Source: an uncultured bacterium (GTDB taxonomy: Bacteria > Krumholzibacteriota > Krumholzibacteriia > LZORAL124-64-63). Taken from it: DNA of 64,000 nucleotides. The notes below the pieces were generated by a model. It made no database searches and was not told the origin of the DNA. It saw only the letters and a list, made by a program, of their open reading frames with translations. The DNA is taken from NCBI GenBank assembly GCA_963727525.1, contig CAVSGO010000007.1, forward strand, positions 1,248,001 through 1,312,000, read 5' to 3'. Below, in pieces: positions 1 to 64,000 of the stretch. Each line of letters opens with the position of its first letter. Position 1 is the stretch's first letter. Made by a program: the position numbers and the translations under genes.

Positions 1-1171
1 CCTTCTTGGTCTTCAGGTACTCGAGGTTGCGCAGATTCGGTCGGATCTCCAGCGGTACCCGATCGACGATGTGCAGACCGTAGCTGTCGAGCCCGACGAT
101 CTTGCGCGGATTGTTCGTCATCAGCCGCATCTCGCGCACGCCCAGATCGCGCAGCATCTGGGCGCCGAGTCCATACTCGCGCAGATCGGCCGGAAAGCCC
201 AGGCGGTGGTTGGCCTCGACGGTGTCCAGGCCCGCGTCCTGCAGATCATAGGCCTTGAGCTTGTTCAGCAGGCCGATGCCGCGCCCTTCCTGCCGCATGT
301 ACAGCAGCACGCCGCGCCCCTCGGCCTCGATGGCCGTGAGCGCCGCCTCGAGCTGCTCGCCACAGTCGCAGCGGAGACTGTGGAAGAGGTCACCGGTGAG
401 GCACTCGCTGTGCACCCGCACCAGGGTGGGCTCCTCGGTCACGATGTCGCCCTTGACCAGCGCCAGGTGCACGAGGCTGTCGACGCTGGTGGTGTAGGCG
501 ATCATGCGGAAGTTGCCGTGCCGCGCGGGCATGGCCACGTCGGCCGCGCGTGTGACGAGCTGCTCATGGCCACGCCGCCAGCGGATGAGGTCGGCGATGG
601 AGATGAGCCTAAGGTCGTGCTCCCGTGCAAGCTCCAGCAGGCGCGGCAGACGCGCCATGCTGCCGTCGTCGTCCATGATCTCGCAGAGGATGCCCGCCGG
701 GGTGAGCCCGGCCGCCCTGCAGAGATCGACCACGGCCTCCGTATGCCCGGCCCGCCGCAGCACGCCGCCGTTCACCGCCTCCAGCGGAAAGACATGCCCG
801 GGTCGCGCCAGATCCTGCGACCGCGTCTGCGGGTCGATGAACACTTGCACCGTACGCGCACGGTCGTGCGCGCTGATGCCCGTCGTGGTGCCGGTGGCGG
901 CGTCCACGCTCACGGTGAACTGCGTACCAAGACTGGCCGTATTGCGCGCCACCATGGGCTGCAGCTCCAGCTCACGCATACGTTCGCCGGTGGCGGCCAG
1001 GCACACGAGACCGCGCCCGTGCTTGGCGACGAAGTTGATCGCCTGGGGCGTCACCTTGTCGGCGGCCATGACGAAATCGCCCTCGTTCTCGCGGTCCTCA
1101 TCGTCGACCACGATGATGAGCTCGCCGCGCTTCAACGCTTCGAGAGCGGAATCGATGGTGTCGAGGGTCAT
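1..1171 (-). CDS. ribBA: Bifunctional DHBP synthase / GTP cyclohydrolase II (3' end runs off the window; not in the ORF track)
   Basis: Minus-strand translation from ATG 1171: [34 protein letters not shown]...; later [20 protein letters not shown] and [13 protein letters not shown] overlap with the ribE stop. Confidence 0.95.
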
Positions 1172-1833
1172 GATCTCTCCCCTGAGTCGCGGCTCCAGCC
1201 GCGCGCGAGGATGAAGCCGAGGTCGGGCACCTGGGCCGCGACCTCCGCCCGCCGCCCCGTGCGGGCGGCCTTGACAAGCACATCCATCTCCAGATTCACG
1301 CGCCGCCCCCGCCGGGCCTGCGCGAACGTCGTCCAGCGAAGCGTGTGCGGGATGAGGTTCAAGGTGAAGCGGTCGACATGCGGACCGGCATCCACCGTGA
1401 GGCTGACACCGTCCACTGCGACCGACCCCTTGGGCATGAGCCACTGGACGAGATCCGCGCCGCATGCCACCGTCATCAAGAAGCTGGCGCCTTGCGGCCT
1501 GATGGCCGCGATGGTGCCCGTGCCGTCCACGTGACCCTGCACGAGGTGCCCGTCCAGCGCCTGACCGGCCTGCAGCGCGGGTTCGAGATGGAGACGATCG
1601 CCGGCGCGCCAGCCTGCCAGCGTGGTGACCCGCAGCGTCTCGGCCGCGGCTTCCACGGTGACGGCGTCGCGCGCATGATCCGTGACGGTGAGGCAGATGC
1701 CATTGACGGCAAGCGAGTCGCCGGCCTTCAGCGCCGGCGCCGTCCGGGGCGCGCCGATTGTCAGACGCGCGAGCTGCCGCGTCGTGTGCATGGCGCGCAG
1801 GGTGCCGATCTCGCGGATGAGGCCCGTGAACAC
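1168..1833 (-). CDS. ribE: Riboflavin synthase (alpha chain)
   Basis: GTG start giving (M)[47 protein letters not shown]. Confidence 0.95.
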
Positions 1834-1834
1834 G

Positions 1835-2938
1835 TCACTCCCCTCCCGCAAGCTGGCGACGCGTGGCCGCGAAGTCGGTGTGGTCCCAGACGGCGCACAG
1901 ATCGTTGCCCACCTGGTCGGTGCGTGTGAGAGAGAACGCCTCGACCGGGCCGCTCGTGCTCGACGGCCACGACGGGCCGTCGCCGAGCACGACCGGCGCC
2001 GTGTATTGCACCCAGCGATCCACGAGCCCGGCCGCAAGGAAGCTCGCCGCCAGCCGCGGCCCGCCCTCCAGCAGCACCGTGTGCACGTGCCGCGACGACG
2101 ACGCCTCGAGCAGCGCGGTCGGATGGATCCCGTTGCGCCCCGCCGGGCAGCGCAGCACGTCGAAACCCGCAGGCGGCGTGCCGTTGGCCGTGTGCGCACA
2201 GAACACGAGACCGCTCTCGCGCCGTAGCCCACTCTCGAGTTCGAGCCGCGTGTCGACGTAGCCGACCAGCGGCAGCGCCTGCGGACAGCACGCGTCGTCG
2301 ACCACGAGCCGCGTGTCGAGGCGCGGACGGTCGGCCTCCGCCGTACCGCGCCCCACGAGCACGAGGTCGAGCCATCGGCGCCTCTCGTGCACGCGCCGGC
2401 GCGCCGACTCGCTGGTGAGGTAGACCGGCCCGGCCGCGAGCTTGGCCGCCGGCGCGAAGCGCCCGTCGAGACTCTGCGCCGTCTTCAGTTCCACGTAGGG
2501 CCGGGCGAAGCCCTCGGTGACGACGAATGGCCACACCAGTTCGAGGCAGGCATCGGCTTCGACGCCGAGCATGACCTCCACGCCCTCGCCCACCAGCCGC
2601 GCCAGTCCCCCGCCCTTGACGGTGGGATTGGGGTCCCGCACTCCGCATACGACGCGCGTGATGCCCGCCTGCAGGATCGCCTCGGTGCACGGCGGCGTGC
2701 GCCCGTGGTGATTGCAGGGCTCGAGGGTGCAGAACAAGGTGGCGCCGCGCGCGCGCGCGCCGGCCTCGCCAAGGGCCACGCGCTCGGCGTGAGGTCGGCC
2801 GGGCCCGTGGTGGGCTCCACGCCCGACGACCTCGCCGTCGCTTACGACGAGTGTGCCCACCGGCGGGTTCGGCCACGTCCGTCGCGGCAACCGCCCCGCC
2901 AGTTGCAAAGCCTCGTTCATATACTGCGCATCGCGCAA
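1835..2938 (-). CDS. ribD: Riboflavin biosynthesis deaminase/reductase
   Basis: PNPPVG, HAE, TLEPCNHHGRTPPC, SLDG, LEGG motifs. Start is TTG 2938 or ATG 2920. Confidence 0.95.
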   Translation of the reverse strand: MRDAQYMNEALQLAGRLPRRTWPNPPVGTLVVSDGEVVGRGAHHGPGRPHAERVALGEAGARARGATLFCTLEPCNHHGRTPPCTEAILQAGITRVVCGVRDPNPTVKGGGLARLVGEGVEVMLGVEADACLELVWPFVVTEGFARPYVELKTAQSLDGRFAPAAKLAAGPVYLTSESARRRVHERRRWLDLVLVGRGTAEADRPRLDTRLVVDDACCPQALPLVGYVDTRLELESGLRRESGLVFCAHTANGTPPAGFDVLRCPAGRNGIHPTALLEASSSRHVHTVLLEGGPRLAASFLAAGLVDRWVQYTAPVVLGDGPSWPSSTSGPVEAFSLTRTDQVGNDLCAVWDHTDFAATRRQLAGGE

Positions 2939-2992
2939 GACGGTAGACCCTTCGTCCGTGCCGGCACGAAGGGAGAGGCGGGGGTCTGGCCC

Positions 2993-3106
2993 CAACTTCT
3001 CCCATCCGGACTGTGACCGTCGGCTCCGGAATCTCACCGGATCGTGCCCTTGCGGGCTCGCGGGCTTTCACCGCCGGTGGGGACTTCCACCCCGCCCTGA
3101 AGTTGG
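2993..3106 (-). ncRNA. FMN riboswitch (RFN element)
   Basis: Minus strand reads TTCAGGGCGGGGTGGAAGTCCCCACCGGCGGT...AGCCCGCGAGC...GATCCGGTGAGATTCCGGAGCCGACGGT...AGTCCGGATGGGAGAAG, the canonical RFN pattern, directly upstream of ribD. Confidence 0.97.
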
Positions 3107-3119
3107 ATCTGGCTGCCCC

Positions 3120-3148
3120 AAAATAGCTGGCAGTGTTCGAGCGGTCAA
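3120..3148 (-). promoter_or_regulatory. sigma70-type promoter of the rib leader
   Basis: TTGACC-N17-TATTTT about 14 nt upstream of the aptamer. Confidence 0.65.
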
Positions 3149-3360
3149 GCCGACTGCTCGTGCCCGAATCGGTGACAGCGACTGCACACCGCGATCGGAT
3201 TGCTCGGGTCGCCCACCACGGCGCTGGCGGATTCCCCGCGGATCAATGCCTACGACCCGGTTGCGCACCACGTCCGTGCCGCCCGTATCTCACCGTCGGC
3301 AACGCCGGCGCGACGCGGACGACGAGGTATATGGCCATCGTCCCCCGCAACGCAACGCCC

Positions 3361-4392
3361 CTACTCCCGCACCTCCTCTTCGGGCACCATCTCCGACACC
3401 AGCGCCACGCTGAACGCATCCGCGTCGAACACCGCGAGGTCGTCGACCGTCTCCCCCATGCCGACGTACTTCACGGGTAGCCCGATCGACTCGGCGATGG
3501 CGACCACGATTCCGCCCTTGGCGGTGCCGTCGAGCTTGGTCAAGAAGAGCCCCTCCACCGGGATCGTCTCCGCGAAGATCTTTGCCTGCTGCAGGCCATT
3601 CTGCCCGGTGTTCGCATCGACCACCAGCAACGTCTCGGGATCGCGGCCCGTGCGCTTGCGAATCACGCGAGCGACCTTGGCGAGCTCATCCATGAGGTTG
3701 GTCTTGGTGTGCAATCGCCCCGCCGTGTCGACGATCACCACGTCGCAACCGCGCGCCGCGGCCGCGTTCAGAGCGTCGTACACGACGGCCGCGGGGTCGG
3801 CGCCGTGCCCCTGGGACACGCAGGGCACGCCCACGCGGTCGGCCCAGACCTGGAGCTGCTCGACGGCAGCAGCGCGGAACGTGTCGCCCGCGGCCAGCAG
3901 CACCGAACGACCCTCGTCCTTGTACAGCTTGGCGAGCTTGGCGATGGAGGTCGTCTTGCCGGTACCGTTCACGCCGACCACGAAGATGACCTGCAACGCA
4001 GCCGCCGCCGCGTCGACGGCGGGCGCCTCCGCGGCGGCAGCGTCGCGCTTCTTCTTCGACTTCTTGCCGCCACTGTCCAGCGCATCCTCCCACCGCGGCG
4101 GATGCACCTTGGGTTTCGCCTCGGTGAGGATCTTGCGCACGTCGCCGCGGATGATGCCCACCACCGAGGCCAGCGTGGCCTCGCCCTTCTCTTCGCGCAC
4201 GCGCTTCTCGATGTTGCGCGTGATGGCGACGGCCGACTGCACGCCCATGTCGGCGGAGATGAGCAGTTCCTCGAGCTGGTCGAGGGTGTCCTCGTCGAGC
4301 TTCACGCCGCCGCGGAAGAGCTTCTGCAGCCCACCCACCATGTTGTCGCGGGTCTTGGTCATACCCTGCTTGAAGCGATCGAACAGCCCCAT
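3361..4392 (-). CDS. ftsY: SRP receptor FtsY
   Basis: GVNGTGKTT, DTFRAAA, DTAGR, TKLDGTAKGG. Confidence 0.97.
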   Translation of the reverse strand: MGLFDRFKQGMTKTRDNMVGGLQKLFRGGVKLDEDTLDQLEELLISADMGVQSAVAITRNIEKRVREEKGEATLASVVGIIRGDVRKILTEAKPKVHPPRWEDALDSGGKKSKKKRDAAAAEAPAVDAAAAALQVIFVVGVNGTGKTTSIAKLAKLYKDEGRSVLLAAGDTFRAAAVEQLQVWADRVGVPCVSQGHGADPAAVVYDALNAAAARGCDVVIVDTAGRLHTKTNLMDELAKVARVIRKRTGRDPETLLVVDANTGQNGLQQAKIFAETIPVEGLFLTKLDGTAKGGIVVAIAESIGLPVKYVGMGETVDDLAVFDADAFSVALVSEMVPEEEVRE

Positions 4393-7300
4393 CAGCCGGT
4401 GGCCTCCCCAGTCTCGGGTTCCGCGGTCGCCATCTCGTCGTCGGACTCGTCGGCGGCCGGCGCCTTCGCGTCCTCCGTCCGGTCGATGTCCTGTCGCCGC
4501 GAGGCGATCGCGCCCGCCAGTTCGGCGTCGCTCTGCGTCTGCGCCACGTCCTTGAACGACACCGACACGACGCTGGAGACGCCCTGCTCCATCATGGTGA
4601 CGCCGTAGAGATGGTTGGCCGTTTCCATGGTGAGTTTGTTGTGCGTGATCACGAGGAACTGCGTGTTCTTCGAAAACTCGCGCAGCATGGTGACGAAGCG
4701 GCCGATGTTCGTGTCATCGAGGGGCGCGTCGGCCTCGTCGAGCATGCAGAAGGGCGACGGCTTCACGAGGTACACGGCGAAGAGGATCGACAGGGCTGTG
4801 AGGCAACGCTCGCCGCCCGAGAGCAGCGACACGTGGTCGATCACCTTGCCCGTGGGCTGGGCCACGATCTGGATCTCGCTTTCCAGCGGGTCGTCGGTCT
4901 TCTGCAGGATGAGGTCGGCACGCCCGCCGCGGAAGAGCGTCTGGAACACCGCGACGTAGTTGCGGCGCACCTCCTCGAAGGTATCCGCGAAGAGCTTGCG
5001 CGCCGTGCGGTTGATCTCGCCGATCGCCTTCTCGAGATCGGCCCGGGCCTTGGACACGTCCGTCTGCTGGCCGGTGAGGAATTCGAGGCGCACCTTCTTG
5101 GTGTCATACTCCTCGAGGGCGAGGTGGTTGATCGGCCCCAGCGATGCGAGCTGCTGCTTCTTGTCGTTCAGCAGCGATTCGGCCTGGCTGAACTGGAAGA
5201 CGCCCTCCTCGCGTTCCAGCTCTCGCGGCAGGTGCTCGGGATCCACCTGGGCGACCAGCTCGGCAAACCCGCCAGTGTACTGCTCCTCGATCCTCTCCTC
5301 GAGGTTGTTGCGGCGCAGGTCGAGGGTGGCGAGCTCGGTCTCGAGCTGGTGGATCTGATCGCGGCAGCCGGTGCGCTGGTCCTCGATGGCCTTCGTACGG
5401 TCGTGCCACTGCGCCGTCTGCTGGTGCAGCTCCTGGATCGCCGCCGCCGCATTGCGCAGGATGGAGCGACGACGCTCCCGTTCCTGGAACTGGCCCATCA
5501 GCACGTCACGGCGCTCGGCGAGGTCGGTGTCGAGCTTCTCGGCCTCGGCGCGCTGGTGTTCTCCCTCCTGAACCAGACGCTCGCGGCGTCCCAGCAGCTC
5601 GGTGAGATTCTGACGCAGGTGAGACAGCGTGGTCTCGGCCTGGCGGCGCTCCCCCTCGCGGCGCTGCTGCACCAGGCGTTGCTCCTCGAGGGTGTATCGC
5701 AGCTCGTCGCGCCGCGCCTCGGCCTCCTGCACGCGGGTGCGTAGCTCGTCGCGGCGCACGGTGGTGTCCTGCCGTTGCTGCGTGGACGCGCTGAGGCGGT
5801 CCTGCAGCGCCTGCTCCTGTTCGGTCAGCTCGGCTATGGCGGTGGCAAGGCGTCCGCCCTCGGTCTGGAGGTCGTCGCGGCGGCGCAGGGCCGCCTGACG
5901 ACGGTCATCGAGCTGGGCAAGGGCCACTTGCGCGGTGTTCAGCTCGGCGTCGAGGGCCGCAAGATCCTCGCGCCCCTGCTGCAGCAGCCGCCGCAGCTCC
6001 TCCCGTCGGGTCTGGTTGGCGGCGACGGCAGCGGTGGCCGCGGCCACGCGCGCCTCGAGCGACTCCACCTCGGCCGCGAGCTGGTCGAGCTTGTCGCCGC
6101 GCCCGAGGACGCTCACCTCGCCGCGCTCCCGCGCGCCGCCGCGCACGAGGCCATCGGAGGTGATCAACAGACCGCTCGGCGACAGGCACACCAGCGGCGC
6201 CTCGCCAGTATGGTTGCGCGCCGCGGCCAGAGCCGCGTCGTCGTCGCGGCACAGCACGGTGCGCGCGAGCAGACGATGCAGGTATGGCAGCGCCACCGCT
6301 GGACCGGTGGCCACATCGAGAGCCGGCGTGGCGCCATCCAACCGCACGATCTCGCCGGCAGGCCCCTTTTCGACGTCGCACAGGAAAGTGGCCAGGCCAT
6401 GCTGACCCTCCCGCAGCTCGCCGGCAAGGGACGAGGCGAGACCCGGATCGCTGACCACGACGGCGTCGAGCATCTCCCCGCAGAGGATCTCGAAGGCGAG
6501 TGTCCACGCCTCGGGCACGCGCAAGGCATCGCCGAGGCCGCCACGCACCTCGTCGCGGTGGCCGTGGTGCGTCAGCACGTGCTTGGCGCCCTCGCCATAA
6601 CCCTGAAACTCGGAGGCCAGGGTCCGCAGCATGTCGAGGCGGCCCACGGCCGACTCGCGGCGGCCGGTGGCCATGGATAGATCGGCCTGCAGGTCCTGCC
6701 CGCGCACCTCGAGGTCGGTGGTCTGGCGCTCGGTGGCGGCAAGGTGATGCAGCAGGTCGCGCCGCCGCTCGCCGAGGCGATCGCGCGTCTCGCGGTGTGT
6801 GGTCACCTCGCTCTCGGCAGCCGCGGCCTCGCGGGCGAGCGTCTCGCGCTCCTCTTCCAGAAGTGTGAGACGCTCCTGCCGGTTCTCGCGCTTCACTTGC
6901 AGCTCGCGCACCTCGCTGCGGAAGCCGGCATCGGTCTCGATGACCTGCATGTTGAGCTGCACGGCGTCCTCGAGGGACGCGCGATCGCTCGCCAGCGCCT
7001 GATCCATGAGCTGCAGCTCCTCGGTGCGCTCGGCCAGCTCGGTCGCGGCGGCGGCGATGGCCTGCTCCACGTCCTGCAGGTGCTGCTCCATGCCAGTGAT
7101 GCGGGCGTCAACGTCTGTGTGCTGGGCGTCGGCCTCCTTGCCGCCCTGCTGCGCCTCCTCGCTGCGCCGGCGCAGCTCCACGATGCGCTGCTCGATGACC
7201 ACCACCTGGCGCTCGCATTCCTGCAGTTCCTCCTCGAACGCTTGCAGCGATTCCTCGAGCTGGCGTCGCTCGGCCTCGCGCTCGTCGATGAGCGGCCGTT

Positions 7301-8114
7301 GCTGTTCGATGCTGGCGCGCAGGGTGTTCAGCTCGCCGCTGTCGGACTCCGCCGTCGTGCGCAGCTCGTCGATGCGCCCATGGATCTCGCGGTCGCGCTG
7401 GTCGAGCTGCTCGCGTCGCCGGGACGCGAGGCTCAGATCGAGGGCGCGGATCTCCTGGAATAGCCGCTGGTGACGACGTGCCTTGCCCACCTGCCTGGCC
7501 AGCGACCGCACCTCGCGCCCGATCTCGTCGATGATGTCGTTGAGTCGCAGCAGATCCTGCGACGTGCGGTCGAGCTTGCGTTGCGTCTCCTTGCGCCGGG
7601 CCTTGTACTTCGTGATGCCCGAGCCTTCCTCGAGCAGGTGGCGCAGCTCCTGGTTGTTCTCGTTGAGGATCTGCTTGATCATCGACTCCTCGATGATCGA
7701 GTAGCTGGCGTTGTTCACGCCACTGTCCCACATGAGGTCGCGCAGATCCTTGAGCCGGCAGGGCGACCCGTTCAGATAGTACTCGCTCGTGCCGTCGCGA
7801 GTGACGCGACGCTTGATCGCCACCTCGTCGAAGTCGATGGGAATGCGGCCGTCGTCGTTGGTGAAGGTGACGGTGACCTCGGCCATGCCCACGGGCTTGC
7901 GCTTCGTCGTGCCCTTGAAGACGACGTCGTCCATGCGGTCGCCACGCAGCGTCTTGGCCGACTGCTCGCCGAGCACCCAGCGGAACGCGTCGACGACGTT
8001 GGACTTGCCGCAGCCATTCGGCCCCAGCACCGCCGTGATGCCCTCGTCGAAGGTGAGCACGGTGCGATCGACGAACGACTTGAATCCCTGGAGTTCGAGG
8101 CGCTTGAGTTTCAC
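4392..8114 (-). CDS. smc: Chromosome segregation protein SMC
   Basis: GFKSF, GPNGCGKSN, long coiled coils with a hinge, LSGGE, LDEADAPLD. Confidence 0.97.
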   Translation of the reverse strand: MKLKRLELQGFKSFVDRTVLTFDEGITAVLGPNGCGKSNVVDAFRWVLGEQSAKTLRGDRMDDVVFKGTTKRKPVGMAEVTVTFTNDDGRIPIDFDEVAIKRRVTRDGTSEYYLNGSPCRLKDLRDLMWDSGVNNASYSIIEESMIKQILNENNQELRHLLEEGSGITKYKARRKETQRKLDRTSQDLLRLNDIIDEIGREVRSLARQVGKARRHQRLFQEIRALDLSLASRRREQLDQRDREIHGRIDELRTTAESDSGELNTLRASIEQQRPLIDEREAERRQLEESLQAFEEELQECERQVVVIEQRIVELRRRSEEAQQGGKEADAQHTDVDARITGMEQHLQDVEQAIAAAATELAERTEELQLMDQALASDRASLEDAVQLNMQVIETDAGFRSEVRELQVKRENRQERLTLLEEERETLAREAAAAESEVTTHRETRDRLGERRRDLLHHLAATERQTTDLEVRGQDLQADLSMATGRRESAVGRLDMLRTLASEFQGYGEGAKHVLTHHGHRDEVRGGLGDALRVPEAWTLAFEILCGEMLDAVVVSDPGLASSLAGELREGQHGLATFLCDVEKGPAGEIVRLDGATPALDVATGPAVALPYLHRLLARTVLCRDDDAALAAARNHTGEAPLVCLSPSGLLITSDGLVRGGARERGEVSVLGRGDKLDQLAAEVESLEARVAAATAAVAANQTRREELRRLLQQGREDLAALDAELNTAQVALAQLDDRRQAALRRRDDLQTEGGRLATAIAELTEQEQALQDRLSASTQQRQDTTVRRDELRTRVQEAEARRDELRYTLEEQRLVQQRREGERRQAETTLSHLRQNLTELLGRRERLVQEGEHQRAEAEKLDTDLAERRDVLMGQFQERERRRSILRNAAAAIQELHQQTAQWHDRTKAIEDQRTGCRDQIHQLETELATLDLRRNNLEERIEEQYTGGFAELVAQVDPEHLPRELEREEGVFQFSQAESLLNDKKQQLASLGPINHLALEEYDTKKVRLEFLTGQQTDVSKARADLEKAIGEINRTARKLFADTFEEVRRNYVAVFQTLFRGGRADLILQKTDDPLESEIQIVAQPTGKVIDHVSLLSGGERCLTALSILFAVYLVKPSPFCMLDEADAPLDDTNIGRFVTMLREFSKNTQFLVITHNKLTMETANHLYGVTMMEQGVSSVVSVSFKDVAQTQSDAELAGAIASRRQDIDRTEDAKAPAADESDDEMATAEPETGEATG

Positions 8115-8129
8115 GGATGGTCCTTCTCT

Positions 8130-9467
8130 CTAGAATCGAACTGGCGCGGCCCAGTCGGTCTCGAGGCGTTCCTTGAGGGCGGGCACGGCTTCCCGCGCGG
8201 CGGCGTGACTGGGGAAGTTCCCCACGTAGACGCGATACCAGGTGCCCTTGTCCTTGACCGGCACGGCGCGGTAGGTGCCGATGACGTGCTTGCGCGCCAG
8301 CTCCCGCAGCTCGCGCTCGGCGAGATCCTCGGTGGCCAGCGAGTAGACCCACACCGCCCAGCCGTCGCGCCCCACGGGCGTGGTATAGAGGGAGTCGTCG
8401 GCAGCCACCGGTAGCGCCGTGGTGTCGACCACGGCGGGAGCCGTCTCGGCGAGCGTGACCACGGTTTCGGGCGTGGACTGGGCGACCGTCTCTGGCGGCG
8501 CGCTCACCAGCGTGGTCGACGACGACGCGCTGGCGCGCGGCAGCTCGCGCACCGCCGGCGACACCGCCACGGGTTCGGCGACGTGCCGCGAGTCGAGGTA
8601 GAAGTAGCCCAGCAGAAGCAGGCACACCACGGCGGCGATCGCCACGAACCAGAAGATGCCCGACGAGCGGCGCGACGGCTCGGCGTCGGCGGCGGTGTCG
8701 TCGATCGAGAAGCTCGGAATCGGGGGCGCGGTGGCCTCGCTCACCGTGATCTTGACCTCGTCCGGTTCCAGACGCTCGACGGCCGCGTACTCCTCCACGC
8801 CGAACCCCACGAGTCCACAGGGCGCGATGCCGGCGGCGTGCAGCTCGTCGATGAGCCGCTGCGTGGCCTCGTCATCTCGCGTGAGGCGATCCCAGCCGAG
8901 CAGGCAGAGGTCGGCGCCGTCGCACCACGGCCGCGCGGCCGCGGTGGCTCGCGCCACGATCACGAGGTCGTCGCCCTGACGCCGCAGGCGCCCGACGAGT
9001 TCGGTGATCTCGTCGGGCGTGGCACCCGTGGGTGTGAAGGAGCCCACGCCGACCGCGGCACCGCGACGGCCCGCCGACGGCAGAACGTCGCTGGCCATGT
9101 GCAGCGACGCGCCGTAGCGGACCATGTCGATCCAACCTTCCTGCTCGGCGCGCCCTATCCAGCGCGTGAGTTGCGGATCGCGATCGTCCCCGTCGACGAG
9201 TACCACGGCTTGCCCGCGATCGGCCAGCATGCGAGCCACGACGAGAGCGGCGGCCGCCGCCGTGGGTCCCTGATCCGGAGCGTCGAGGAAGACCCACGTC
9301 CGCGGCGACGTACGGCCGCCGAGCATGGCATCGAGGTCCGCGTCCAGCACCGAGTGCTGGACCATATGGGCCACCTCGTCCCAGAATCCGCCGCCACCGT
9401 GCAGATCGAGCTCCGGCAGGTTGAGACCGGTGGAGTACAACGGCAGGTCACCAGGCAACGACGCCAT
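8130..9467 (-). CDS. SPOR-domain membrane protein with a degenerate N-terminal MinD/ParA/Wzc-like domain
   Basis: VARMLADRGQAVVLVDGD; TM segment IFWFVAIAAVVCLLLLGYFYL; C-terminal GTWYRVYVGNFPSHAAA (SPOR-like). Confidence 0.7.
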   Translation of the reverse strand: MASLPGDLPLYSTGLNLPELDLHGGGGFWDEVAHMVQHSVLDADLDAMLGGRTSPRTWVFLDAPDQGPTAAAAALVVARMLADRGQAVVLVDGDDRDPQLTRWIGRAEQEGWIDMVRYGASLHMASDVLPSAGRRGAAVGVGSFTPTGATPDEITELVGRLRRQGDDLVIVARATAAARPWCDGADLCLLGWDRLTRDDEATQRLIDELHAAGIAPCGLVGFGVEEYAAVERLEPDEVKITVSEATAPPIPSFSIDDTAADAEPSRRSSGIFWFVAIAAVVCLLLLGYFYLDSRHVAEPVAVSPAVRELPRASASSSTTLVSAPPETVAQSTPETVVTLAETAPAVVDTTALPVAADDSLYTTPVGRDGWAVWVYSLATEDLAERELRELARKHVIGTYRAVPVKDKGTWYRVYVGNFPSHAAAREAVPALKERLETDWAAPVRF

Positions 9468-9471
9468 TTCA

Positions 9472-10878
9472 TCAGTCCTTTCCGCACGCCCAGGCGGCGC
9501 GAAACGCCATGATCACGAGGTCCATCTCATCCGGTGCGATCGTGCGCAGATCGACGCCCAGGCCTTGCTGGGAAATCCGACAGACCAGTGCGGGATCGCC
9601 GGTGCGTAGCGCCGCATGAGCCGCCTCGAGGTCGGCCTTCGGCCCCTCCCAGAGCAGTAGGCGCGTGGGAACTTCCGCATCGCTGAACGAACCGCCGCCC
9701 ACGCTCGCCACGTCGGCCGCGACGCGCGCCTGCCAGCCCGACGGAGCGTGCGGCTGCAACGCGTCGGCAAGTCCCTGCGCGGCCGCGGCCAGTTCCTCCT
9801 CGCCACGCCCCAGAGCGGCCAGCGTCGGGAGCGCCGGCGTCGCCTCGGCTTCGAGGTACAGCGTCAGCACCGCGTCGAGTGCCGCCAGCGTGGTCTTGTC
9901 GACGCGCAACGCCCGCCGCAGCGGGTGTTGCCGCAACCCGGCGATGAGGGCCGCGCTGCCCAGGATCAGCCCGGCCTGGCAACCGCCCAGCAGCTTGTCG
10001 CCGCTGCAGGTCACGAGGTCGGCACCGGTCGCCACGTCGTCGGTCAGCGTCGGTTCGTCGGGCAACCCGAAGCGCGCGAAATCGACGAGCGCGCCACTGC
10101 CCGCATCGTAGATGAGCCGAGCCTCGCGTCGCCGGCACAGGGCCGCCAGCTCGGCCAGCGGCACCTCCTCGGTGAAGCCCGTCACCGCGAAGTTGCTGCG
10201 GTGCACCTTGAGCACGACGGCGCCGGGCGTGAGCGCCTTCTCGTAGTCCGCGAGACCCGTGCGGTTGGTCGTGCCCACCTCCACGAGGCGACAGCCCGTC
10301 TCGGCGAGGATCTCGTGCATGCGGAAGCTGCCGCCGATGGCGACCACCTCGCCGCGCGAGAGCACGAGCGGCCCACCCTGGGTGAGGTAGCGGGTGGCCA
10401 GCCACACCGCCGCGGCGTTGTTGTTGAGGACGAGCGCATCCCCGGCTCCGGCCAGGAGCGCCGCCTTCTCCTCCACCTTGCGCCCGCGATGGCCGCGCGC
10501 GTTCGTCGCCAGGACGAACTCGAGGTCGCATCCGTGGCGCGCCGCCTGCGCCATCATCGCGACGGCCTGGTCGGGGTACGGCGAGCGGCCCAGGTTGGTG
10601 TGCACGACCACGCCCGTACCGTTGATCACACGCCGCAGCGCTGGCTGCAGCAGGCGCGCATGCTCGCCGCGCACCCGCGCCACCGCCTCGCGCACCAGGC
10701 CGTCGCGATCGCTCACGGCGAGGTCGCCGCGCACCAGTTCCCGGCGCAGACGGTCGACCACGCGCTGGACGACGCGCGTCATCCAGGTGCGGCGTTGCCC
10801 CGCCGCCAGGGGCGCCACGTCGGGATGCTCGAGCAGGGCTCCCACGGGAGGCAGCTCGCGCAGCAAGGGTTGGGACAT
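9472..10878 (-). CDS. selA: L-seryl-tRNA(Sec) selenium transferase
   Basis: VINGTGVVVHTNLGRS, NNNAAA, IGGSFR, EVGTTNRT, SGDKLLGG (PLP lysine), RALRVDK. Confidence 0.95.
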   Translation of the reverse strand: MSQPLLRELPPVGALLEHPDVAPLAAGQRRTWMTRVVQRVVDRLRRELVRGDLAVSDRDGLVREAVARVRGEHARLLQPALRRVINGTGVVVHTNLGRSPYPDQAVAMMAQAARHGCDLEFVLATNARGHRGRKVEEKAALLAGAGDALVLNNNAAAVWLATRYLTQGGPLVLSRGEVVAIGGSFRMHEILAETGCRLVEVGTTNRTGLADYEKALTPGAVVLKVHRSNFAVTGFTEEVPLAELAALCRRREARLIYDAGSGALVDFARFGLPDEPTLTDDVATGADLVTCSGDKLLGGCQAGLILGSAALIAGLRQHPLRRALRVDKTTLAALDAVLTLYLEAEATPALPTLAALGRGEEELAAAAQGLADALQPHAPSGWQARVAADVASVGGGSFSDAEVPTRLLLWEGPKADLEAAHAALRTGDPALVCRISQQGLGVDLRTIAPDEMDLVIMAFRAAWACGKD

Positions 10879-11018
10879 CGAGTTGACCTCGTCCGGCGTG
10901 AGTGGATCGTGGCCGCAAAAGGTACCAGACACTCCCCCGGTTGTCCAGGCGACCGCATGGGTGTTGCCAGACCCCGGCAACCCTTGGTAGGTTGCACGAA
11001 GCCACGGAGGTCATACAC

Positions 11019-13202
11019 TTGAAGATACGTCGCTTACGACTCCTGCTGCCGTCTGCGCTGGCCGGCACGGTCGCCATCCTCGCCTGCGGGGGGCCTCCCC
11101 GGCCCGCCGTCACGCCCGTCCCCGGCTTCGACCGCCTGGCTCTGGCCGTCGGCGACCGCGATTTCACCCCCCTCGCTGGCCGTCGCATCCTGCTGGATCC
11201 CGGCCACGGCGGCAAGTACCGCGGCGCCATCGGACCGTCCGGACTCGCCGAGGCCGACGTCAACCTGGGCGTGGCTCTCTACCTGCGCGGTCTGCTCGAG
11301 TGGGCGGGTGCCACCGTCTTCATGACCCGTACCGCCGATCATGACCTGCTCACCTCCGCCGACAGCACCCTCGCGTCGGACCTCCAGGCCCGCGTCACCA
11401 TGGCCGATTCCCTGCGACCCGATGTGTTCCTGTCGATCCACCACAACAGCACAGCCTCGCGCGATCCCCGGGTGAACGAGACGCAGACCTACTACCCCAC
11501 CGGTCGCGAGGGCGCCGACCTCGACCTCGCCCGCTGCATCCACGAGCACCTCGTGGAAGCGCTCGACATCGCGCCCGCGCGCATCATGGCCGGGAACTTC
11601 CACGTGCTGCGCGAGGCGCCGGTACCCGCGGTGCTGGGCGAACCGGCCATGATCAGCAATCCGGTGATCGAGGGCCGCCTCACCCTCGCGGCGAGCCAGG
11701 ATCTGGAGGCCAAGGCGTACTTCCTCGGACTCCTCGAGTACTTCGCCGGCGGCGCCCCGCATCTGTTCGCCGATCAGCCCGACACCGCCGCGGCCGGCCC
11801 CCTGCGCTGGCGCTTCGCAGCGGGGCGCGAAGGCGACCCGGCCCTCGATCCGGCCAGCCTCACGCTGTTGCTCGACGGCGCACGCACCGACCCCACACTG
11901 GGCGCCGACGCCGTCGCGATCACCTGGTCGCCGCCGCCCGATCTGGCGCCGGGCGACCACGTGGTGACGTTGAGGGCCCGCAATCTGCGCGGACGCGCCG
12001 CCCCCGACGCGGTGACGATCCTGGCCTGGCGTCCACGGCACCTGGAGATCGCGTCCGCCTTCGCCCCGGCCACCGGCCAGACGCTGGTGCGCATCGCCGG
12101 CCTCGACCTGCCGCAGTCGCGCGCGCTGGTGACGTATCAGTGGCATCCCTGGCCAGCGACGACGTCGCGCGACACGCTACCCTCGCCATGGCGCTGGCAG
12201 CCTCTGCGGGCACCGACGACGGCGTGGCCCGCGGACTTCGTCCCGGGCGGCCAATGGCGCGCCCGCCTCGATTCGGCGCTCATCACCCTCGACCCGACGC
12301 TGGTGCGCACCGATGCGCCCGCCGTGCCCGTGCTGCCGGGCGCATCGTTGTGGTTGGAAGCGGACGGTGCTCTGCCACTGGTCGCCGCGTCGCCGGACAC
12401 CGCGACCCTCGCCTGGGAACCCCTGCTCCCCGCCTGCCTGGGCAAGCACGTGGTGATCGACCCCCGTGGTGGCGGCGGCGACGAGCAGGGCCGCGGCAAG
12501 CTCGGCACCCGCGGCAGCGACGTGAACCTCGCCGTGGCCCAGCGCCTCGCCGCCTTGCTGCGCGGCGTCGGCTGCACGGTGACGCTCGCCCGGAGCGCGG
12601 AGACCTGGTGGCCCGACGAGGTGAAGGTGCAGCGCGCGAACGATGCCCATGCCGACCTCTACCTCGCCCTCGCCCGCGGCGACACCCTCGCCGCCATCCA
12701 CCATCCCGGCAGCGGGGCCGGGCGCGCGCTGGCCGCACGCGTCGCCCAGCTCACCGGCGCACAGGTGCGCGAGGGCTGGGACTACGTGCTGCGGCACACG
12801 GCCTGTCCGGCGCTCATCATCGATCTGGAACCGGTGACCGGCGACGAGAAGCGACTCACCGATCCGGCCCTTCAGAACGCGCGCGCCCGCAGTATGCTGC
12901 TGGCCATCGCGGCCGCCTGGGACGGCGACGGCGTGCTCACATCGGCCGTCTCGCTCCCGGCCCTCCTCGCCGCCATGGGCATCGATACCGCCACCGTCGA
13001 CTGGGTCCGCTGGGACGGCAACCTCGACTGGATCCCGCCGTCCCGTGGCCTCCAGGAGACCGACGCCGTATCGTTAACGCTACCGGCGCGCGGGCCGCGG
13101 CACATGCTCGAGGTCCACCAGGGAGCGCGGTGGCGACTCTTCACGCTCGTGCGCACCGATGCCGGCGCCTGGCAGCCCAGGCTCGTGTTCCACGGTCCGT
13201 AG
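11019..13202 (+). CDS. N-acetylmuramoyl-L-alanine amidase lipoprotein with two Amidase_3-like domains
   Basis: GGAGG then TTG start; lipobox-like ILAC; domain 1 has LDPGHGG, EADVNL, SIHHN, VLGE; domain 2 is degenerate. Confidence 0.85.
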   Translation: MKIRRLRLLLPSALAGTVAILACGGPPRPAVTPVPGFDRLALAVGDRDFTPLAGRRILLDPGHGGKYRGAIGPSGLAEADVNLGVALYLRGLLEWAGATVFMTRTADHDLLTSADSTLASDLQARVTMADSLRPDVFLSIHHNSTASRDPRVNETQTYYPTGREGADLDLARCIHEHLVEALDIAPARIMAGNFHVLREAPVPAVLGEPAMISNPVIEGRLTLAASQDLEAKAYFLGLLEYFAGGAPHLFADQPDTAAAGPLRWRFAAGREGDPALDPASLTLLLDGARTDPTLGADAVAITWSPPPDLAPGDHVVTLRARNLRGRAAPDAVTILAWRPRHLEIASAFAPATGQTLVRIAGLDLPQSRALVTYQWHPWPATTSRDTLPSPWRWQPLRAPTTAWPADFVPGGQWRARLDSALITLDPTLVRTDAPAVPVLPGASLWLEADGALPLVAASPDTATLAWEPLLPACLGKHVVIDPRGGGGDEQGRGKLGTRGSDVNLAVAQRLAALLRGVGCTVTLARSAETWWPDEVKVQRANDAHADLYLALARGDTLAAIHHPGSGAGRALAARVAQLTGAQVREGWDYVLRHTACPALIIDLEPVTGDEKRLTDPALQNARARSMLLAIAAAWDGDGVLTSAVSLPALLAAMGIDTATVDWVRWDGNLDWIPPSRGLQETDAVSLTLPARGPRHMLEVHQGARWRLFTLVRTDAGAWQPRLVFHGP

Positions 13203-13219
13203 GAGAAGCCTTGTCGACC

Positions 13220-13969
13220 ATGCGTCCCGCCGCGAAGTCGCCGCACACCTTGATCTCTCCGACCAGCATCGCTGATCGGGCGCGCAGCGGCCGCCGTCTC
13301 GGTTGGGCGTTGCTCGGCGCCGTCGCCCTGCTCCTGATCCTGGTGTGGCTGGGACCGAGCGGGCGCGAGATCGACAAGCGATTCACGCCCTACGGCGCCG
13401 AAGGCCCCCTGAATATCATGCCCGAGATCTCCATCGACGATGGCCGCGACGCCGCGCACCAACTCCCTCGCCTCTCCCCCAACCGACCCGCGCCGAGCTA
13501 CGAGATCGAACCGGACACGCAGGATCCCCTGGCCGAGAAGTCCCGCCCCAAGCCCAGGGTCGAAACCCCGATCCAGGCGACGTCGACCGAGACGGAACCC
13601 GAGGTCAACCCCGACGAGGCGGTGGTCGTCGATGGCGCCGGCTCGGTGGAACTGCTCCTGCCGCGCCAGACGGCCGATCAGAGCTTCATCATCAAGAAGA
13701 TGGTGCGGCCGCTGTATCCGGTGGACGCCACGGAGGACGAGCGCCGTACGCCCATCATCACGGTGACAGCGGCCATCTTCCTGAACGCCGACGGCACGAT
13801 CGGCGCTGTCATGATCACGCACTCCGACGGCAGCGACACCTTTGACGCCGTCGTGCGGGAAGCTCTGACGCACTGGGTCTTCGAACCCGTGATGAAGAAC
13901 GGCCAGCCCCCGCAGCCGCGCTGGCTCGAGATGAGCTGGCGTTTCCGTAGCCCCTACCATACCGGCTAG
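13220..13969 (+). CDS. TonB C-terminal domain protein
   Basis: N-terminal TM segment, Pro/Glu-rich linker, VRPLYP...FDAVVREALTHWVFEP. Confidence 0.75.
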   Translation: MRPAAKSPHTLISPTSIADRARSGRRLGWALLGAVALLLILVWLGPSGREIDKRFTPYGAEGPLNIMPEISIDDGRDAAHQLPRLSPNRPAPSYEIEPDTQDPLAEKSRPKPRVETPIQATSTETEPEVNPDEAVVVDGAGSVELLLPRQTADQSFIIKKMVRPLYPVDATEDERRTPIITVTAAIFLNADGTIGAVMITHSDGSDTFDAVVREALTHWVFEPVMKNGQPPQPRWLEMSWRFRSPYHTG

Positions 13970-15780
13970 TGCAGGATCTCGGTGTCGCTTTCCTCTGGCG
14001 GCTCCGGCTCGACGACGAGCGTGTCCGGTGCAGCGAACGGTGCCATGGCGAGGCTATCGGAGGTGGCATCGAAGAGAAACTCCGGGAACGGCACCCAGTG
14101 GCCGTTGCGCGCGAGGCGCACGGTGGCGGCCAGGCTCCCGCTGTCCTCGGCGGCCACCTCGGCGCCGGGCATGCGATCACGCAGGGCGGCCAGCAGCAGA
14201 TCGCGTCGGCGCAGGCCGGTGGTGTCGATCGTGTCCAGCACGAGCCTGGTGGCCAGGTAGGCCCGCTGCGCCAGCGGCGTGGCATCTTCCGGGTAGTTCG
14301 CAGGATTCCAGCGCGCGCGGAAATCGGCCGACCAGGTCTCGGGGTAGATGATCTCGTCGGCGGCGCATAGCGCGTCCTCCATCACGGTGCCGGCGCCGCG
14401 CAACAGCTTGGGCGCCATCCACGTGCTCGGTCCCATGAGCAGCGCGCCGACATGGTAGAAGTCGATCTGCGGTCCGAGCAACAGCATCTGATCCACCGTG
14501 GCGGGCACATAGAGCACCTCGGGGTGCGCGGCGCGAATCTCGCGCAACGCGCTGTGGAAATCCGTGGCCGCAGGATCGATGGTCCGCGAGACGACCAACG
14601 CACCGCCAAGCTCCGCGACCGCGGTCTGGAACGCGTCGGCCAGAGCCTCGCCCTCCGGCGACTGCGGGTAGAGCACGGCGAAGCGCTGTTTCATGAGCAC
14701 ACGCACAGCCAGACTCGCCAGCAGCCGCGCCTCGAGCGGTCCGGTGAGGTTGGTCTGCAGGATGTGCGGACCGAGCCTGCCCAGGCGATTGTTCGTGGCC
14801 GTGGGCGACACTTGCGGCAAACCGCAATACCCCGTGACGACCGCAGCACTGGCCGTGGTGGCGGAGAGCAGGCCGCCCACCACAGCCACGCAGGCGGGAT
14901 CGTCGCAGAGCTTGCGGGCCGCGAGCGCGCCGAGCACCGGGTCACCCCCGGTATCCTCCACGCGCAAGGTGATCGCCTGCTGGCTGTCCGGATCCACCGC
15001 CGCCAGCGCGAGGCGCGCGCCCTCGTAGAATGCGTTGCCGAGCGACGCATAGCGGTCGGTCAGCGGGCAGATCACACCCACCTTCACCGCCACGCGGCCA
15101 CCGACGGCGCCAGTGAGCTGCTGCTGGACCGCCTGCAGCGCCGGACCGGTGACGCCCGTCTGCATGAGATCACCGACCACGGCCTCGGCGCCGGCGCGGT
15201 CGCCGCCCTCCAGACGCACCACCACCACCCGCTGGGCGGCCAGCGACCAGAGGTCGAGGCCACGGGTGTGCTGGTAGAGCTGTTCCGCCGCGGCGGCGTT
15301 CAGGCGCGCGATGTCGCGCGTCACACTGTCGGCGAGAGCGGTACCACCCTCCAGCGCATGCCGCCGCATATCCATCTCGACGGCGGCCGCCGGCATCCCC
15401 GCGGCACGCGCCGCGGCCGCCGCGTCCGCGAACACGCCCGGGAGTTGCGGGCTGGCCGGCGCCACGGCGGCGAGATCGCGCGCCAGGCTCACGGCCGTGG
15501 TGCCGTCGCCGAGCCGGCGGGCTGAGCCGACCATGAGCGCCACGGCCTCGTCGCGACGCGCATAATCGGGCGCAGCCGCCAGGAGACGTCGTCCGTAGCC
15601 GAGGGCCTGGCGATCGCGCGCGAGCGCATGCTCGCGCGCGAGCTGGGCGAAGAGGCGGTCTGCGGCCTCGGGCTGGGAACCGGGCGGCGCGGCCGGTCGC
15701 GACCCGCCACAACCCACCACGACCAGCACGCACACGGCGAGGCTCAACGCCCCGGCTACTGAAGCGATGGATCGGCTCAT
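13966..15780 (-). CDS. Lipoprotein with a helical/TPR-like N-terminus and a type-I periplasmic binding domain (LpoA/LivK-like)
   Basis: Lipobox VVGC; KVGVICPLTDRYASLG, VEDTGGDP, VSPTAT, DFHSALREI. Confidence 0.75.
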   Translation of the reverse strand: MSRSIASVAGALSLAVCVLVVVGCGGSRPAAPPGSQPEAADRLFAQLAREHALARDRQALGYGRRLLAAAPDYARRDEAVALMVGSARRLGDGTTAVSLARDLAAVAPASPQLPGVFADAAAAARAAGMPAAAVEMDMRRHALEGGTALADSVTRDIARLNAAAAEQLYQHTRGLDLWSLAAQRVVVVRLEGGDRAGAEAVVGDLMQTGVTGPALQAVQQQLTGAVGGRVAVKVGVICPLTDRYASLGNAFYEGARLALAAVDPDSQQAITLRVEDTGGDPVLGALAARKLCDDPACVAVVGGLLSATTASAAVVTGYCGLPQVSPTATNNRLGRLGPHILQTNLTGPLEARLLASLAVRVLMKQRFAVLYPQSPEGEALADAFQTAVAELGGALVVSRTIDPAATDFHSALREIRAAHPEVLYVPATVDQMLLLGPQIDFYHVGALLMGPSTWMAPKLLRGAGTVMEDALCAADEIIYPETWSADFRARWNPANYPEDATPLAQRAYLATRLVLDTIDTTGLRRRDLLLAALRDRMPGAEVAAEDSGSLAATVRLARNGHWVPFPEFLFDATSDSLAMAPFAAPDTLVVEPEPPEESDTEILH

Positions 15781-16226
15781 TCGCCCTCGTCCTCCTCGGA
15801 TGCGTCCGACTGCAGCGCGTCCAGGGGCAGCAGGCTGTCTTGCACCGCATCGAGCACCTTCGGCGCCAGGAAGATCGGCGCCCCCGTCCGCAGGGCGCAG
15901 GCGATGCAGTCGCTCGGACGCGCGTCGATGCCGACGACGTCGTGGTCGCGGGCCAGGTACAGCTTGGCGAAGTAGGTGCCGTCGCGCTGGTCGTTGATGA
16001 CGATCCTGTCGAGCCGGCCGCCCAAGCCGTCGACGACCATGCACATCAGGTCGTGGGTGAGCGGACGCTGGAACTTCTCTCCGCGCAAGGCAAGGGCGAT
16101 GCTCGCGGCCTCGGACGGACCGATCCAGATGGGCAGAAACTTCTGCACCGTCGGCACGAGCAGCAGCACCACGGGGCTTTGCGTGCGCTCGTCGAGCGAC
16201 ATGCCGGCCACGCGCACGCGAATCAT
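15777..16226 (-). CDS. Bifunctional nuclease family protein (DUF151)
   Basis: LPIWIG, RPLTHDL, DARPSDCIA. Confidence 0.9.
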   Translation of the reverse strand: MIRVRVAGMSLDERTQSPVVLLLVPTVQKFLPIWIGPSEAASIALALRGEKFQRPLTHDLMCMVVDGLGGRLDRIVINDQRDGTYFAKLYLARDHDVVGIDARPSDCIACALRTGAPIFLAPKVLDAVQDSLLPLDALQSDASEEDEGE

Positions 16227-16230
16227 GTCC

Positions 16231-16626
16231 CTACTCCACCGTGAAGGACATGGTCTTCAGCACGTTGCCGGCGGCGTCGAGGACCTGCACTTCCCAATTG
16301 CCGGTCCAGGCCGGCAGCAGCGTCTTCGACGACACGGTACGCCAATCGCTCGATGCCACCGCGAGCGTGACCTTGGCCATGGTCTTGCCCTCGTGATACC
16401 AGGCGTGGGTGATCTCGGTCGGCGTCGTCGCACCGGTGAGGCGCGTGGCGCAGAAGATATGCTCGGTGCCGGCCGGGAAGGTCGTGGCCTCGCCCACGAC
16501 TTGCCGCTGGGCGTAGTCGTATCCGGTGCCGAACGCCATGTCGGCCACCGCGAGCGTGGTTTCGGTCTGGGCCAGAGCACACGAGGCACCGATCAAGAGA
16601 CAGGCGACGGCAAGAACCTTGACCAT
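16231..16626 (-). CDS. DUF2914-like exported protein
   Basis: Signal peptide; HAWYHEG, WRTVSSK, GNWEVQVLD. Confidence 0.75.
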   Translation of the reverse strand: MVKVLAVACLLIGASCALAQTETTLAVADMAFGTGYDYAQRQVVGEATTFPAGTEHIFCATRLTGATTPTEITHAWYHEGKTMAKVTLAVASSDWRTVSSKTLLPAWTGNWEVQVLDAAGNVLKTMSFTVE

Positions 16627-16679
16627 GGCTTCACTCCCGGTTCGGGTACCCCGGCAGTCTAACAAACGGCAGCCAGGTG

Positions 16680-17891
16680 TCAATTCGCCGAACGCAGATC
16701 CTCGACCGACTTCGGTTTCACGAAGTTGGGGCGGCTCATGTTGTCGATGATGTACTGCGCATCGGATGCGAATTCGCTGTCGGGATAGTCCGTCACGAGG
16801 CGCCGGAGCAGCCGCGTTGCGCGGAGCTGATCGCCCCAGGTGTCGAGTACGAGATTCGCCGCGAGGAACAGGGAATCATCGGCGCGGTCGCTTTGCGGAT
16901 AATCGTCGACGAGCATCGCCCACAGTTCCAGCTTTTGCGAGGCGTCGGCCGCCGCCTGCGCCCGCGCGAAGATCTCCTGCGGCGTCTGCCCCTTTCCCGG
17001 GCGGTAATCGCCGAAGTATTCGAGATCCGCGTTCTTGCGCGCATCGTCGTTCCAGGCATCGATGAGGGTTTGCTGGAAATCGGGCTTCATGTCGGCCAGC
17101 ACGCGATCGTACGCCTCATCCAGCGTCTGCGGCCGCCCGTATTGCCGCTCGAAGACCTTCACGACGTGCCAGTGATCATCGAACTTGATCGGCGGATTCA
17201 CGCCCACCTCGAAGTTCCAGATCGCCTTGGTGAACGCCTTGCTGTTCGGGATGCCGGGAATGAAACCGTCCTCGTTGAACCAGCCGAGGTCACCGTCCTT
17301 GTCCCGCGTCTTCTCGTCGATCGAGTAATCATGCACGATGTACGGAAACGGACGCTTGTCGGCCTTCGCCTCAGCGTACGCCTTGTCAGCCTTCTCCTTG
17401 GTCGCGCACTCGATATGCGCGGCGTGCATCGAGCCCAGGCGTTGATACTTGTCGCGGTGTCCGAGGAAGTATGCACGGATCTCCTCGATGCCGGGCTCCT
17501 TGCCCTTGACGACATCGTTGACGAGCGCCAGGTCCATCGCGTTGCGCCGCTGCGAGATGAGCACGCGGGCCACTGTCGGATCGTCCTGCAGGCGGCGCTT
17601 CTCCGCCTCCCTTACGCGCAGATAGGATGCGACCATCTCGCGCAGGAAGAGGCGCTTGCCGTCGTCGCCCGCGTAGCGTGCCTTGAGGTCCTTGTCGAGT
17701 TCCTCGTAGCGCATGTCGAGCATGTGCTGGGTGATGTCGTAGCCGTCCACGGTGGCGATCACGGGTGATGGATCCTTGGTGCCGTCCCCGAAGACGGCGC
17801 CGTCGAGCCGCGACGCCTCGCTCGAGCCCGCGCCCTGGCAACCGCCCATGCCGAGGGCGAACACGATCAGGGAGAGAGTCAGACCTTTCAT
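16680..17891 (-). CDS. PpiC-type peptidyl-prolyl isomerase lipoprotein with a C-terminal TPR-like region
   Basis: Lipobox-like GGC; AAHI, YSID, GDLGWF, WHVVKV; DYPQSDRADDSLF. Confidence 0.8.
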   Translation of the reverse strand: MKGLTLSLIVFALGMGGCQGAGSSEASRLDGAVFGDGTKDPSPVIATVDGYDITQHMLDMRYEELDKDLKARYAGDDGKRLFLREMVASYLRVREAEKRRLQDDPTVARVLISQRRNAMDLALVNDVVKGKEPGIEEIRAYFLGHRDKYQRLGSMHAAHIECATKEKADKAYAEAKADKRPFPYIVHDYSIDEKTRDKDGDLGWFNEDGFIPGIPNSKAFTKAIWNFEVGVNPPIKFDDHWHVVKVFERQYGRPQTLDEAYDRVLADMKPDFQQTLIDAWNDDARKNADLEYFGDYRPGKGQTPQEIFARAQAAADASQKLELWAMLVDDYPQSDRADDSLFLAANLVLDTWGDQLRATRLLRRLVTDYPDSEFASDAQYIIDNMSRPNFVKPKSVEDLRSAN

Positions 17892-17911
17892 CACGTGGAC
17901 ACTCCTGCCAG

Positions 17912-18991
17912 CTAGAGGAATTCGGATCGTCGGCCCGCCTCGAGCCGACCGATGACGTCCTTGAGACGCTGGTCGTCATCGCTACGGCACACGAGCAGCG
18001 CGTCACCGGTGTCCACCACGATGAGCCCCGCGACGCCCACCAGGGCCACCAGCTTCCCCGGGGCGTGGACCACGTTGCCGGTGCTCGCCACCGCCACGAG
18101 ATCGGCCAGGCCGCAATTGCCGTCCGTCAGCCGGGGTGCCAGTTCACCCCACGCCGACCAGCTCCCGAGATCGGACCAGCGATACCGTGCACGCACCACG
18201 GCGAAACGCGGCAGTTTCTCCATCAAGGCATAGTCGATCGAATCGGCCGGACAATCGGCATACGCCGATGCGAGCGCGGCCGCAAAACCCCTCGTACCCC
18301 AGGATGCGACGGCGTGTTCCAGGCGGGCGACCACCCCGGGAAGATGCTGCCGGGCCTGCGCTAGGAACGCGTCGGCTTCCCAAACGAAGATGCCGCTATT
18401 CCACAGATGCCGTCCGCCTGCCAGGTATGCCTCGGCGCGCGGACGGTCCGGCTTCTCGACGAAGGCCACACCGGGCAACACGTCGCCCCGCGCCGCTTGG
18501 GGATCGACCTCGAGATAGCCATATCCGGTTTCCGGACGCGTGGGCGGGATGCCGAAGGTGACAGCCTCGCGCGTGGCGGACGCGTGGTCGAACGCCGTCT
18601 CCAGTTGCTGGATGAAAACGTCGGGATCGGGGATGGCGTGATCGGCCGGCAACAGCGCGACGGGACCGGGGCCCCCGCACCGGGCGGCAATGCCGACACC
18701 GAGGATCGCGCAGGGCGCGGTGTTGCGCCCCACGGGCTCGCCGATGACATGGTCGGCCGGCAAATCGGGCAGGTCCTGGCGCACAGCCTCCGCGAGCACG
18801 GCGCTCGTGACCACCAGGACGCGTTCGGCCCCCACCAGGGGCGCCACGCGGTCGTAGGTCTGCCTCAGCAGGGACGTGTCCCCGGCGAGGGCTTGCAACT
18901 GCTTGGGTCGCTGCGTCCGGCTCAGCGGCCAGAACCGGGTACCCCGGCCACCGGCCATGATGACGCAGAACCTATTCGGTGCCGCCGACAT
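17912..18991 (-). CDS. manC: Mannose-1-phosphate guanylyltransferase
   Basis: MAGGRGTRFWPLSR..PKQ, EPVGRNTAP, PADH, FVEKP, WNSGIF, WSDLGSW. Confidence 0.92.
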   Translation of the reverse strand: MSAAPNRFCVIMAGGRGTRFWPLSRTQRPKQLQALAGDTSLLRQTYDRVAPLVGAERVLVVTSAVLAEAVRQDLPDLPADHVIGEPVGRNTAPCAILGVGIAARCGGPGPVALLPADHAIPDPDVFIQQLETAFDHASATREAVTFGIPPTRPETGYGYLEVDPQAARGDVLPGVAFVEKPDRPRAEAYLAGGRHLWNSGIFVWEADAFLAQARQHLPGVVARLEHAVASWGTRGFAAALASAYADCPADSIDYALMEKLPRFAVVRARYRWSDLGSWSAWGELAPRLTDGNCGLADLVAVASTGNVVHAPGKLVALVGVAGLIVVDTGDALLVCRSDDDQRLKDVIGRLEAGRRSEFL

Positions 18992-19424
18992 GGACCTTGA
19001 CGACGATCTCGACCTCGGGATGGAGTCGCACGGGGACCTCGTACTCGCCCACCTGCTTGATGGGTTCCACGAGTTGCACCTGGCGATGATCCAGCGCGAA
19101 GTTCTGCTTCGTGAGCGCGTCCGCAATGTCGCGCGCCGACACGGAGCCGTACAGGCGACCATCCTCGCCGGCTTTCGCGTCGAGCCGGACCGCCAGTTCC
19201 TTGCCCGCGTACTGCGCCTTGACGGCCTCCGCGGCGTCCTTTCGCTTCGAGTCGTGCTTGTTCTCGAGAACCATCTTCTCGGCAACCAGCTTCTGCGAGC
19301 CCTCGCTCGCCTCGACAGCGAGACCGTTGGGCACCAGGTAGTTGCGCGCGAACCCGCGGGCGACGGACACGGTCTGGCCCATCCGTCCCACGTTGTCCAC
19401 GTTCTTGAGCATGATCACTTGCAT
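18972..19424 (-). CDS. rplI: 50S ribosomal protein L9
   Basis: MQVIML...GFARNYLVP, GRLYGSV, VRLHPEV. Confidence 0.96.
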   Translation of the reverse strand: MQVIMLKNVDNVGRMGQTVSVARGFARNYLVPNGLAVEASEGSQKLVAEKMVLENKHDSKRKDAAEAVKAQYAGKELAVRLDAKAGEDGRLYGSVSARDIADALTKQNFALDHRQVQLVEPIKQVGEYEVPVRLHPEVEIVVKVHVGGTE

Positions 19425-19432
19425 CTCGCACC

Positions 19433-20296
19433 TCAATCTTCGCGAATCGCTCCATGATGACGGCGTAGGTCCAGCCATTGATCGACCAGCCCGATCGCCG
19501 CACCGCCCGCGATGACCACGGGCCAGAACAGGACCGTCATCATCAACCAGTACACCACACGTAGCGGTCCCGGCAACACCTTGCCGATGTACCACACCTG
19601 TACGGCCGTGCCCTGCACCGCCAGCGCGAGCGTGGCCAGGAGCGCCATATTCACGCCGGCGAGCCGCAGCGGGTGGCTTCCCACGAGGACGAGGCCGAGC
19701 CCCACCGCGAGCACCCAGACCGTCGCCGCCGGCACCGCCCATGTGCGCACCGGCCGCCAGATCCGTTCCTTGCGACGCGCCAGCCAGAGCCCCGCGATCA
19801 GCCCGACGGCCGCCACGGTCACCTGACCCAGGACCACGAAACTCGGCCAGATCCAGGTCATGATCCGGACGACGCCGTCGATCTGCCGCGCAAACTCCGC
19901 GCGCCACGCCTCTCTCTGCGCCTCCGTGGCCGTGGCCGGAAGCTGATGCGCGAAACTCGTGCGCGCCACATCCCGCATCGCATCGAGATTCGCTGCGATC
20001 GTCGCGCCATCGAGGGCTGCGACGATTGTCGGCAGCGTCGCCAGCACCATCACGGCCAGAACCGCGGCGACACGCGCCCCGCGTTGCCACGCCCAGCCGC
20101 CGAGAAGCCCGGCAGCCACGTAGCTGCTGCCATAGATCGCGAGTTCCCGCGAACCCACCGCTGCCGCGAGGACGACGGTCGCGGCAGCCGCCGCAAGCAC
20201 GCGTCCGCGGCGATCGCTCCGAAGCCACGCCGCCAGCCACAGCCCTGGCAACACCAGGGGCGCCATCGCAGCCGCCACCGGCACCCAGGAACTCAC
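19433..20296 (-). CDS. DUF2232 (YybS-like) membrane protein
   Basis: Multi-TM protein ending IGLVDQWLDLR; typical position between rpsR and rplI. Confidence 0.75.
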   Translation of the reverse strand: MSSWVPVAAAMAPLVLPGLWLAAWLRSDRRGRVLAAAAATVVLAAAVGSRELAIYGSSYVAAGLLGGWAWQRGARVAAVLAVMVLATLPTIVAALDGATIAANLDAMRDVARTSFAHQLPATATEAQREAWRAEFARQIDGVVRIMTWIWPSFVVLGQVTVAAVGLIAGLWLARRKERIWRPVRTWAVPAATVWVLAVGLGLVLVGSHPLRLAGVNMALLATLALAVQGTAVQVWYIGKVLPGPLRVVYWLMMTVLFWPVVIAGGAAIGLVDQWLDLRRHHGAIRED

Positions 20297-20308
20297 TGTG
20301 CCTCCCGG

Positions 20309-20575
20309 CTACCGGTAATATTCCCTCACGAACGGCAACAGCGCCAGATGGCGCGCCCGCTTGACGGCCACAGCCAGCATGCGCTGGTAGCGCGCCGTCG
20401 TGCCGGTGTTGCGCCGCGGCGCGATCTTGCCGCGCTCCGTGACGAAACGGCGCAGCAGGTCGACGTCCTTGTAGTCGATGCAGACGTAGCCCATCTTCGT
20501 GAAGTAGCAGGGCTTCTGCTTCGCTGCCCTTCTCTTCTTCTTCTTCTTCTTGATGCGCATGTTCTTGCGCGCCAT
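20309..20575 (-). CDS. rpsR: 30S ribosomal protein S18
   Basis: [36 protein letters not shown]. Confidence 0.97.
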
Positions 20576-20615
20576 GACGTACCTTCCTTTCGTGCCCCGG
20601 CGGCGACGTCAGCCG

Positions 20616-20981
20616 TCAGTCTTGATTGTCGGCGACATCGTCCTCGGCGTGCGCCTGGCGCCGCTTGGCCATGGCCGCGCGGTTGCGATCCTCCCACTCC
20701 TCATCCCTCACGACCAGGTGACGAAGCACCTTGTCATCGAGGCGCAGGTAGCGGTCGATCTCCGCCACGGCCTGCGGGCCCGAGACGAAGCGCAGCAGCA
20801 TGTAATCGCCCTTGTTCTGGAACTCGATCTCGAACTCCAGCTTCCGGACGCCCCAGTGATTCTCTAGGGTGATCTCGCCGCCGTGCTCGGACACGATGCT
20901 GCGGATCCGATCCACATGGGAACCCATCTCGGGCTCCGGCAGATCGGTGCGCAGGATGAAGATACACTCGTACTTCTGCAT
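20616..20981 (-). CDS. rpsF: 30S ribosomal protein S6
   Basis: KYECIFI, WGVRKL, VLRHLVVR; GGAGG SD. Confidence 0.95.
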   Translation of the reverse strand: MQKYECIFILRTDLPEPEMGSHVDRIRSIVSEHGGEITLENHWGVRKLEFEIEFQNKGDYMLLRFVSGPQAVAEIDRYLRLDDKVLRHLVVRDEEWEDRNRAAMAKRRQAHAEDDVADNQD

Positions 20982-21121
20982 GGGAACACCTCCCTTCGGT
21001 CAGAACGACCCGGTGCCCTATTCGACGCGACTGTGCGTCGTCAGCCCGGGTAGGGATGGCACGTGGCCCCAACGATTCCGTTGTTGCGCTGTCTCGCGGC
21101 TTCTCATGTCCGCGGCCGCAG

Positions 21122-21150
21122 AATATACCCCATCAGTCGGCCGCGGGCAA
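21122..21150 (-). promoter_or_regulatory. sigma70-type promoter for the rpsF operon
   Basis: TTGCCC-N17-TATATT overlapping the pth stop. Confidence 0.65.
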
Positions 21151-21732
21151 GTCCGGTTCGCGTCGGATGGTCCGGTTGTGGCGGGATCCGGCCCCATCCG
21201 GCCCCACGGCCAGGACGTCGACCAGGGCCGCCACGGCCCGCCCCACCAGGTCGGCCACCGCATCCGCCTCGTCCGGCGGGAAGTCGTCGAGGACGTAGTC
21301 GGCCCAGTCCTCGGGCGGCACCGGGGCGTCCCGAGGCCCCACCCCCAGACGCAGCCGCGGCACCGCGTCGTGCCCGAGAGCCGCGAGGATCGAGGCCAGG
21401 CCGTTCTGGCCGCCGGCGCTGCCGCCGTTGCGGAGGCGCAGCGACCCCAGGGGCAGGTGCAGGTCATCACAGACGACCACCAGAGGGGCATCGGCGCCGT
21501 CCGGGGCCTGGTCGTACCAGGCCCGGACGGCGTCGCCACTGCGATTCATGTAGGTGAGCGGTTCGAGCAGCACCGCGTCGTCGTGGCGGGCTTCCCGGAA
21601 ACGGGGGTCCCTCGTCGCCCACGAGACCCCGAGGTGTGCGGCCAGCGCCTCGACCACCCGGAATCCGATGTTGTGACGGTTCCCGCCGTACCGGGGACCG
21701 GGGTTGCCGAGGCCGACGATCAGCACCGGCAT
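21133..21732 (-). CDS. pth: Peptidyl-tRNA hydrolase
   Basis: LIVGLGNPG, NRHNIGF, PLTYMNRSG, RLRLGVG. Confidence 0.95.
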   Translation of the reverse strand: MPVLIVGLGNPGPRYGGNRHNIGFRVVEALAAHLGVSWATRDPRFREARHDDAVLLEPLTYMNRSGDAVRAWYDQAPDGADAPLVVVCDDLHLPLGSLRLRNGGSAGGQNGLASILAALGHDAVPRLRLGVGPRDAPVPPEDWADYVLDDFPPDEADAVADLVGRAVAALVDVLAVGPDGAGSRHNRTIRREPDLPAAD

Positions 21733-22409
21733 CAGTCCTTGCCCTTGGGCTCCTTGGCCTTGGGCTCCTTGGCCTTGGCCTTCGTGTCGGCATCGCCCTC
21801 GGCCGGCGCCGGCTCAGCCACATCCTCCTCCTCGATCGGCTCGGCCAGCACGATCACGGGCTTGACCACAAGCACCAGCGTCTCGGCGTCGGTCACGAAT
21901 TCGCCCATCGAGAGCGCTAGGTCGCTCACGAACCGGCGGTCGTGCAGCTTCAGCTCGCTCACGTCGAGCGTGACGGATTCGGGCATCTCGCGCGGCAAGC
22001 ACGACACCTCGACCTCGTCGAGCATCTGCTGGACCTCGCCCTCGCCGAACTTCACGCATTGCGGCTCGCCGACGAGCACCAGCGGCACCTCGACCGTGAC
22101 CTTCTCGCCGCGCGGGATCTCGAAGAGGTCGACGTGGTAGACCATGTCACTCACGGGATGCTGCTGGATCTCGCGCATCAGCGCCAGCGGCTGATCGCTC
22201 TGGCCTTCGATCGCCAGGTTGAAGATGACGCTGCCACCGTGCAGGTGCGACTTGATCTTCGTGAATTCCGCGACGTCGAGCGCCACGTTCACGGCGGGCC
22301 GGCCTTCGCCATACAGCACGGCCGGGATTCGCCCCGCGGCGCGGGTACGTCGGTTCTCGTTCTTGCCGGTGGTGTGGCGCGCATAGACGTTCAAATTGAC
22401 CAGGGCCAT
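21732..22409 (-). CDS. rplY: 50S ribosomal protein L25 / Ctc
   Basis: RRTRAAGRIPAVLYG, QQHPV...HVDLF, EVPLVLVG; three-domain form with an acidic/Lys-rich tail. Confidence 0.93.
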   Translation of the reverse strand: MALVNLNVYARHTTGKNENRRTRAAGRIPAVLYGEGRPAVNVALDVAEFTKIKSHLHGGSVIFNLAIEGQSDQPLALMREIQQHPVSDMVYHVDLFEIPRGEKVTVEVPLVLVGEPQCVKFGEGEVQQMLDEVEVSCLPREMPESVTLDVSELKLHDRRFVSDLALSMGEFVTDAETLVLVVKPVIVLAEPIEEEDVAEPAPAEGDADTKAKAKEPKAKEPKGKD

Positions 22410-22596
22410 GATAAGCCTCCGCGTTCGACGCGATCCGTCGGGCTCGCCGCCCGTTGCGGCAAGGATCCTCTGCGGGGAGCGCACCAAGCGCCCCGCGCCC
22501 CCCGGGGCCAGATGGTCCGGGACGATCACGTCCTTCGATTGTGCAAAAAGGACCGTAGAAGAAAGCACGCCCGCCAGTTGCTGTCAAGCCGACCGG

Positions 22597-23535
22597 CTAA
22601 ACGAACAGGGCGCTCACCGTCTTTTCCAGGTGGATGCGCTCGATGGCTTCCGCGAGAAGTGGCGCCACGTCGAGCACCCGGATCTTGGGGCACTCGTCCG
22701 TCCGCTGGAAGGGGATGGTGTTGGTGACCGCGAGTTCCTGCAGCGGCGAGTTGGTGATCCGCTCGAGTGCGGGTCCCGAAAGGATGGGATGCGTTGCCGA
22801 GGCCCGCACTGACCGCGCCCCCTGCTTCTCGACGCACACGCGCGCGGCATCCGTGAGCGTGCCCGCGGTGTCCACCATGTCGTCGAAGATAATCACGTCC
22901 TTGCCCTCGACGTCGCCGATGAAGTTCATGACCTCCAGCACGTTGGGCCGCGGGCGTCGCTTGTCGATGATGGCCAGGCTGGCGTCGAGGCGCTTGGCGA
23001 ACGCTCGCGCCATCTTGATGCTACCCACGTCCGGCGCGACCACTGCCACATTGCCGCGGTCGATGTTCTCGAAGTGCTTGAGTAACACGGGCGCCGAGTA
23101 GAGATGGTCGAGCGGGATATCGAAGAAGCCCTGGATCTGCGGCGCGTGCAGGTCGATCGTGAGTACGCGCTGGGCTCCGGCGGCCGTGATGAGGTTGGCC
23201 ATGAGTTTCGCCGCGATGGGCACCCGTGGCTGGTCCTTGCGATCCTGGCGGGCGTAGCCGAAATACGGGATCACCGCTGTCACCCGGCGCGACGAGGCGC
23301 GCTTCACCGCGTCGAGCAGAAGCAGGAGTTCGATCAGATTCTCCGCGGGCGGCATCGTGGGCTGGATCAGGAAGACGTCGGTGCCGCGGATGTTCTCCTT
23401 GATCTTGACGCGTATCTCCTGGTCACTGAAGCGATCGACCTCGACGTCGCGCAGTTCCACATTGAGGCAATCGGCGATGCGCCGCGCGATCTCGGGATTG
23501 GCATTGCCGCTGATCAACACCAGTTCGTTGTACAT
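22597..23535 (-). CDS. prs: Ribose-phosphate pyrophosphokinase
   Basis: PYFGYARQDRK, DLHAPQIQGFF, DDMVDTAGT. Confidence 0.97.
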   Translation of the reverse strand: MYNELVLISGNANPEIARRIADCLNVELRDVEVDRFSDQEIRVKIKENIRGTDVFLIQPTMPPAENLIELLLLLDAVKRASSRRVTAVIPYFGYARQDRKDQPRVPIAAKLMANLITAAGAQRVLTIDLHAPQIQGFFDIPLDHLYSAPVLLKHFENIDRGNVAVVAPDVGSIKMARAFAKRLDASLAIIDKRRPRPNVLEVMNFIGDVEGKDVIIFDDMVDTAGTLTDAARVCVEKQGARSVRASATHPILSGPALERITNSPLQELAVTNTIPFQRTDECPKIRVLDVAPLLAEAIERIHLEKTVSALFV

Positions 23536-23608
23536 CGACCAACCTCTTCGAATACGAGCGTGTCACCTGACAGGAAAACGCCCCAGCTTCTGGGGCGCAA
23601 CGAAACGC

Positions 23609-23683
23609 TGGCTGGGGCGGCAGGATTCGAACCTGCGAATGCAAGGACCAAAACCTTGTGTCTTACCACTTGACGACGCCCCA
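23609..23683 (-). tRNA. tRNA-Gln(TTG)
   Basis: TGGGGCG...CAAGG-TT-TTG-GT-CCTTG...GGTTCGAATCC...GCCA. Confidence 0.96.
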
Positions 23684-23692
23684 GCGCTCGCG

Positions 23693-24031
23693 TCAGTAAC
23701 TCTCCTCCATCGCGCTGCCACCGTCGTCATCGTACGGCCCATGGGCCGATGGAGGCGGGATCTCGCCCTTCTCCACGCGTTGCATCTCGATCCTGTACGC
23801 CGCAATGACCTGGTTTTCCATCCACTCGCGCGTGTCCATGTTGATGGGATGCGCGATATCCTGAAACGTCCCGTCCTTGCGCTTGCGACTCGGCATGGCG
23901 ATGAACAGCCCGGCGGCGCCCTCGATGATCTTCAAACCGCGGATCACGAAGCAGTTGTCGAGGGTGATGCTTGCAAAGCCCTTGAGCTTGTTGTCATCGC
24001 GCAAGGTGATCCTGATCTCGGAAATCTCCAC
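23693..24031 (-). CDS. spoVG: SpoVG family nucleic-acid-binding regulator
   Basis: LKGFASITLDNCFVIRGLKII, LFIAMPSRK, FQDIAHPIN. Confidence 0.95.
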   Translation of the reverse strand: MEISEIRITLRDDNKLKGFASITLDNCFVIRGLKIIEGAAGLFIAMPSRKRKDGTFQDIAHPINMDTREWMENQVIAAYRIEMQRVEKGEIPPPSAHGPYDDDGGSAMEESY

Positions 24032-24080
24032 GCTATCCCTCTTTCGGCTGCTGCCGCAATATCAACAGACTATCGGCAAC

Positions 24081-25007
24081 TCACCCCTCCAAGACCTGCA
24101 CCCCTGCGGGGTGAGGAGCGACGCACCGGGCGAAGGCGAAGTCGGTTCCCAGCATGCTCACGCTCTCCTCGGCTTGACGCGCATCCGGGAATACGCCATA
24201 GATCGCTGACCCGCTTCCGGTGAGCATGGCCACGGGCGCCAGCTCTCTCAACTTGAAGAGGGCCCGCTGCAACTCCGGATGGGAAGGAAGAACCACCTCC
24301 TCCAACCTGTTGCTGCCGAACCAGGAACCTGTTGGAAACCTGGCAATTAAGGGCTTAATTACCTGGATGTTAGCGACCGCCGATCGTACTGTCAATCCCA
24401 TTTTGAGGCCGAGATAAACCTCACGTGTCGCCAACTCCAAGCGAGGCTTCAAGATGAGAAAATAACCGGCTCGGATGGTCGGCAATGCGGTGAGATCATA
24501 GCCGCGGCCTCGGCCGAGCGCCGTGGCGCCGCGGTGGAAGAACGGCACATCCGAGCCGAGGCGTGCCCCCATCGCGACGAACGCCGGGGTGTCGAGGGCC
24601 GTCCCGAAAAGCCGATCGCAGGCCACGAGCACGGCCATGGCATCGCTGCTGCCGCCTCCCAGCCCCGCGCCCACGGGGATCTCCTTGTCCAGCTCAATCT
24701 GCAGGTGACCGCTCACGCGCTGCGTCTCGCAGAAGAGACGCGCGGCACGCCAGCACAGATTCGTCTCGTCATCGGGCACACGGCCGTGCGGTCGCACGAG
24801 CAGCTCGATCAACGGCACGCCGCCGGCCTGGGTACGCACGAGCGTGACGCGCAGGTGGTCGAAGAGTGCCACCGTCTGCAGAACAGTCTCGATCTCATGG
24901 TAACCGTCCGGCCGCTGCCGCAGCACCTCGAGGTGCAGGTTCACCTTGGCCGGGGCACGCAGCGCGAGCCGGCGCGTGCCCGGTTGCTGGTGCGGCGAGT
25001 TGTTCAC
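24081..25007 (-). CDS. ispE: 4-diphosphocytidyl-2-C-methyl-D-erythritol kinase
   Basis: APAKVNLHL, DGYHEI, KEIPVGAGLGGGSSDA, GSDVPFF, TGSGS. Confidence 0.95.
   Translation of the reverse strand: MNNSPHQQPGTRRLALRAPAKVNLHLEVLRQRPDGYHEIETVLQTVALFDHLRVTLVRTQAGGVPLIELLVRPHGRVPDDETNLCWRAARLFCETQRVSGHLQIELDKEIPVGAGLGGGSSDAMAVLVACDRLFGTALDTPAFVAMGARLGSDVPFFHRGATALGRGRGYDLTALPTIRAGYFLILKPRLELATREVYLGLKMGLTVRSAVANIQVIKPLIARFPTGSWFGSNRLEEVVLPSHPELQRALFKLRELAPVAMLTGSGSAIYGVFPDARQAEESVSMLGTDFAFARCVAPHPAGVQVLEG
24367..24395 (-). promoter_or_regulatory. sigma70 promoter inside ispE
   Basis: TTGACA-N17-TAACAT in a locally AT-rich patch. Confidence 0.7.
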
Positions 25008-25969
25008 GCATTCTCCTTGGCGACATAGGTCGCGAACAGTCGGCCCCAGGGTGTGTCCGCCACCCGTCGCCACGATCGACGGCCGACCGTGGGGTACCAC
25101 AAGAGATCTCGCACCGCCGCACCGACTCGCGGGGTCCAGCGATGTCCCGCCATCGGAGTCGATCGCGACGCGGCCACGTGCGGCAGGCGCAGAGCACCGG
25201 CGTCGGCATCGCCGAGCACCGTGATGGCCTGCAGATCGGCCGACCCCAACCCCGCCGCCTGACACGCCCGCAGCCAGGGCAGGCGCCAGGCGTCGAGCCC
25301 GAGCAACCGCGCCGCCACAGCGTCGACCGCGACTGGATCGTATCCCGCCAGCAGCACGTTGGCCACCACGGGAAGTCGACCACCCGGGCCGGGCCGGTCA
25401 CCACAGACGGTGGCGTCCATCACCACAAAGGTGGCGGGCGTGACCGTCGCGCGCAACCGAAGCAGATCGCACCAGGCATCCGGCGTCGCCATGGCCGTGG
25501 CGCGGGCGTGTGGCGGCAGCCACGCGAGGTGCGCCGCTACCGCCCCGCGCAGACCCCAGCGGGAATCCGTGCGCAGCACGGGCAATAGCACCGCCCCGCG
25601 CCCCTGCAGCGGCGCCTCACCGCGCGCCGTCGCCGCATCGAGATCGGTCAGCTTCAGGCCGCGCGTACGGAGAACGCCATCCCAGCCGAGCTCCGCGCCT
25701 GCCCGGCGCGGCGCCGCCCCCGGCACGCCGGCCGCGACCGCCCGCACATCCGCGCGGCCCGCGAGGGCCAGGGCCATGCCGTCGAGATGCCACGGGGCCG
25801 TTCCGGCCGCCGGCAGGCGCCGCGGCCATGCGACGTCGAGGACGAGGACGTGCCCGGCCTCGCCGACGGCATCCGCGTAGGCCGCGAATCCCGCGAGGCG
25901 CGCGGCGCGTTCCAGATCGGCCGTCACCGTTTCTGGCCGCGTATTCACGAGAGCAACATGCGCATCCAT
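25004..25969 (-). CDS. DUF362-like protein (divergent)
   Basis: VVMDATVCGDRPGP, NVLLAGYDPVAVDAVAARLLG. Confidence 0.65.
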   Translation of the reverse strand: MDAHVALVNTRPETVTADLERAARLAGFAAYADAVGEAGHVLVLDVAWPRRLPAAGTAPWHLDGMALALAGRADVRAVAAGVPGAAPRRAGAELGWDGVLRTRGLKLTDLDAATARGEAPLQGRGAVLLPVLRTDSRWGLRGAVAAHLAWLPPHARATAMATPDAWCDLLRLRATVTPATFVVMDATVCGDRPGPGGRLPVVANVLLAGYDPVAVDAVAARLLGLDAWRLPWLRACQAAGLGSADLQAITVLGDADAGALRLPHVAASRSTPMAGHRWTPRVGAAVRDLLWYPTVGRRSWRRVADTPWGRLFATYVAKENA

Positions 25970-26035
25970 GGTCACCTCCGACCGCTGCCAACGTCGGCTG
26001 GTGGTTCGGGTTCCCTCGCAGCGGTTGGGCACGGG

Positions 26036-27514
26036 TCAGTAGGCGTTCTCCCCACGCACGATATGATCGACCGTCATCAGCAGGATCCGCACATCGAGCC
26101 ACACCGACCAGTTCTCCACGTAATGCAGATCGTACAGCGTCCGCGTCTCGATGCTCGAATTCCCCCGTAGTCCATTCACCTGAGCCCAACCGGTGAGCCC
26201 CGACTTCACGCGATGCCGTTCGAAGTAGCGCGGCATCTCCTGGCTGAACTGCTCGACGAAGACCCTTCGCTCCGGCCGGGGTCCCACCAGGCTCATGTCG
26301 CCGGACAGCACGTTCAGGAGCTGCGGCAACTCGTCCAGGCTCCAGCGCCGCAGCAAGCGGCCGAGCGGCGTGACGCGCGGATCGTCGGCGACCGTCCACA
26401 CCGGCCCCGAAGCCTTCTCGGCGTCCGTGCGCATGGAACGGAACTTCAGCATGGTGAACTCGCGCCCGTCACGTCCGACGCGGCGTTGCCGGTAGAGCAA
26501 CGGACCGGGTGACGAAAGCTTTATCCCCAGGGCCAGCGCGAGCAGAACGGGCGCGAGCGCCACCAGCCCGACGGCCGACAGCACCAGGTCGAAGGTCCGC
26601 TTCACGATGCGGTCGGCCCCGCTCAACGCCACCTCGCGCACGGAGATCAGCGGCAGGCCGGCCACCTCCGTCAGCCGCATCTTGCTCGTGTGTAGCTCCA
26701 CGAGGTCGGGCACGAACTGGACGTCGGTCGTCAGATTCGCGAGCGCCGCTACCATGTCGGTGATCAGGGGCAACTGGTCGAATCGCAACGTGAGCACCAC
26801 GCGATCGATCTGCCGGGCGACGACCACGTCGCGGATCTCGGCGATGCCACCCAGACAGGGGATCGGCGGCGGCGGCGCCACCTCGCGATGCGGGTTGCCG
26901 CTGGCATCGAGGGGCGACTCCACGATCTGCACATGCTGCGGCCCCGGGTCGAGCTCCCCCGGGATGCTCAACCAGCCGACGATCTCCAGCGCCAGTCCGG
27001 GCAGGTCCCGCACCGCCTGCAGCAGCCGCATACGCATGCGCGTATCGCCCGCCAGGAGCACCCGCGAGCGCCGCATGCCGCGCTGGAGCACGCGCGCCAG
27101 CACGCGCCGCGTGACGATGCGGCCGACGCACAGGCACACCCAGCTCGTCCAGAAGAAGATCCCGAAGAACGAACGGCTGAAGGTCATCGCTCGCACGAAG
27201 AACGCCAGAGCCAGCACGAGAAGGCTGCTCACCACCATTCCGCGGAAGAGCCCCACAAAATCGTACTCGATGCGCCGTCCGCCGCGGTCGGCATAGAGAC
27301 CAAGCGCATAGAAGATGGCCAGGAACACCATGAGGGTCACGACGCTGGCCACGAGGTACGGACCGAAGGGCGGTATGCCCAGCGGCACGAGCCAGACCCC
27401 GCTATGGAAACGCCACCAGTAGGTGAGCAGGAACGCCACCTCGAGCATCACCGCGTCGATGATCATCGTGACGGCCGGTTCCAGCAGATCATCGCGCCGA
27501 CGTGTCTCAACCAT
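26036..27514 (-). CDS. Undecaprenyl-phosphate sugar phosphotransferase (WcaJ/WbaP family)
   Basis: KRTFDL, KFRSM, LDELPQLLNVLSGDMSLVGPRPE, GLTGWAQV, DLHYVENWS. Confidence 0.93.
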   Translation of the reverse strand: MVETRRRDDLLEPAVTMIIDAVMLEVAFLLTYWWRFHSGVWLVPLGIPPFGPYLVASVVTLMVFLAIFYALGLYADRGGRRIEYDFVGLFRGMVVSSLLVLALAFFVRAMTFSRSFFGIFFWTSWVCLCVGRIVTRRVLARVLQRGMRRSRVLLAGDTRMRMRLLQAVRDLPGLALEIVGWLSIPGELDPGPQHVQIVESPLDASGNPHREVAPPPPIPCLGGIAEIRDVVVARQIDRVVLTLRFDQLPLITDMVAALANLTTDVQFVPDLVELHTSKMRLTEVAGLPLISVREVALSGADRIVKRTFDLVLSAVGLVALAPVLLALALGIKLSSPGPLLYRQRRVGRDGREFTMLKFRSMRTDAEKASGPVWTVADDPRVTPLGRLLRRWSLDELPQLLNVLSGDMSLVGPRPERRVFVEQFSQEMPRYFERHRVKSGLTGWAQVNGLRGNSSIETRTLYDLHYVENWSVWLDVRILLMTVDHIVRGENAY

Positions 27515-28709
27515 GGCGCGCCTCCCGCGGCCGGTGCTGCGCCCATGCCTGCCGCAGCCGTGACGCGATCTCCTCCCGGAATCGCTGGCGGCCGAACGCC
27601 TCGGCATGGCGCCTCATCGCCACCCGATCCCACGGCTCGTCGAGCCGGGGGTCGTCGAGCGCCGCAGCGAGACTGGTGGCCGTCTGCTCCGGGAAGAAGA
27701 TGCCGTTGAGGCCCTCGCGTACGGTGTCGAACACGCCGCCGGCGCCGTAGGCCACCACGGGCGTGCCGCAGGCTGTGGCTTCCAGGGGGGTGATGCCGAA
27801 GTCCTCGTGGCCGGGAAAGACGAAACTCCGCGCGTGCGCATACAGAGATGGGAGCTGTGGCGTGGCGACGGCGCCCAGGAAGGTCACGGGCCCTTCGGCA
27901 CCCAGCGCCCGCAAGCGCGCGGCCTCGCTGCCTTTGCCCACGACCACGAGCGGTCGCCGCGCCATGCAGGCCGCCCGTACCGCGATGTCGATCCGCTTGT
28001 ACGGCACGAGCGCCGATACGACGAGGTCGTAGCTGCCGCTCGCCAGGCCTGGTGGCGGCAGCAATGTGGTCGCGTCGCCCAGAAACATGTCCACGTCCAC
28101 CGGCGGCGCGATCACGGCGATGTGCGGCGGCGCAACGTCGTAGTAGTCGACGATGCGCTGGCGCACGCAGGTGCTGTTGGCGAGCCACAGATTCACGCGG
28201 TGGGCGGTGCGCCGGTCCCAGGCGCGTAGCCAGGCGGCCTGGCGCGCGATGAGCCAGCGCAGCGGCTGCGGCTTGCGGCCGAAGTAGTCGTCGAACCGAT
28301 CCCATACGTAGCGCATCGGCGTGTGGCAGTAACAGACACTCAGCGCTCCGGGCGCCGGCCGTGCAGACTTGGCGACGCAGTGGCTACTCGAGAGGACGAG
28401 GTCGTAGCCCCCCAGGTCGAACGACTCCACGGCCGATGGCATGAGCGGCAGCGCCCAGCGATAGATACGCGCGGCCGCGGGGAGGTGCTGGATACGACCG
28501 GCGGTGACGATGCGATGCCGCGCGATCGAGGCACTCACCGCGCCCGGCACGTGCAGGAGCGTGAAAATATCGGCCTGCGGGAAGATCTCGCAGAAGACCT
28601 CGAGGCACTTCTCGCCACCGCGCATGCCGGTGAGCCAGTCGTGCACCAGCGCCACGCGCAAGTCGCGCGGGAAGGACGACGCGATCTCCGCAACCTCAGG
28701 CATCGCCAC
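27507..28709 (-). CDS. GT4 glycosyltransferase
   Basis: VHDWLTGMRGGE, YCHTPMRY, YKRID, EDFGITPLEA. Confidence 0.92.
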   Translation of the reverse strand: MAMPEVAEIASSFPRDLRVALVHDWLTGMRGGEKCLEVFCEIFPQADIFTLLHVPGAVSASIARHRIVTAGRIQHLPAAARIYRWALPLMPSAVESFDLGGYDLVLSSSHCVAKSARPAPGALSVCYCHTPMRYVWDRFDDYFGRKPQPLRWLIARQAAWLRAWDRRTAHRVNLWLANSTCVRQRIVDYYDVAPPHIAVIAPPVDVDMFLGDATTLLPPPGLASGSYDLVVSALVPYKRIDIAVRAACMARRPLVVVGKGSEAARLRALGAEGPVTFLGAVATPQLPSLYAHARSFVFPGHEDFGITPLEATACGTPVVAYGAGGVFDTVREGLNGIFFPEQTATSLAAALDDPRLDEPWDRVAMRRHAEAFGRQRFREEIASRLRQAWAQHRPREARHG

Positions 28710-29313
28710 GATCGACCGCCGGTGCCCCGCCCCGCGTGGCCTCGAGGATGGCGCACAGGGCGTGGATCATCGCGATGTGGATCTCCTGGATGCGCGGCGT
28801 ATGGTCGCTCGGCGCCACCACGGAGCCGTCGAGCAGCGGCATGAGCTTGCCGCCGTCACGCCCGAGCAGGCCGTGCACGCGCAGTCCGAGGCGGCGGGCC
28901 ATGGCGACGGCCTCTAGGCAGTTCGGCGAGTTCCCGCTGGTGGAGATCACGAGCAGCACGTCCTCGGGCTTGCCCAGAGCCTGCACCTGGCGCGCGAAGA
29001 CGTGGTCGAAACCGTAGTCGTTGGACACCGCCGTCAACGTGGAGGGATTCACGGTGAGCGCCACAGCCGCCCAGCCAGGCCGCTCGGTTTCGAATCGACC
29101 CACCAGCTCCGCCACGAGATGCTGGCTGTCGGCCGCGCTGCCGCCGTTTCCGCACACCATGAGCTTGCCGCCGCGAGACCAGGCGTCGAGGACGTCGTCG
29201 GCCAGCGCGACGAGCGCCACCTGATGGGCCGGGCCGAGGCGGTCGAGCGCGAGCCGCAGCCCCGCGAGCGTGCGCTGGTAGAGTTCGGCGGCGACGGACG
29301 GATTGGCGGTCAT
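28696..29313 (-). CDS. gmhA: D-sedoheptulose-7-phosphate isomerase
   Basis: GNGGSAADSQH, NDYGF, ISTSGNS, RIQEIH. Confidence 0.95.
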   Translation of the reverse strand: MTANPSVAAELYQRTLAGLRLALDRLGPAHQVALVALADDVLDAWSRGGKLMVCGNGGSAADSQHLVAELVGRFETERPGWAAVALTVNPSTLTAVSNDYGFDHVFARQVQALGKPEDVLLVISTSGNSPNCLEAVAMARRLGLRVHGLLGRDGGKLMPLLDGSVVAPSDHTPRIQEIHIAMIHALCAILEATRGGAPAVDRGDA

Positions 29314-30191
29314 GGCGCGTGCGTCCTTCCTCGTTCCTCGGTCTCGTCGGCGCGCAGCTGCGAGAGATAGCGCGCGACCGCATCCTGCCAGGTCGGCCGC
29401 GGCGGACAGCCTGCCGCCGACAGCCGCGTATCGTGCAGCACCGAGCAGGCCGGTCGGCGTGCCGGTGTGGGAAACTCCGCGGTCGTGCACGGCTGCACGC
29501 GTTGCGGATCGGCACCGAGTTGCCGGGCGATTTCGCGGGCGAACGCGCACCAGGTGGTGGTCCCACGATTCGTGGCATGGAACCGCCCGCGCGCGTCGCT
29601 CGTCGCGAGCCAGGCCAGCACCTCCGCGAGGTCGGTCGCATACGTGGGGCATCCGCGCTGGTCGTCGACCACCCGCAGCTGCGGCCGCTCGTCGAGCAAC
29701 CGGCGCACGGTGCGCACGAAGTTCACGGGCCCCGCGCCGAAGAGCCAGCTCGTGCGCACAATCTGCCACGACCCGGCCAGGTTCTCAACCGCTTCCTCGC
29801 CGCGAGCCTTGGTCAGGCCATAATGATTGACGGGATCGCGGGCATCGTCCTCGCAATAGCCATCGCGGGCCGTACCGGGAAACACGTAGTCCGTGCTGAT
29901 GTACGTGAGCACCGCCCCTTGCGCGGCGCAGGCTCGCGCGAGGTGGGCTGTGGCCTCCGCATTCGCACGCATCGCGAGGCCACATTCGCTCTCGGCGCGA
30001 TCGACGGCCGTGTAGGCCGCACAATGGATGACGTGCCGCGGCGCGTGCGCCCGCAGCAGGGCCGCCGACACGGCGGGGTCGCCGAGATCGCCGTCGGAGA
30101 GGTCGACGCCCACGACATCATGATCGCACGCCATACGTGCCACCACCGCCGTGCCAAGCATGCCGGCCGCACCGGTCACCAGGATCGTCAC
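29310..30191 (-). CDS. rfbD: dTDP-4-dehydrorhamnose reductase
   Basis: ILVTGAAGMLG, AAYTAVD, STDYVF, YGLTK, DQRGCPT. Confidence 0.95.
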   Translation of the reverse strand: MTILVTGAAGMLGTAVVARMACDHDVVGVDLSDGDLGDPAVSAALLRAHAPRHVIHCAAYTAVDRAESECGLAMRANAEATAHLARACAAQGAVLTYISTDYVFPGTARDGYCEDDARDPVNHYGLTKARGEEAVENLAGSWQIVRTSWLFGAGPVNFVRTVRRLLDERPQLRVVDDQRGCPTYATDLAEVLAWLATSDARGRFHATNRGTTTWCAFAREIARQLGADPQRVQPCTTAEFPTPARRPACSVLHDTRLSAAGCPPRPTWQDAVARYLSQLRADETEERGRTHAP

Positions 30192-30844
30192 GTCGCCTCG
30201 TCCTCCATCTCGTCGGACGCCGGCCGCATCGCACGCGCACTCTCGGCGCACAGCGACGTGGGAAAACCGCGCCCGGCGAGAAAGGCCGCCACACGCGTCT
30301 GGGCGCGCCAGTCCCGCCCCCGCGTGCGCGCCCAGCGCTGGCGAGCCGCCGTCCGCGCCAGGGCCCGCTCCAGTTCCGCCGGAAGCTGCGCGGCCACGAC
30401 CTCGTCGGCGAGCCCACCGGCGACACCCTTCTCCCGCAGCCGCGCCACGAGATACCGGCGGCCCACTGCGCGTGTACGCAGGGTATCACGGACCCACGCC
30501 TCGGCGTAACGACGATCGCTGTGGATGTCGCGGGCCTGCATGTCCGCCAGCACGGCATCCACGGCGGCGGGATCGAAATCCTCGGCCAGGAGCTTGTCGC
30601 GCAGACGCGCGACCGTCTGCAGGCGCCGGTCGAGAAACTGGAACAGTCGGCGCGCCACGCGCTTGCGTGACGCGGCCAGACGAAGCTCCGCCACCACGGA
30701 TGCGTCGAGGCGCTGCCCCACGGCCGGCAGGCCATCGGGCAGCGCCTCGCTCGCCACCTCGAGCACCTCGCCGCCATCGAGCGTGACCACCGCCATCGGC
30801 GGCAATCGATCGAGGCTCACGAGGGTGCGCTCGGTCTCGCTCAC
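30188..30844 (-). CDS. recX: Regulatory protein RecX
   Basis: Directly follows recA; LRDKL, SDRRYAEAW, LREKGV, FLAGRGF. Confidence 0.85.
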   Translation of the reverse strand: MSETERTLVSLDRLPPMAVVTLDGGEVLEVASEALPDGLPAVGQRLDASVVAELRLAASRKRVARRLFQFLDRRLQTVARLRDKLLAEDFDPAAVDAVLADMQARDIHSDRRYAEAWVRDTLRTRAVGRRYLVARLREKGVAGGLADEVVAAQLPAELERALARTAARQRWARTRGRDWRAQTRVAAFLAGRGFPTSLCAESARAMRPASDEMEDEAT

Positions 30845-30845
30845 C

Positions 30846-31949
<1,104 letters not shown>

Positions 31950-32103
31950 GGCTTCCTGCTCCTGTGCAACTGGTTGTGGGAGATTCGCTTGCGGAATCAA
32001 ACTGACCCATGCCGGCTTCACCGGCACCGATGGCAACTGACCACCGGCCAGCAAGATAGCACGAGCGCGAGGGGGGAGGCAAGGCTTTTGCTAAATTTTC
32101 GCC

Positions 32104-32673
32104 TCACGCCACCGGAGGCGGGCCCAGAGGGAACACGGCGACGTCCGCGTACCGTGCCCCGGAGGGCCGCAGTGTGCTGCGCACGAGGCGGACCTCGGCG
32201 ACCGGTTGCGGCGGCCACGTGCCGGGATCGATCCCGGCGAGAGCAGCCGACGCCTCGGCTTCGAGCGGCGCCTTGAACCGCGCGAGCGTCAGGTGCGGAC
32301 GGAAGACCTTGCGGTCCTGCGGCCCCTCGGGCCAGGTCGCCTCCACCCTCGCGCGCACCGCCGTGGCAAGGCCGGCCAGCGCCTCGCCCCCGTCCATCTG
32401 CAAGAAGAGCACCCGCGGCGTCCGCAGGTTCGGAAATGCACCCAGTTCGCCCGGCCGCAGGAGGAAGCCCGGATGCCGCGGCGCTTCGTCGGACAGGGCA
32501 AGCGCCAGGGATTCCGCCCGCTCGGCGGGCCACTCGCCCAGGAACGCGAGCGTGAGGTGCCACGTTTCCCGCCTGGTCCAGGCCGCGGGCACACGGGGCC
32601 GCCACCTGTCGAGCCACGTGTCCAGGTCGTGCGTGAACCGTTCCGTGGGGTTGACGGCGACGAAGAGCCTCAC
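32104..32673 (-). CDS. thpR: RNA 2',3'-cyclic phosphodiesterase (2H family, LigT)
   Basis: RLFVAV and two HxT motifs (HLTL, PHLTLAR). Confidence 0.92.
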   Translation of the reverse strand: MRLFVAVNPTERFTHDLDTWLDRWRPRVPAAWTRRETWHLTLAFLGEWPAERAESLALALSDEAPRHPGFLLRPGELGAFPNLRTPRVLFLQMDGGEALAGLATAVRARVEATWPEGPQDRKVFRPHLTLARFKAPLEAEASAALAGIDPGTWPPQPVAEVRLVRSTLRPSGARYADVAVFPLGPPPVA

Positions 32674-33941
32674 GCCAGCACGCCCCAGCTCAGCCGCGAC
32701 GGCGCGAAGACAGGTACGCCGTCGAGCGCGCGCCGCAGGGTATCGAGGGCCGCCGCGACGGCGAGGCCGCGGTTGCGCTCGCGCGTCGCCGGGAAACGGT
32801 AACGTCCCACGAGCACGTCCGCGGGCGTGGCCAGCGCGATCCAGGTTGTACCCACCGGCTTATCGGCGGAGCCGCCTTCAGGCCCCGCGATGCCGGTGAT
32901 CGCGAGCGCATAGTCGGTGCCCAGACGAGCGCGCGCCCCCACCGCCATCGCCCCGGCCACTTCGCGACTCACGGCTCCGTGGGTCGCGAGCATCGCGGCC
33001 GGCACGCCGAGCAGGTCCTGCTTGGCACTGTCGGCATAAGTGATCAGACCGCCGCGGAAGGCGTGCGAGCTGCCGGGCTCCTCGGTCAGCGCACCTCCGA
33101 GCAGCCCCCCGGTGCACGACTCGGCCACGGCCACCGTGGCACCGCGCGCCACGAGACGGTCGAGCACCACCCGCGGTAGGCTCACGGCATCCTCGGCGAA
33201 GACGCGGTCGCCGAGGATCGGCGCCAGTGCGGTCACCGCTGCCGCGAGCGCGATCTCCTGCCCGGGTGCAGCCGCCACGCGCACGTCCACGCCCCAGGGT
33301 CCGATCCACCACGACCAGGTGAGGCCCGGATGGGCACTACGCACCGGCTCGCACTCGCGCGCCAGGGCCAGCTCCGCCACCTGGGCCACCCGCCAGAGCC
33401 GCATCACCCGCGCCGCCGGCAGCACGCCGTGCGCGTGCAGGTGGGCGCGCACCAGGGGCAGCAGGCCGTCCAGTTCCGCGGGCACGCCGGGCAACAGCGC
33501 GACCCAGCGGTCGCGCAGCCGCCCGATCAGACCCGGCGCCGACCCCACCGGGTTGCCGAGGGGCGTCAGCCCGCGTGGCACCTGCGCCTGCTTCAACGTG
33601 TCGGGATACGCGGTGATGCCACGCGCCGCGAGACGCGCGATGAGAGCGTCGGCGGTGGTCGCGTCGGTCTCGAGGGGCACGCCGGCCCAGGCCGCCACCG
33701 CCTCGCGCGTGAGGTCGTCGGCCGTGGAACCGAGTCCGCCGGAAAGCATGACCACCGCATCGGGCGAGGTGCGATCCAGCGCCGCGACGATCGCCGCCTG
33801 CGCGTCGGGCACGACCTGGACATCGCGCACGGCGACGGCATGCTGGCCGAACGCGCGCTGCACGCGGGTGGAGTTGGTGTCGCTCGTGCGCCCTTCGAGC
33901 AGCTCGTCCCCCACCGCGATGAGATGCATACCGACCGCCAT
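32670..33941 (-). CDS. cinA: CinA / NMN deamidase (PncC) fusion
   Basis: GDELLEG, DTNS, GGLG, AESCTGG, ITGIAGP. Confidence 0.93.
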   Translation of the reverse strand: MAVGMHLIAVGDELLEGRTSDTNSTRVQRAFGQHAVAVRDVQVVPDAQAAIVAALDRTSPDAVVMLSGGLGSTADDLTREAVAAWAGVPLETDATTADALIARLAARGITAYPDTLKQAQVPRGLTPLGNPVGSAPGLIGRLRDRWVALLPGVPAELDGLLPLVRAHLHAHGVLPAARVMRLWRVAQVAELALARECEPVRSAHPGLTWSWWIGPWGVDVRVAAAPGQEIALAAAVTALAPILGDRVFAEDAVSLPRVVLDRLVARGATVAVAESCTGGLLGGALTEEPGSSHAFRGGLITYADSAKQDLLGVPAAMLATHGAVSREVAGAMAVGARARLGTDYALAITGIAGPEGGSADKPVGTTWIALATPADVLVGRYRFPATRERNRGLAVAAALDTLRRALDGVPVFAPSRLSWGVLA

Positions 33942-33943
33942 GG

Positions 33944-34420
33944 TCACACCCCCCATCCCAGCAGTCGCACGGTGACGTGCGTGGCGATGCATGCCAGCAC
34001 GCCGGCCCCGAGATCGTCAGCCATGATGCCGATGCCACCGCCGCCGCCGAGCTGTTCGAGCCGGCGCACGCCGAACGGCTTGGCGATGTCGAAGACGCGA
34101 AACCAGACGAGGCCCACGAGCCAGCCCCCGAGGTTGGTGGCCACCGCGAGGTAGGTCACGAGCATGCCCGCCACCTCGTCGATGACACAAAGGTGCGGAT
34201 CCTCCCCATGCTCGCGCTCGAGCGCCGAGGCGATCGGGATGCCCACCGCCGTCACCACCACGATGAGCGCGCCCTGGAGCCACAACGGCACCGGCCCCAG
34301 CCATCGCCACGCCGCGGCCCACAGTACGGTGACGACGAGACTCCCCGCCGTCGCCGGCGCCACGGGCGCATACCCGGCGCCCCCCACCGTCCCCAGCGCA
34401 TGCACCATGAACCGTCGCAT
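33944..34420 (-). CDS. pgpA: Phosphatidylglycerophosphatase A
   Basis: APATAGS, DPHLCVIDEVAG, FRVFDIAKP, GIMADD. Confidence 0.93.
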   Translation of the reverse strand: MRRFMVHALGTVGGAGYAPVAPATAGSLVVTVLWAAAWRWLGPVPLWLQGALIVVVTAVGIPIASALEREHGEDPHLCVIDEVAGMLVTYLAVATNLGGWLVGLVWFRVFDIAKPFGVRRLEQLGGGGGIGIMADDLGAGVLACIATHVTVRLLGWGV

Positions 34421-34465
34421 CGGAGATCTCTTTCGGATAGGCGCCGCAACTCGAATCCGGCGGGC

Positions 34466-34494
34466 AAGATACCGTGGACGCGGGGAGCGGTCAA
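34466..34494 (-). promoter_or_regulatory. sigma70-type promoter for pgpA-cinA-thpR
   Basis: TTGACC-N17-TATCTT. Confidence 0.65.
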
Positions 34495-34507
34495 ATCCAT
34501 GGTGCGG

Positions 34508-34594
34508 GTGAGAGGGGGTGTGTCGAGGGGCGGGCCGCATGTCCTCGCAGGGCCTGCGGAGTTGCGGCCCGCCCCTCGACACACCCCCTCTCAC
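34508..34594. repeat. Perfect 32-bp inverted repeat with a 23-nt loop (hairpin A)
   Basis: Arms 34508-34539 and 34563-34594 are exact reverse complements; loop TGTCCTCGCAGGGCCTGCGGAGT. Confidence 0.95.
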
Positions 34595-34690
34595 GCGACA
34601 TCGCACGACCGCTACCGCGACCACGGTGATCTCGAGAGCTGGCGGGGACGGACGCGGGTGTGACCCCCCGGGTTCCCTCACCCTCGACGC

Positions 34691-34775
34691 GCCGGGGTGT
34701 GACACACGAATGCCCGCTGAAAATCCGCAGGCTCTGCGAGGACATTCAGCGGGCATTCGTGTGTCACACCCCGGC
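34691..34775. repeat. Perfect 31-bp inverted repeat with a 23-nt loop (hairpin B)
   Basis: Arms 34691-34721 and 34745-34775 are exact reverse complements; the loop reverse complement TGTCCTCGCAGAGCCTGCGGATT is 21/23 identical to loop A. Confidence 0.95.
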
Positions 34776-34793
34776 ACCGCCGAGGCTGGGGAA

Positions 34794-35390
34794 CTAGACG
34801 CCTGCGGGCTGCGCCTGCAACTGCCGCAGCACCTGCTTGGCCACGCATTTCAGCGTGTCGAAGACGCCGACGCCCTTGAAGGCGACACCTTCGAAAAACT
34901 CATAGCCCTCGGGATTGAGCTCCTCGTTGAGCTCGGCCACCGGCAGCGCGTCGGGGACGTCGCGCTTGTTGAACTGGATCACGAAGGGCAGCTTGTCGAG
35001 GGCGAGGTTGTATTCCTTGAGGTTCTCGTGCAGGTTGAAGAGCGACTCGACGTTCGCGTCGAAACGCGCCTCGCTGCTGTCGGACACGAAGACCACGCCG
35101 TCGCAGCCGCGCAGGATGAGCTTGCGGCTGGCATTGTAATAGACCTGGCCAGGCACCGTGTAGAGATGGAAACGCGTCTTGAAGCCCTTCACCTCACCCA
35201 GCTCGAGCGGGAGAAAGTCGAAGAACAGTGTGCGGTCCATCTCGGTGGCCAGGCTGACCAGCTTGCCCTTCGTCTCGGGCGCGAGCTTGTCGTAGATATA
35301 CTGGATGTTCGTGGTCTTCCCGCCGAGACCAGGACCGTAGTAAACGATCTTGCAGTTGATCTCACGCGAAGAGTAGTTGATCAGCGACAC
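34794..35390 (-). CDS. mglA: MglA small Ras-like GTPase
   Basis: INCKIVYYGPGLGGKTTN, RTLFFDF, YTVPGQVYY, NKRD. Confidence 0.96.
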   Translation of the reverse strand: MSLINYSSREINCKIVYYGPGLGGKTTNIQYIYDKLAPETKGKLVSLATEMDRTLFFDFLPLELGEVKGFKTRFHLYTVPGQVYYNASRKLILRGCDGVVFVSDSSEARFDANVESLFNLHENLKEYNLALDKLPFVIQFNKRDVPDALPVAELNEELNPEGYEFFEGVAFKGVGVFDTLKCVAKQVLRQLQAQPAGV

Positions 35391-35429
35391 GTCCGAACCC
35401 CTTCCCTGCACCCGCCCCGCCAGGGCGGC

Positions 35430-35927
35430 TCAGTCCACGAACAGATTGTCGATCTCGGCCTCGACACCTTCGGAGAATTCCTTGTCGAAGGTATCGTACT
35501 CCTCGTTGCGGTACTTCAGCTTCCCGTAGAGACCATCGATCACCACGTTCAATTCCTCGACGGCCTTCTTCATGCGCAGGCGCACCAGCCCCAGCGTGGT
35601 CCGTTTGTCGTAGATCACGGCCAGCACGACGCCCCGGGCGATCTTGCCCAGGTACATACTGTCGTTGACGCCCTGGTGATAGAGCGAGCTGAAATCCTCC
35701 TCGCCGATGAGCTTGGCCAGCTGGAAGTTGGCCTCGAAATCGGCGGCGCACAGCGACGCGAAGCTGGTGATGTCGAACTGGGGCGTCTCACCGGTCTGCG
35801 CGATCATCTGGCCCGTGCGGTCGATCAACAGCACGTGCTTGGCGTCGCTGCTCTGCACGAGGGCGTCGAGCGCGTTGGTGATCGCCCAGTAGTCCTCTTC
35901 GAAGATCGCCCATTCGGCTCGTACCAT
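35430..35927 (-). CDS. mglB: MglB roadblock/LC7 protein (MglA GAP)
   Basis: LAKLIGE, SLYHQG, TTLGLVRLR, C-terminal EIDNLF. Confidence 0.93.
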   Translation of the reverse strand: MVRAEWAIFEEDYWAITNALDALVQSSDAKHVLLIDRTGQMIAQTGETPQFDITSFASLCAADFEANFQLAKLIGEEDFSSLYHQGVNDSMYLGKIARGVVLAVIYDKRTTLGLVRLRMKKAVEELNVVIDGLYGKLKYRNEEYDTFDKEFSEGVEAEIDNLFVD

Positions 35928-35987
35928 GGAAGCGACTCCCGGCCCTGACGGCCCGCAATTGTGGATCCAGCGTGACTCCGGGTAAGG

Positions 35988-36014
35988 ATATCGGCAGATG
36001 ACCTGACCGCTTGA
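35988..36014 (-). promoter_or_regulatory. sigma28 (FliA/WhiG)-type promoter upstream of mglB
   Basis: TCAAG-N14-GCCGATAT, 60 nt upstream of the mglB ATG. Confidence 0.6.
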
Positions 36015-36023
36015 GACCCGAAG

Positions 36024-36650
36024 TCACACCGATTGACGGTGGTGGAAGGCGCGCTGGAGCGTGGCCTCGTCAGTATAGGCCAGGGCGCCGCCCACCGGGA
36101 TCCCGGTAGCCAGGCGGCTGAGCTTCAGTTCCTGATCCTCGAGCAGGCGCTGGAGATACAGCGCCGTTGTCTCCCCCTCGACGCTGGTGTCCAGGGCCAG
36201 GATCACCTCGCGCACACCGTCGTCCGCCACCCGCTGGCGAAGGCGGCCGAATGGCAGGTCCTCCGCCCGCACGCCATCGAGGGGCGACAGCAACCCACCC
36301 AGAACGAAGTATCGGCCACGGAAGAAGGCGGCCTTCTCGAAGGGCAGGATGTCCACGGGCGACGACACCACGCATAGCAAGGCGCCGTCGCGCGCGGGCG
36401 AGGTGCAGATGGGGCAGGGATCCGCCTCGGTGATCGCACCGCAGCGACAGCAGCTGCGTACCTGCTGGCCGGCCGAGTCGACGGCTGCCACGAGTTGCCG
36501 CGCCGTCTCGCTGTCCTGCACGAGTTGCAGAGCGATGCGTGTCGCCGACTTGCGTCCCAGGCCGGGCAGGCTCTGCAGGCATCGTACCAGGCTCTCGAGA
36601 GCCGGCGACTGGAATTCGCCGCCATCGCGCTGGGCCCCACCGGTGGCCAT
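36024..36650 (-). CDS. recR: Recombination protein RecR
   Basis: LPGLGRKSATR, C4 zinc finger, YFVLGGLLSPLDG, EGETTA. Confidence 0.96.
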   Translation of the reverse strand: MATGGAQRDGGEFQSPALESLVRCLQSLPGLGRKSATRIALQLVQDSETARQLVAAVDSAGQQVRSCCRCGAITEADPCPICTSPARDGALLCVVSSPVDILPFEKAAFFRGRYFVLGGLLSPLDGVRAEDLPFGRLRQRVADDGVREVILALDTSVEGETTALYLQRLLEDQELKLSRLATGIPVGGALAYTDEATLQRAFHHRQSV

Positions 36651-36652
36651 GG

Positions 36653-36958
36653 CTACATGCCCGGAATGTTGAGACCGCCCGTGACCTGGCCCATCTCGGT
36701 CTGCGTCAGGGCATCCACCTTGCGCACGGCCTCGTTCATGGCCGAGACCACGAGGTCCTGCAGGAACTCGATGTCCCCGGGGTCGACGACCTGAGGCTGC
36801 AGTTCCACGCTCACGACCTCGTGCTTGCCGTTCATCGTCACCTTGACCTGGCCGCCACCGACCTCGGCCGTGACCGTCTTCCCAGCCAGCTCTTCCTGGA
36901 CCTTCGCCATCTTGGCCTGCATCTGCTGGGCCTGCTTCATCAGGGCACGGATATCCAT
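36653..36958 (-). CDS. ybaB: YbaB/EbfC nucleoid-associated protein
   Basis: MKQAQQMQ, GGGQVKVTMNG, LQDLVVSAMN. Confidence 0.96.
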   Translation of the reverse strand: MDIRALMKQAQQMQAKMAKVQEELAGKTVTAEVGGGQVKVTMNGKHEVVSVELQPQVVDPGDIEFLQDLVVSAMNEAVRKVDALTQTEMGQVTGGLNIPGM

Positions 36959-36993
36959 CTTTCCTCCTGCCGGCGCGTGTCAGGCGCGCGGGT

Positions 36994-38658
36994 TCATGTC
37001 TCGTCGCCGTGCTCGGACCAGTGGTCGCGTTCGCTCTCGGGCAGAGGCTCACCCTTCAGCAGGTCGACGAGAGCTCCGAGCTCACCATCTCGACGACACT
37101 CGTCGGCCAGTTCCTCGCGCGCCGTGGGCGCCACCTGGCGACGGATCGTCTCCTGCACCTTCTCCTGCTGCCGCACCTCCGCCCCGGCTGCTTCGAGCGA
37201 GAGCGAGACCTTGCGGCCGAGAAACGCGCCCAGCCGCTCCTCGAGGAGCGGGCGCTCGGCCTCGAGGTTCTTCATCACGAAAGCCTTGTCCGGCGCGAAA
37301 GCCACGGCCACGCGCCCCGTCGGCGCATCGAGGGAGGGCAGGCCCTCCATGAGGCAGGCGGCGATGCGCGGATGCGTGCGCATGAGTCCGTCGATGAACG
37401 CCGTCCACGCGCTCAGTGTGGCCGCGCCTCCGGCGGCGCTCGGTCCGGGCTTACCCGCCCGACGTGGCGCCGGGGCCGCCGACCGCCGTTCCAGCATTCC
37501 ACCCGAGTCCGCACCACCGACCACGCCCAGGGCCTGCATCCGCGCGACGAGATCGCTCAGTTCCACGCGCGAGTCCCAGAGCGCGAATTCCACCACGGCG
37601 GCCTCGAGGAGCAGGCGCGGCTGGGTGCTACGATGGATGCGATCGAAATGGACCGCCGCCCGATCGAGCATGGCGAGCAGGTCGGCCAGGGCGAAATGCT
37701 CGGCCTGCGCCTGGAGCCTGGCCACGGTATCGGCCGGATGATCCACGGCACTGGCGAGCTGCGGATCGGTGCGCAGAAGCAGGAGATCACGGAAGTCGGC
37801 GATCATGCCCTGCGCGAAGACGTCGAGGTCCTGGCCCGCCTGCGCGAGCCCATCCACAAGGCGCAATGCGCGCGCTGCGTCGCGCGTGACGAGAGCCTCG
37901 TTCAGTTCCAGGTAGAGCTCCGACCGCACGAGGCCGAACAGGGTGACGAGCGCCGCCTCGTCGATCGTCTCACCGCTGCTGGCGATGGCCTGGTCGAGCA
38001 GGCTGAGGCCGTCGCGCACGCTGCCCTCGGCCAGAGACACGAGCACGCGCAGGCCACTGTCTTCGAGCACCACCCCCTCGGCTGCGGCCACCTCGCGCAG
38101 GCGTGCACCCAGTTCCTGACGGCCGATCAACCGGAAGTCGAAGCGTTGGCAACGTGAAAGGATCGTACGTGGGATCTTGTTGGGCTCGGTGGTCGCGAAG
38201 AAGAAGAAGACGCGCGCCGGCGGCTCCTCGAGGATCTTCAGGAGCGCGTTGAACGCGCCCTTGGACAGCATGTGCACCTCGTCGATGATGAACACACGGC
38301 TGCCGCCCTCGCCCGGCGTGTACTGCGCCATGTCGCGCAGTTCGCGCACGTTGTCCACGCCGGTGTTCGACGCGGCGTCGATCTCCAGGACATCGAGATA
38401 GCCCCCCCGCGCGATGGCCAGGCAGGTCTCGCACGCGCCGCAGGGATCGCCATCGCTCACGTGGCGGCAGTTGAGGGCCTTGGCAAGGAGTCTGGCCACG
38501 GTGGTCTTGCCGCAGCCGCGCGGACCGCTGAACAGGTACGCGTGGCTCAGCTTGCCCTTGCGCATCGCGGCGCGCAGCGTGCCGGTGACGTGGTCCTGGC
38601 CCACGACCTGCGAAAAGGTCTCGGGCCGGTACTTGCGGGCGAGTGCGCGATAGGACAT
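36994..38658 (-). CDS. dnaX: DNA polymerase III gamma/tau
   Basis: LARKYRP, GPRGCGKTT, IDEVHMLS, ILSRCQ. Confidence 0.97.
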   Translation of the reverse strand: MSYRALARKYRPETFSQVVGQDHVTGTLRAAMRKGKLSHAYLFSGPRGCGKTTVARLLAKALNCRHVSDGDPCGACETCLAIARGGYLDVLEIDAASNTGVDNVRELRDMAQYTPGEGGSRVFIIDEVHMLSKGAFNALLKILEEPPARVFFFFATTEPNKIPRTILSRCQRFDFRLIGRQELGARLREVAAAEGVVLEDSGLRVLVSLAEGSVRDGLSLLDQAIASSGETIDEAALVTLFGLVRSELYLELNEALVTRDAARALRLVDGLAQAGQDLDVFAQGMIADFRDLLLLRTDPQLASAVDHPADTVARLQAQAEHFALADLLAMLDRAAVHFDRIHRSTQPRLLLEAAVVEFALWDSRVELSDLVARMQALGVVGGADSGGMLERRSAAPAPRRAGKPGPSAAGGAATLSAWTAFIDGLMRTHPRIAACLMEGLPSLDAPTGRVAVAFAPDKAFVMKNLEAERPLLEERLGAFLGRKVSLSLEAAGAEVRQQEKVQETIRRQVAPTAREELADECRRDGELGALVDLLKGEPLPESERDHWSEHGDET

Positions 38659-38708
38659 GCGGTGTAGCTCCCCAGCGGGAAGGGCAGACCGGAGCCGGGA
38701 GCAAAAAG

Positions 38709-38810
38709 GGAGGGCCAGGCTTACGACGCACACGCCGGAGGAAGCGTACCGTTGCTGCCTTCCGGCCCTGGCGGGATTGGCGCTCCGTCGTCACGCCGGG
38801 CCTGGCCCAT
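38709..38810 (-). ncRNA. ffs: Small (4.5S-type) SRP RNA
   Basis: Long hairpin GGGCCAGGC...GCCTGGCCC containing CCAGGGCCGGAAGGCAGCAAC (domain IV), upstream of dnaX. Confidence 0.9.
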
Positions 38811-38828
38811 CGGCGTCCCTGAACTCGG

Positions 38829-38905
38829 TGGTGGAGATGATGGGGCTCGAACCCACGACCTCCTCGTTGCGAACGAGGCGCTCTCCCAAGCTGAGCTACA
38901 TCCCC
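38829..38905 (-). tRNA. tRNA-Ala(CGC)
   Basis: GGGGATG acceptor with G3:U70; CCTCG-TT-CGC-AA-CGAGG; encoded CCA. Confidence 0.96.
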
Positions 38906-39003
38906 ACCGATGGCGAATGTGTTCGTAATCTAGCACCGGTCGCCACGAACGTCCAAATTTCAATGACGCCCGGATCCCTGAGCGGCTTCCGACGGGATTT
39001 TCG

Positions 39004-39093
39004 TGGCGGAGAGGCAGGGATTCGAACCCTGGGAACCCTTGCGGGTTCAACGGTTTTCGAGACCGTCCCGTTCAACCGCTCCGGCACCTCTCC
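39004..39093 (-). tRNA. tRNA-Ser(CGA)
   Basis: ACGGT-CT-CGA-AA-ACCGT; long variable arm; GCCA end. Confidence 0.96.
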
Positions 39094-39117
39094 GCAATCT
39101 GGGCGCTGCTGACAAGA

Positions 39118-39205
<88 letters not shown>

Positions 39206-39222
39206 GCCGCAGCGGACGCGGC

Positions 39223-39251
39223 AATATAACATTGACCCCCACGAAAATCAA
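39223..39251 (-). promoter_or_regulatory. sigma70 promoter of the tRNA-Ser pair
   Basis: TTGATT-N17-TATATT with TG extension and a GC-rich discriminator. Confidence 0.7.
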
Positions 39252-39280
39252 CACGACCACAACGACCTGGCAACCGCCCC

Positions 39281-39760
39281 TCAAACGCGGCGCCGACGGA
39301 AGAAATCCGTCAGCAACGCGCCCGCCGCTTCGGCGCCGATCGCCCCCACAACCTCCACCGCGTGCCGGTAGGGATGCCCCTGCAGGAGCCGGGACGTCGA
39401 GACCACGGCGCCGGCCCGGGGGTCGGGAGCGGCAAAGACCAGGGTGGTGATGCGGCTCAGCAGGATCGCGCCGCAGCACATGGTGCACGGCTCGAGGGTG
39501 ACATACAGGGTGGCGCCGTCCAACCGCCAGTCGCCCGCCGCGCTCGCCGCCGCGCCGATGGCGAGGATCTCTGCGTGCGCCGTGACATCGCACAGTCCCT
39601 CCACCTGATTGCGGCCGCGGCCCAGCACGCGTCCTTCGCGCACCACCACGGCACCGACGGGCACCTCCCCCGCCTCCGCCGCGGCGACGGCCTCGCGCAT
39701 CGCCTCGGCCATCCAGCGTTCGTGGCTGCGGAAGCTGGCGAGCAACTCGTCGTCCGTCAC
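39281..39760 (-). CDS. tadA: tRNA adenosine(34) deaminase
   Basis: GEVPVGAVVV, AHAEI, LYVTLEPCTMC, FFRRRR. Confidence 0.93.
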   Translation of the reverse strand: MTDDELLASFRSHERWMAEAMREAVAAAEAGEVPVGAVVVREGRVLGRGRNQVEGLCDVTAHAEILAIGAAASAAGDWRLDGATLYVTLEPCTMCCGAILLSRITTLVFAAPDPRAGAVVSTSRLLQGHPYRHAVEVVGAIGAEAAGALLTDFFRRRRV

Positions 39761-41943
39761 GGCACCGTGCCCTCGGCCGTGGCCACGTTGCCGGCCAGAT
39801 CCCACACCTGCACGCGCACGCGCCAGGGCTTGACGGTCGAGCCGGAATCGGGTCGCGGGAACACCAGATCGCCACGGAATTCTTCGGTCGCACTGTCGCA
39901 GATTCCGTCACGCGGATCGAGACGCTCGCTGGTTCCGTCCGGCAAGATCACCTGGGCACCGGCCAGCGGCCCACCGGCATCGCGCGCGCGCAGCGAAATG
40001 CGCAGGCCGGTCGGCACCGCCTCCAGCGTCAAACCGTCGAGGACGGGCGGCGTGTTGTCGACCTCGATCTCTGGCAGCGTACGCTGCGCCTCGGTCGCCA
40101 GGGCGGCCGGGTTGTCCGGCCGATCGCTGGCGCGCAGACGCACGGCGTAGTCGCCGTCGGGCACGTCGGAGGTATCCCAGGTCAGTACCGGATCAGGCGT
40201 GGGATCCGCGATCGGACGCCAAGTTGCATCGCCGTGGCGCTGATACTCGAGCTGAAATTCGAGGCGGTCGTGGTTGGGGTCGATCGCGTGCCAGGCGAAG
40301 GTGCGCAACGGACGCAGCGCCGCTGCGCGCTCCCGATCGAGGCGGCGGTCGCTGCGGCTCGTCGTGCTGTACTCCACCTTGAGGCCGCTGTCGAATTTCT
40401 GCGTGGCGTTGTCGTTGCCGCCGAGCATACCGCCGCTGACGATCTCCCCACCGGGCTGCGGCTCGAAGATGGTGATCTCGGGCGGCAAGTTCGGTGCGAA
40501 GGCGCTCACCGACACGGCATCGACACGCGCATCCGGATCGTTCCCGTTAAAGGTTGCCCGCCACTGAAGATAGCGGCTCGGCGCCACCGGGATCGCCACA
40601 TCGTCGCCGCGATCGAGGTCCACCCACTCGGACCACGTCGTGTCGGGATGCGCGCCGGCCCCCGTGCGCACGGCGAAGCGGACGCCGGCGTCGCGCGGCG
40701 TCGTGCGCGCACGCAGGCGCCCCCAGCGCACGGTCACGTCACCGTCGAGCGGCTCGCTGAAGGCCGCGGCATCATGGCGCGTCGGCGTGAGGAGCGACAC
40801 CTCGCCCGGATGGGCCTGGCTCACGACGAGGGTCGCGCCCTGCTTGCCGATGGCCAGCAGATCGAGGATGTCGCCGCCATTCCACGTCGCGAGGGGATGC
40901 ACGGCGGAGGGAGGATCGAGCACCATCACCGTGGTGGGCAACCCTTCGTCGCGCTTGCCCGCACCGACCCAGCCCCAGGTGGCGCTCCAGGCCGCGATCA
41001 TGAGTTCGCGATCGCTGGCCCAGATGCGACGCGGTACGTCCGCCGTGAGCGCGTAGAGCGCCGAACGCACCGGCCCCAGTCCGTTGTCGGGCGTGACGAC
41101 CATCGCGACCGCGGACCCGAAGGGATTGGCATCGGTGGGCTTGCTCTTGCCACTGCCCTGACCCGGGTCGGACGCCTGATCGTCGTCGCTGGCGAGACCG
41201 AGCACGTACCAGCCGTCGGGCCCGCGCAGGATCTGGCGTACCTCGTCCTGCTCGACCTCCAGGAGCAGCTCGGGCGCCGGCTTCTTCGCATGCGGATCCA
41301 CTGCGAATACGCGGCCGGGGCCTTGCGTGGCCACGAGGAGACGCCCGTCCGTGTCGACGGCGAGATCGAGCGCGTTCGTCGCGGGCAACGCGACGACCTT
41401 TTCCACATCGCCCTGGCGCGGCAAGCGGTACACGGCGGCCGGCGAACCCGTGGCCAGGTACACGGCGCCATCGGCCGCGCGCCGGATGGCCCATACGTAG
41501 CCGCCCTCTACCGCGCCGCGCTCGGTAACCGTGCCATCGTGATCGATCCGATAGACCTGGCCTTGCGGCCCGCAACCGGCGATCACCCCGCCATCGTCGG
41601 CGAGCAATGCGAAGACTTCGGTGGCCGGCACCTTGGCGAGCAGACGCGCTTTGCCGTCGGACGCGAGCCTCCAGATCTGCCCGTCGTGTCCACTGGCCAC
41701 CAGGTAGCCGCCGTCGCCGTCGGAAACCGCACGCCAGTACACGCGACTGCTGTCGGCGAGCGCCGCCTGGGCGGTGACGCCGGGGATGAGTCGTCCCTGC
41801 GCATCGAGAGCCGCGCCATGCAGTTCCGTCTCGGCGAAGGGGCGTCCATCCGGATAGTCCCAGTACACGGGACCGGCCGCCTCGGCGCGGCTGGCGAGGA
41901 TGACGGCGAGAGCGAAGAGGGGTAGCAGCGCGCGGTGCGTCAT
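39757..41943 (-). CDS. Secreted beta-propeller plus Ig/FN3-like domain protein of unknown function
   Basis: Signal peptide; repeated blades (YVWAI..DGAVYLATG, LDLAVD.DGRLLVAT); WSEW..RYLQWR; PDGDYAVRLRASD, VDNTPP. Confidence 0.7.
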   Translation of the reverse strand: MTHRALLPLFALAVILASRAEAAGPVYWDYPDGRPFAETELHGAALDAQGRLIPGVTAQAALADSSRVYWRAVSDGDGGYLVASGHDGQIWRLASDGKARLLAKVPATEVFALLADDGGVIAGCGPQGQVYRIDHDGTVTERGAVEGGYVWAIRRAADGAVYLATGSPAAVYRLPRQGDVEKVVALPATNALDLAVDTDGRLLVATQGPGRVFAVDPHAKKPAPELLLEVEQDEVRQILRGPDGWYVLGLASDDDQASDPGQGSGKSKPTDANPFGSAVAMVVTPDNGLGPVRSALYALTADVPRRIWASDRELMIAAWSATWGWVGAGKRDEGLPTTVMVLDPPSAVHPLATWNGGDILDLLAIGKQGATLVVSQAHPGEVSLLTPTRHDAAAFSEPLDGDVTVRWGRLRARTTPRDAGVRFAVRTGAGAHPDTTWSEWVDLDRGDDVAIPVAPSRYLQWRATFNGNDPDARVDAVSVSAFAPNLPPEITIFEPQPGGEIVSGGMLGGNDNATQKFDSGLKVEYSTTSRSDRRLDRERAAALRPLRTFAWHAIDPNHDRLEFQLEYQRHGDATWRPIADPTPDPVLTWDTSDVPDGDYAVRLRASDRPDNPAALATEAQRTLPEIEVDNTPPVLDGLTLEAVPTGLRISLRARDAGGPLAGAQVILPDGTSERLDPRDGICDSATEEFRGDLVFPRPDSGSTVKPWRVRVQVWDLAGNVATAEGTVP

Positions 41944-43796
41944 GGTCGCGTCTCCTGAGGAACGGGTTGGCGGGGCGGGCGCACGTCCATTGGCAGGATC
42001 GCGTATCCCTTCAGCATGACATCGAGATCGCGGTGCACGCGCACCACGTAGGACGCAACGGTGGGCGTGGCGTCATCGTCGGGGCTCGCGGCAAGTGCCC
42101 GACCGATGCTGCCGGGCAGGTGCGCCAGCTCGTGACCGCCAGCCACGTAGCCGGTCTGCGGTGTGATCACAGCGGCCACGAGCGTGGCCGTGGAACGCGG
42201 TCGCGAGAGCAATGAGAAAAGCGCCTCGAGATCGTCGTCCGCGAAGAGTCCGGGTGCGCGCTGGGCATCGAGGGTGAAGAACTCGTTCGCGCTCGCCACG
42301 CCGATACGGTAGGAACCGGGCGCCAGACCCGGCGGCAACGTGAGCGTCAGCTTCTCGCGCCGCGTGCCGCCGCGCCAGTCCTCGAGATCCACCACCACGG
42401 GGATCGTGGCACCGGGTTCGGCCACGGCCGGCGCGTGGGCCGTCACGATCCTCGCCGCGGCGACGCCCGAAGTCGTGGTCAGGCGCGCCATCACGCTCAT
42501 CGGTACCAGCTTCGCGTGGCGGTTGGTCATGAGCGTGCGCAGGATCGGCATCCACTCCGTGCCGATGGCGGCCGCGCCCCCGGGGCCACCTGTCACACCG
42601 TGGGCCCCGAGCGGCGGCAGGTCCTGGCCGTCCGCCGTTCGCCAGCGCGTCTGCAGGTCATAGGTCACGGTCTGCAGGCTCGCATCGTTGCCGTCGGCCA
42701 GGAGCGAGCTGTAGAGGCACCAGAACACGAGCTGGGGCGTGAGCTGGGGCTCGAGCGCCACCTGGTAATGGTAGGCGCGCGCGTTGCCCGCGACGTCCAC
42801 CTGCACGTCCACCGGCACCGTGGGCGCCCGTTCGCCTAGCCGACCCGCGAGCCCGGCGCGCTGGTCGCGCGTGACACGCCCCACCACGTCGCCGGTGCCG
42901 CCGAGCTTGAAGCTCATGATCCGGCTGGGAAAGGTCGTGGTGATCTCGGCCGTGGCCAGCGGCAGATCCACCGGTCCCAGCTGCAGGAATGGGTGCCCCA
43001 TCATCACGACCTGGTCGCCGTCGCGCAGGCACGTCGTACCGATGGCGCCGATCTGACCATCGCCGTATACGAGTGCCACTGCGCAGGCACTGCCTGCCTG
43101 CAATGTCGTCGCGCTTATGGCCGACGGTGCGGACGCGCGCCCGCCCGGCGCGGTCACGGCCAGCCCCAGGGGAAGACTCGCGAGTCCCGCGACCGTGTCG
43201 CGCGGTAGAATTCCCGGGAGCAGCCGGGCTGCCAGCGCGGCGGGCGTGGGCCACGGATCACCGGTCGGCGCCACCGCCAGCCCGGGCGGCGGCGACTGCC
43301 CGAGCACCGCGGCCGCGAAAACGCCGTGTCCAGGGCCGAAGACGCCGGCGGCCGGGACATCGCCCATGTCGGGCGACCCGGCGTTCGCCGCCTGGCGATC
43401 GTCCTTCGCCGCCACGCCGAGCAACTCCGCGGCCGGCGTGACGCCGGCGATGGGCCGCAGCGCGCCTTGCCATCCGGACGACACGGCGCCGAGCAGCTTG
43501 CCGTCGACGTACACTGGACTTCCACTCATGCCCTGCGCGACGGACGAGGTCTCGAGGTCGTGCCCGGACAGCTCCACGATGATGAGGTCGGCGCCGGGGC
43601 TCACGTTGCGTCGCACGCCGAGGACGGTGACGCCGAACGTGTCGATGCTCGCACCGGCGAACACGGTGAGACCGTAGCCGGTGAGGCCTGGATGCACGTC
43701 GTCGATTGGAAACACCGTGGGTAGCGCGGCCGCCGCGGCGGCAACGAGCATGCTCGGAACGAGAAACCCCGTCAGGCTCGCGATGAGGGTCTTCAC
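41940..43796 (-). CDS. SpoIVB peptidase S55-domain exported protein
   Basis: Signal peptide; GYGLTVFAG, VAQGMSGSPVYVDGKLLGAV, GHPFL, SFKLG. Confidence 0.85.
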   Translation of the reverse strand: MKTLIASLTGFLVPSMLVAAAAAALPTVFPIDDVHPGLTGYGLTVFAGASIDTFGVTVLGVRRNVSPGADLIIVELSGHDLETSSVAQGMSGSPVYVDGKLLGAVSSGWQGALRPIAGVTPAAELLGVAAKDDRQAANAGSPDMGDVPAAGVFGPGHGVFAAAVLGQSPPPGLAVAPTGDPWPTPAALAARLLPGILPRDTVAGLASLPLGLAVTAPGGRASAPSAISATTLQAGSACAVALVYGDGQIGAIGTTCLRDGDQVVMMGHPFLQLGPVDLPLATAEITTTFPSRIMSFKLGGTGDVVGRVTRDQRAGLAGRLGERAPTVPVDVQVDVAGNARAYHYQVALEPQLTPQLVFWCLYSSLLADGNDASLQTVTYDLQTRWRTADGQDLPPLGAHGVTGGPGGAAAIGTEWMPILRTLMTNRHAKLVPMSVMARLTTTSGVAAARIVTAHAPAVAEPGATIPVVVDLEDWRGGTRREKLTLTLPPGLAPGSYRIGVASANEFFTLDAQRAPGLFADDDLEALFSLLSRPRSTATLVAAVITPQTGYVAGGHELAHLPGSIGRALAASPDDDATPTVASYVVRVHRDLDVMLKGYAILPMDVRPPRQPVPQETRP

Positions 43797-43860
43797 GAGG
43801 GCGTGACCGCCTTGTTGAGGGACAGGAGGTAGCTTGGGTGGCGCTGGAACACCGACGCGG

Positions 43861-43889
43861 AGGTTAGGTTCGCGCTTTTCTTTTGGCAA
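43861..43889 (-). promoter_or_regulatory. sigma70-type promoter for the S55 peptidase operon
   Basis: TTGCCA-N17-TAACCT. Confidence 0.6.
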
Positions 43890-43900
43890 ACCACGAAACG

Positions 43901-43930
43901 ACGAAGCCCGTCCGTACGGCCGGGCTTCGT
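43901..43930 (-). terminator. Probable terminator hairpin after tRNA-Arg
   Basis: 10-bp stem ACGAAGCCCG/CGGGCTTCGT followed on the minus strand by a weak T-rich tail. Confidence 0.6.
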
Positions 43931-43937
43931 GCGAGGG

Positions 43938-44014
43938 TGGTACGCCCAGGAGGATTCGAACCCCCAACCTTCTGGTCCGTAGCCAGATGCTCTATCCAGT
44001 TGAGCTATGGGCGC
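43938..44014 (-). tRNA. tRNA-Arg(ACG)
   Basis: TCTGG-CT-ACG-GA-CCAGA; encoded CCA. Confidence 0.96.
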
Positions 44015-44050
44015 ACCGATCTCGTTGTGGTCGCGCGCAAGCGCGCTATC

Positions 44051-44141
<91 letters not shown>

Positions 44142-44154
44142 GAGGCCTCTATGC

Positions 44155-44241
44155 TGGCGGAGGGCGGGGGACTCGAACCCCCAAGGGTTTTCACCCGGCG
44201 GTTTTCAAGACCGCTGCCTTACCAGTTAGGACTAGCCCTCC
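44155..44241 (-). tRNA. tRNA-Ser(TGA)
   Basis: GCGGT-CT-TGA-AA-ACCGC; 7-bp acceptor stem; G73 discriminator. Confidence 0.95.
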
Positions 44242-44386
44242 CAAGGTCCCAGTCCTGAGACTCGCAAATCCCGAGGTTCACAGAATCCTGAGGCTTGCCA
44301 GTCTCGTGCGGTCGCCGCCCGCCCACGCTTCCACGTGTCAGGACCGCTCCGCAAGCCGAGGGCCGCCGGAGCGAACCGGCACGTTA

Positions 44387-46765
44387 CTACTTGCCCTTAA
44401 GCTTGTCAAGCAAACCACCTGCGGCCTTCTTCAGCTTGTCCTTGGCCTCCTCCTGCACCTTCGGATTCTGCAGGATCTTCTTCGTATCCAGGTCGAGGCT
44501 CGCCTCCGGGTCGCGCGAGTTCCCGGTGAGTTTCACGTCCAGCCCGATCCGCCCGTCGCCGTCGCGCAATCCGTCGGCGAGAAATGAGGCGTCGCCGAGA
44601 TCGGGCGTGAATCCGGGTGGCAGCTTCACGTGGAACTCCAGGTCCAGCGCGCCATCGAGCCCCACCGAACCGGAACCCGTCCAGTCCGTGTCCTTGCCGT
44701 CGATGTCCAGGTTCGAGAGCTTGATCTTGCCGTCCTCGATCCGGAAGCTCTCCTTGCACTTGTTGTAGACCACGTGCAGCAAGTCGGCGCGCGTTCCGAG
44801 GTACGGCTCGAGACCGCCGAGCATGTCCTTGAGGTCGATGCGTCCATTGGCACCATCGAGCATGCCCGTCATAGCGAGCGACGACGTGATGCGCGCCTTA
44901 TCGCCGAGGCGGCACGACCCCGAGGTATGCGCCTGGAGATTGCCGGTCCAGATGGCGGCGAGCTGCGGCACGTACGGCGCAAGCAATGCGCTCGCCGGAA
45001 CCTGGGAAGCATCGAGAGTGAACGTGGCCACACCCTGCGGATCCGTCGCATAGTCGACGTTGCCGGTTCCGGTGATGTCGCCACCTCCGAGGTCGGCGTC
45101 CAGGGCCGTCACCGTGAGCACCTTGTGGGCGAGGTTGCCGCTGAGTCCGACGCTCGTGTAAGGCGTTTTCATGAGCATCACCTTCGCCACCGTGGTTTTC
45201 ACCACCAGCTCGAGATCGGCAGGAATGAGATCGCCAGGCGCGGTCGTCCCCCTGGCCTCGGCAGCATGGGCGGCATCCACGAGCGACCAGCCGCTGCGGC
45301 GCGCTTGCTGATCGCCCGCCTGCTTCTGCATCGCCGCCGCCAACGCATCGAGGTCGAGATTCTCCACAGCCGCCTCGATATGGTGCGCCCGACCCTTCGC
45401 GCCGAGGGCGATGGTCATCTTGGCAGTCCCCTGCACCACCGGATGCGCGAGGTCGCTCAGCACGAGCGTCTGCGGCCAGCCCGCGCGGTGGAGATCGCCG
45501 GTGTAGTCGAGCCGCGGGATCTGCAGCGGTTCGCCGAGCAGAGGCATGGCCAGGCTGAGCTGCTGACCTTCGGCGTGCAGGCGGAACCGATCGAGCAGAC
45601 CCTTCGCCGGACCTGCCTGCCACGCCGCCTTGTCGCTCAGCGCCGGTGCCCGGGCCGCCTTCGCCTCCAGCGAGACTGTGAGCTTGCCCGTCAGGGATGG
45701 CGGCGAAGCGGCCCCCTGTGGCCGCGGCGGCAGGAACGCCAGCAGAGCGCCCGGAAGGGTCGCGAGATCCACCGTCCCGTGGAGGTCGGCCGCGAGAGGC
45801 CCACCTGTGGGCGGCAGCGTCATACTCGTCTGGCCCGCGAGTTCGGCGGCGCCGTCGGGCCCGGTGAGCGTGAGATTCTCGATGCTGAGCTGCTTGCCAC
45901 TCGCCGGCGCCAGCGCCACCTGGCCCACCGCCGTCGCCCGCCAGCCGGGCAGGCTCAGCTCGGAGACGTCGAATGCGATCCGGTCCGTCGCGGGCGGCAC
46001 GGTAACCGTCGTCTTCAGGGTCACATCGGTCAGCGGCGGCAGCGGTGAGGCGCCGAACCCGACCAGCTCGATCTTCGCGATGGTCGCGTCCAGGGCGAGG
46101 GAGGCGTCGCCAGCGGCATCGGCGGACGCATCGGCTTTCCCGGGCGCCGACAGGCGCTGCAAGCGTCGCAGCAACAGGCCCAGGTCCGGCGCCGTGAGAT
46201 CCTGCTGCCAGCCGGAGAGGGCGACGCGGCGGCCGCTGTCCGCGTCTTGCCACGTCACCGTGCCGTCGCGCACTTCCACGCCGGCGAACGCCAGACCCCA
46301 GGCAGCGGACTGGCCGCCACCGCCACCGCCGCCGCCACCGGGCACGCCACCAGTGTCGGTCGGCGCCGTGCGGGTGGCGATATTGAGATCTGGTCCGATC
46401 AGCCGGATCTCGCCGAACTCGAGCCGTTTCTTGAGCAGAGGCACCAGGGCGAGATCGATCTCGAAGCGTTTCAGCCCCACGTATCCGCGCACGAGCGGTC
46501 CGGGCTGCTGTCCCGCCCGGCGCAACCCTTCTGCCGTGACGGTGAGCCGGCTCTCACCGAGCACGAGCCGCAGCCGCGGCCACAAGCGCACGGAGACTTC
46601 GCCCAGGTTCACATCTCCGCCCGTGGCAGTACGCAGGCGCTCTACCGCCATGGCGCGCAGCTTGTCCCTGGGCACGAGACGCGGCAGGAGCACCGTCGCC
46701 AACACGAGCAGGCCCACCACCACCACGAGCACCGTCAGGATCGTGCGTCGTCGCGAACGCGCCAT
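44387..46765 (-). CDS. AsmA family protein
   Basis: N-terminal TM segment, LRTATG..V.LG, LVPLLKKRLEFGEIRLIGP, beta-taco-like C-terminus (GSGSVGLDGALDL). Confidence 0.8.
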   Translation of the reverse strand: MARSRRRTILTVLVVVVGLLVLATVLLPRLVPRDKLRAMAVERLRTATGGDVNLGEVSVRLWPRLRLVLGESRLTVTAEGLRRAGQQPGPLVRGYVGLKRFEIDLALVPLLKKRLEFGEIRLIGPDLNIATRTAPTDTGGVPGGGGGGGGGQSAAWGLAFAGVEVRDGTVTWQDADSGRRVALSGWQQDLTAPDLGLLLRRLQRLSAPGKADASADAAGDASLALDATIAKIELVGFGASPLPPLTDVTLKTTVTVPPATDRIAFDVSELSLPGWRATAVGQVALAPASGKQLSIENLTLTGPDGAAELAGQTSMTLPPTGGPLAADLHGTVDLATLPGALLAFLPPRPQGAASPPSLTGKLTVSLEAKAARAPALSDKAAWQAGPAKGLLDRFRLHAEGQQLSLAMPLLGEPLQIPRLDYTGDLHRAGWPQTLVLSDLAHPVVQGTAKMTIALGAKGRAHHIEAAVENLDLDALAAAMQKQAGDQQARRSGWSLVDAAHAAEARGTTAPGDLIPADLELVVKTTVAKVMLMKTPYTSVGLSGNLAHKVLTVTALDADLGGGDITGTGNVDYATDPQGVATFTLDASQVPASALLAPYVPQLAAIWTGNLQAHTSGSCRLGDKARITSSLAMTGMLDGANGRIDLKDMLGGLEPYLGTRADLLHVVYNKCKESFRIEDGKIKLSNLDIDGKDTDWTGSGSVGLDGALDLEFHVKLPPGFTPDLGDASFLADGLRDGDGRIGLDVKLTGNSRDPEASLDLDTKKILQNPKVQEEAKDKLKKAAGGLLDKLKGK

Positions 46766-46821
46766 GGTTCCTCCTTCGCCCGCGTGTGCCCAGACATCAT
46801 GGGCCTCGAGACATTGCGTGC

Positions 46822-47970
46822 CTAGGGTCGTGCCGCCACCAGCCGGCCGCCGCCGAGGACACGGTCGCCGTCGTACAGGACGACGGCCTGACCCGGGGCG
46901 GCACCGTGGACCGGGGCGGCGAGCGTCACCTCGACCGTTCCATCCGGCGCGAAAAGCGCGCCTTGCACCGGTACGCCCGCGTGGCGATGCCGGATGCGTG
47001 CGGTCCAGCCCGTGCTCCCGTCGAGCATCGGCCCCTGCGTCGGCAGGTCGGGCACGGCCGCCACAAAATCGTCGGCAAGAAGCCGAGTGGCCGCCAGTTC
47101 CTCACGCCTGCCGACCACGAGGCGATTGGCTCCGCGCTCGAGCGCGAGCACGTAGAGCGGCTCAGCAGCCGCCACCTGCAGCCCGCGCCGCTGCCCCACC
47201 GTATAGTGGACCAGACCGCGGTGCTCTCCCAGCGTCCGGCCCTGCCGGTCGACGATCGGACCGGGCCGGGTGGACGCCGGGTCATCGGCGAACAGGAAGC
47301 TGCGGTCGCCGGTGGGCACGAAGCAGATCTCCTGGCTCTCCGGCTTGCTGGCCACCGGCAGACCCAACGCATGCGCCGCCTCGCGCACGGCCGGTTTCGT
47401 GGCCCATCCCAGCGGGAACACCACACGTGACCACACCCGCCGTGGCACGCGCGCCAGGAAATAGGCCTGATCCTTCTCGATGTCGACGCCGCGCAGGAGC
47501 GCGCTATCATCGCCGCCGATCGGGTCCGTGCGCGCATAGTGGCCGGTGGCCACGTAGTCGCAGCCCATGCGGTCGGCCAGGGTGAGCAGGTGCGGGAAGC
47601 GGACCTGGCTGTTGCAGGCGAGGCACGGATTGGGCGTACGCGCCGCACGGTATTCCTGCACGAAGGGCGCGATCACCTGCGCCCGGAACGCCTCGCTCAC
47701 GTCGGTGACCCAGTGCCGGGCGCCGAAGCGATGAGCGAGGGCGCGCGCATCCTCGATCGCCTCGAGCGAGCAGCACGACTTGCCGCCGGGATCGGCGTGC
47801 TCGCCGTAGCAGAAATTCTTGAACGTGACCGTGCGCACGTCGCAGCCCAGCTCGCTGAGGATCGCCAGCGCGAGGGCACTGTCGACCCCGCCGCTGAGCG
47901 CCAGCAAGACGGAGGCGCCGGGCGACAACGCCCGGCGCAGTGGCTCGGCAATGGGCAACGTCACGGGCAT
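46822..47970 (-). CDS. mnmA: tRNA 2-thiouridylase MnmA
   Basis: SGGVDS, TPNPCLACN, ATGHYAR, KDQAYFL, SQEICF, YTVGQRRGL, PGQAVVLY. Confidence 0.96.
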   Translation of the reverse strand: MPVTLPIAEPLRRALSPGASVLLALSGGVDSALALAILSELGCDVRTVTFKNFCYGEHADPGGKSCCSLEAIEDARALAHRFGARHWVTDVSEAFRAQVIAPFVQEYRAARTPNPCLACNSQVRFPHLLTLADRMGCDYVATGHYARTDPIGGDDSALLRGVDIEKDQAYFLARVPRRVWSRVVFPLGWATKPAVREAAHALGLPVASKPESQEICFVPTGDRSFLFADDPASTRPGPIVDRQGRTLGEHRGLVHYTVGQRRGLQVAAAEPLYVLALERGANRLVVGRREELAATRLLADDFVAAVPDLPTQGPMLDGSTGWTARIRHRHAGVPVQGALFAPDGTVEVTLAAPVHGAAPGQAVVLYDGDRVLGGGRLVAARP

Positions 47971-47988
47971 GCGCTCCTTCGAGACCCC

Positions 47989-48747
47989 CTACTGCGTGGC
48001 GGGCTGGGCCGGCGCCTTCTGGAGATCATCGAGGATCTTCAGATTCGCCTGCGAACGTTCCCCGACGTCGCCGTCGGGATCGTACTTCACGGCGAGCTTC
48101 CACTCGCGCTCGGCCTCGCGATAGATCCGCGCCTCGGCGAACATCACCGCGAGGTGATAGTGACCCAGCGCGCTCTTCGGGTCCCGGTCGAGCACCTTCA
48201 TGAACTCGTCCTTGGCCTTCTCCGTCTCGCGCTGGCGCAGGTACAGGGCGCCGAGATTGCAGCGCGCCTTCTCGTCATCCGGCCGTAGCTCCAGGGCATG
48301 GTTGTACATGGTGGCGGCCTGCTCCACGCGGGCATCGCGCTCCTTCTGGGGCGCCATCATGTCCGAACGCGTGTCCCAGACGCCACCGAGATTGACCCAG
48401 CCCTCCACGAATGTGGAATCGGCGGCCACCGACTTGAGGAACCAGGTTTCCGACGAATCGAGAAGGGCCTTGGCGGCGGCATCGTTCCAACCGCGCGCCT
48501 TGGCCGTGTCCTCGGCGGCCGAATAGTAGCGATTGCCCAGCTCGTACTGCGCAAACGTCGCGCGCTCCCCGCCGCGGTCGGCGATCGCGCGCAGGGTATC
48601 CATCGCCGCGGGCTGCGGCAGGTCGCGAATACCATCGACGAAGCGATCCAGATCGCTCTGGGGCACCTTCGTCTCGCGACATCCCGCCGCCGCGACAGCA
48701 AGCGCCGCGAGCAACAGCGGCCAGGCAAACTTGGCGATCCGCTTCAT
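47989..48747 (-). CDS. TPR lipoprotein
   Basis: Lipobox AAGC; TPR-like WVNLG, ARCNLGALY, GHYHLA. Confidence 0.8.
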   Translation of the reverse strand: MKRIAKFAWPLLLAALAVAAAGCRETKVPQSDLDRFVDGIRDLPQPAAMDTLRAIADRGGERATFAQYELGNRYYSAAEDTAKARGWNDAAAKALLDSSETWFLKSVAADSTFVEGWVNLGGVWDTRSDMMAPQKERDARVEQAATMYNHALELRPDDEKARCNLGALYLRQRETEKAKDEFMKVLDRDPKSALGHYHLAVMFAEARIYREAEREWKLAVKYDPDGDVGERSQANLKILDDLQKAPAQPATQ

Positions 48748-48807
48748 GGTGTTCCTCTCCTGTCCTCGTCCGGTCCTCTGTCTGGGCTTCGATCGCGACC
48801 GGCGGAC

Positions 48808-50013
48808 CTAGAAGACCAGCCGCTCCAGCCCACTCACCGAGATGCTCAGTCGCCAGGTCCGCGTGGACCAACCATTGTCCGCCAGGCTCCCGGCGAGACT
48901 GTACGAGAGCCCGAGGTCGATCTGCCCGAGGCGATTCTGGAACGGGAAACCGGTGCCGACCGCGAAGATCCGCTCGTCGACCGGGTGGCCGCCCACCTCG
49001 TACGCCCACCGCCGCCAGGCGAATCCCGCCCGCAAGGGCAGCCGATGGTGGTGCCCCGTGGGAAGGTACTGCAGATTGCGCTCGACGCCCGCCGCAATCA
49101 TCACCTCGTCACGGACGATACCGTCCCAATCCGGCAAGCCCCGGAACGCGCTCCAGTGGGCGAAACGCCCATCGACACCCAGATTCCAGTTCGGCGCGAA
49201 CGCCACCTTCAGGCCGGCCATGTATTCCGCGGGCAGGTGCAGACGAAACGTCTGGCGCTGCTGCTGCCCCACGCCGCCGAGGCTCGACGTACGCTCGAGA
49301 TCGGCGGAGAAACCGGGCGAGAACGTCACACCGAGCGAGACCCGGCCCGGTGGCGTGATGAGCGCGCTCAGCGTACCGGTGACGCCGTCGAGCACGTCCT
49401 CCTGATCGAGCTTGTTGGCCACGTACGTGCTCGGCGGCACCGTGACGACAGACGTGCGTTCCTCGTTGATCGGACCGCGCACGAAATCGAAACTCGCCCC
49501 GACGGCCAGCGCGGATGTCGCCCGCCAGGAGAGACCGACGGGCACGCGGAAGAGCGTGCCCTCCCGCGTGAGGGTGGAGTATCCGACGAGCGTGTCGCCC
49601 TCGACGTCCCAGGTCGCCGGGACGCGCAGATCGTACTGCAGCGAGCGCCTGAGGTCAAAGCCGCCGTGGAGCGCCAGGCGCCCCGAAATCAGAGGCAGGG
49701 CCAGGCGCGCCTGCGGCAGCAACACCCGGGTCGTGGTGCGTACCGCGGCGTCACCTTCGGACCGCGTGCGTTCCCCGTAGCCGCTGAAATAGACGAAGAG
49801 GTGCCGCAGATCCGCGAGCGATGCGGGATTGAGGAATCCGGGCGCCAGCGTGTCGTGGTCGGCCACGCCCCAGCCGCCGCGCCCCGCGTCGCGCGCGGAA
49901 CCCGATACGATGTCGGCGCCGGGTCCGACGAGCGCGATAGGCGACTGGGCCAAGGCCGGCACCGCGAGCAGCGCCCCCAGCAGGGTCAGAGCGACGGTTG
50001 TCCTCCAGGTCAT
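48808..50013 (-). CDS. FadL/PorV-like outer-membrane beta-barrel protein
   Basis: Signal peptide, GRGG...NPASL motif, amphipathic strands, C-terminal F. Confidence 0.7.
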   Translation of the reverse strand: MTWRTTVALTLLGALLAVPALAQSPIALVGPGADIVSGSARDAGRGGWGVADHDTLAPGFLNPASLADLRHLFVYFSGYGERTRSEGDAAVRTTTRVLLPQARLALPLISGRLALHGGFDLRRSLQYDLRVPATWDVEGDTLVGYSTLTREGTLFRVPVGLSWRATSALAVGASFDFVRGPINEERTSVVTVPPSTYVANKLDQEDVLDGVTGTLSALITPPGRVSLGVTFSPGFSADLERTSSLGGVGQQQRQTFRLHLPAEYMAGLKVAFAPNWNLGVDGRFAHWSAFRGLPDWDGIVRDEVMIAAGVERNLQYLPTGHHHRLPLRAGFAWRRWAYEVGGHPVDERIFAVGTGFPFQNRLGQIDLGLSYSLAGSLADNGWSTRTWRLSISVSGLERLVF

Positions 50014-51437
50014 CGGCTCACCTCGGTCACGTCGTTGTCACGGCTGTAGATCACGCGCAACCGGGGTTGCTGGGCGCTGTCGGCCGCCGTCCCATGGAAG
50101 ACGCGGCGCACGTACCAGAAGTCGGGCTTGTACGACGTCGCAAAGGACGGGAACAGACTCTCCGATCCCGCGAGCAGGAACGCGCGCTCACCGCTGTACA
50201 CGCCGTTGAGATACCGCTGGATCGACGTGGTCACGTTGAAGTTCACGACGTCGCTGTTCGAGTCTGCCGGATCGAGCCCCGTGCGCCCGGAGATCTGATA
50301 CACCTGCGACCCCAGATCGCCGAGCGTGACATGGGTGACGCCGGCGGGCGCGAAGTCGGGCGGGATCTCGGACACCACGATGGCGTGGCTGGGTCCCACC
50401 GTGCGCGTGGTATCCGTCGTCAGGAAGATGTCGGCCCGATTCACGTGCACGTTGTTCGGCAGAGCGGCGAGGTCGAAGCTCAACGCGGGATACGAGCGGA
50501 CGGGCGTGCGGAACTCGATGCCGTCGGCCGCCGTGGCCGGCGGCGTGCCCACACTGTGCCACGTGGAAACGTCGGCCACGGGACCGATCACGAGATTGGT
50601 GGAATCCGATGGGAGCGATGCGGGCGCTTCGTTGACCTCGATGATGAGGGCCGGCCCCAGGACTTGCGACGGTCGTTCCATGGGCAGTGTGCTACCGCCA
50701 TGCACCATCTCCTTGCTCGCGAATCCGAGCAGTCCCGGCTGAGATCCCGAACCCTCGCGAATGATGATGCTGACCTTCTCACCGTTGGCGAGCCACGTGG
50801 CGACGCGTGACGTCGAGAGCTGCACGAAGATCGGTCCGCTGGCCGGTTCGAGTTCACCGGCCACGTCGAGCGTCGCGGCCTCGAACGCCGGTTCGGGCCC
50901 CGGATGGCTCAGCGTGTCGAACGGCGCCAGGAGTTGATGCACGTCGTAGTATTTCTGGGCCCCGGTCCAGGGGCGCGGATTCGGGATCGAATCGGAGATC
51001 GCGTTGCCGTGATTGGGGAAATACCACGTGAGCATGTTGAGTGTGAGATCGACGCGGTTGATGTTGCTCGCCCGCAGGTACTCCGCGGTCCAGAGGTTGT
51101 CGGGATACGCGGAGAAGTCGAAGGTGACGAGGATCGACGAGGCGTCGTCGCCATCGCTGCCGAGGTAGAGCGTCTCGGCCTGGTCGAGCGGGTGCGCACT
51201 GTCGGTGACGTCGAGCACGCCGTAGTGATCGACCTGCCGGATCGTCAGCGGTACGAGGAGCGTGTCGAACTCGACACCCCCGAGTCCTCCGCCGACGCTG
51301 TTGGGATCATCGCTCGAGCAACCGTCGAGCGAAGCGACACCCGTCAGGCCGGCGAGGGCCAGAGGGAGCAAGCCGGCGGCCACGCGCAAGCCAGCATGCC
51401 AGCGCCAGGGCCGTCGCGGAATCGGGATTCGCGTCAT
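50010..51437 (-). CDS. Uncharacterised lipoprotein (loosely DUF4270-like)
   Basis: LDGC followed by SSDDPNSVG; beta-rich; ends PRLRVIYS. Family assignment is tentative. Confidence 0.55.
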   Translation of the reverse strand: MTRIPIPRRPWRWHAGLRVAAGLLPLALAGLTGVASLDGCSSDDPNSVGGGLGGVEFDTLLVPLTIRQVDHYGVLDVTDSAHPLDQAETLYLGSDGDDASSILVTFDFSAYPDNLWTAEYLRASNINRVDLTLNMLTWYFPNHGNAISDSIPNPRPWTGAQKYYDVHQLLAPFDTLSHPGPEPAFEAATLDVAGELEPASGPIFVQLSTSRVATWLANGEKVSIIIREGSGSQPGLLGFASKEMVHGGSTLPMERPSQVLGPALIIEVNEAPASLPSDSTNLVIGPVADVSTWHSVGTPPATAADGIEFRTPVRSYPALSFDLAALPNNVHVNRADIFLTTDTTRTVGPSHAIVVSEIPPDFAPAGVTHVTLGDLGSQVYQISGRTGLDPADSNSDVVNFNVTTSIQRYLNGVYSGERAFLLAGSESLFPSFATSYKPDFWYVRRVFHGTAADSAQQPRLRVIYSRDNDVTEVSR

Positions 51438-51469
51438 GAACTCGGTTCCTTCCCAACTGCAGTCTGGCA

Positions 51470-51886
51470 TCAGGGTCCGGCCGGCGGCCGAGCCGAGAGA
51501 CTCACCCGCGTGAACCCGCTCTCCTTGATGATATCGATCAAGCCGACGACGGCCCCATGCGAGGCATTCTCGTCGGCCCTCAACACGATGCGGTCGTCAC
51601 CGGTTCCCGCCTGCAACTGGCGCAGCGCGTCGCGGAGCTGCTCCCTGGCCACGGGCTTGTCGTTGAGGTACACGTCGCCGCTCGCCGTCAGATAGACGAT
51701 CGCCGGCGAGTCGGTGACCTCCTGCGCCGTGGACGATCGCGGGAGCACCAGATTGATGGCCGGCTGGTTCTTGAACGTGCTGCTGAGCATGAAGAAGAGC
51801 ACAAGGAGGAACATCACGTCAATCAGCGAGGTGACGTTGATCAGGGCCGACCGCCGCTTGCGCTCCGGACTGAAGTCCATGGTCAC
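51470..51886 (-). CDS. exbD: ExbD/TolR family protein
   Basis: INVTSLIDVMFLLVLFFM, VLRADE. Confidence 0.92.
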   Translation of the reverse strand: MTMDFSPERKRRSALINVTSLIDVMFLLVLFFMLSSTFKNQPAINLVLPRSSTAQEVTDSPAIVYLTASGDVYLNDKPVAREQLRDALRQLQAGTGDDRIVLRADENASHGAVVGLIDIIKESGFTRVSLSARPPAGP

Positions 51887-52500
51887 ACCCTGGCCTTCGC
51901 GCGCGCGCGCAGGGTGTCGAGCACCTTGCCGGCGTAGACCTCGAGGTCGAAGACGAGGCCGTCGACCCGGCCGGCCAGCCAGTTGTGGGCCACCAGGGCG
52001 GGGATGCCGACGATGAGACCGGCCGCCGTGGTGATCATAGCTTCACTGATACCGCTCGACAGTTCCTCGGGGTTGCCGATGCCCACGTGAGACACGACCG
52101 CGAAGGTGCGGATCATGCCGGTGACGGTGCCGAGCAAGCCGAGCAGCGGCGCGACGGCCGCAACCGTCTCCAGGATGTTCAGATGGCGATTCAGGCGCTT
52201 GGCCTCCTGGCGGCCCGTCTCCTGGAGCACATCCCGCGTGATCTCCCAGGAATCGTCCGCGTGGTCGAGGCCGCTGCATACGATGCTGGCGAACGGCCCC
52301 GGCCGCCGCTGGCAGATGGCATAGGCCACGGAGTAGTCGCTCCCGGCTTGCAGCGTCTCCACCGCCTCGGCGATCTCGGGGACCACCACGCGATTGCGCC
52401 TCAGCGTGAAGATGCGTTCCAGGAAGACAGCCACCCCGATCAGCGAGCAGAGCACGATCGGGATCATCATGTAGCGGCCGGCGAGAATCATCTGCCACAT
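51883..52500 (-). CDS. exbB: MotA/TolQ/ExbB proton channel protein
   Basis: APLLGLLGTVTGMI, GISEAMITTAAGLIVGIPA. Confidence 0.92.
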   Translation of the reverse strand: MWQMILAGRYMMIPIVLCSLIGVAVFLERIFTLRRNRVVVPEIAEAVETLQAGSDYSVAYAICQRRPGPFASIVCSGLDHADDSWEITRDVLQETGRQEAKRLNRHLNILETVAAVAPLLGLLGTVTGMIRTFAVVSHVGIGNPEELSSGISEAMITTAAGLIVGIPALVAHNWLAGRVDGLVFDLEVYAGKVLDTLRARAKARV

Positions 52501-52570
52501 CGTGTTCGTCCTTCTGCGGTGGCGCGGACCGAAAAAAGACCGGCCGTGCACAGCACGCCGGCGACCGCGG

Positions 52571-53614
52571 TCACGGCTTCCATTGAGGATAGTGCAGGGA
52601 AAGAGTGATCACAAGGTTGCGATCGGGGAAGTCGGCCGGCAGCGGCGGATAGGGTGCGAACGACTGCAGGGCCGCGAGGCTCGCCCGGTGCAGCGATTCG
52701 TTCCCCTCGGTCTCGATGATCTCCATGACGCTGGGCCGTCCGTCCTTCTCAACGACCAGGCGGATCCGCGTGAAGCCGTAGATGATGCCGAGGCGGTAGG
52801 CGTAGGGCGCGAGCCAGTTGCGCTGGAGATCCTGGGAAAAGCGGTGGATCCAGGGCGCATAGTTCCATTCGTAGGTACTGAGCGAGAAATCGCCCTCGAT
52901 GCTCGCATTGCCGGTGACGTTGCCCTGAGCCTGCTGGTCGAACTCGAACCCGCGATCGCCGCCGGGGCTGCGCTCGCCTTGCTTCAGGATCGAGGGCGTC
53001 CGATCCTGCCCCTGCCAGTCGCTGGTGTCGTCGCTCTCGGTCGCGCCCTGGTCGTCGCCCTGACGGGGTTGCGGTTCCCCACCCCGACGCGGCTCCGGCA
53101 AGGTCCAGGTGCCGTCGGGCGTCGCCTCGTCGCCTGGCCGCCGCTCGAGATCCGGTCCCGTCTGCCCTTCCTTCACCTGCCGGGGTTTCTGGTGCGCGGG
53201 CTCGACCGGTGTGGCGTCCACCGCCACGCCCTCGGCCCCGGCCAGGTTCTCGGGCGCGATGGCGACCTGCGGAAACTCGGCGTCCATCGTTGCCGCCGGC
53301 TGGCTGGCGTCCTGACCGCCGGGCACGCGGTCAGCCGCCTTCGCATTGATGAGGGCGAGATAGTCCGGGTGGTCAGGTGGCGTGTCGCTGGCCAGACGCT
53401 CGGGCATCTCGGTGTATGCCGTCGGCAGAGTCGAATCCTTGGCGCCGACCGGCTTATCGGGATCGACTAAGATCACCTCCACCTCGTTCGCCGCCGCCTC
53501 GCGCGGCGGTTTCCCGTCGCCGAAAAGGGGCAGGTTCCACGTGAGGACACCGATGATGACGTGCAGTAGCAACGATGCGATAGTGGTGCTGATTATCAGC
53601 TTGCGATCGGTCAC
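52571..53614 (-). CDS. TonB/TolA-like energy transducer
   Basis: TM segment with SLLLH motif, long low-complexity linker, C-terminal domain LQRNW...FAPYPPLP. Confidence 0.8.
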   Translation of the reverse strand: MTDRKLIISTTIASLLLHVIIGVLTWNLPLFGDGKPPREAAANEVEVILVDPDKPVGAKDSTLPTAYTEMPERLASDTPPDHPDYLALINAKAADRVPGGQDASQPAATMDAEFPQVAIAPENLAGAEGVAVDATPVEPAHQKPRQVKEGQTGPDLERRPGDEATPDGTWTLPEPRRGGEPQPRQGDDQGATESDDTSDWQGQDRTPSILKQGERSPGGDRGFEFDQQAQGNVTGNASIEGDFSLSTYEWNYAPWIHRFSQDLQRNWLAPYAYRLGIIYGFTRIRLVVEKDGRPSVMEIIETEGNESLHRASLAALQSFAPYPPLPADFPDRNLVITLSLHYPQWKP

Positions 53615-53750
53615 GACCACGCCTTGCCGGATTCGCGCCCGGCCGGCGTGATCGCCGGCGCCGGTGCGAGCCACGCAGTACCAGTGAATGTACCCTGTGC
53701 CATGCCCGCCCAAGGTAACGCACAGAATCGGTGAAACCAGCGAGGATGGC

Positions 53751-54746
53751 ATGTCCGCATCGGGACCCGCGTCCTTTTCCCATCGGCCGGAGACCGTCGC
53801 CACGCTCGTGCGACGCCTGGAAGCCGTCGCACCCGGGGCCGTGCAGACCGGCGTCCGGCTGGGCACCCTGACGACGCTGCGGATCGGCGGTCCCGTGGAT
53901 GTGGTGTGCCGCGTCGAAAACGCCGATCTGGCGCGGAAGTTCCACGCCGACATCGCGTCCGCCGGTCTGCCCTGGGATCGACTCGGGGGCGGGAGCAACG
54001 TTTTAGGTGACGACGCGGGCTACCCCGGCGTCATCCTCGTGGTCGCAACGCGCGACTACGAGGTCCATGGCGACATGGTGCGGGTGGGCGCGGGCTTGCC
54101 CTTCGACGCCATGATCACCCGCACATTGGGTGATGGCCTCGTGGGACTGGAGTTCGCCTCCGGCATCCCCGGCTCGGTGGGCGGCGCCGTGGTGGGCAAC
54201 GCGGGGTGTTACGGACACGAGATCGGCGAGTTCGTCCGCGAGGCGCGCGTGCTCACGCCCGCGGGCGACCTGGTGCGCATCGGCACGGAAGATTTCGGTT
54301 TCGCCTACCGGACGTCGGCCCTGAAGACCAGCGGCGCGATCGTGCTCGACGTTTGCCTCGCCCTGCGCCGCGGCGACGCCGCTCGTGCCGGCGAGACCCG
54401 CGACGAGCTCATCGCCGATCGCAAGCGCAAGCACCCGAACCACGAGCCCACCGCCGGCAGCTGGTTCAAGAATCTCCCGAGCAGCACGCCCGGAGGACGG
54501 CGTCAACCGGCGGGCGCCCTGCTCGAGGCGGTGGGCGCCAAGGCCATGCGCGAGGGCGACGCGGCGGTCTTTCCCCGCCATGCCAACATCGTGGTCAACC
54601 TCGGCGAGGCGACGAGTGCCGATGTTCTGCGCCTGACGACACGGATGCATGATGCGGTGCAGACACGCTTCGGCATCGACCTGGAGCCCGAGGTTCGGCA
54701 CCTGCACCTGCCGGCAGCGCCAACCTGGCTTCCCAGCGCCGATTAA
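53751..54746 (+). CDS. murB: UDP-N-acetylmuramate dehydrogenase
   Basis: TLRIGG, LGGGSNVL, GIPGSVGGAVVGNAG, FAYRTS, GSWFKN, HANIVVN, LEPEV. Confidence 0.95.
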   Translation: MSASGPASFSHRPETVATLVRRLEAVAPGAVQTGVRLGTLTTLRIGGPVDVVCRVENADLARKFHADIASAGLPWDRLGGGSNVLGDDAGYPGVILVVATRDYEVHGDMVRVGAGLPFDAMITRTLGDGLVGLEFASGIPGSVGGAVVGNAGCYGHEIGEFVREARVLTPAGDLVRIGTEDFGFAYRTSALKTSGAIVLDVCLALRRGDAARAGETRDELIADRKRKHPNHEPTAGSWFKNLPSSTPGGRRQPAGALLEAVGAKAMREGDAAVFPRHANIVVNLGEATSADVLRLTTRMHDAVQTRFGIDLEPEVRHLHLPAAPTWLPSAD

Positions 54747-54872
54747 GTTCCGGTTGACACTCCCGCGGGCGAACCTGACATTAATACGGCGCACGACCGG
54801 ATTGACCCGCCCGAGCCATCGCCAGGGGGACCGTTCGATCCGCCGGCGAACGAGCCGACAGGAGCTGAATTG

Positions 54873-55862
54873 ATGTTCGACAAGCAACGCCTGACCCTGG
54901 TCCGTCGTATGGTGATTGCGTGCACGGTGATCGGGTGCGTGGTGATCGCGGTGGTCGGGGTCGCTGCTGCCCAGGTTGCTCCGGTTGCTCCCCAGGCGAA
55001 TGCGGCGCCCCAGGACACCACCAGGGAAAAGACGTTCAATCTCTCGACGTCGCAGACCGCCGCGGTCGAGGCCGAGAAGGAAGAGACGCCCAGGGAGCGC
55101 TATGCCCCTCAGATCGAGGCCGGCAAGCTCGAGATCGGCCTCAGCCTCGGCTTCATGAACCTCAACAAGCAGCTTCTCGCGCTCGATCGCCTCATCTACA
55201 AGACCACTGATGACGCGTTCTTCTACGCCGACGTGACCATCAATGCCAAGTCGGCGTTCACGCCCGTGATCCGTGCGGCGTACAATCTCAACTCCTGGTT
55301 CGCGCTCGAGGGTCAACTGAACTTCACGTTCTCGGACTACGACGCAACGCTGACGAATCGCTACAAGGTCAGTCCGGAAGGGCCCGGGAGCACGGGTCCC
55401 CAACTCGTCGATCCCAGCGGTCCGGACGCGGGCGCTTACGACGCGGAGCACCGTTCGGTCCTCGGCGTCATCGCGGATCTCAACGCGATCGTCTATCCGC
55501 TCAACCTGCATGGTTCGCGAATCAGCCACTGGCAACCGTACCTGACGGGCGGTGTCGGTCGCGCGAGCTATACCATGGACTCCAATTACACCAGCGATCC
55601 CGCGACGGCGTTCGACGCCAACCTCGGAGGCGGCATTCGCCTCATCGCCGATGACCTGATCAGCTTGCGCTTCGAGATCGTGCAGCACTTCCACACCATC
55701 GAGTTCGCACCGTCGGAGTACTTCGATATACGCAACTCGGGCACGGTCAAGGTGCCGAACTATCAGTTCGATCAGGCCGGCTACTACTCGCGCGTGACGT
55801 CGTACCCTTCGGAGTCGCTCGGCAGCCTGGTCTGGTCCGTGGGGATCGTCGGATCCTTCTAG
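54873..55862 (+). CDS. Outer-membrane beta-barrel protein (OmpA/OmpW-like barrel)
   Basis: Signal peptide, WFALEG, QPYLTGGVG, NLGGGIR, terminal F. Confidence 0.75.
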   Translation: MFDKQRLTLVRRMVIACTVIGCVVIAVVGVAAAQVAPVAPQANAAPQDTTREKTFNLSTSQTAAVEAEKEETPRERYAPQIEAGKLEIGLSLGFMNLNKQLLALDRLIYKTTDDAFFYADVTINAKSAFTPVIRAAYNLNSWFALEGQLNFTFSDYDATLTNRYKVSPEGPGSTGPQLVDPSGPDAGAYDAEHRSVLGVIADLNAIVYPLNLHGSRISHWQPYLTGGVGRASYTMDSNYTSDPATAFDANLGGGIRLIADDLISLRFEIVQHFHTIEFAPSEYFDIRNSGTVKVPNYQFDQAGYYSRVTSYPSESLGSLVWSVGIVGSF

Positions 55863-57394
55863 CTTCCCGCCGATCCGGCCCACCCCGGCAACGCCTCGCG
55901 GCGGAACTGCAGCGCGTCTCGCACGTGTGCGGCTCCGACCAGCGATTCCCCCTCGAGAGCCGCCGCCGTGCGCGCCACACGGCACGCCCGGAGTACCGCG
56001 CGTGGCGACAGGCCCAGAGGGCGGCGTGCCGCATCCAGATAGGCAAGCGCTTCGGCGTCCAGTCCGTAGGACGCCACGCGGCGACGTAGCGACCAGTGAG
56101 CCGGCGGTTCCCCGCTCGCCTGCAACAGTCGATGTGCGCGCACGAGACGCGACCCGAGACGGGCGAGGTCCAGCGGTGGCGCAGAGGCGTCGCCGATCGG
56201 CTCGTCCCCCATGTCGACACAGAGATCGAAGCGATCGAGGAGCGGTCCGGACAGGCGACCACGGTAGCGGGCCACCCGCGCGGGCGGGCACGTGCAGGCA
56301 CGGATCCGGCTGCCCAAATACCCACAACGGCAGGGGTTCATCGCCGCGACCAGCTGGAAGCGCGCCGGGTAGCGGCGCCGCCCCGGTCCCCGGGCCACCC
56401 GGACCATCCCCTCCTCCAGCGGTTCGCGCAACGCATCCAGCGCCGCGGCGGAGAACTCGGCCGTCTCGTCGAGGAAGAGCACTCCGCGGTGCGCGAGCGT
56501 CACCTCGCCCGGGAGCAAACGGGTGCCGCCTCCGACGAGGCCGGCCACCGTGATCGAGTGATGCGGCGCCCGGAGCGGCGCGCGCCGCACGAGGCCGGGT
56601 GCCCGCAGCAATCCGGCCGCGCTATGGATGCGGGTCACCTCGAGTCCCGCATCCATATCCAGCGGCGGATGCAATGCCGCCACGAAGCGCGCCAGGCGCG
56701 TCTTGCCCACGCCGGGCGGCCCCACGAGCAGCAGATGATGGCCGCCGGTAGCCGCCAGGACAGCCGCCCGCGCGGCCAGCGGCTGGGCCGCCAGATCGAG
56801 ATCGGCGGGCAATTGCGGCCACGGAGGCGGCGACGTCGGCTCGCGGTGCGCCGCGGGAGCCGGCGGTACGCCGTCGAACCACCAGGATGCGGCCTCGCGT
56901 AGCGTGCGCACGCCGTGCACCTGCAGACCGGGCACCAGGGCTGCCTCCCAGGCCTGCGCTGCCGGGACCACCACGACATGATCGCCGCGAGCCGCCGCGT
57001 CGAGGACGATTCCGAGCAGCCCCCGCACCGGACGCACGTCGCCGAAGAGCGACAGCTCGCCCACGACGAGCGCCGACAGGTCCGGGACGGGCTGATGGTG
57101 CTCCCGCCGACGCTGAGCCGCAAGCACGGCCAGAGCGATGGCGAGATCGTGACACGCGCCTTCCTTGCGCACGTCGGCCGGCGCGAGGTTCACCGTCACC
57201 TTTCCCGATGGAAATGCGAAGCCGCTGTTGCGAATGGCGGCCAGCACGCGCTCTCGGCTTTCCCTGACGGCCGTATTGGGCAGGCCGACGAGATGAAAGG
57301 CCGGTAGCCCGCGCGCGATGTCGACCTCGACCCGCACGGCGTAGCCCGTGATCCCCACCAGTCCACCGGATCGAACGTCGCACGTCACGCTCAC
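55859..57394 (-). CDS. comM: YifB/ComM Mg-chelatase-like AAA ATPase
   Basis: VRESRERV, NLAPAD, GPPGVGKT, RAPHHS, GVLFLDE, AMNPCRCG, SGPLLDRFD. Confidence 0.93.
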   Translation of the reverse strand: MSVTCDVRSGGLVGITGYAVRVEVDIARGLPAFHLVGLPNTAVRESRERVLAAIRNSGFAFPSGKVTVNLAPADVRKEGACHDLAIALAVLAAQRRREHHQPVPDLSALVVGELSLFGDVRPVRGLLGIVLDAAARGDHVVVVPAAQAWEAALVPGLQVHGVRTLREAASWWFDGVPPAPAAHREPTSPPPWPQLPADLDLAAQPLAARAAVLAATGGHHLLLVGPPGVGKTRLARFVAALHPPLDMDAGLEVTRIHSAAGLLRAPGLVRRAPLRAPHHSITVAGLVGGGTRLLPGEVTLAHRGVLFLDETAEFSAAALDALREPLEEGMVRVARGPGRRRYPARFQLVAAMNPCRCGYLGSRIRACTCPPARVARYRGRLSGPLLDRFDLCVDMGDEPIGDASAPPLDLARLGSRLVRAHRLLQASGEPPAHWSLRRRVASYGLDAEALAYLDAARRPLGLSPRAVLRACRVARTAAALEGESLVGAAHVRDALQFRREALPGWAGSAGS

Positions 57395-57626
57395 CTCCCA
57401 GATCCGACGGCCCGGAGCAAGGCGAGGTCCAGTTGCGCGTGTCGGCGATGGAGGGGCGGGAAGGCTCGATAGCGGGAGGCGATGGGCGCGGGGCCGTATC
57501 CGCGGCGCGGCGACGCGCGCCGTCACCGCCGGGCGACGCGGCCGGTCCGGATCGTCAACGTCGCGGCGGGGCTCCCAGGGGGAACCCCGCCGTGATCCTG
57601 CGTACCGACGAGCACCGGCTGCGGGT

Positions 57627-57797
57627 CTAGAGATCCTGCGGGCGCACCGTCTTGCGACCGTTGGCGACTGCGCGCTCCTCGGCCTTGGCGATCAGCTGAC
57701 GCACCTTGGCGTCGAGGGCATCGTAGAATTCACCGGACACGTTACACTCGCGAACTGCTTCCTTCGTCTTCGTCTTGCTGATGATCATCTCGGCCAT
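57627..57797 (-). CDS. Bacterial histone-fold protein, 56 aa (missing from the ORF track)
   Basis: MAEMIISKTKTKEAVRECNVSGEFYDALDAKVRQLIAKAEERAVANGRKTVRPQDL*; GGAGG SD 7 nt before ATG; G/C-ending codons; RKTVxxxD motif. Confidence 0.9.
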   Translation of the reverse strand: MAEMIISKTKTKEAVRECNVSGEFYDALDAKVRQLIAKAEERAVANGRKTVRPQDL

Positions 57798-57981
57798 GAG
57801 GGATCCTCCCTTTGTACGTGATTCCGGGCGCTATCGGCGCAATGCCGGCCAGAAGCGTGCCGGCACACGATCGCGCCGACCTCTGGGGCTGTCAAGGCAC
57901 CATTTGCCAATCCGCGCCGCCTGGAGCATCCTGTGACCGTGCACCCGACATTCGCCGCACGATCCCGCAAGGAGCCTCAAG

Positions 57982-59349
57982 ATGAGCATCGACAAGGTCC
58001 TGGCCTATCTCGACACCCACGCTGACAGCCACGTCGATCAGCTCTGCACGTGGCTGCGCATCCCCTCGATCAGTTCGCTCGCCGACCACCGACCGCACGT
58101 TGAACGCGCAGCCGCCTTCGTGGCCGATGAGTTGCGTGCGCTCGGCCTTGGCGTGGACGTCATCACCGGCGACGGCAATCCCCTCGTGTACGCCGAGACC
58201 GAGCAACGCCCGGACCGGCCCACCCTGCTGTTCTACGGACACTACGACGTGCAACCCGTCGATCCGCTACCGCTGTGGACCAGTCCGCCCTTCGAACCGG
58301 TGGTGAAGGACGGCATCGTCTATGCGCGTGGCGCGAGCGACGACAAGGGCCAGCTCTACGCGCACGTCAAGGCGGTCGAAGCGTATGTGAAGACCGGGAC
58401 CCAGCTCCCCGTGAACGTGAAGTTCATCATCGAGGGCGAGGAGGAGTGCGGCGGCCATACTATCTACGCGTACACGGAGCAGCATGCCGACCGCCTCGCG
58501 TGCGATGCCGTGGTCATCAGCGACACCACGCTCTACAACGAGAAGACGCCGGCGATCTGCTACTCGCTCAAGGGCCTCACGTACATGGAGGTCCGCCTCA
58601 CCGGTCCCGCCAAGGATCTGCACTCCGGAAGCTATGGCGGCGTGGTGCAGAATCCCGCCAACGCGATGAGCACGATCATCGCAGCGCTGAAGGACGGGCA
58701 AGGGCGATGCCGCGTCCCCGGCTTCTACGACGACGTCGTCGCGCTCGATGACGACGAGCGCGCGGCGTTCGCGCGGCTGCACTACACCGACGACATCCTG
58801 CGCGACGAGACCGGCGCGCCGGCCGCATTCGGAGAGACCGGATTCACGACGCTCGAGCGCATGTGGGCGCGGCCGACCTGCGACGTCAACGGCCTCGCCA
58901 GCGGCTACGATGGCGAGGGCGCCAAGACCATCATCCCTGCCACGGCCATGGCGAAGGTGAGCATGCGCCTGGTGCCCGATCAGGATCCCGAGAAGATCGC
59001 GGCCGCGTTCACCGACTACGTGCGCTCCGTGTGCCCTCCGGGCGTGGTCTGCGAGATCGAGAACCTGCACAACGCGAGCCCGGTGCTGGTACCGCGCGAC
59101 TCGTCCCTGATGCAGGCCGGTCGACGCGCGTTGCAACACGGCTTCGGCGCCGAACCCGTGTTCATCCGCGAGGGCGGCAGCATTCCGATCGTGGGGACGT
59201 TCCAATCCTGCCTGCGGGTTCCGGTCCTGCTGCTCGGATACGGCCTCTCCACCGACAACATCCATAGTCCAAATGAGAAGTTCGATCTGGTGAATTTCCG
59301 CGCGGGCGCGCGAACCACCGCCCATCTCCTCCAGGAGGCCGCGAGCTGA
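57982..59349 (+). CDS. M20 family dipeptidase
   Basis: YGHYDVQP, ARGASDDKG, EGEEE, DLHSG, GGSIP, HSPNE. Confidence 0.93.
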   Translation: MSIDKVLAYLDTHADSHVDQLCTWLRIPSISSLADHRPHVERAAAFVADELRALGLGVDVITGDGNPLVYAETEQRPDRPTLLFYGHYDVQPVDPLPLWTSPPFEPVVKDGIVYARGASDDKGQLYAHVKAVEAYVKTGTQLPVNVKFIIEGEEECGGHTIYAYTEQHADRLACDAVVISDTTLYNEKTPAICYSLKGLTYMEVRLTGPAKDLHSGSYGGVVQNPANAMSTIIAALKDGQGRCRVPGFYDDVVALDDDERAAFARLHYTDDILRDETGAPAAFGETGFTTLERMWARPTCDVNGLASGYDGEGAKTIIPATAMAKVSMRLVPDQDPEKIAAAFTDYVRSVCPPGVVCEIENLHNASPVLVPRDSSLMQAGRRALQHGFGAEPVFIREGGSIPIVGTFQSCLRVPVLLLGYGLSTDNIHSPNEKFDLVNFRAGARTTAHLLQEAAS

Positions 59350-59362
59350 ACGTGCGGGGAAT

Positions 59363-59391
59363 TTGACAGGACCCGGGAAAGCAGGTAATTT
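59363..59391 (+). promoter_or_regulatory. sigma70 promoter of tRNA-Glu
   Basis: TTGACA-N17-TAATTT. Confidence 0.75.
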
Positions 59392-59410
59392 TCGCCGTCT
59401 CCCTCGAGGC

Positions 59411-59485
59411 GTCCCCTTCGTCTAGTGGTTAGGACACCGCCCTTTCACGGCGGCAACACGGGTTCGAGCCCCGTAGGGGACGCCA
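59411..59485 (+). tRNA. tRNA-Glu(TTC)
   Basis: CCGCC-CT-TTC-AC-GGCGG; GGTTCGAGCCC; GCCA end. Confidence 0.96.
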
Positions 59486-59487
59486 CC

Positions 59488-59913
59488 TCAGCGGCCGCGC
59501 ACCTTGCCCCCGGTGCGTTTCCTCCCCCGCAGCACCACCGTGTAGGAGCTGACGGCGAAGCCGGCGAGGCCATCCACGTTGCGCACCTCGAGCGCGTCCC
59601 AGGGGATGTCGTGGATGACGCCTGTCTGCTCGTCGACGAAATGGTGATGGGCGTCGACGTTGGCGTCGAAGACGGTGGGGCCGTCGTCGAACTGCAGCGG
59701 GCTCAGGAGGCCCTTGCTCACGAAGAGGTTGAGGGTGTTGTAGATGGTGGCGCGCGAGATCACCGGAAGTTGCGCCTGCACCTCCTGCCACACCTGGTCG
59801 GCCGTGAGGTGGCGATCGCGACGTAGCACCACCAGCGCCACCGCCACCCGCTGCGTCGAGGGCTGGATCCCGTGTTGCCGCAAGATGGCTGTGATGTCCT
59901 GAGGATCACGCAT
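59488..59913 (-). CDS. Fur family regulator (PerR/Irr-like, no CxxC)
   Basis: STQR, HLTAD, ISRATIYNTL, FDANVDAHHHF. Confidence 0.9.
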   Translation of the reverse strand: MRDPQDITAILRQHGIQPSTQRVAVALVVLRRDRHLTADQVWQEVQAQLPVISRATIYNTLNLFVSKGLLSPLQFDDGPTVFDANVDAHHHFVDEQTGVIHDIPWDALEVRNVDGLAGFAVSSYTVVLRGRKRTGGKVRGR

Positions 59914-60006
59914 CGTCACACCATAGTCTCACTTCCGGATCCAATCAAATCGCAGCGCCGCCCGACCGGGACGGCGCCGCCAGTACGATCTTCGGGATCC
60001 GCGCGG

Positions 60007-60489
60007 CTACAGCGCCGGCCGCTCGTCGATGGGCGTATCGACATCCACGCGCAGGGCGCTGAGCATGTCGTGGTGCTGCTGCTCCTGCTGCGCAAGATCC
60101 TCGCAGACCGCTTGCAGACCCACATCGGTGAGCGAGTCACGCAGCTCGATGTAGCTATCGCGCGCGCGCGTTTCCATCCCGATGGCGAACTCGATCACGG
60201 CGCGCATCTCTCCGCGCACGATGAGATCGGTGGCCTCGACGCCCAGCGTACGCTCGGTGTCCTCCGCGAGCGTGGCGAGATACTGCGCCCCGTCCACGCC
60301 CTCGTGCTGCAGCAATACGCCGAATCGGTCCACGAGCAGTTCCGCGTGTCCGTTCTCCATCTCCGTGAGTTCAATGAAGACCATCTGCGATTCGCCGTCG
60401 CTCGTGATGTCCGCGGCCTTGGCGTAGAACACCTTGGCGCGCACCTCGTTCGCTATGGCGAGTTTGACGATATCGACAACCTTTTTCAT
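60007..60489 (-). CDS. Ferritin-like / rubrerythrin diiron-domain protein
   Basis: AIANE..FY, EMENGH, AIGME..Y, QEQQH; no rubredoxin domain. Confidence 0.85.
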   Translation of the reverse strand: MKKVVDIVKLAIANEVRAKVFYAKAADITSDGESQMVFIELTEMENGHAELLVDRFGVLLQHEGVDGAQYLATLAEDTERTLGVEATDLIVRGEMRAVIEFAIGMETRARDSYIELRDSLTDVGLQAVCEDLAQQEQQHHDMLSALRVDVDTPIDERPAL

Positions 60490-60730
60490 GGTCCGCCCCT
60501 TCGTGCTGACGCCGAGTCGTTGCCTGGCCACGCGAGCGCGTCGAAGGCAACGCCGGTGACCGTAGCGGCCATGATAATACCTGGCGAACCGACCGGAAAG
60601 CCAAGTCGGACCGAATCAGCTGTGGACCGGATCGAGCCGGTTCGGTCCGCGAGCTTGGTTCCGGCGCCCATTGCGACTAAGTTGGCGGCACCACGCAGAC
60701 GGAGGACCTCATGCCCAGGCGTCCCTTCCC

Positions 60731-61648
60731 GTGACCACCGAGCGCGCCTCCACTGGTGTGGTCTACGGCCTGGCCGCGTACCTCTGGTGGGGCCTGTGTC
60801 CCGTGTACTTCAAGGCCGTGGCCCACGTGCCCGCCGGCGAGATCCTCGCCCACCGGGTGATCTGGTCGTGCTTGCTGTTGCTCCTCATCCTTGCGCGGCG
60901 AGGCCAGCTCGCCCAGGTAGCCGCGGCGGTGCGCGACCGCCGGCTGGTCGCCACGCTGGTGTGCTCCACGCTGCTCGTCGCCACCAACTGGTTCACCTTC
61001 ATCTGGGCCGTCGCCCATGCCCGCCTGTTGCAGGCGAGCCTGGGGTACTTCATCACCCCGTTCGTGAACGTGGTCCTGGGCATGATCGTCCTGCGGGAGC
61101 GGTTGCGGCCGTTGCAGGCGGCGAGCCTGGCGCTGGCCCTCGTGGGCGTGGTGGTCATGGGGATGAAGGTGGGCGGCCTGCCGGCGGTCTCGCTGATCCT
61201 GGCCTTCTCGTTCGGCTTCTACGGGCTGCTGCGCAAACGTGCCGCGGTGTCCGGCACGGTGGGACTCACCGTGGAGACGGCGATGCTGGCGCCGGCGGCG
61301 CTGGGGTACCTGGTCTGGCTGGGCCGCGGCGATCGCCTCGTCTTCGCGCACGCCTCGCTCGCCACCGACAGCTTGCTCGTGGCGGCCGGCGTCGTGACGG
61401 CGTTGCCCCTGGTATGGTTCGCCAATGCCGCCCGTCGGCTGCCGCTCGGCACGCTCGCGTTCCTGCAGTACCTGGCACCGAGCGGGCAGTTCCTGCTCGC
61501 GGTGCTGGCCTACGGCGAGGCGTTCAGCCTCCATGAAGGCGTGAGCTTCGGGTTCATCTGGGCCGCGCTCGTGCTCTTCACGGTCGATGCGGCCCGGCGC
61601 GCGCCGTGGATCAGCGGCCGAGTTCCGAGAGCTTCGCGGCCAGGATGA
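60731..61648 (+). CDS. rarD: RarD family EamA transporter
   Basis: AYLWWG, EILAHRVIWS, NWFTFIWAV, ASLGYFI, FYGLLRK, LQYLAP. Confidence 0.92.
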   Translation: MTTERASTGVVYGLAAYLWWGLCPVYFKAVAHVPAGEILAHRVIWSCLLLLLILARRGQLAQVAAAVRDRRLVATLVCSTLLVATNWFTFIWAVAHARLLQASLGYFITPFVNVVLGMIVLRERLRPLQAASLALALVGVVVMGMKVGGLPAVSLILAFSFGFYGLLRKRAAVSGTVGLTVETAMLAPAALGYLVWLGRGDRLVFAHASLATDSLLVAAGVVTALPLVWFANAARRLPLGTLAFLQYLAPSGQFLLAVLAYGEAFSLHEGVSFGFIWAALVLFTVDAARRAPWISGRVPRASRPG

Positions 61649-61940
61649 AATCGCTCTCGGTGAGCCCGTTCACCTTGTGCGTGAAGATCTCCACCTCGAC
61701 GTCGCCCCATGTGAAGCTGATGTTCGGATGGTGGTTCTCGGCCTCGGCGATCTCACCGATGCGGTTGACCAGTGCAAGCGCGAGCTTGAAATCGGGCATC
61801 TTCCAGCGGCGGTGCAGGTGATGGCCATCGACGATGTCCCACTCGGGCACCTGGGAGGCGAGTTCGGCGATCTGGGCCGGCGCCAGCGCAGGCACGCCGC
61901 CACTGCACGGGATGCAGCGCTTCTGGGCGAGGTCGCTCAT
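61611..61940 (-). CDS. Pterin-4-alpha-carbinolamine dehydratase
   Basis: CIPC, AEAENHHP, THKVNGLTESDFILAAK. Confidence 0.93.
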   Translation of the reverse strand: MSDLAQKRCIPCSGGVPALAPAQIAELASQVPEWDIVDGHHLHRRWKMPDFKLALALVNRIGEIAEAENHHPNISFTWGDVEVEIFTHKVNGLTESDFILAAKLSELGR

Positions 61941-62395
61941 CGAGGTTCTCCCTGGTTGGCGGTCGGCAGATCGCTGAAATACTCGTGCATCATCGCCTTC
62001 AGATCGGCGGCCACGGCCTCGGCCGTACGGCCCTCGATCTGCAGCCGCGGCAGGTACGCCACGGCGCGGCCTTCCTTGAGCAGGTAGACGCTGGGGCTGC
62101 TCGCCGGAAACTCCGGGAAATGACTGCGAAAACGCGCGGTGGCCTCAAGATCCTGGCCGGCAAAGACAGTCGCCAGCTTCGCGGGACGCGGCGCTCCGTT
62201 GCCCAGCGTCATCGCCAGGGCCGGGCGGGCGTTGCCCGCGGCGCAGCCGCACACGCTGTTGACGAAGACGAGGGCGGCGGAGCCGGTGGTACCGGCGAGG
62301 AATTGGTCGACGTCGGCCGGGGTGCGCAGCTCGCACAGGCCGAGACGGGTCACTTCCGTGCGCATGGGTTGTGTCAGCAGGCTATCAAACGGCAT
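61937..62395 (-). CDS. BrxA/BrxB family bacilliredoxin
   Basis: PMRTE, VNSVCGCAAGNARP, TVFAGQD, SSPS, IEGR. Confidence 0.93.
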   Translation of the reverse strand: MPFDSLLTQPMRTEVTRLGLCELRTPADVDQFLAGTTGSAALVFVNSVCGCAAGNARPALAMTLGNGAPRPAKLATVFAGQDLEATARFRSHFPEFPASSPSVYLLKEGRAVAYLPRLQIEGRTAEAVAADLKAMMHEYFSDLPTANQGEPR

Positions 62396-62432
62396 GGGCT
62401 ACCCCCGACTCTGGTCCTATCAGCGACGGCGA

Positions 62433-62448
62433 TAAACGTCGACGTTTA
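62433..62448. promoter_or_regulatory. Perfect 16-bp palindrome, candidate operator
   Basis: TAAACGTCGACGTTTA, 37 nt upstream of the brx ATG. Confidence 0.5.
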
Positions 62449-62503
62449 CGATCAACTATCGTCCAATCTACTCAGGAATAACAAGGCTGCAACCGCCAGC
62501 GCG

Positions 62504-63103
62504 TCATTCGCGATCGGGGTCCGGCACCATGATGGTCTCGAGCGGCGTCTCGTCGTACATGGCCGCCTCTCGCGACTTCAGATCCTGGTACGCGTGCCAC
62601 AGAGCCTGCGCGTGGAAGAGTCGCCGGAGAGCGGAGAGATCGACGGCGCGCTCGGCCATCATCTCCCACAGGGCGTACTGCGCGGCGCTGTCGGGCCGGG
62701 CGATCACGGCCGAAACGGAGGTGGGCAGCGCCAGTTCGGGCAGCGTCAGGAACAGGAGGCTGTCGACGACAGACGTCGCTGGCCTGGATGCGTCACGGTC
62801 GGTGGCGATGCGCACATCCCAGGCGCGATCCCACCACGCGGCATCGTCCAGCCTGGGATGTGGCTTGACGGGTTCGGGCCCCACCTGGGGCCGGATGACC
62901 GGTGGCGGCGGCGCGGTCGGCCACGCGATCACCTCGAAGGCGATGTCGGGAGAGGAGGACACGTCGGCCGAAATCGGGCCACGCCCGGCGAGCCAGTGCG
63001 CCCACCACGACTCGGGGATGCGTCCCACGGCGAGGATCACGAGCGCGGCCGCGATCCAGCAGCCGAGCCACGGTGGGCGTGGTCGGGGACGGTGGCGTGG
63101 CAT
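62504..63103 (-). CDS. Hypothetical protein with an N-terminal TM segment
   Basis: Hydrophobic N-terminus, Pro-rich linker, fits the operon spacing between birA and brx. Confidence 0.6.
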   Translation of the reverse strand: MPRHRPRPRPPWLGCWIAAALVILAVGRIPESWWAHWLAGRGPISADVSSSPDIAFEVIAWPTAPPPPVIRPQVGPEPVKPHPRLDDAAWWDRAWDVRIATDRDASRPATSVVDSLLFLTLPELALPTSVSAVIARPDSAAQYALWEMMAERAVDLSALRRLFHAQALWHAYQDLKSREAAMYDETPLETIMVPDPDRE

Positions 63104-63110
63104 GGCGCAC

Positions 63111-64000
63111 CTACGCCGGGCGGCCGTGCGAGTTCCCGCGGTCATCATAGGCCATACGGCCACCCACGATCGGGTCCTCGTGCCCCGCGATGCGCAGCGA
63201 AAGATCGTCGGCGATGGCCACGACCTTGCCGGCCGCGAGCGGCGGCGGCAACTGGTCGGCTCGCGCCGCGTCGGGCAGACCCTCGGCCCAGATCCGCACC
63301 GTCCGCCCGACGTCCCGGCAACTGTTCCGGTACGCGTCCACGAGCGCCGCGCTGCCGTCTCGCTGGAGCTGGGCGACGTGACCGGCGATCGCCGCCAGCA
63401 ACGCCGCGACGAGGCGGCCGGGCTGGGCCGCCGCCGTCGCTCCGGCCGGGTGGTCGGCCAGGCACGTGACCCGCGGCACGCAGAGCGTGGGCGGGACGGG
63501 CGGCGCCACCCGGATGTTCACGCCGATGCCCAGGACGATCGCGGTCAGCCGGTCGCCCCGGCTCTGGGTGGCGGCGATCACACCGGCGAGCTTGGCGTCG
63601 CCGACCAGCACGTCGTTCACCCACTTGAGGCGGGTGTCGAGCCCCTCGCCACACACGGCGCGCAACGCCGAGATGGTCGCCACGGCGGCCAGGGCGGACA
63701 CGCCGCCGGCGGCGCGCGCCGCCGGCAGATCGACCGGTAGGGCGGCGCTGAGATGCAGGTTGCCCGCGACCGCACGCCACGGCCGCCCCCGGTTGCCGTG
63801 AAAACCGCGGCCGGTCAGGGCGAGCGTCGCGACAGGACCGGCCAGATGCGCTTCGGCACGCGCCGACTCCACCAGCACGTCGTACTGCGAGCGCGGGGCG
63901 TCGGACACGAGCACCACGTGACGCCAGGCGTCCAGCCCCGGGGCCGGCACCACGTGCCATGCCTGCGGTGTCTGCGCGCCTAGCCGCGCCCACCACGCCT
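63111..64000 (-). CDS. birA: Biotin-protein ligase (5' end outside the window)
   Basis: NRGRPW, GNLHLS, LKWVNDVL...KLAGV, GIGVN. Confidence 0.8.
   Translation of the reverse strand, partial: AWWARLGAQTPQAWHVVPAPGLDAWRHVVLVSDAPRSQYDVLVESARAEAHLAGPVATLALTGRGFHGNRGRPWRAVAGNLHLSAALPVDLPAARAAGGVSALAAVATISALRAVCGEGLDTRLKWVNDVLVGDAKLAGVIAATQSRGDRLTAIVLGIGVNIRVAPPVPPTLCVPRVTCLADHPAGATAAAQPGRLVAALLAAIAGHVAQLQRDGSAALVDAYRNSCRDVGRTVRIWAEGLPDAARADQLPPPLAAGKVVAIADDLSLRIAGHEDPIVGGRMAYDDRGNSHGRPA

Follow-up and report, generated by a model that had tools for sequence, protein, structure and literature searches.

Within the 64,000-nucleotide stretch of DNA that we analysed (the window), the minus strand carries at 57627–57797 a 56-codon gene that we assign to the histones, on the basis of its open reading frame, its fold and its sequence matches to solved histones. 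The product is a mildly basic protein of 56 amino acids, with a mass of 6.3 kDa and a pI of 8.9; it has 11 Lys and Arg residues against 9 Asp and Glu, and a net charge of only about +2. On the same strand, a Shine-Dalgarno sequence (GGGAGG, 57805–57810) lies 7 nt before the ATG, a probable sigma-70-type promoter is found further upstream (57867–57895), and a GC-rich hairpin with a 13-bp stem, which is a probable terminator, begins 35 nt past the stop codon (57564–57592). The downstream neighbour, also on the minus strand, encodes a ComM/YifB-type Mg-chelatase-like AAA+ ATPase (comM, 55859–57388), and the upstream neighbour, a divergent gene on the plus strand, encodes an M20-family peptidase (57982–59349), which is reported as context with no functional link claimed. 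Just past the peptidase gene a Fur-family regulator adjoins a rubrerythrin gene (59488–60531, minus strand), an ordinary iron/oxidative-stress pair. The genome, 4.66 Mb in 8 contigs and 96.7% complete, contains a single copy of the histone gene.

The minus-strand frame quoted in the earlier note was found in the window, and its translation is identical to the quoted 56-residue sequence. The note had called the gene unannotated, which is right for the ORF track that it was made from but not for the public protein collection, where an identical protein is already present; JGI lists relatives as 'histone H3/H4', and NCBI lists them as 'DUF1931 domain-containing protein' (Candidatus Krumholzibacteriia). 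The frame is very short, and long spurious ORFs are plentiful in the window, whose GC content, like that of the genome, is 68.6%; it could on these grounds be a chance ORF in GC-rich DNA. However, a word-indexed protein search returned 94 close homologues, most of them exactly 56 amino acids long and most with 69–95% identity, and an exhaustive HMMER search of 1.84 billion representatives returned 299 at E ≤ 1e-3, including 41 at E ≤ 1e-10. The frame is intact in 88 of the 89 extracted related loci, and over these 88 frames, 10 duplicate loci included, the mean pN was 0.135 against a mean pS of 0.50 (pN/pS 0.27). The GC content at codon positions 1, 2 and 3 is 0.62/0.39/0.80, as in the real genes of this genome; the corresponding values for an overlapping plus-strand ORF (57348–57821) are 0.75/0.64/0.65. 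A confident fold prediction was also obtained. This conservation refutes a chance origin, which we regard as practically out of the question, and the 56-codon gene is real and conserved.

Two alignments were used for the residue comparisons, one of the close family (A1, 31 rows) and a wider one that extends down to 45% identity (A2, 64 rows). The earlier note had suggested a search of related genomes, and it yielded conserved homologues in 35 of 41 related whole genomes; among the genomes of the same family the gene was found in 23 of 24, the sole miss being 88% complete. A sample of the whole phylum, Krumholzibacteriota, contained the gene in 134 of 201 genomes, or in 87 of the 125 of high quality. 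Its presence differs among the families of this sample: it is frequent in f1 (79/86), f2 (7/7), f4 (19/23), f6 (8/9) and f8 (11/12), and rare or not found in f3 (8/42), f5 (1/12), f7 (0/8) and f9 (0/1). The seven f1 genomes in which it was missed are 59–94% complete. As several of these families yielded few copies or none, some relatives seem able to do without the histone. A search of species-representative genomes with A1 confirmed 472 of 497 candidate stretches. The 80 loci kept from it all belong to metagenome-assembled genomes, labelled mostly Krumholzibacteriota, Krumholzibacteriia, 'uncultured Fibrobacteraceae' or 'bacterium', with a few labelled Eisenbacteria, Latescibacterota, Fibrobacter sp., Gemmatimonas or Gemmatimonadales. 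A tblastn search of phage records with the histone protein gave zero matches. Genomes of family f6, and some of f2 and f8, were also seen to contain a further, divergent histone gene; in three f6 genomes (G029:C10:9242-9406, G034:C1:291466-291630 and G039:C31:17712-17876) this second copy is 42–43% identical to the query.

The gene had been described in the earlier note as a stand-alone unit with a Shine-Dalgarno sequence, an upstream TTGACA and a downstream GC hairpin, and all of these signals were located in the window and are kept across relatives. The Shine-Dalgarno sequence reads GGGAGG at 57810–57805, and a similar motif occurs within the last 20 nt upstream of all 88 intact related frames (10 duplicate loci included). 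The TTGACA lies at 57895–57890 and is followed, after a 17-nt spacer, by GATCGT at 57872–57867; a promoter at this position would imply a 5' UTR of about 60 nt, counted from a putative transcription start. Of 78 unique related loci, 51 have an exact TTGACA at most 160 nt upstream on the coding strand and none has one on the opposite strand; shuffled sequences yield 1.5 on average and never more than 6. The hexamer 17 nt past it is GATTGT, GACGAT or CAAGAT in most of these 51 rows, as read by eye and uncounted, which gives the promoter the general form TTGACA-N17-GAxxxT across relatives. A generic sigma-70 promoter scan of 57300–58100 made no call there, because the -10 element matches the consensus at just three of six positions. 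The 5' UTR folds no better than its shuffles (z = 0.15), and no Rfam family matched 57200–58100 at E ≤ 1.

Downstream of the gene, the 91-nt stretch that contains the hairpin has a folding energy of -51.3 kcal/mol (z = -3.6), and none of 200 shuffles folds as well. Hairpins of -20 kcal/mol or lower occur within 100 nt downstream of the gene in 69 of 78 unique related loci, compared with 31 of 78 for the shuffled means, and T runs follow some of the printed hairpins of relatives. A generic terminator scan of 57300–58100 made no call, since the hairpin in the window has no T tract. The longest ORF of comM reaches up to 57526, but alignments with homologues begin only at about residue 33–51 and the GTG at 57388 is preceded by its own GGGAGG, so that the true start is probably about 46 codons further in; with this start, the intergenic gap between the histone gene and comM is about 238 nt. 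The hairpin probably separates the two genes as a terminator that lacks a T tract. Based on the conserved TTGACA, the Shine-Dalgarno sequence and the 3' hairpin, we argue that the histone gene is transcribed alone. The surrounding gene order is also well conserved: of 91 related loci, duplicates included, 80 have comM/yifB as the downstream same-strand gene, 83 have the M20 peptidase divergently upstream, and 65 have a gene for a beta-barrel outer-membrane protein beyond comM. In loci L026, L028, L057, L073, L074 and L080 the histone gene and comM stand further apart, with about 2 kb of additional DNA between them (around 4165–6170).

To describe the protein itself we used an AlphaFold2 model built from 64 sequences, which reached a pLDDT of 90.6. 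Its predicted helices are alpha1 (residues 8–14), alpha2 (22–45) and alpha3, reduced to a single turn (53–55). The nine best Foldseek matches among PDB entries are all alpha3 histones, namely HBb, HTkC and HLp, with TM scores of 0.83–0.91 and rmsd values of 0.9–1.4 Å; the next ones are NF-Y and nucleosomal histones, with TM scores of 0.42–0.63. The same structures were recovered by sequence with the single protein as query: 9F2C at E 2.2e-9, 8FVX/8FW7 at 1.7e-5, 8CMP/9EZZ/9F0E at 1.9e-5 and 9QT0–9QT2 at 7e-3. The first is HTkC, the archaeal FtF (face-to-face) histone of Thermococcus kodakarensis (PMC11390915); 8FVX and 8CMP are HBb/Bd0055, a 'bacterial dimer' histone; and 9QT0–9QT2 show HLp from Leptospira perolatii, a bacterial histone of the FtF type whose tetramer wraps about 60 bp (PMC12701072). 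In general family models the protein stays below threshold: it scores 19.8 bits with Pfam DUF1931 (PF09123), under the gathering threshold of 21.8 and over 34 of 138 model positions, and NCBIfam assigns it to no family. With CBFD_NFYB_HMF (PF00808) it scores 17.3 bits against a threshold of 21.4, which places it outside the nucleosomal archaeal group as defined by that model; nucleosomal HMfA is matched at E 0.015 with the A2 profile and at a TM score of 0.45.

According to Schwab et al. (2024), an alpha3-truncated histone has the histone fold, an alpha3 of 3–4 residues followed by the end of the chain, and an RxTxxxxD motif. The model shows the succession helix, loop, long helix, loop, helix; alpha3 is the turn at 53–55 and the chain stops after L56, at the same column in all A1 rows and in those A2 rows that were displayed; and the motif, known as the RD clamp, is found in loop L2, where R48, T50 and D55 are invariant in A1. 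The identification of the protein as an alpha3-truncated prokaryotic histone, proposed in the earlier note together with AlphaFold and Foldseek checks, is thus borne out by the superposition of the model on solved alpha3-truncated histones, and it is further backed by the sequence matches and the conservation.

Some features of the family deserve a separate description. Cysteines are unusual in such small histones; here Cys18, in the CNVSG at the start of loop L1 (codon 57744–57746), is conserved in 90% or more of the close family, and in the four-copy model described below it contacts the partner chain at residues 40 and 50. A Lys/Ala-rich N-terminal tail of about 25–45 residues, with AKKKATKKK runs, precedes the same 53-aa core in P0088, P0092, P0099, P0081 and P0166; unlike these relatives, the histone of the window has no N-terminal tail. 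Other proteins of about 97–119 amino acids (P0096, P0100, P0104, P0111 and P0113) consist of two tandem alpha3 folds joined by a short linker, a built-in dimer in which each copy keeps the RA.ANGRKT motif. In P0147, P0167 and P0199 the tandem folds stand behind an apparent signal peptide, recognised by eye from a hydrophobic stretch and AxA-like sites; if it is real, these would be histone-fold proteins located outside the cytoplasm.

Among alpha3-truncated histones, FtF members are defined by a closed tetramer and by a conserved Arg and Asn (R48 and N52 in the logo), both of which are missing in the bacterial dimers (Schwab et al. 2024, PMC11390915). The tetramer residues of HLp are R49, N53 and R55 (Hu et al. 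2025, PMC12701072), and the R45A substitution in HTkC turns the tetramer into a dimer as judged by SEC-MALS (preprint 10.64898/2025.12.06.692711). In our alignment R42, N46, R48, T50 and D55 correspond to R49, N53, R55, T57 and D62 of HLp, and R42 corresponds to R45 of HTkC. The Arg and Asn at the end of alpha2 are therefore both present, as R42 and N46 and with the same spacing, while HBb has S and D at these positions. All five residues are invariant in the 31 rows of A1; in the 64 rows of A2, T50 is invariant and R42, N46, R48 and D55 are each conserved in at least 90%. With the A1 profile the scores are 56.3 bits for HTkC, 32.4 for HLp and 28.7 for HBb; with the A2 profile they are 82.5, 55 and 54 bits, in the same order. 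Both solved FtF histones are thus ranked above HBb by the family profile, which we used as a proxy for the CLANS clustering of the original authors.

A model with four copies of the chain scored 0.89, whereas the highest of three controls reached 0.01; the scale had been calibrated with two copies, and there the mark was reached by 20 of 30 solved pairs and by 1 of 23 solved single chains. At least 98% of the contacts are common to the runs, and the pLDDT of the partner is 92. The scored copy contacts one other copy along its whole length, as in a handshake dimer, and the contact between dimers involves residues 41–42, 45–46, 48, 52 and 54–55. The multimer prediction suggested in the earlier note thus gave both a dimer and a confident closed tetramer, as expected for the FtF category, although the predictor differs from the AlphaFold2 used by the authors of that category and the result may reflect memory of the solved HTkC and HLp tetramers.

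The main alternative is a histone of the HBb/Bd0055 type, which would stay a dimer and bend DNA as HU does, without wrapping. The fold is shared equally well with HBb (TM 0.83–0.89), the Ser-Lys motif (S7-K8) is typical of bacterial singlets according to Hocher et al. (PMC10627809), the protein is, as in Bdellovibrio, a singlet without a tail that coexists with HU, and the tetramer is a prediction only. Nevertheless, the protein has both R42 and N46, which the bacterial dimer group lacks; of the three solved alpha3 histones, HBb fits the A1 profile least well (28.7 bits, compared with 56.3 for HTkC); the dimer-dimer contact is modelled with confidence on exactly the residues of the R42/N46 region; and the chain stops one residue past the clamp Asp as in HLp, whereas that of HBb continues. 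We consider a permanent dimer unlikely. The earlier note had grouped Bd0055, the Leptospira histones and the face-to-face histones together; the affinity with the FtF type, represented by HTkC and HLp, held up, but that with the Bd0055/HBb dimer type did not with regard to residues, profile and model. These data support a protein closer to the tetrameric FtF type than to the HBb type, which probably forms a four-subunit ring with DNA wrapped around it.

The reading that we favour, and hold to be likely, is that the gene encodes a nucleoid-associated FtF alpha3-truncated histone, forming a ring tetramer that wraps DNA, expressed from its own transcription unit and present alongside HU/IHF. Two chains would first form the predicted histone handshake dimer, and two dimers would close into the predicted ring tetramer by contacts that involve the C-terminus, loop L2 and the last part of alpha2, with R42 reaching the C-terminal carboxylate of the opposite dimer and N46 and R48 placed alongside. 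DNA of any sequence would be held on the outer rim by K8, K10, K12 and R16 of alpha1 and by the L1 and L2 loops (G22, K49, T50). The residues of HLp that contact DNA are A13, S14, K15, K17, K21, T27, G29, T56 and T57 (PMC12701072), and they align here with K8, T9, K10, K12, R16, V20, G22, K49 and T50, allowing for the two extra N-terminal residues of the crystallised chain. Eight of these nine positions hold the same, a basic or a hydroxyl residue in the window's histone, the exception being V20, where HLp has T27. For HLp and HTkC, wrapping of about 60 bp per tetramer has been shown, and by analogy we infer that the protein wraps roughly 60 bp irrespective of sequence. The gene would be transcribed alone, from the conserved TTGACA-N17-GAxxxT promoter to the hairpin terminator, and the histone would act alongside HU/IHF and not as a replacement for them.

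With regard to the cellular role, four loci of the HU/IHF family score above the Pfam cut-off in the genome, and the main chromatin protein is therefore not necessarily the histone. The situation resembles that of Bdellovibrio, which combines a histone with HU, and differs from that of Leptospira, where both HU and Dps are missing. Among the four HU/IHF genes, one (G000 C5:762573-762839, minus strand, locus L004) has a codon adaptation index (CAI) of 0.112, in the lowest percentile; this odd codon usage suggests a recent foreign origin or a mis-binned stretch. The CAI of the histone gene is 0.692, between the median of all genes (0.657) and that of the reference set of 25 ribosomal-cluster ORFs (0.707), but the genome shows little translational selection and the value says nothing either way. 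Its codon usage falls in the 67th percentile of all genes and the 53rd of length-matched segments, with no sign of high expression. A search for sequencing runs that match 56800–58600 listed one DNA run, with a 0.16 share of the sequence words, and none of RNA. High expression is nonetheless plausible, given the consensus -35 element, the strong Shine-Dalgarno sequence and the high expression of the FtF histones studied in Leptospira, Thermococcus and haloarchaea, which are described as highly expressed general DNA binders. On this analogy we infer abundance and a global architectural role for the protein, and the histone-based chromatin and abundant protein proposed in the earlier note keep the same standing.

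A protein with the histone fold could also have a specialised function, as a local regulator or as a partner of ComM acting on incoming or recombining DNA. The same-strand comM in most related loci fits this view, as do the HU/IHF proteins of the genome and the failure to find the gene in some families of the phylum among the sampled genomes, and not all prokaryotic histone-fold proteins need organise genomes (Schwab et al. 2024, PMC11390915). However, the two genes are separated by a conserved hairpin, which in some relatives is followed by T runs; the gap between them is about 238 nt and reaches about 2 kb in several loci; and a fixed gene order within one phylum is expected from descent alone. 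In addition, the residues that contact DNA and build the tetramer in characterised wrapping histones are also present here, and the FtF histones studied so far are general DNA binders with high expression. A specialised role therefore appears very unlikely to us, and a general nucleoid-associated histone remains the preferred reading.

Most of the framework for this interpretation was published between 2023 and 2025: the alpha3 family, its FtF subgroup, bacterial members, DNA wrapping, positively charged tails and the copies on haloarchaeal plasmids. The bacterial homes of FtF histones given in the main texts are Spirochaetota, Planctomycetota, Bdellovibrionota and Myxococcota (PMC11390915, PMC12701072), and 'Krumholz' does not occur in the main texts of Schwab 2024 (PMC11390915) and Hocher 2023 (PMC10627809), whose supplements may list these genomes. 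A literature search retrieved no paper that joins 'Krumholzibacteri*' with 'histone', although the supplementary tables of surveys may again include them. Our understanding of the alpha3/FtF family is unchanged by the Krumholzibacteriota histone. What this histone adds is a defined lineage in which a histone of the FtF type is near-universal in one family (79 of 86 genomes) at a fixed locus and beside HU/IHF; it also raises the question of how a wrapping histone and HU share one nucleoid.

To our knowledge, bacterial histones have been characterised only from 2023 onward, and two of them have been studied, HBb and HLp. HBb of Bdellovibrio bacteriovorus (Bd0055; 8FVX, 8CMP) has the same truncated fold, with TM scores of 0.83–0.89 and 37–40% identity, and shares with the window's histone the RKTV motif, the Ser-Lys motif and the coexistence with HU. 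It differs by the S and D at two tetramer positions, it is a strict dimer that bends DNA, and it has the lowest profile score of the three solved histones. HLp (9QT0–9QT2) is likewise a bacterial alpha3 histone, with TM scores of 0.89–0.91. The spacing of its triad is the same (R49/N53/R55 for R42/N46/R48), its RD clamp R55-D62 matches R48-D55, both chains end one residue past the clamp Asp, and most of its DNA-contact positions are conserved here. On the other hand, HLp is just 34% identical to the window's histone and scores 32.4 bits with the family profile. It has a short N-terminal tail and its host has neither HU nor Dps, in contrast with the tail-less protein and the four HU/IHF loci described here, and its gene neighbours are SMC, MAP and DUF350 instead of the M20 peptidase and ComM. 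A tail-less bacterial FtF protein would offer a comparison with the tailed HLp.

Among solved structures the best match is HTkC (TK1040 of T. kodakarensis, 9F2C), with 46% identity and an rmsd of 0.9 Å. Like the window's histone, it has no N-terminal tail, contains the Arg that closes the tetramer (R45, here R42) and coexists with other chromatin proteins. Unlike it, HTkC is archaeal and comes from a hyperthermophilic host, has a loop L1 that is four residues longer, has Glu where the Krumholzibacteriota family has the invariant N46, and lacks the Ser-Lys motif that is present here at the start of alpha1. Closer still in sequence are FtF histones of haloarchaeal plasmids, whose occurrence was already noted by Schwab et al.: identity is 50–52% over all 56 residues in the best 20 of 82 plasmid records, and all 82 cover at least 80% of the query. 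These copies, annotated as 'DUF1931 domain-containing protein' or 'DNA-binding protein', have the same length and are also tail-less, but they are archaeal, acidic and plasmid-borne.

The family is thus nearer to archaeal FtF histones (46% for HTkC and 50–52% for the haloarchaeal copies, with 20 listed of 82) than to the solved bacterial ones (34% for HLp and 37–40% for HBb), while bacterial and archaeal FtF histones have been reported as clearly separated clusters. A phylum-wide tail-less histone that is closer to archaeal FtF proteins, with a fixed locus and a consensus promoter, might point to a separate transfer from archaea to bacteria or to a link between archaeal and bacterial FtF histones; from the sequences compared here, we put this forward as a tentative and rather doubtful possibility. 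If it were true, the protein would be a major chromatin protein working with HU across a whole uncultured phylum.
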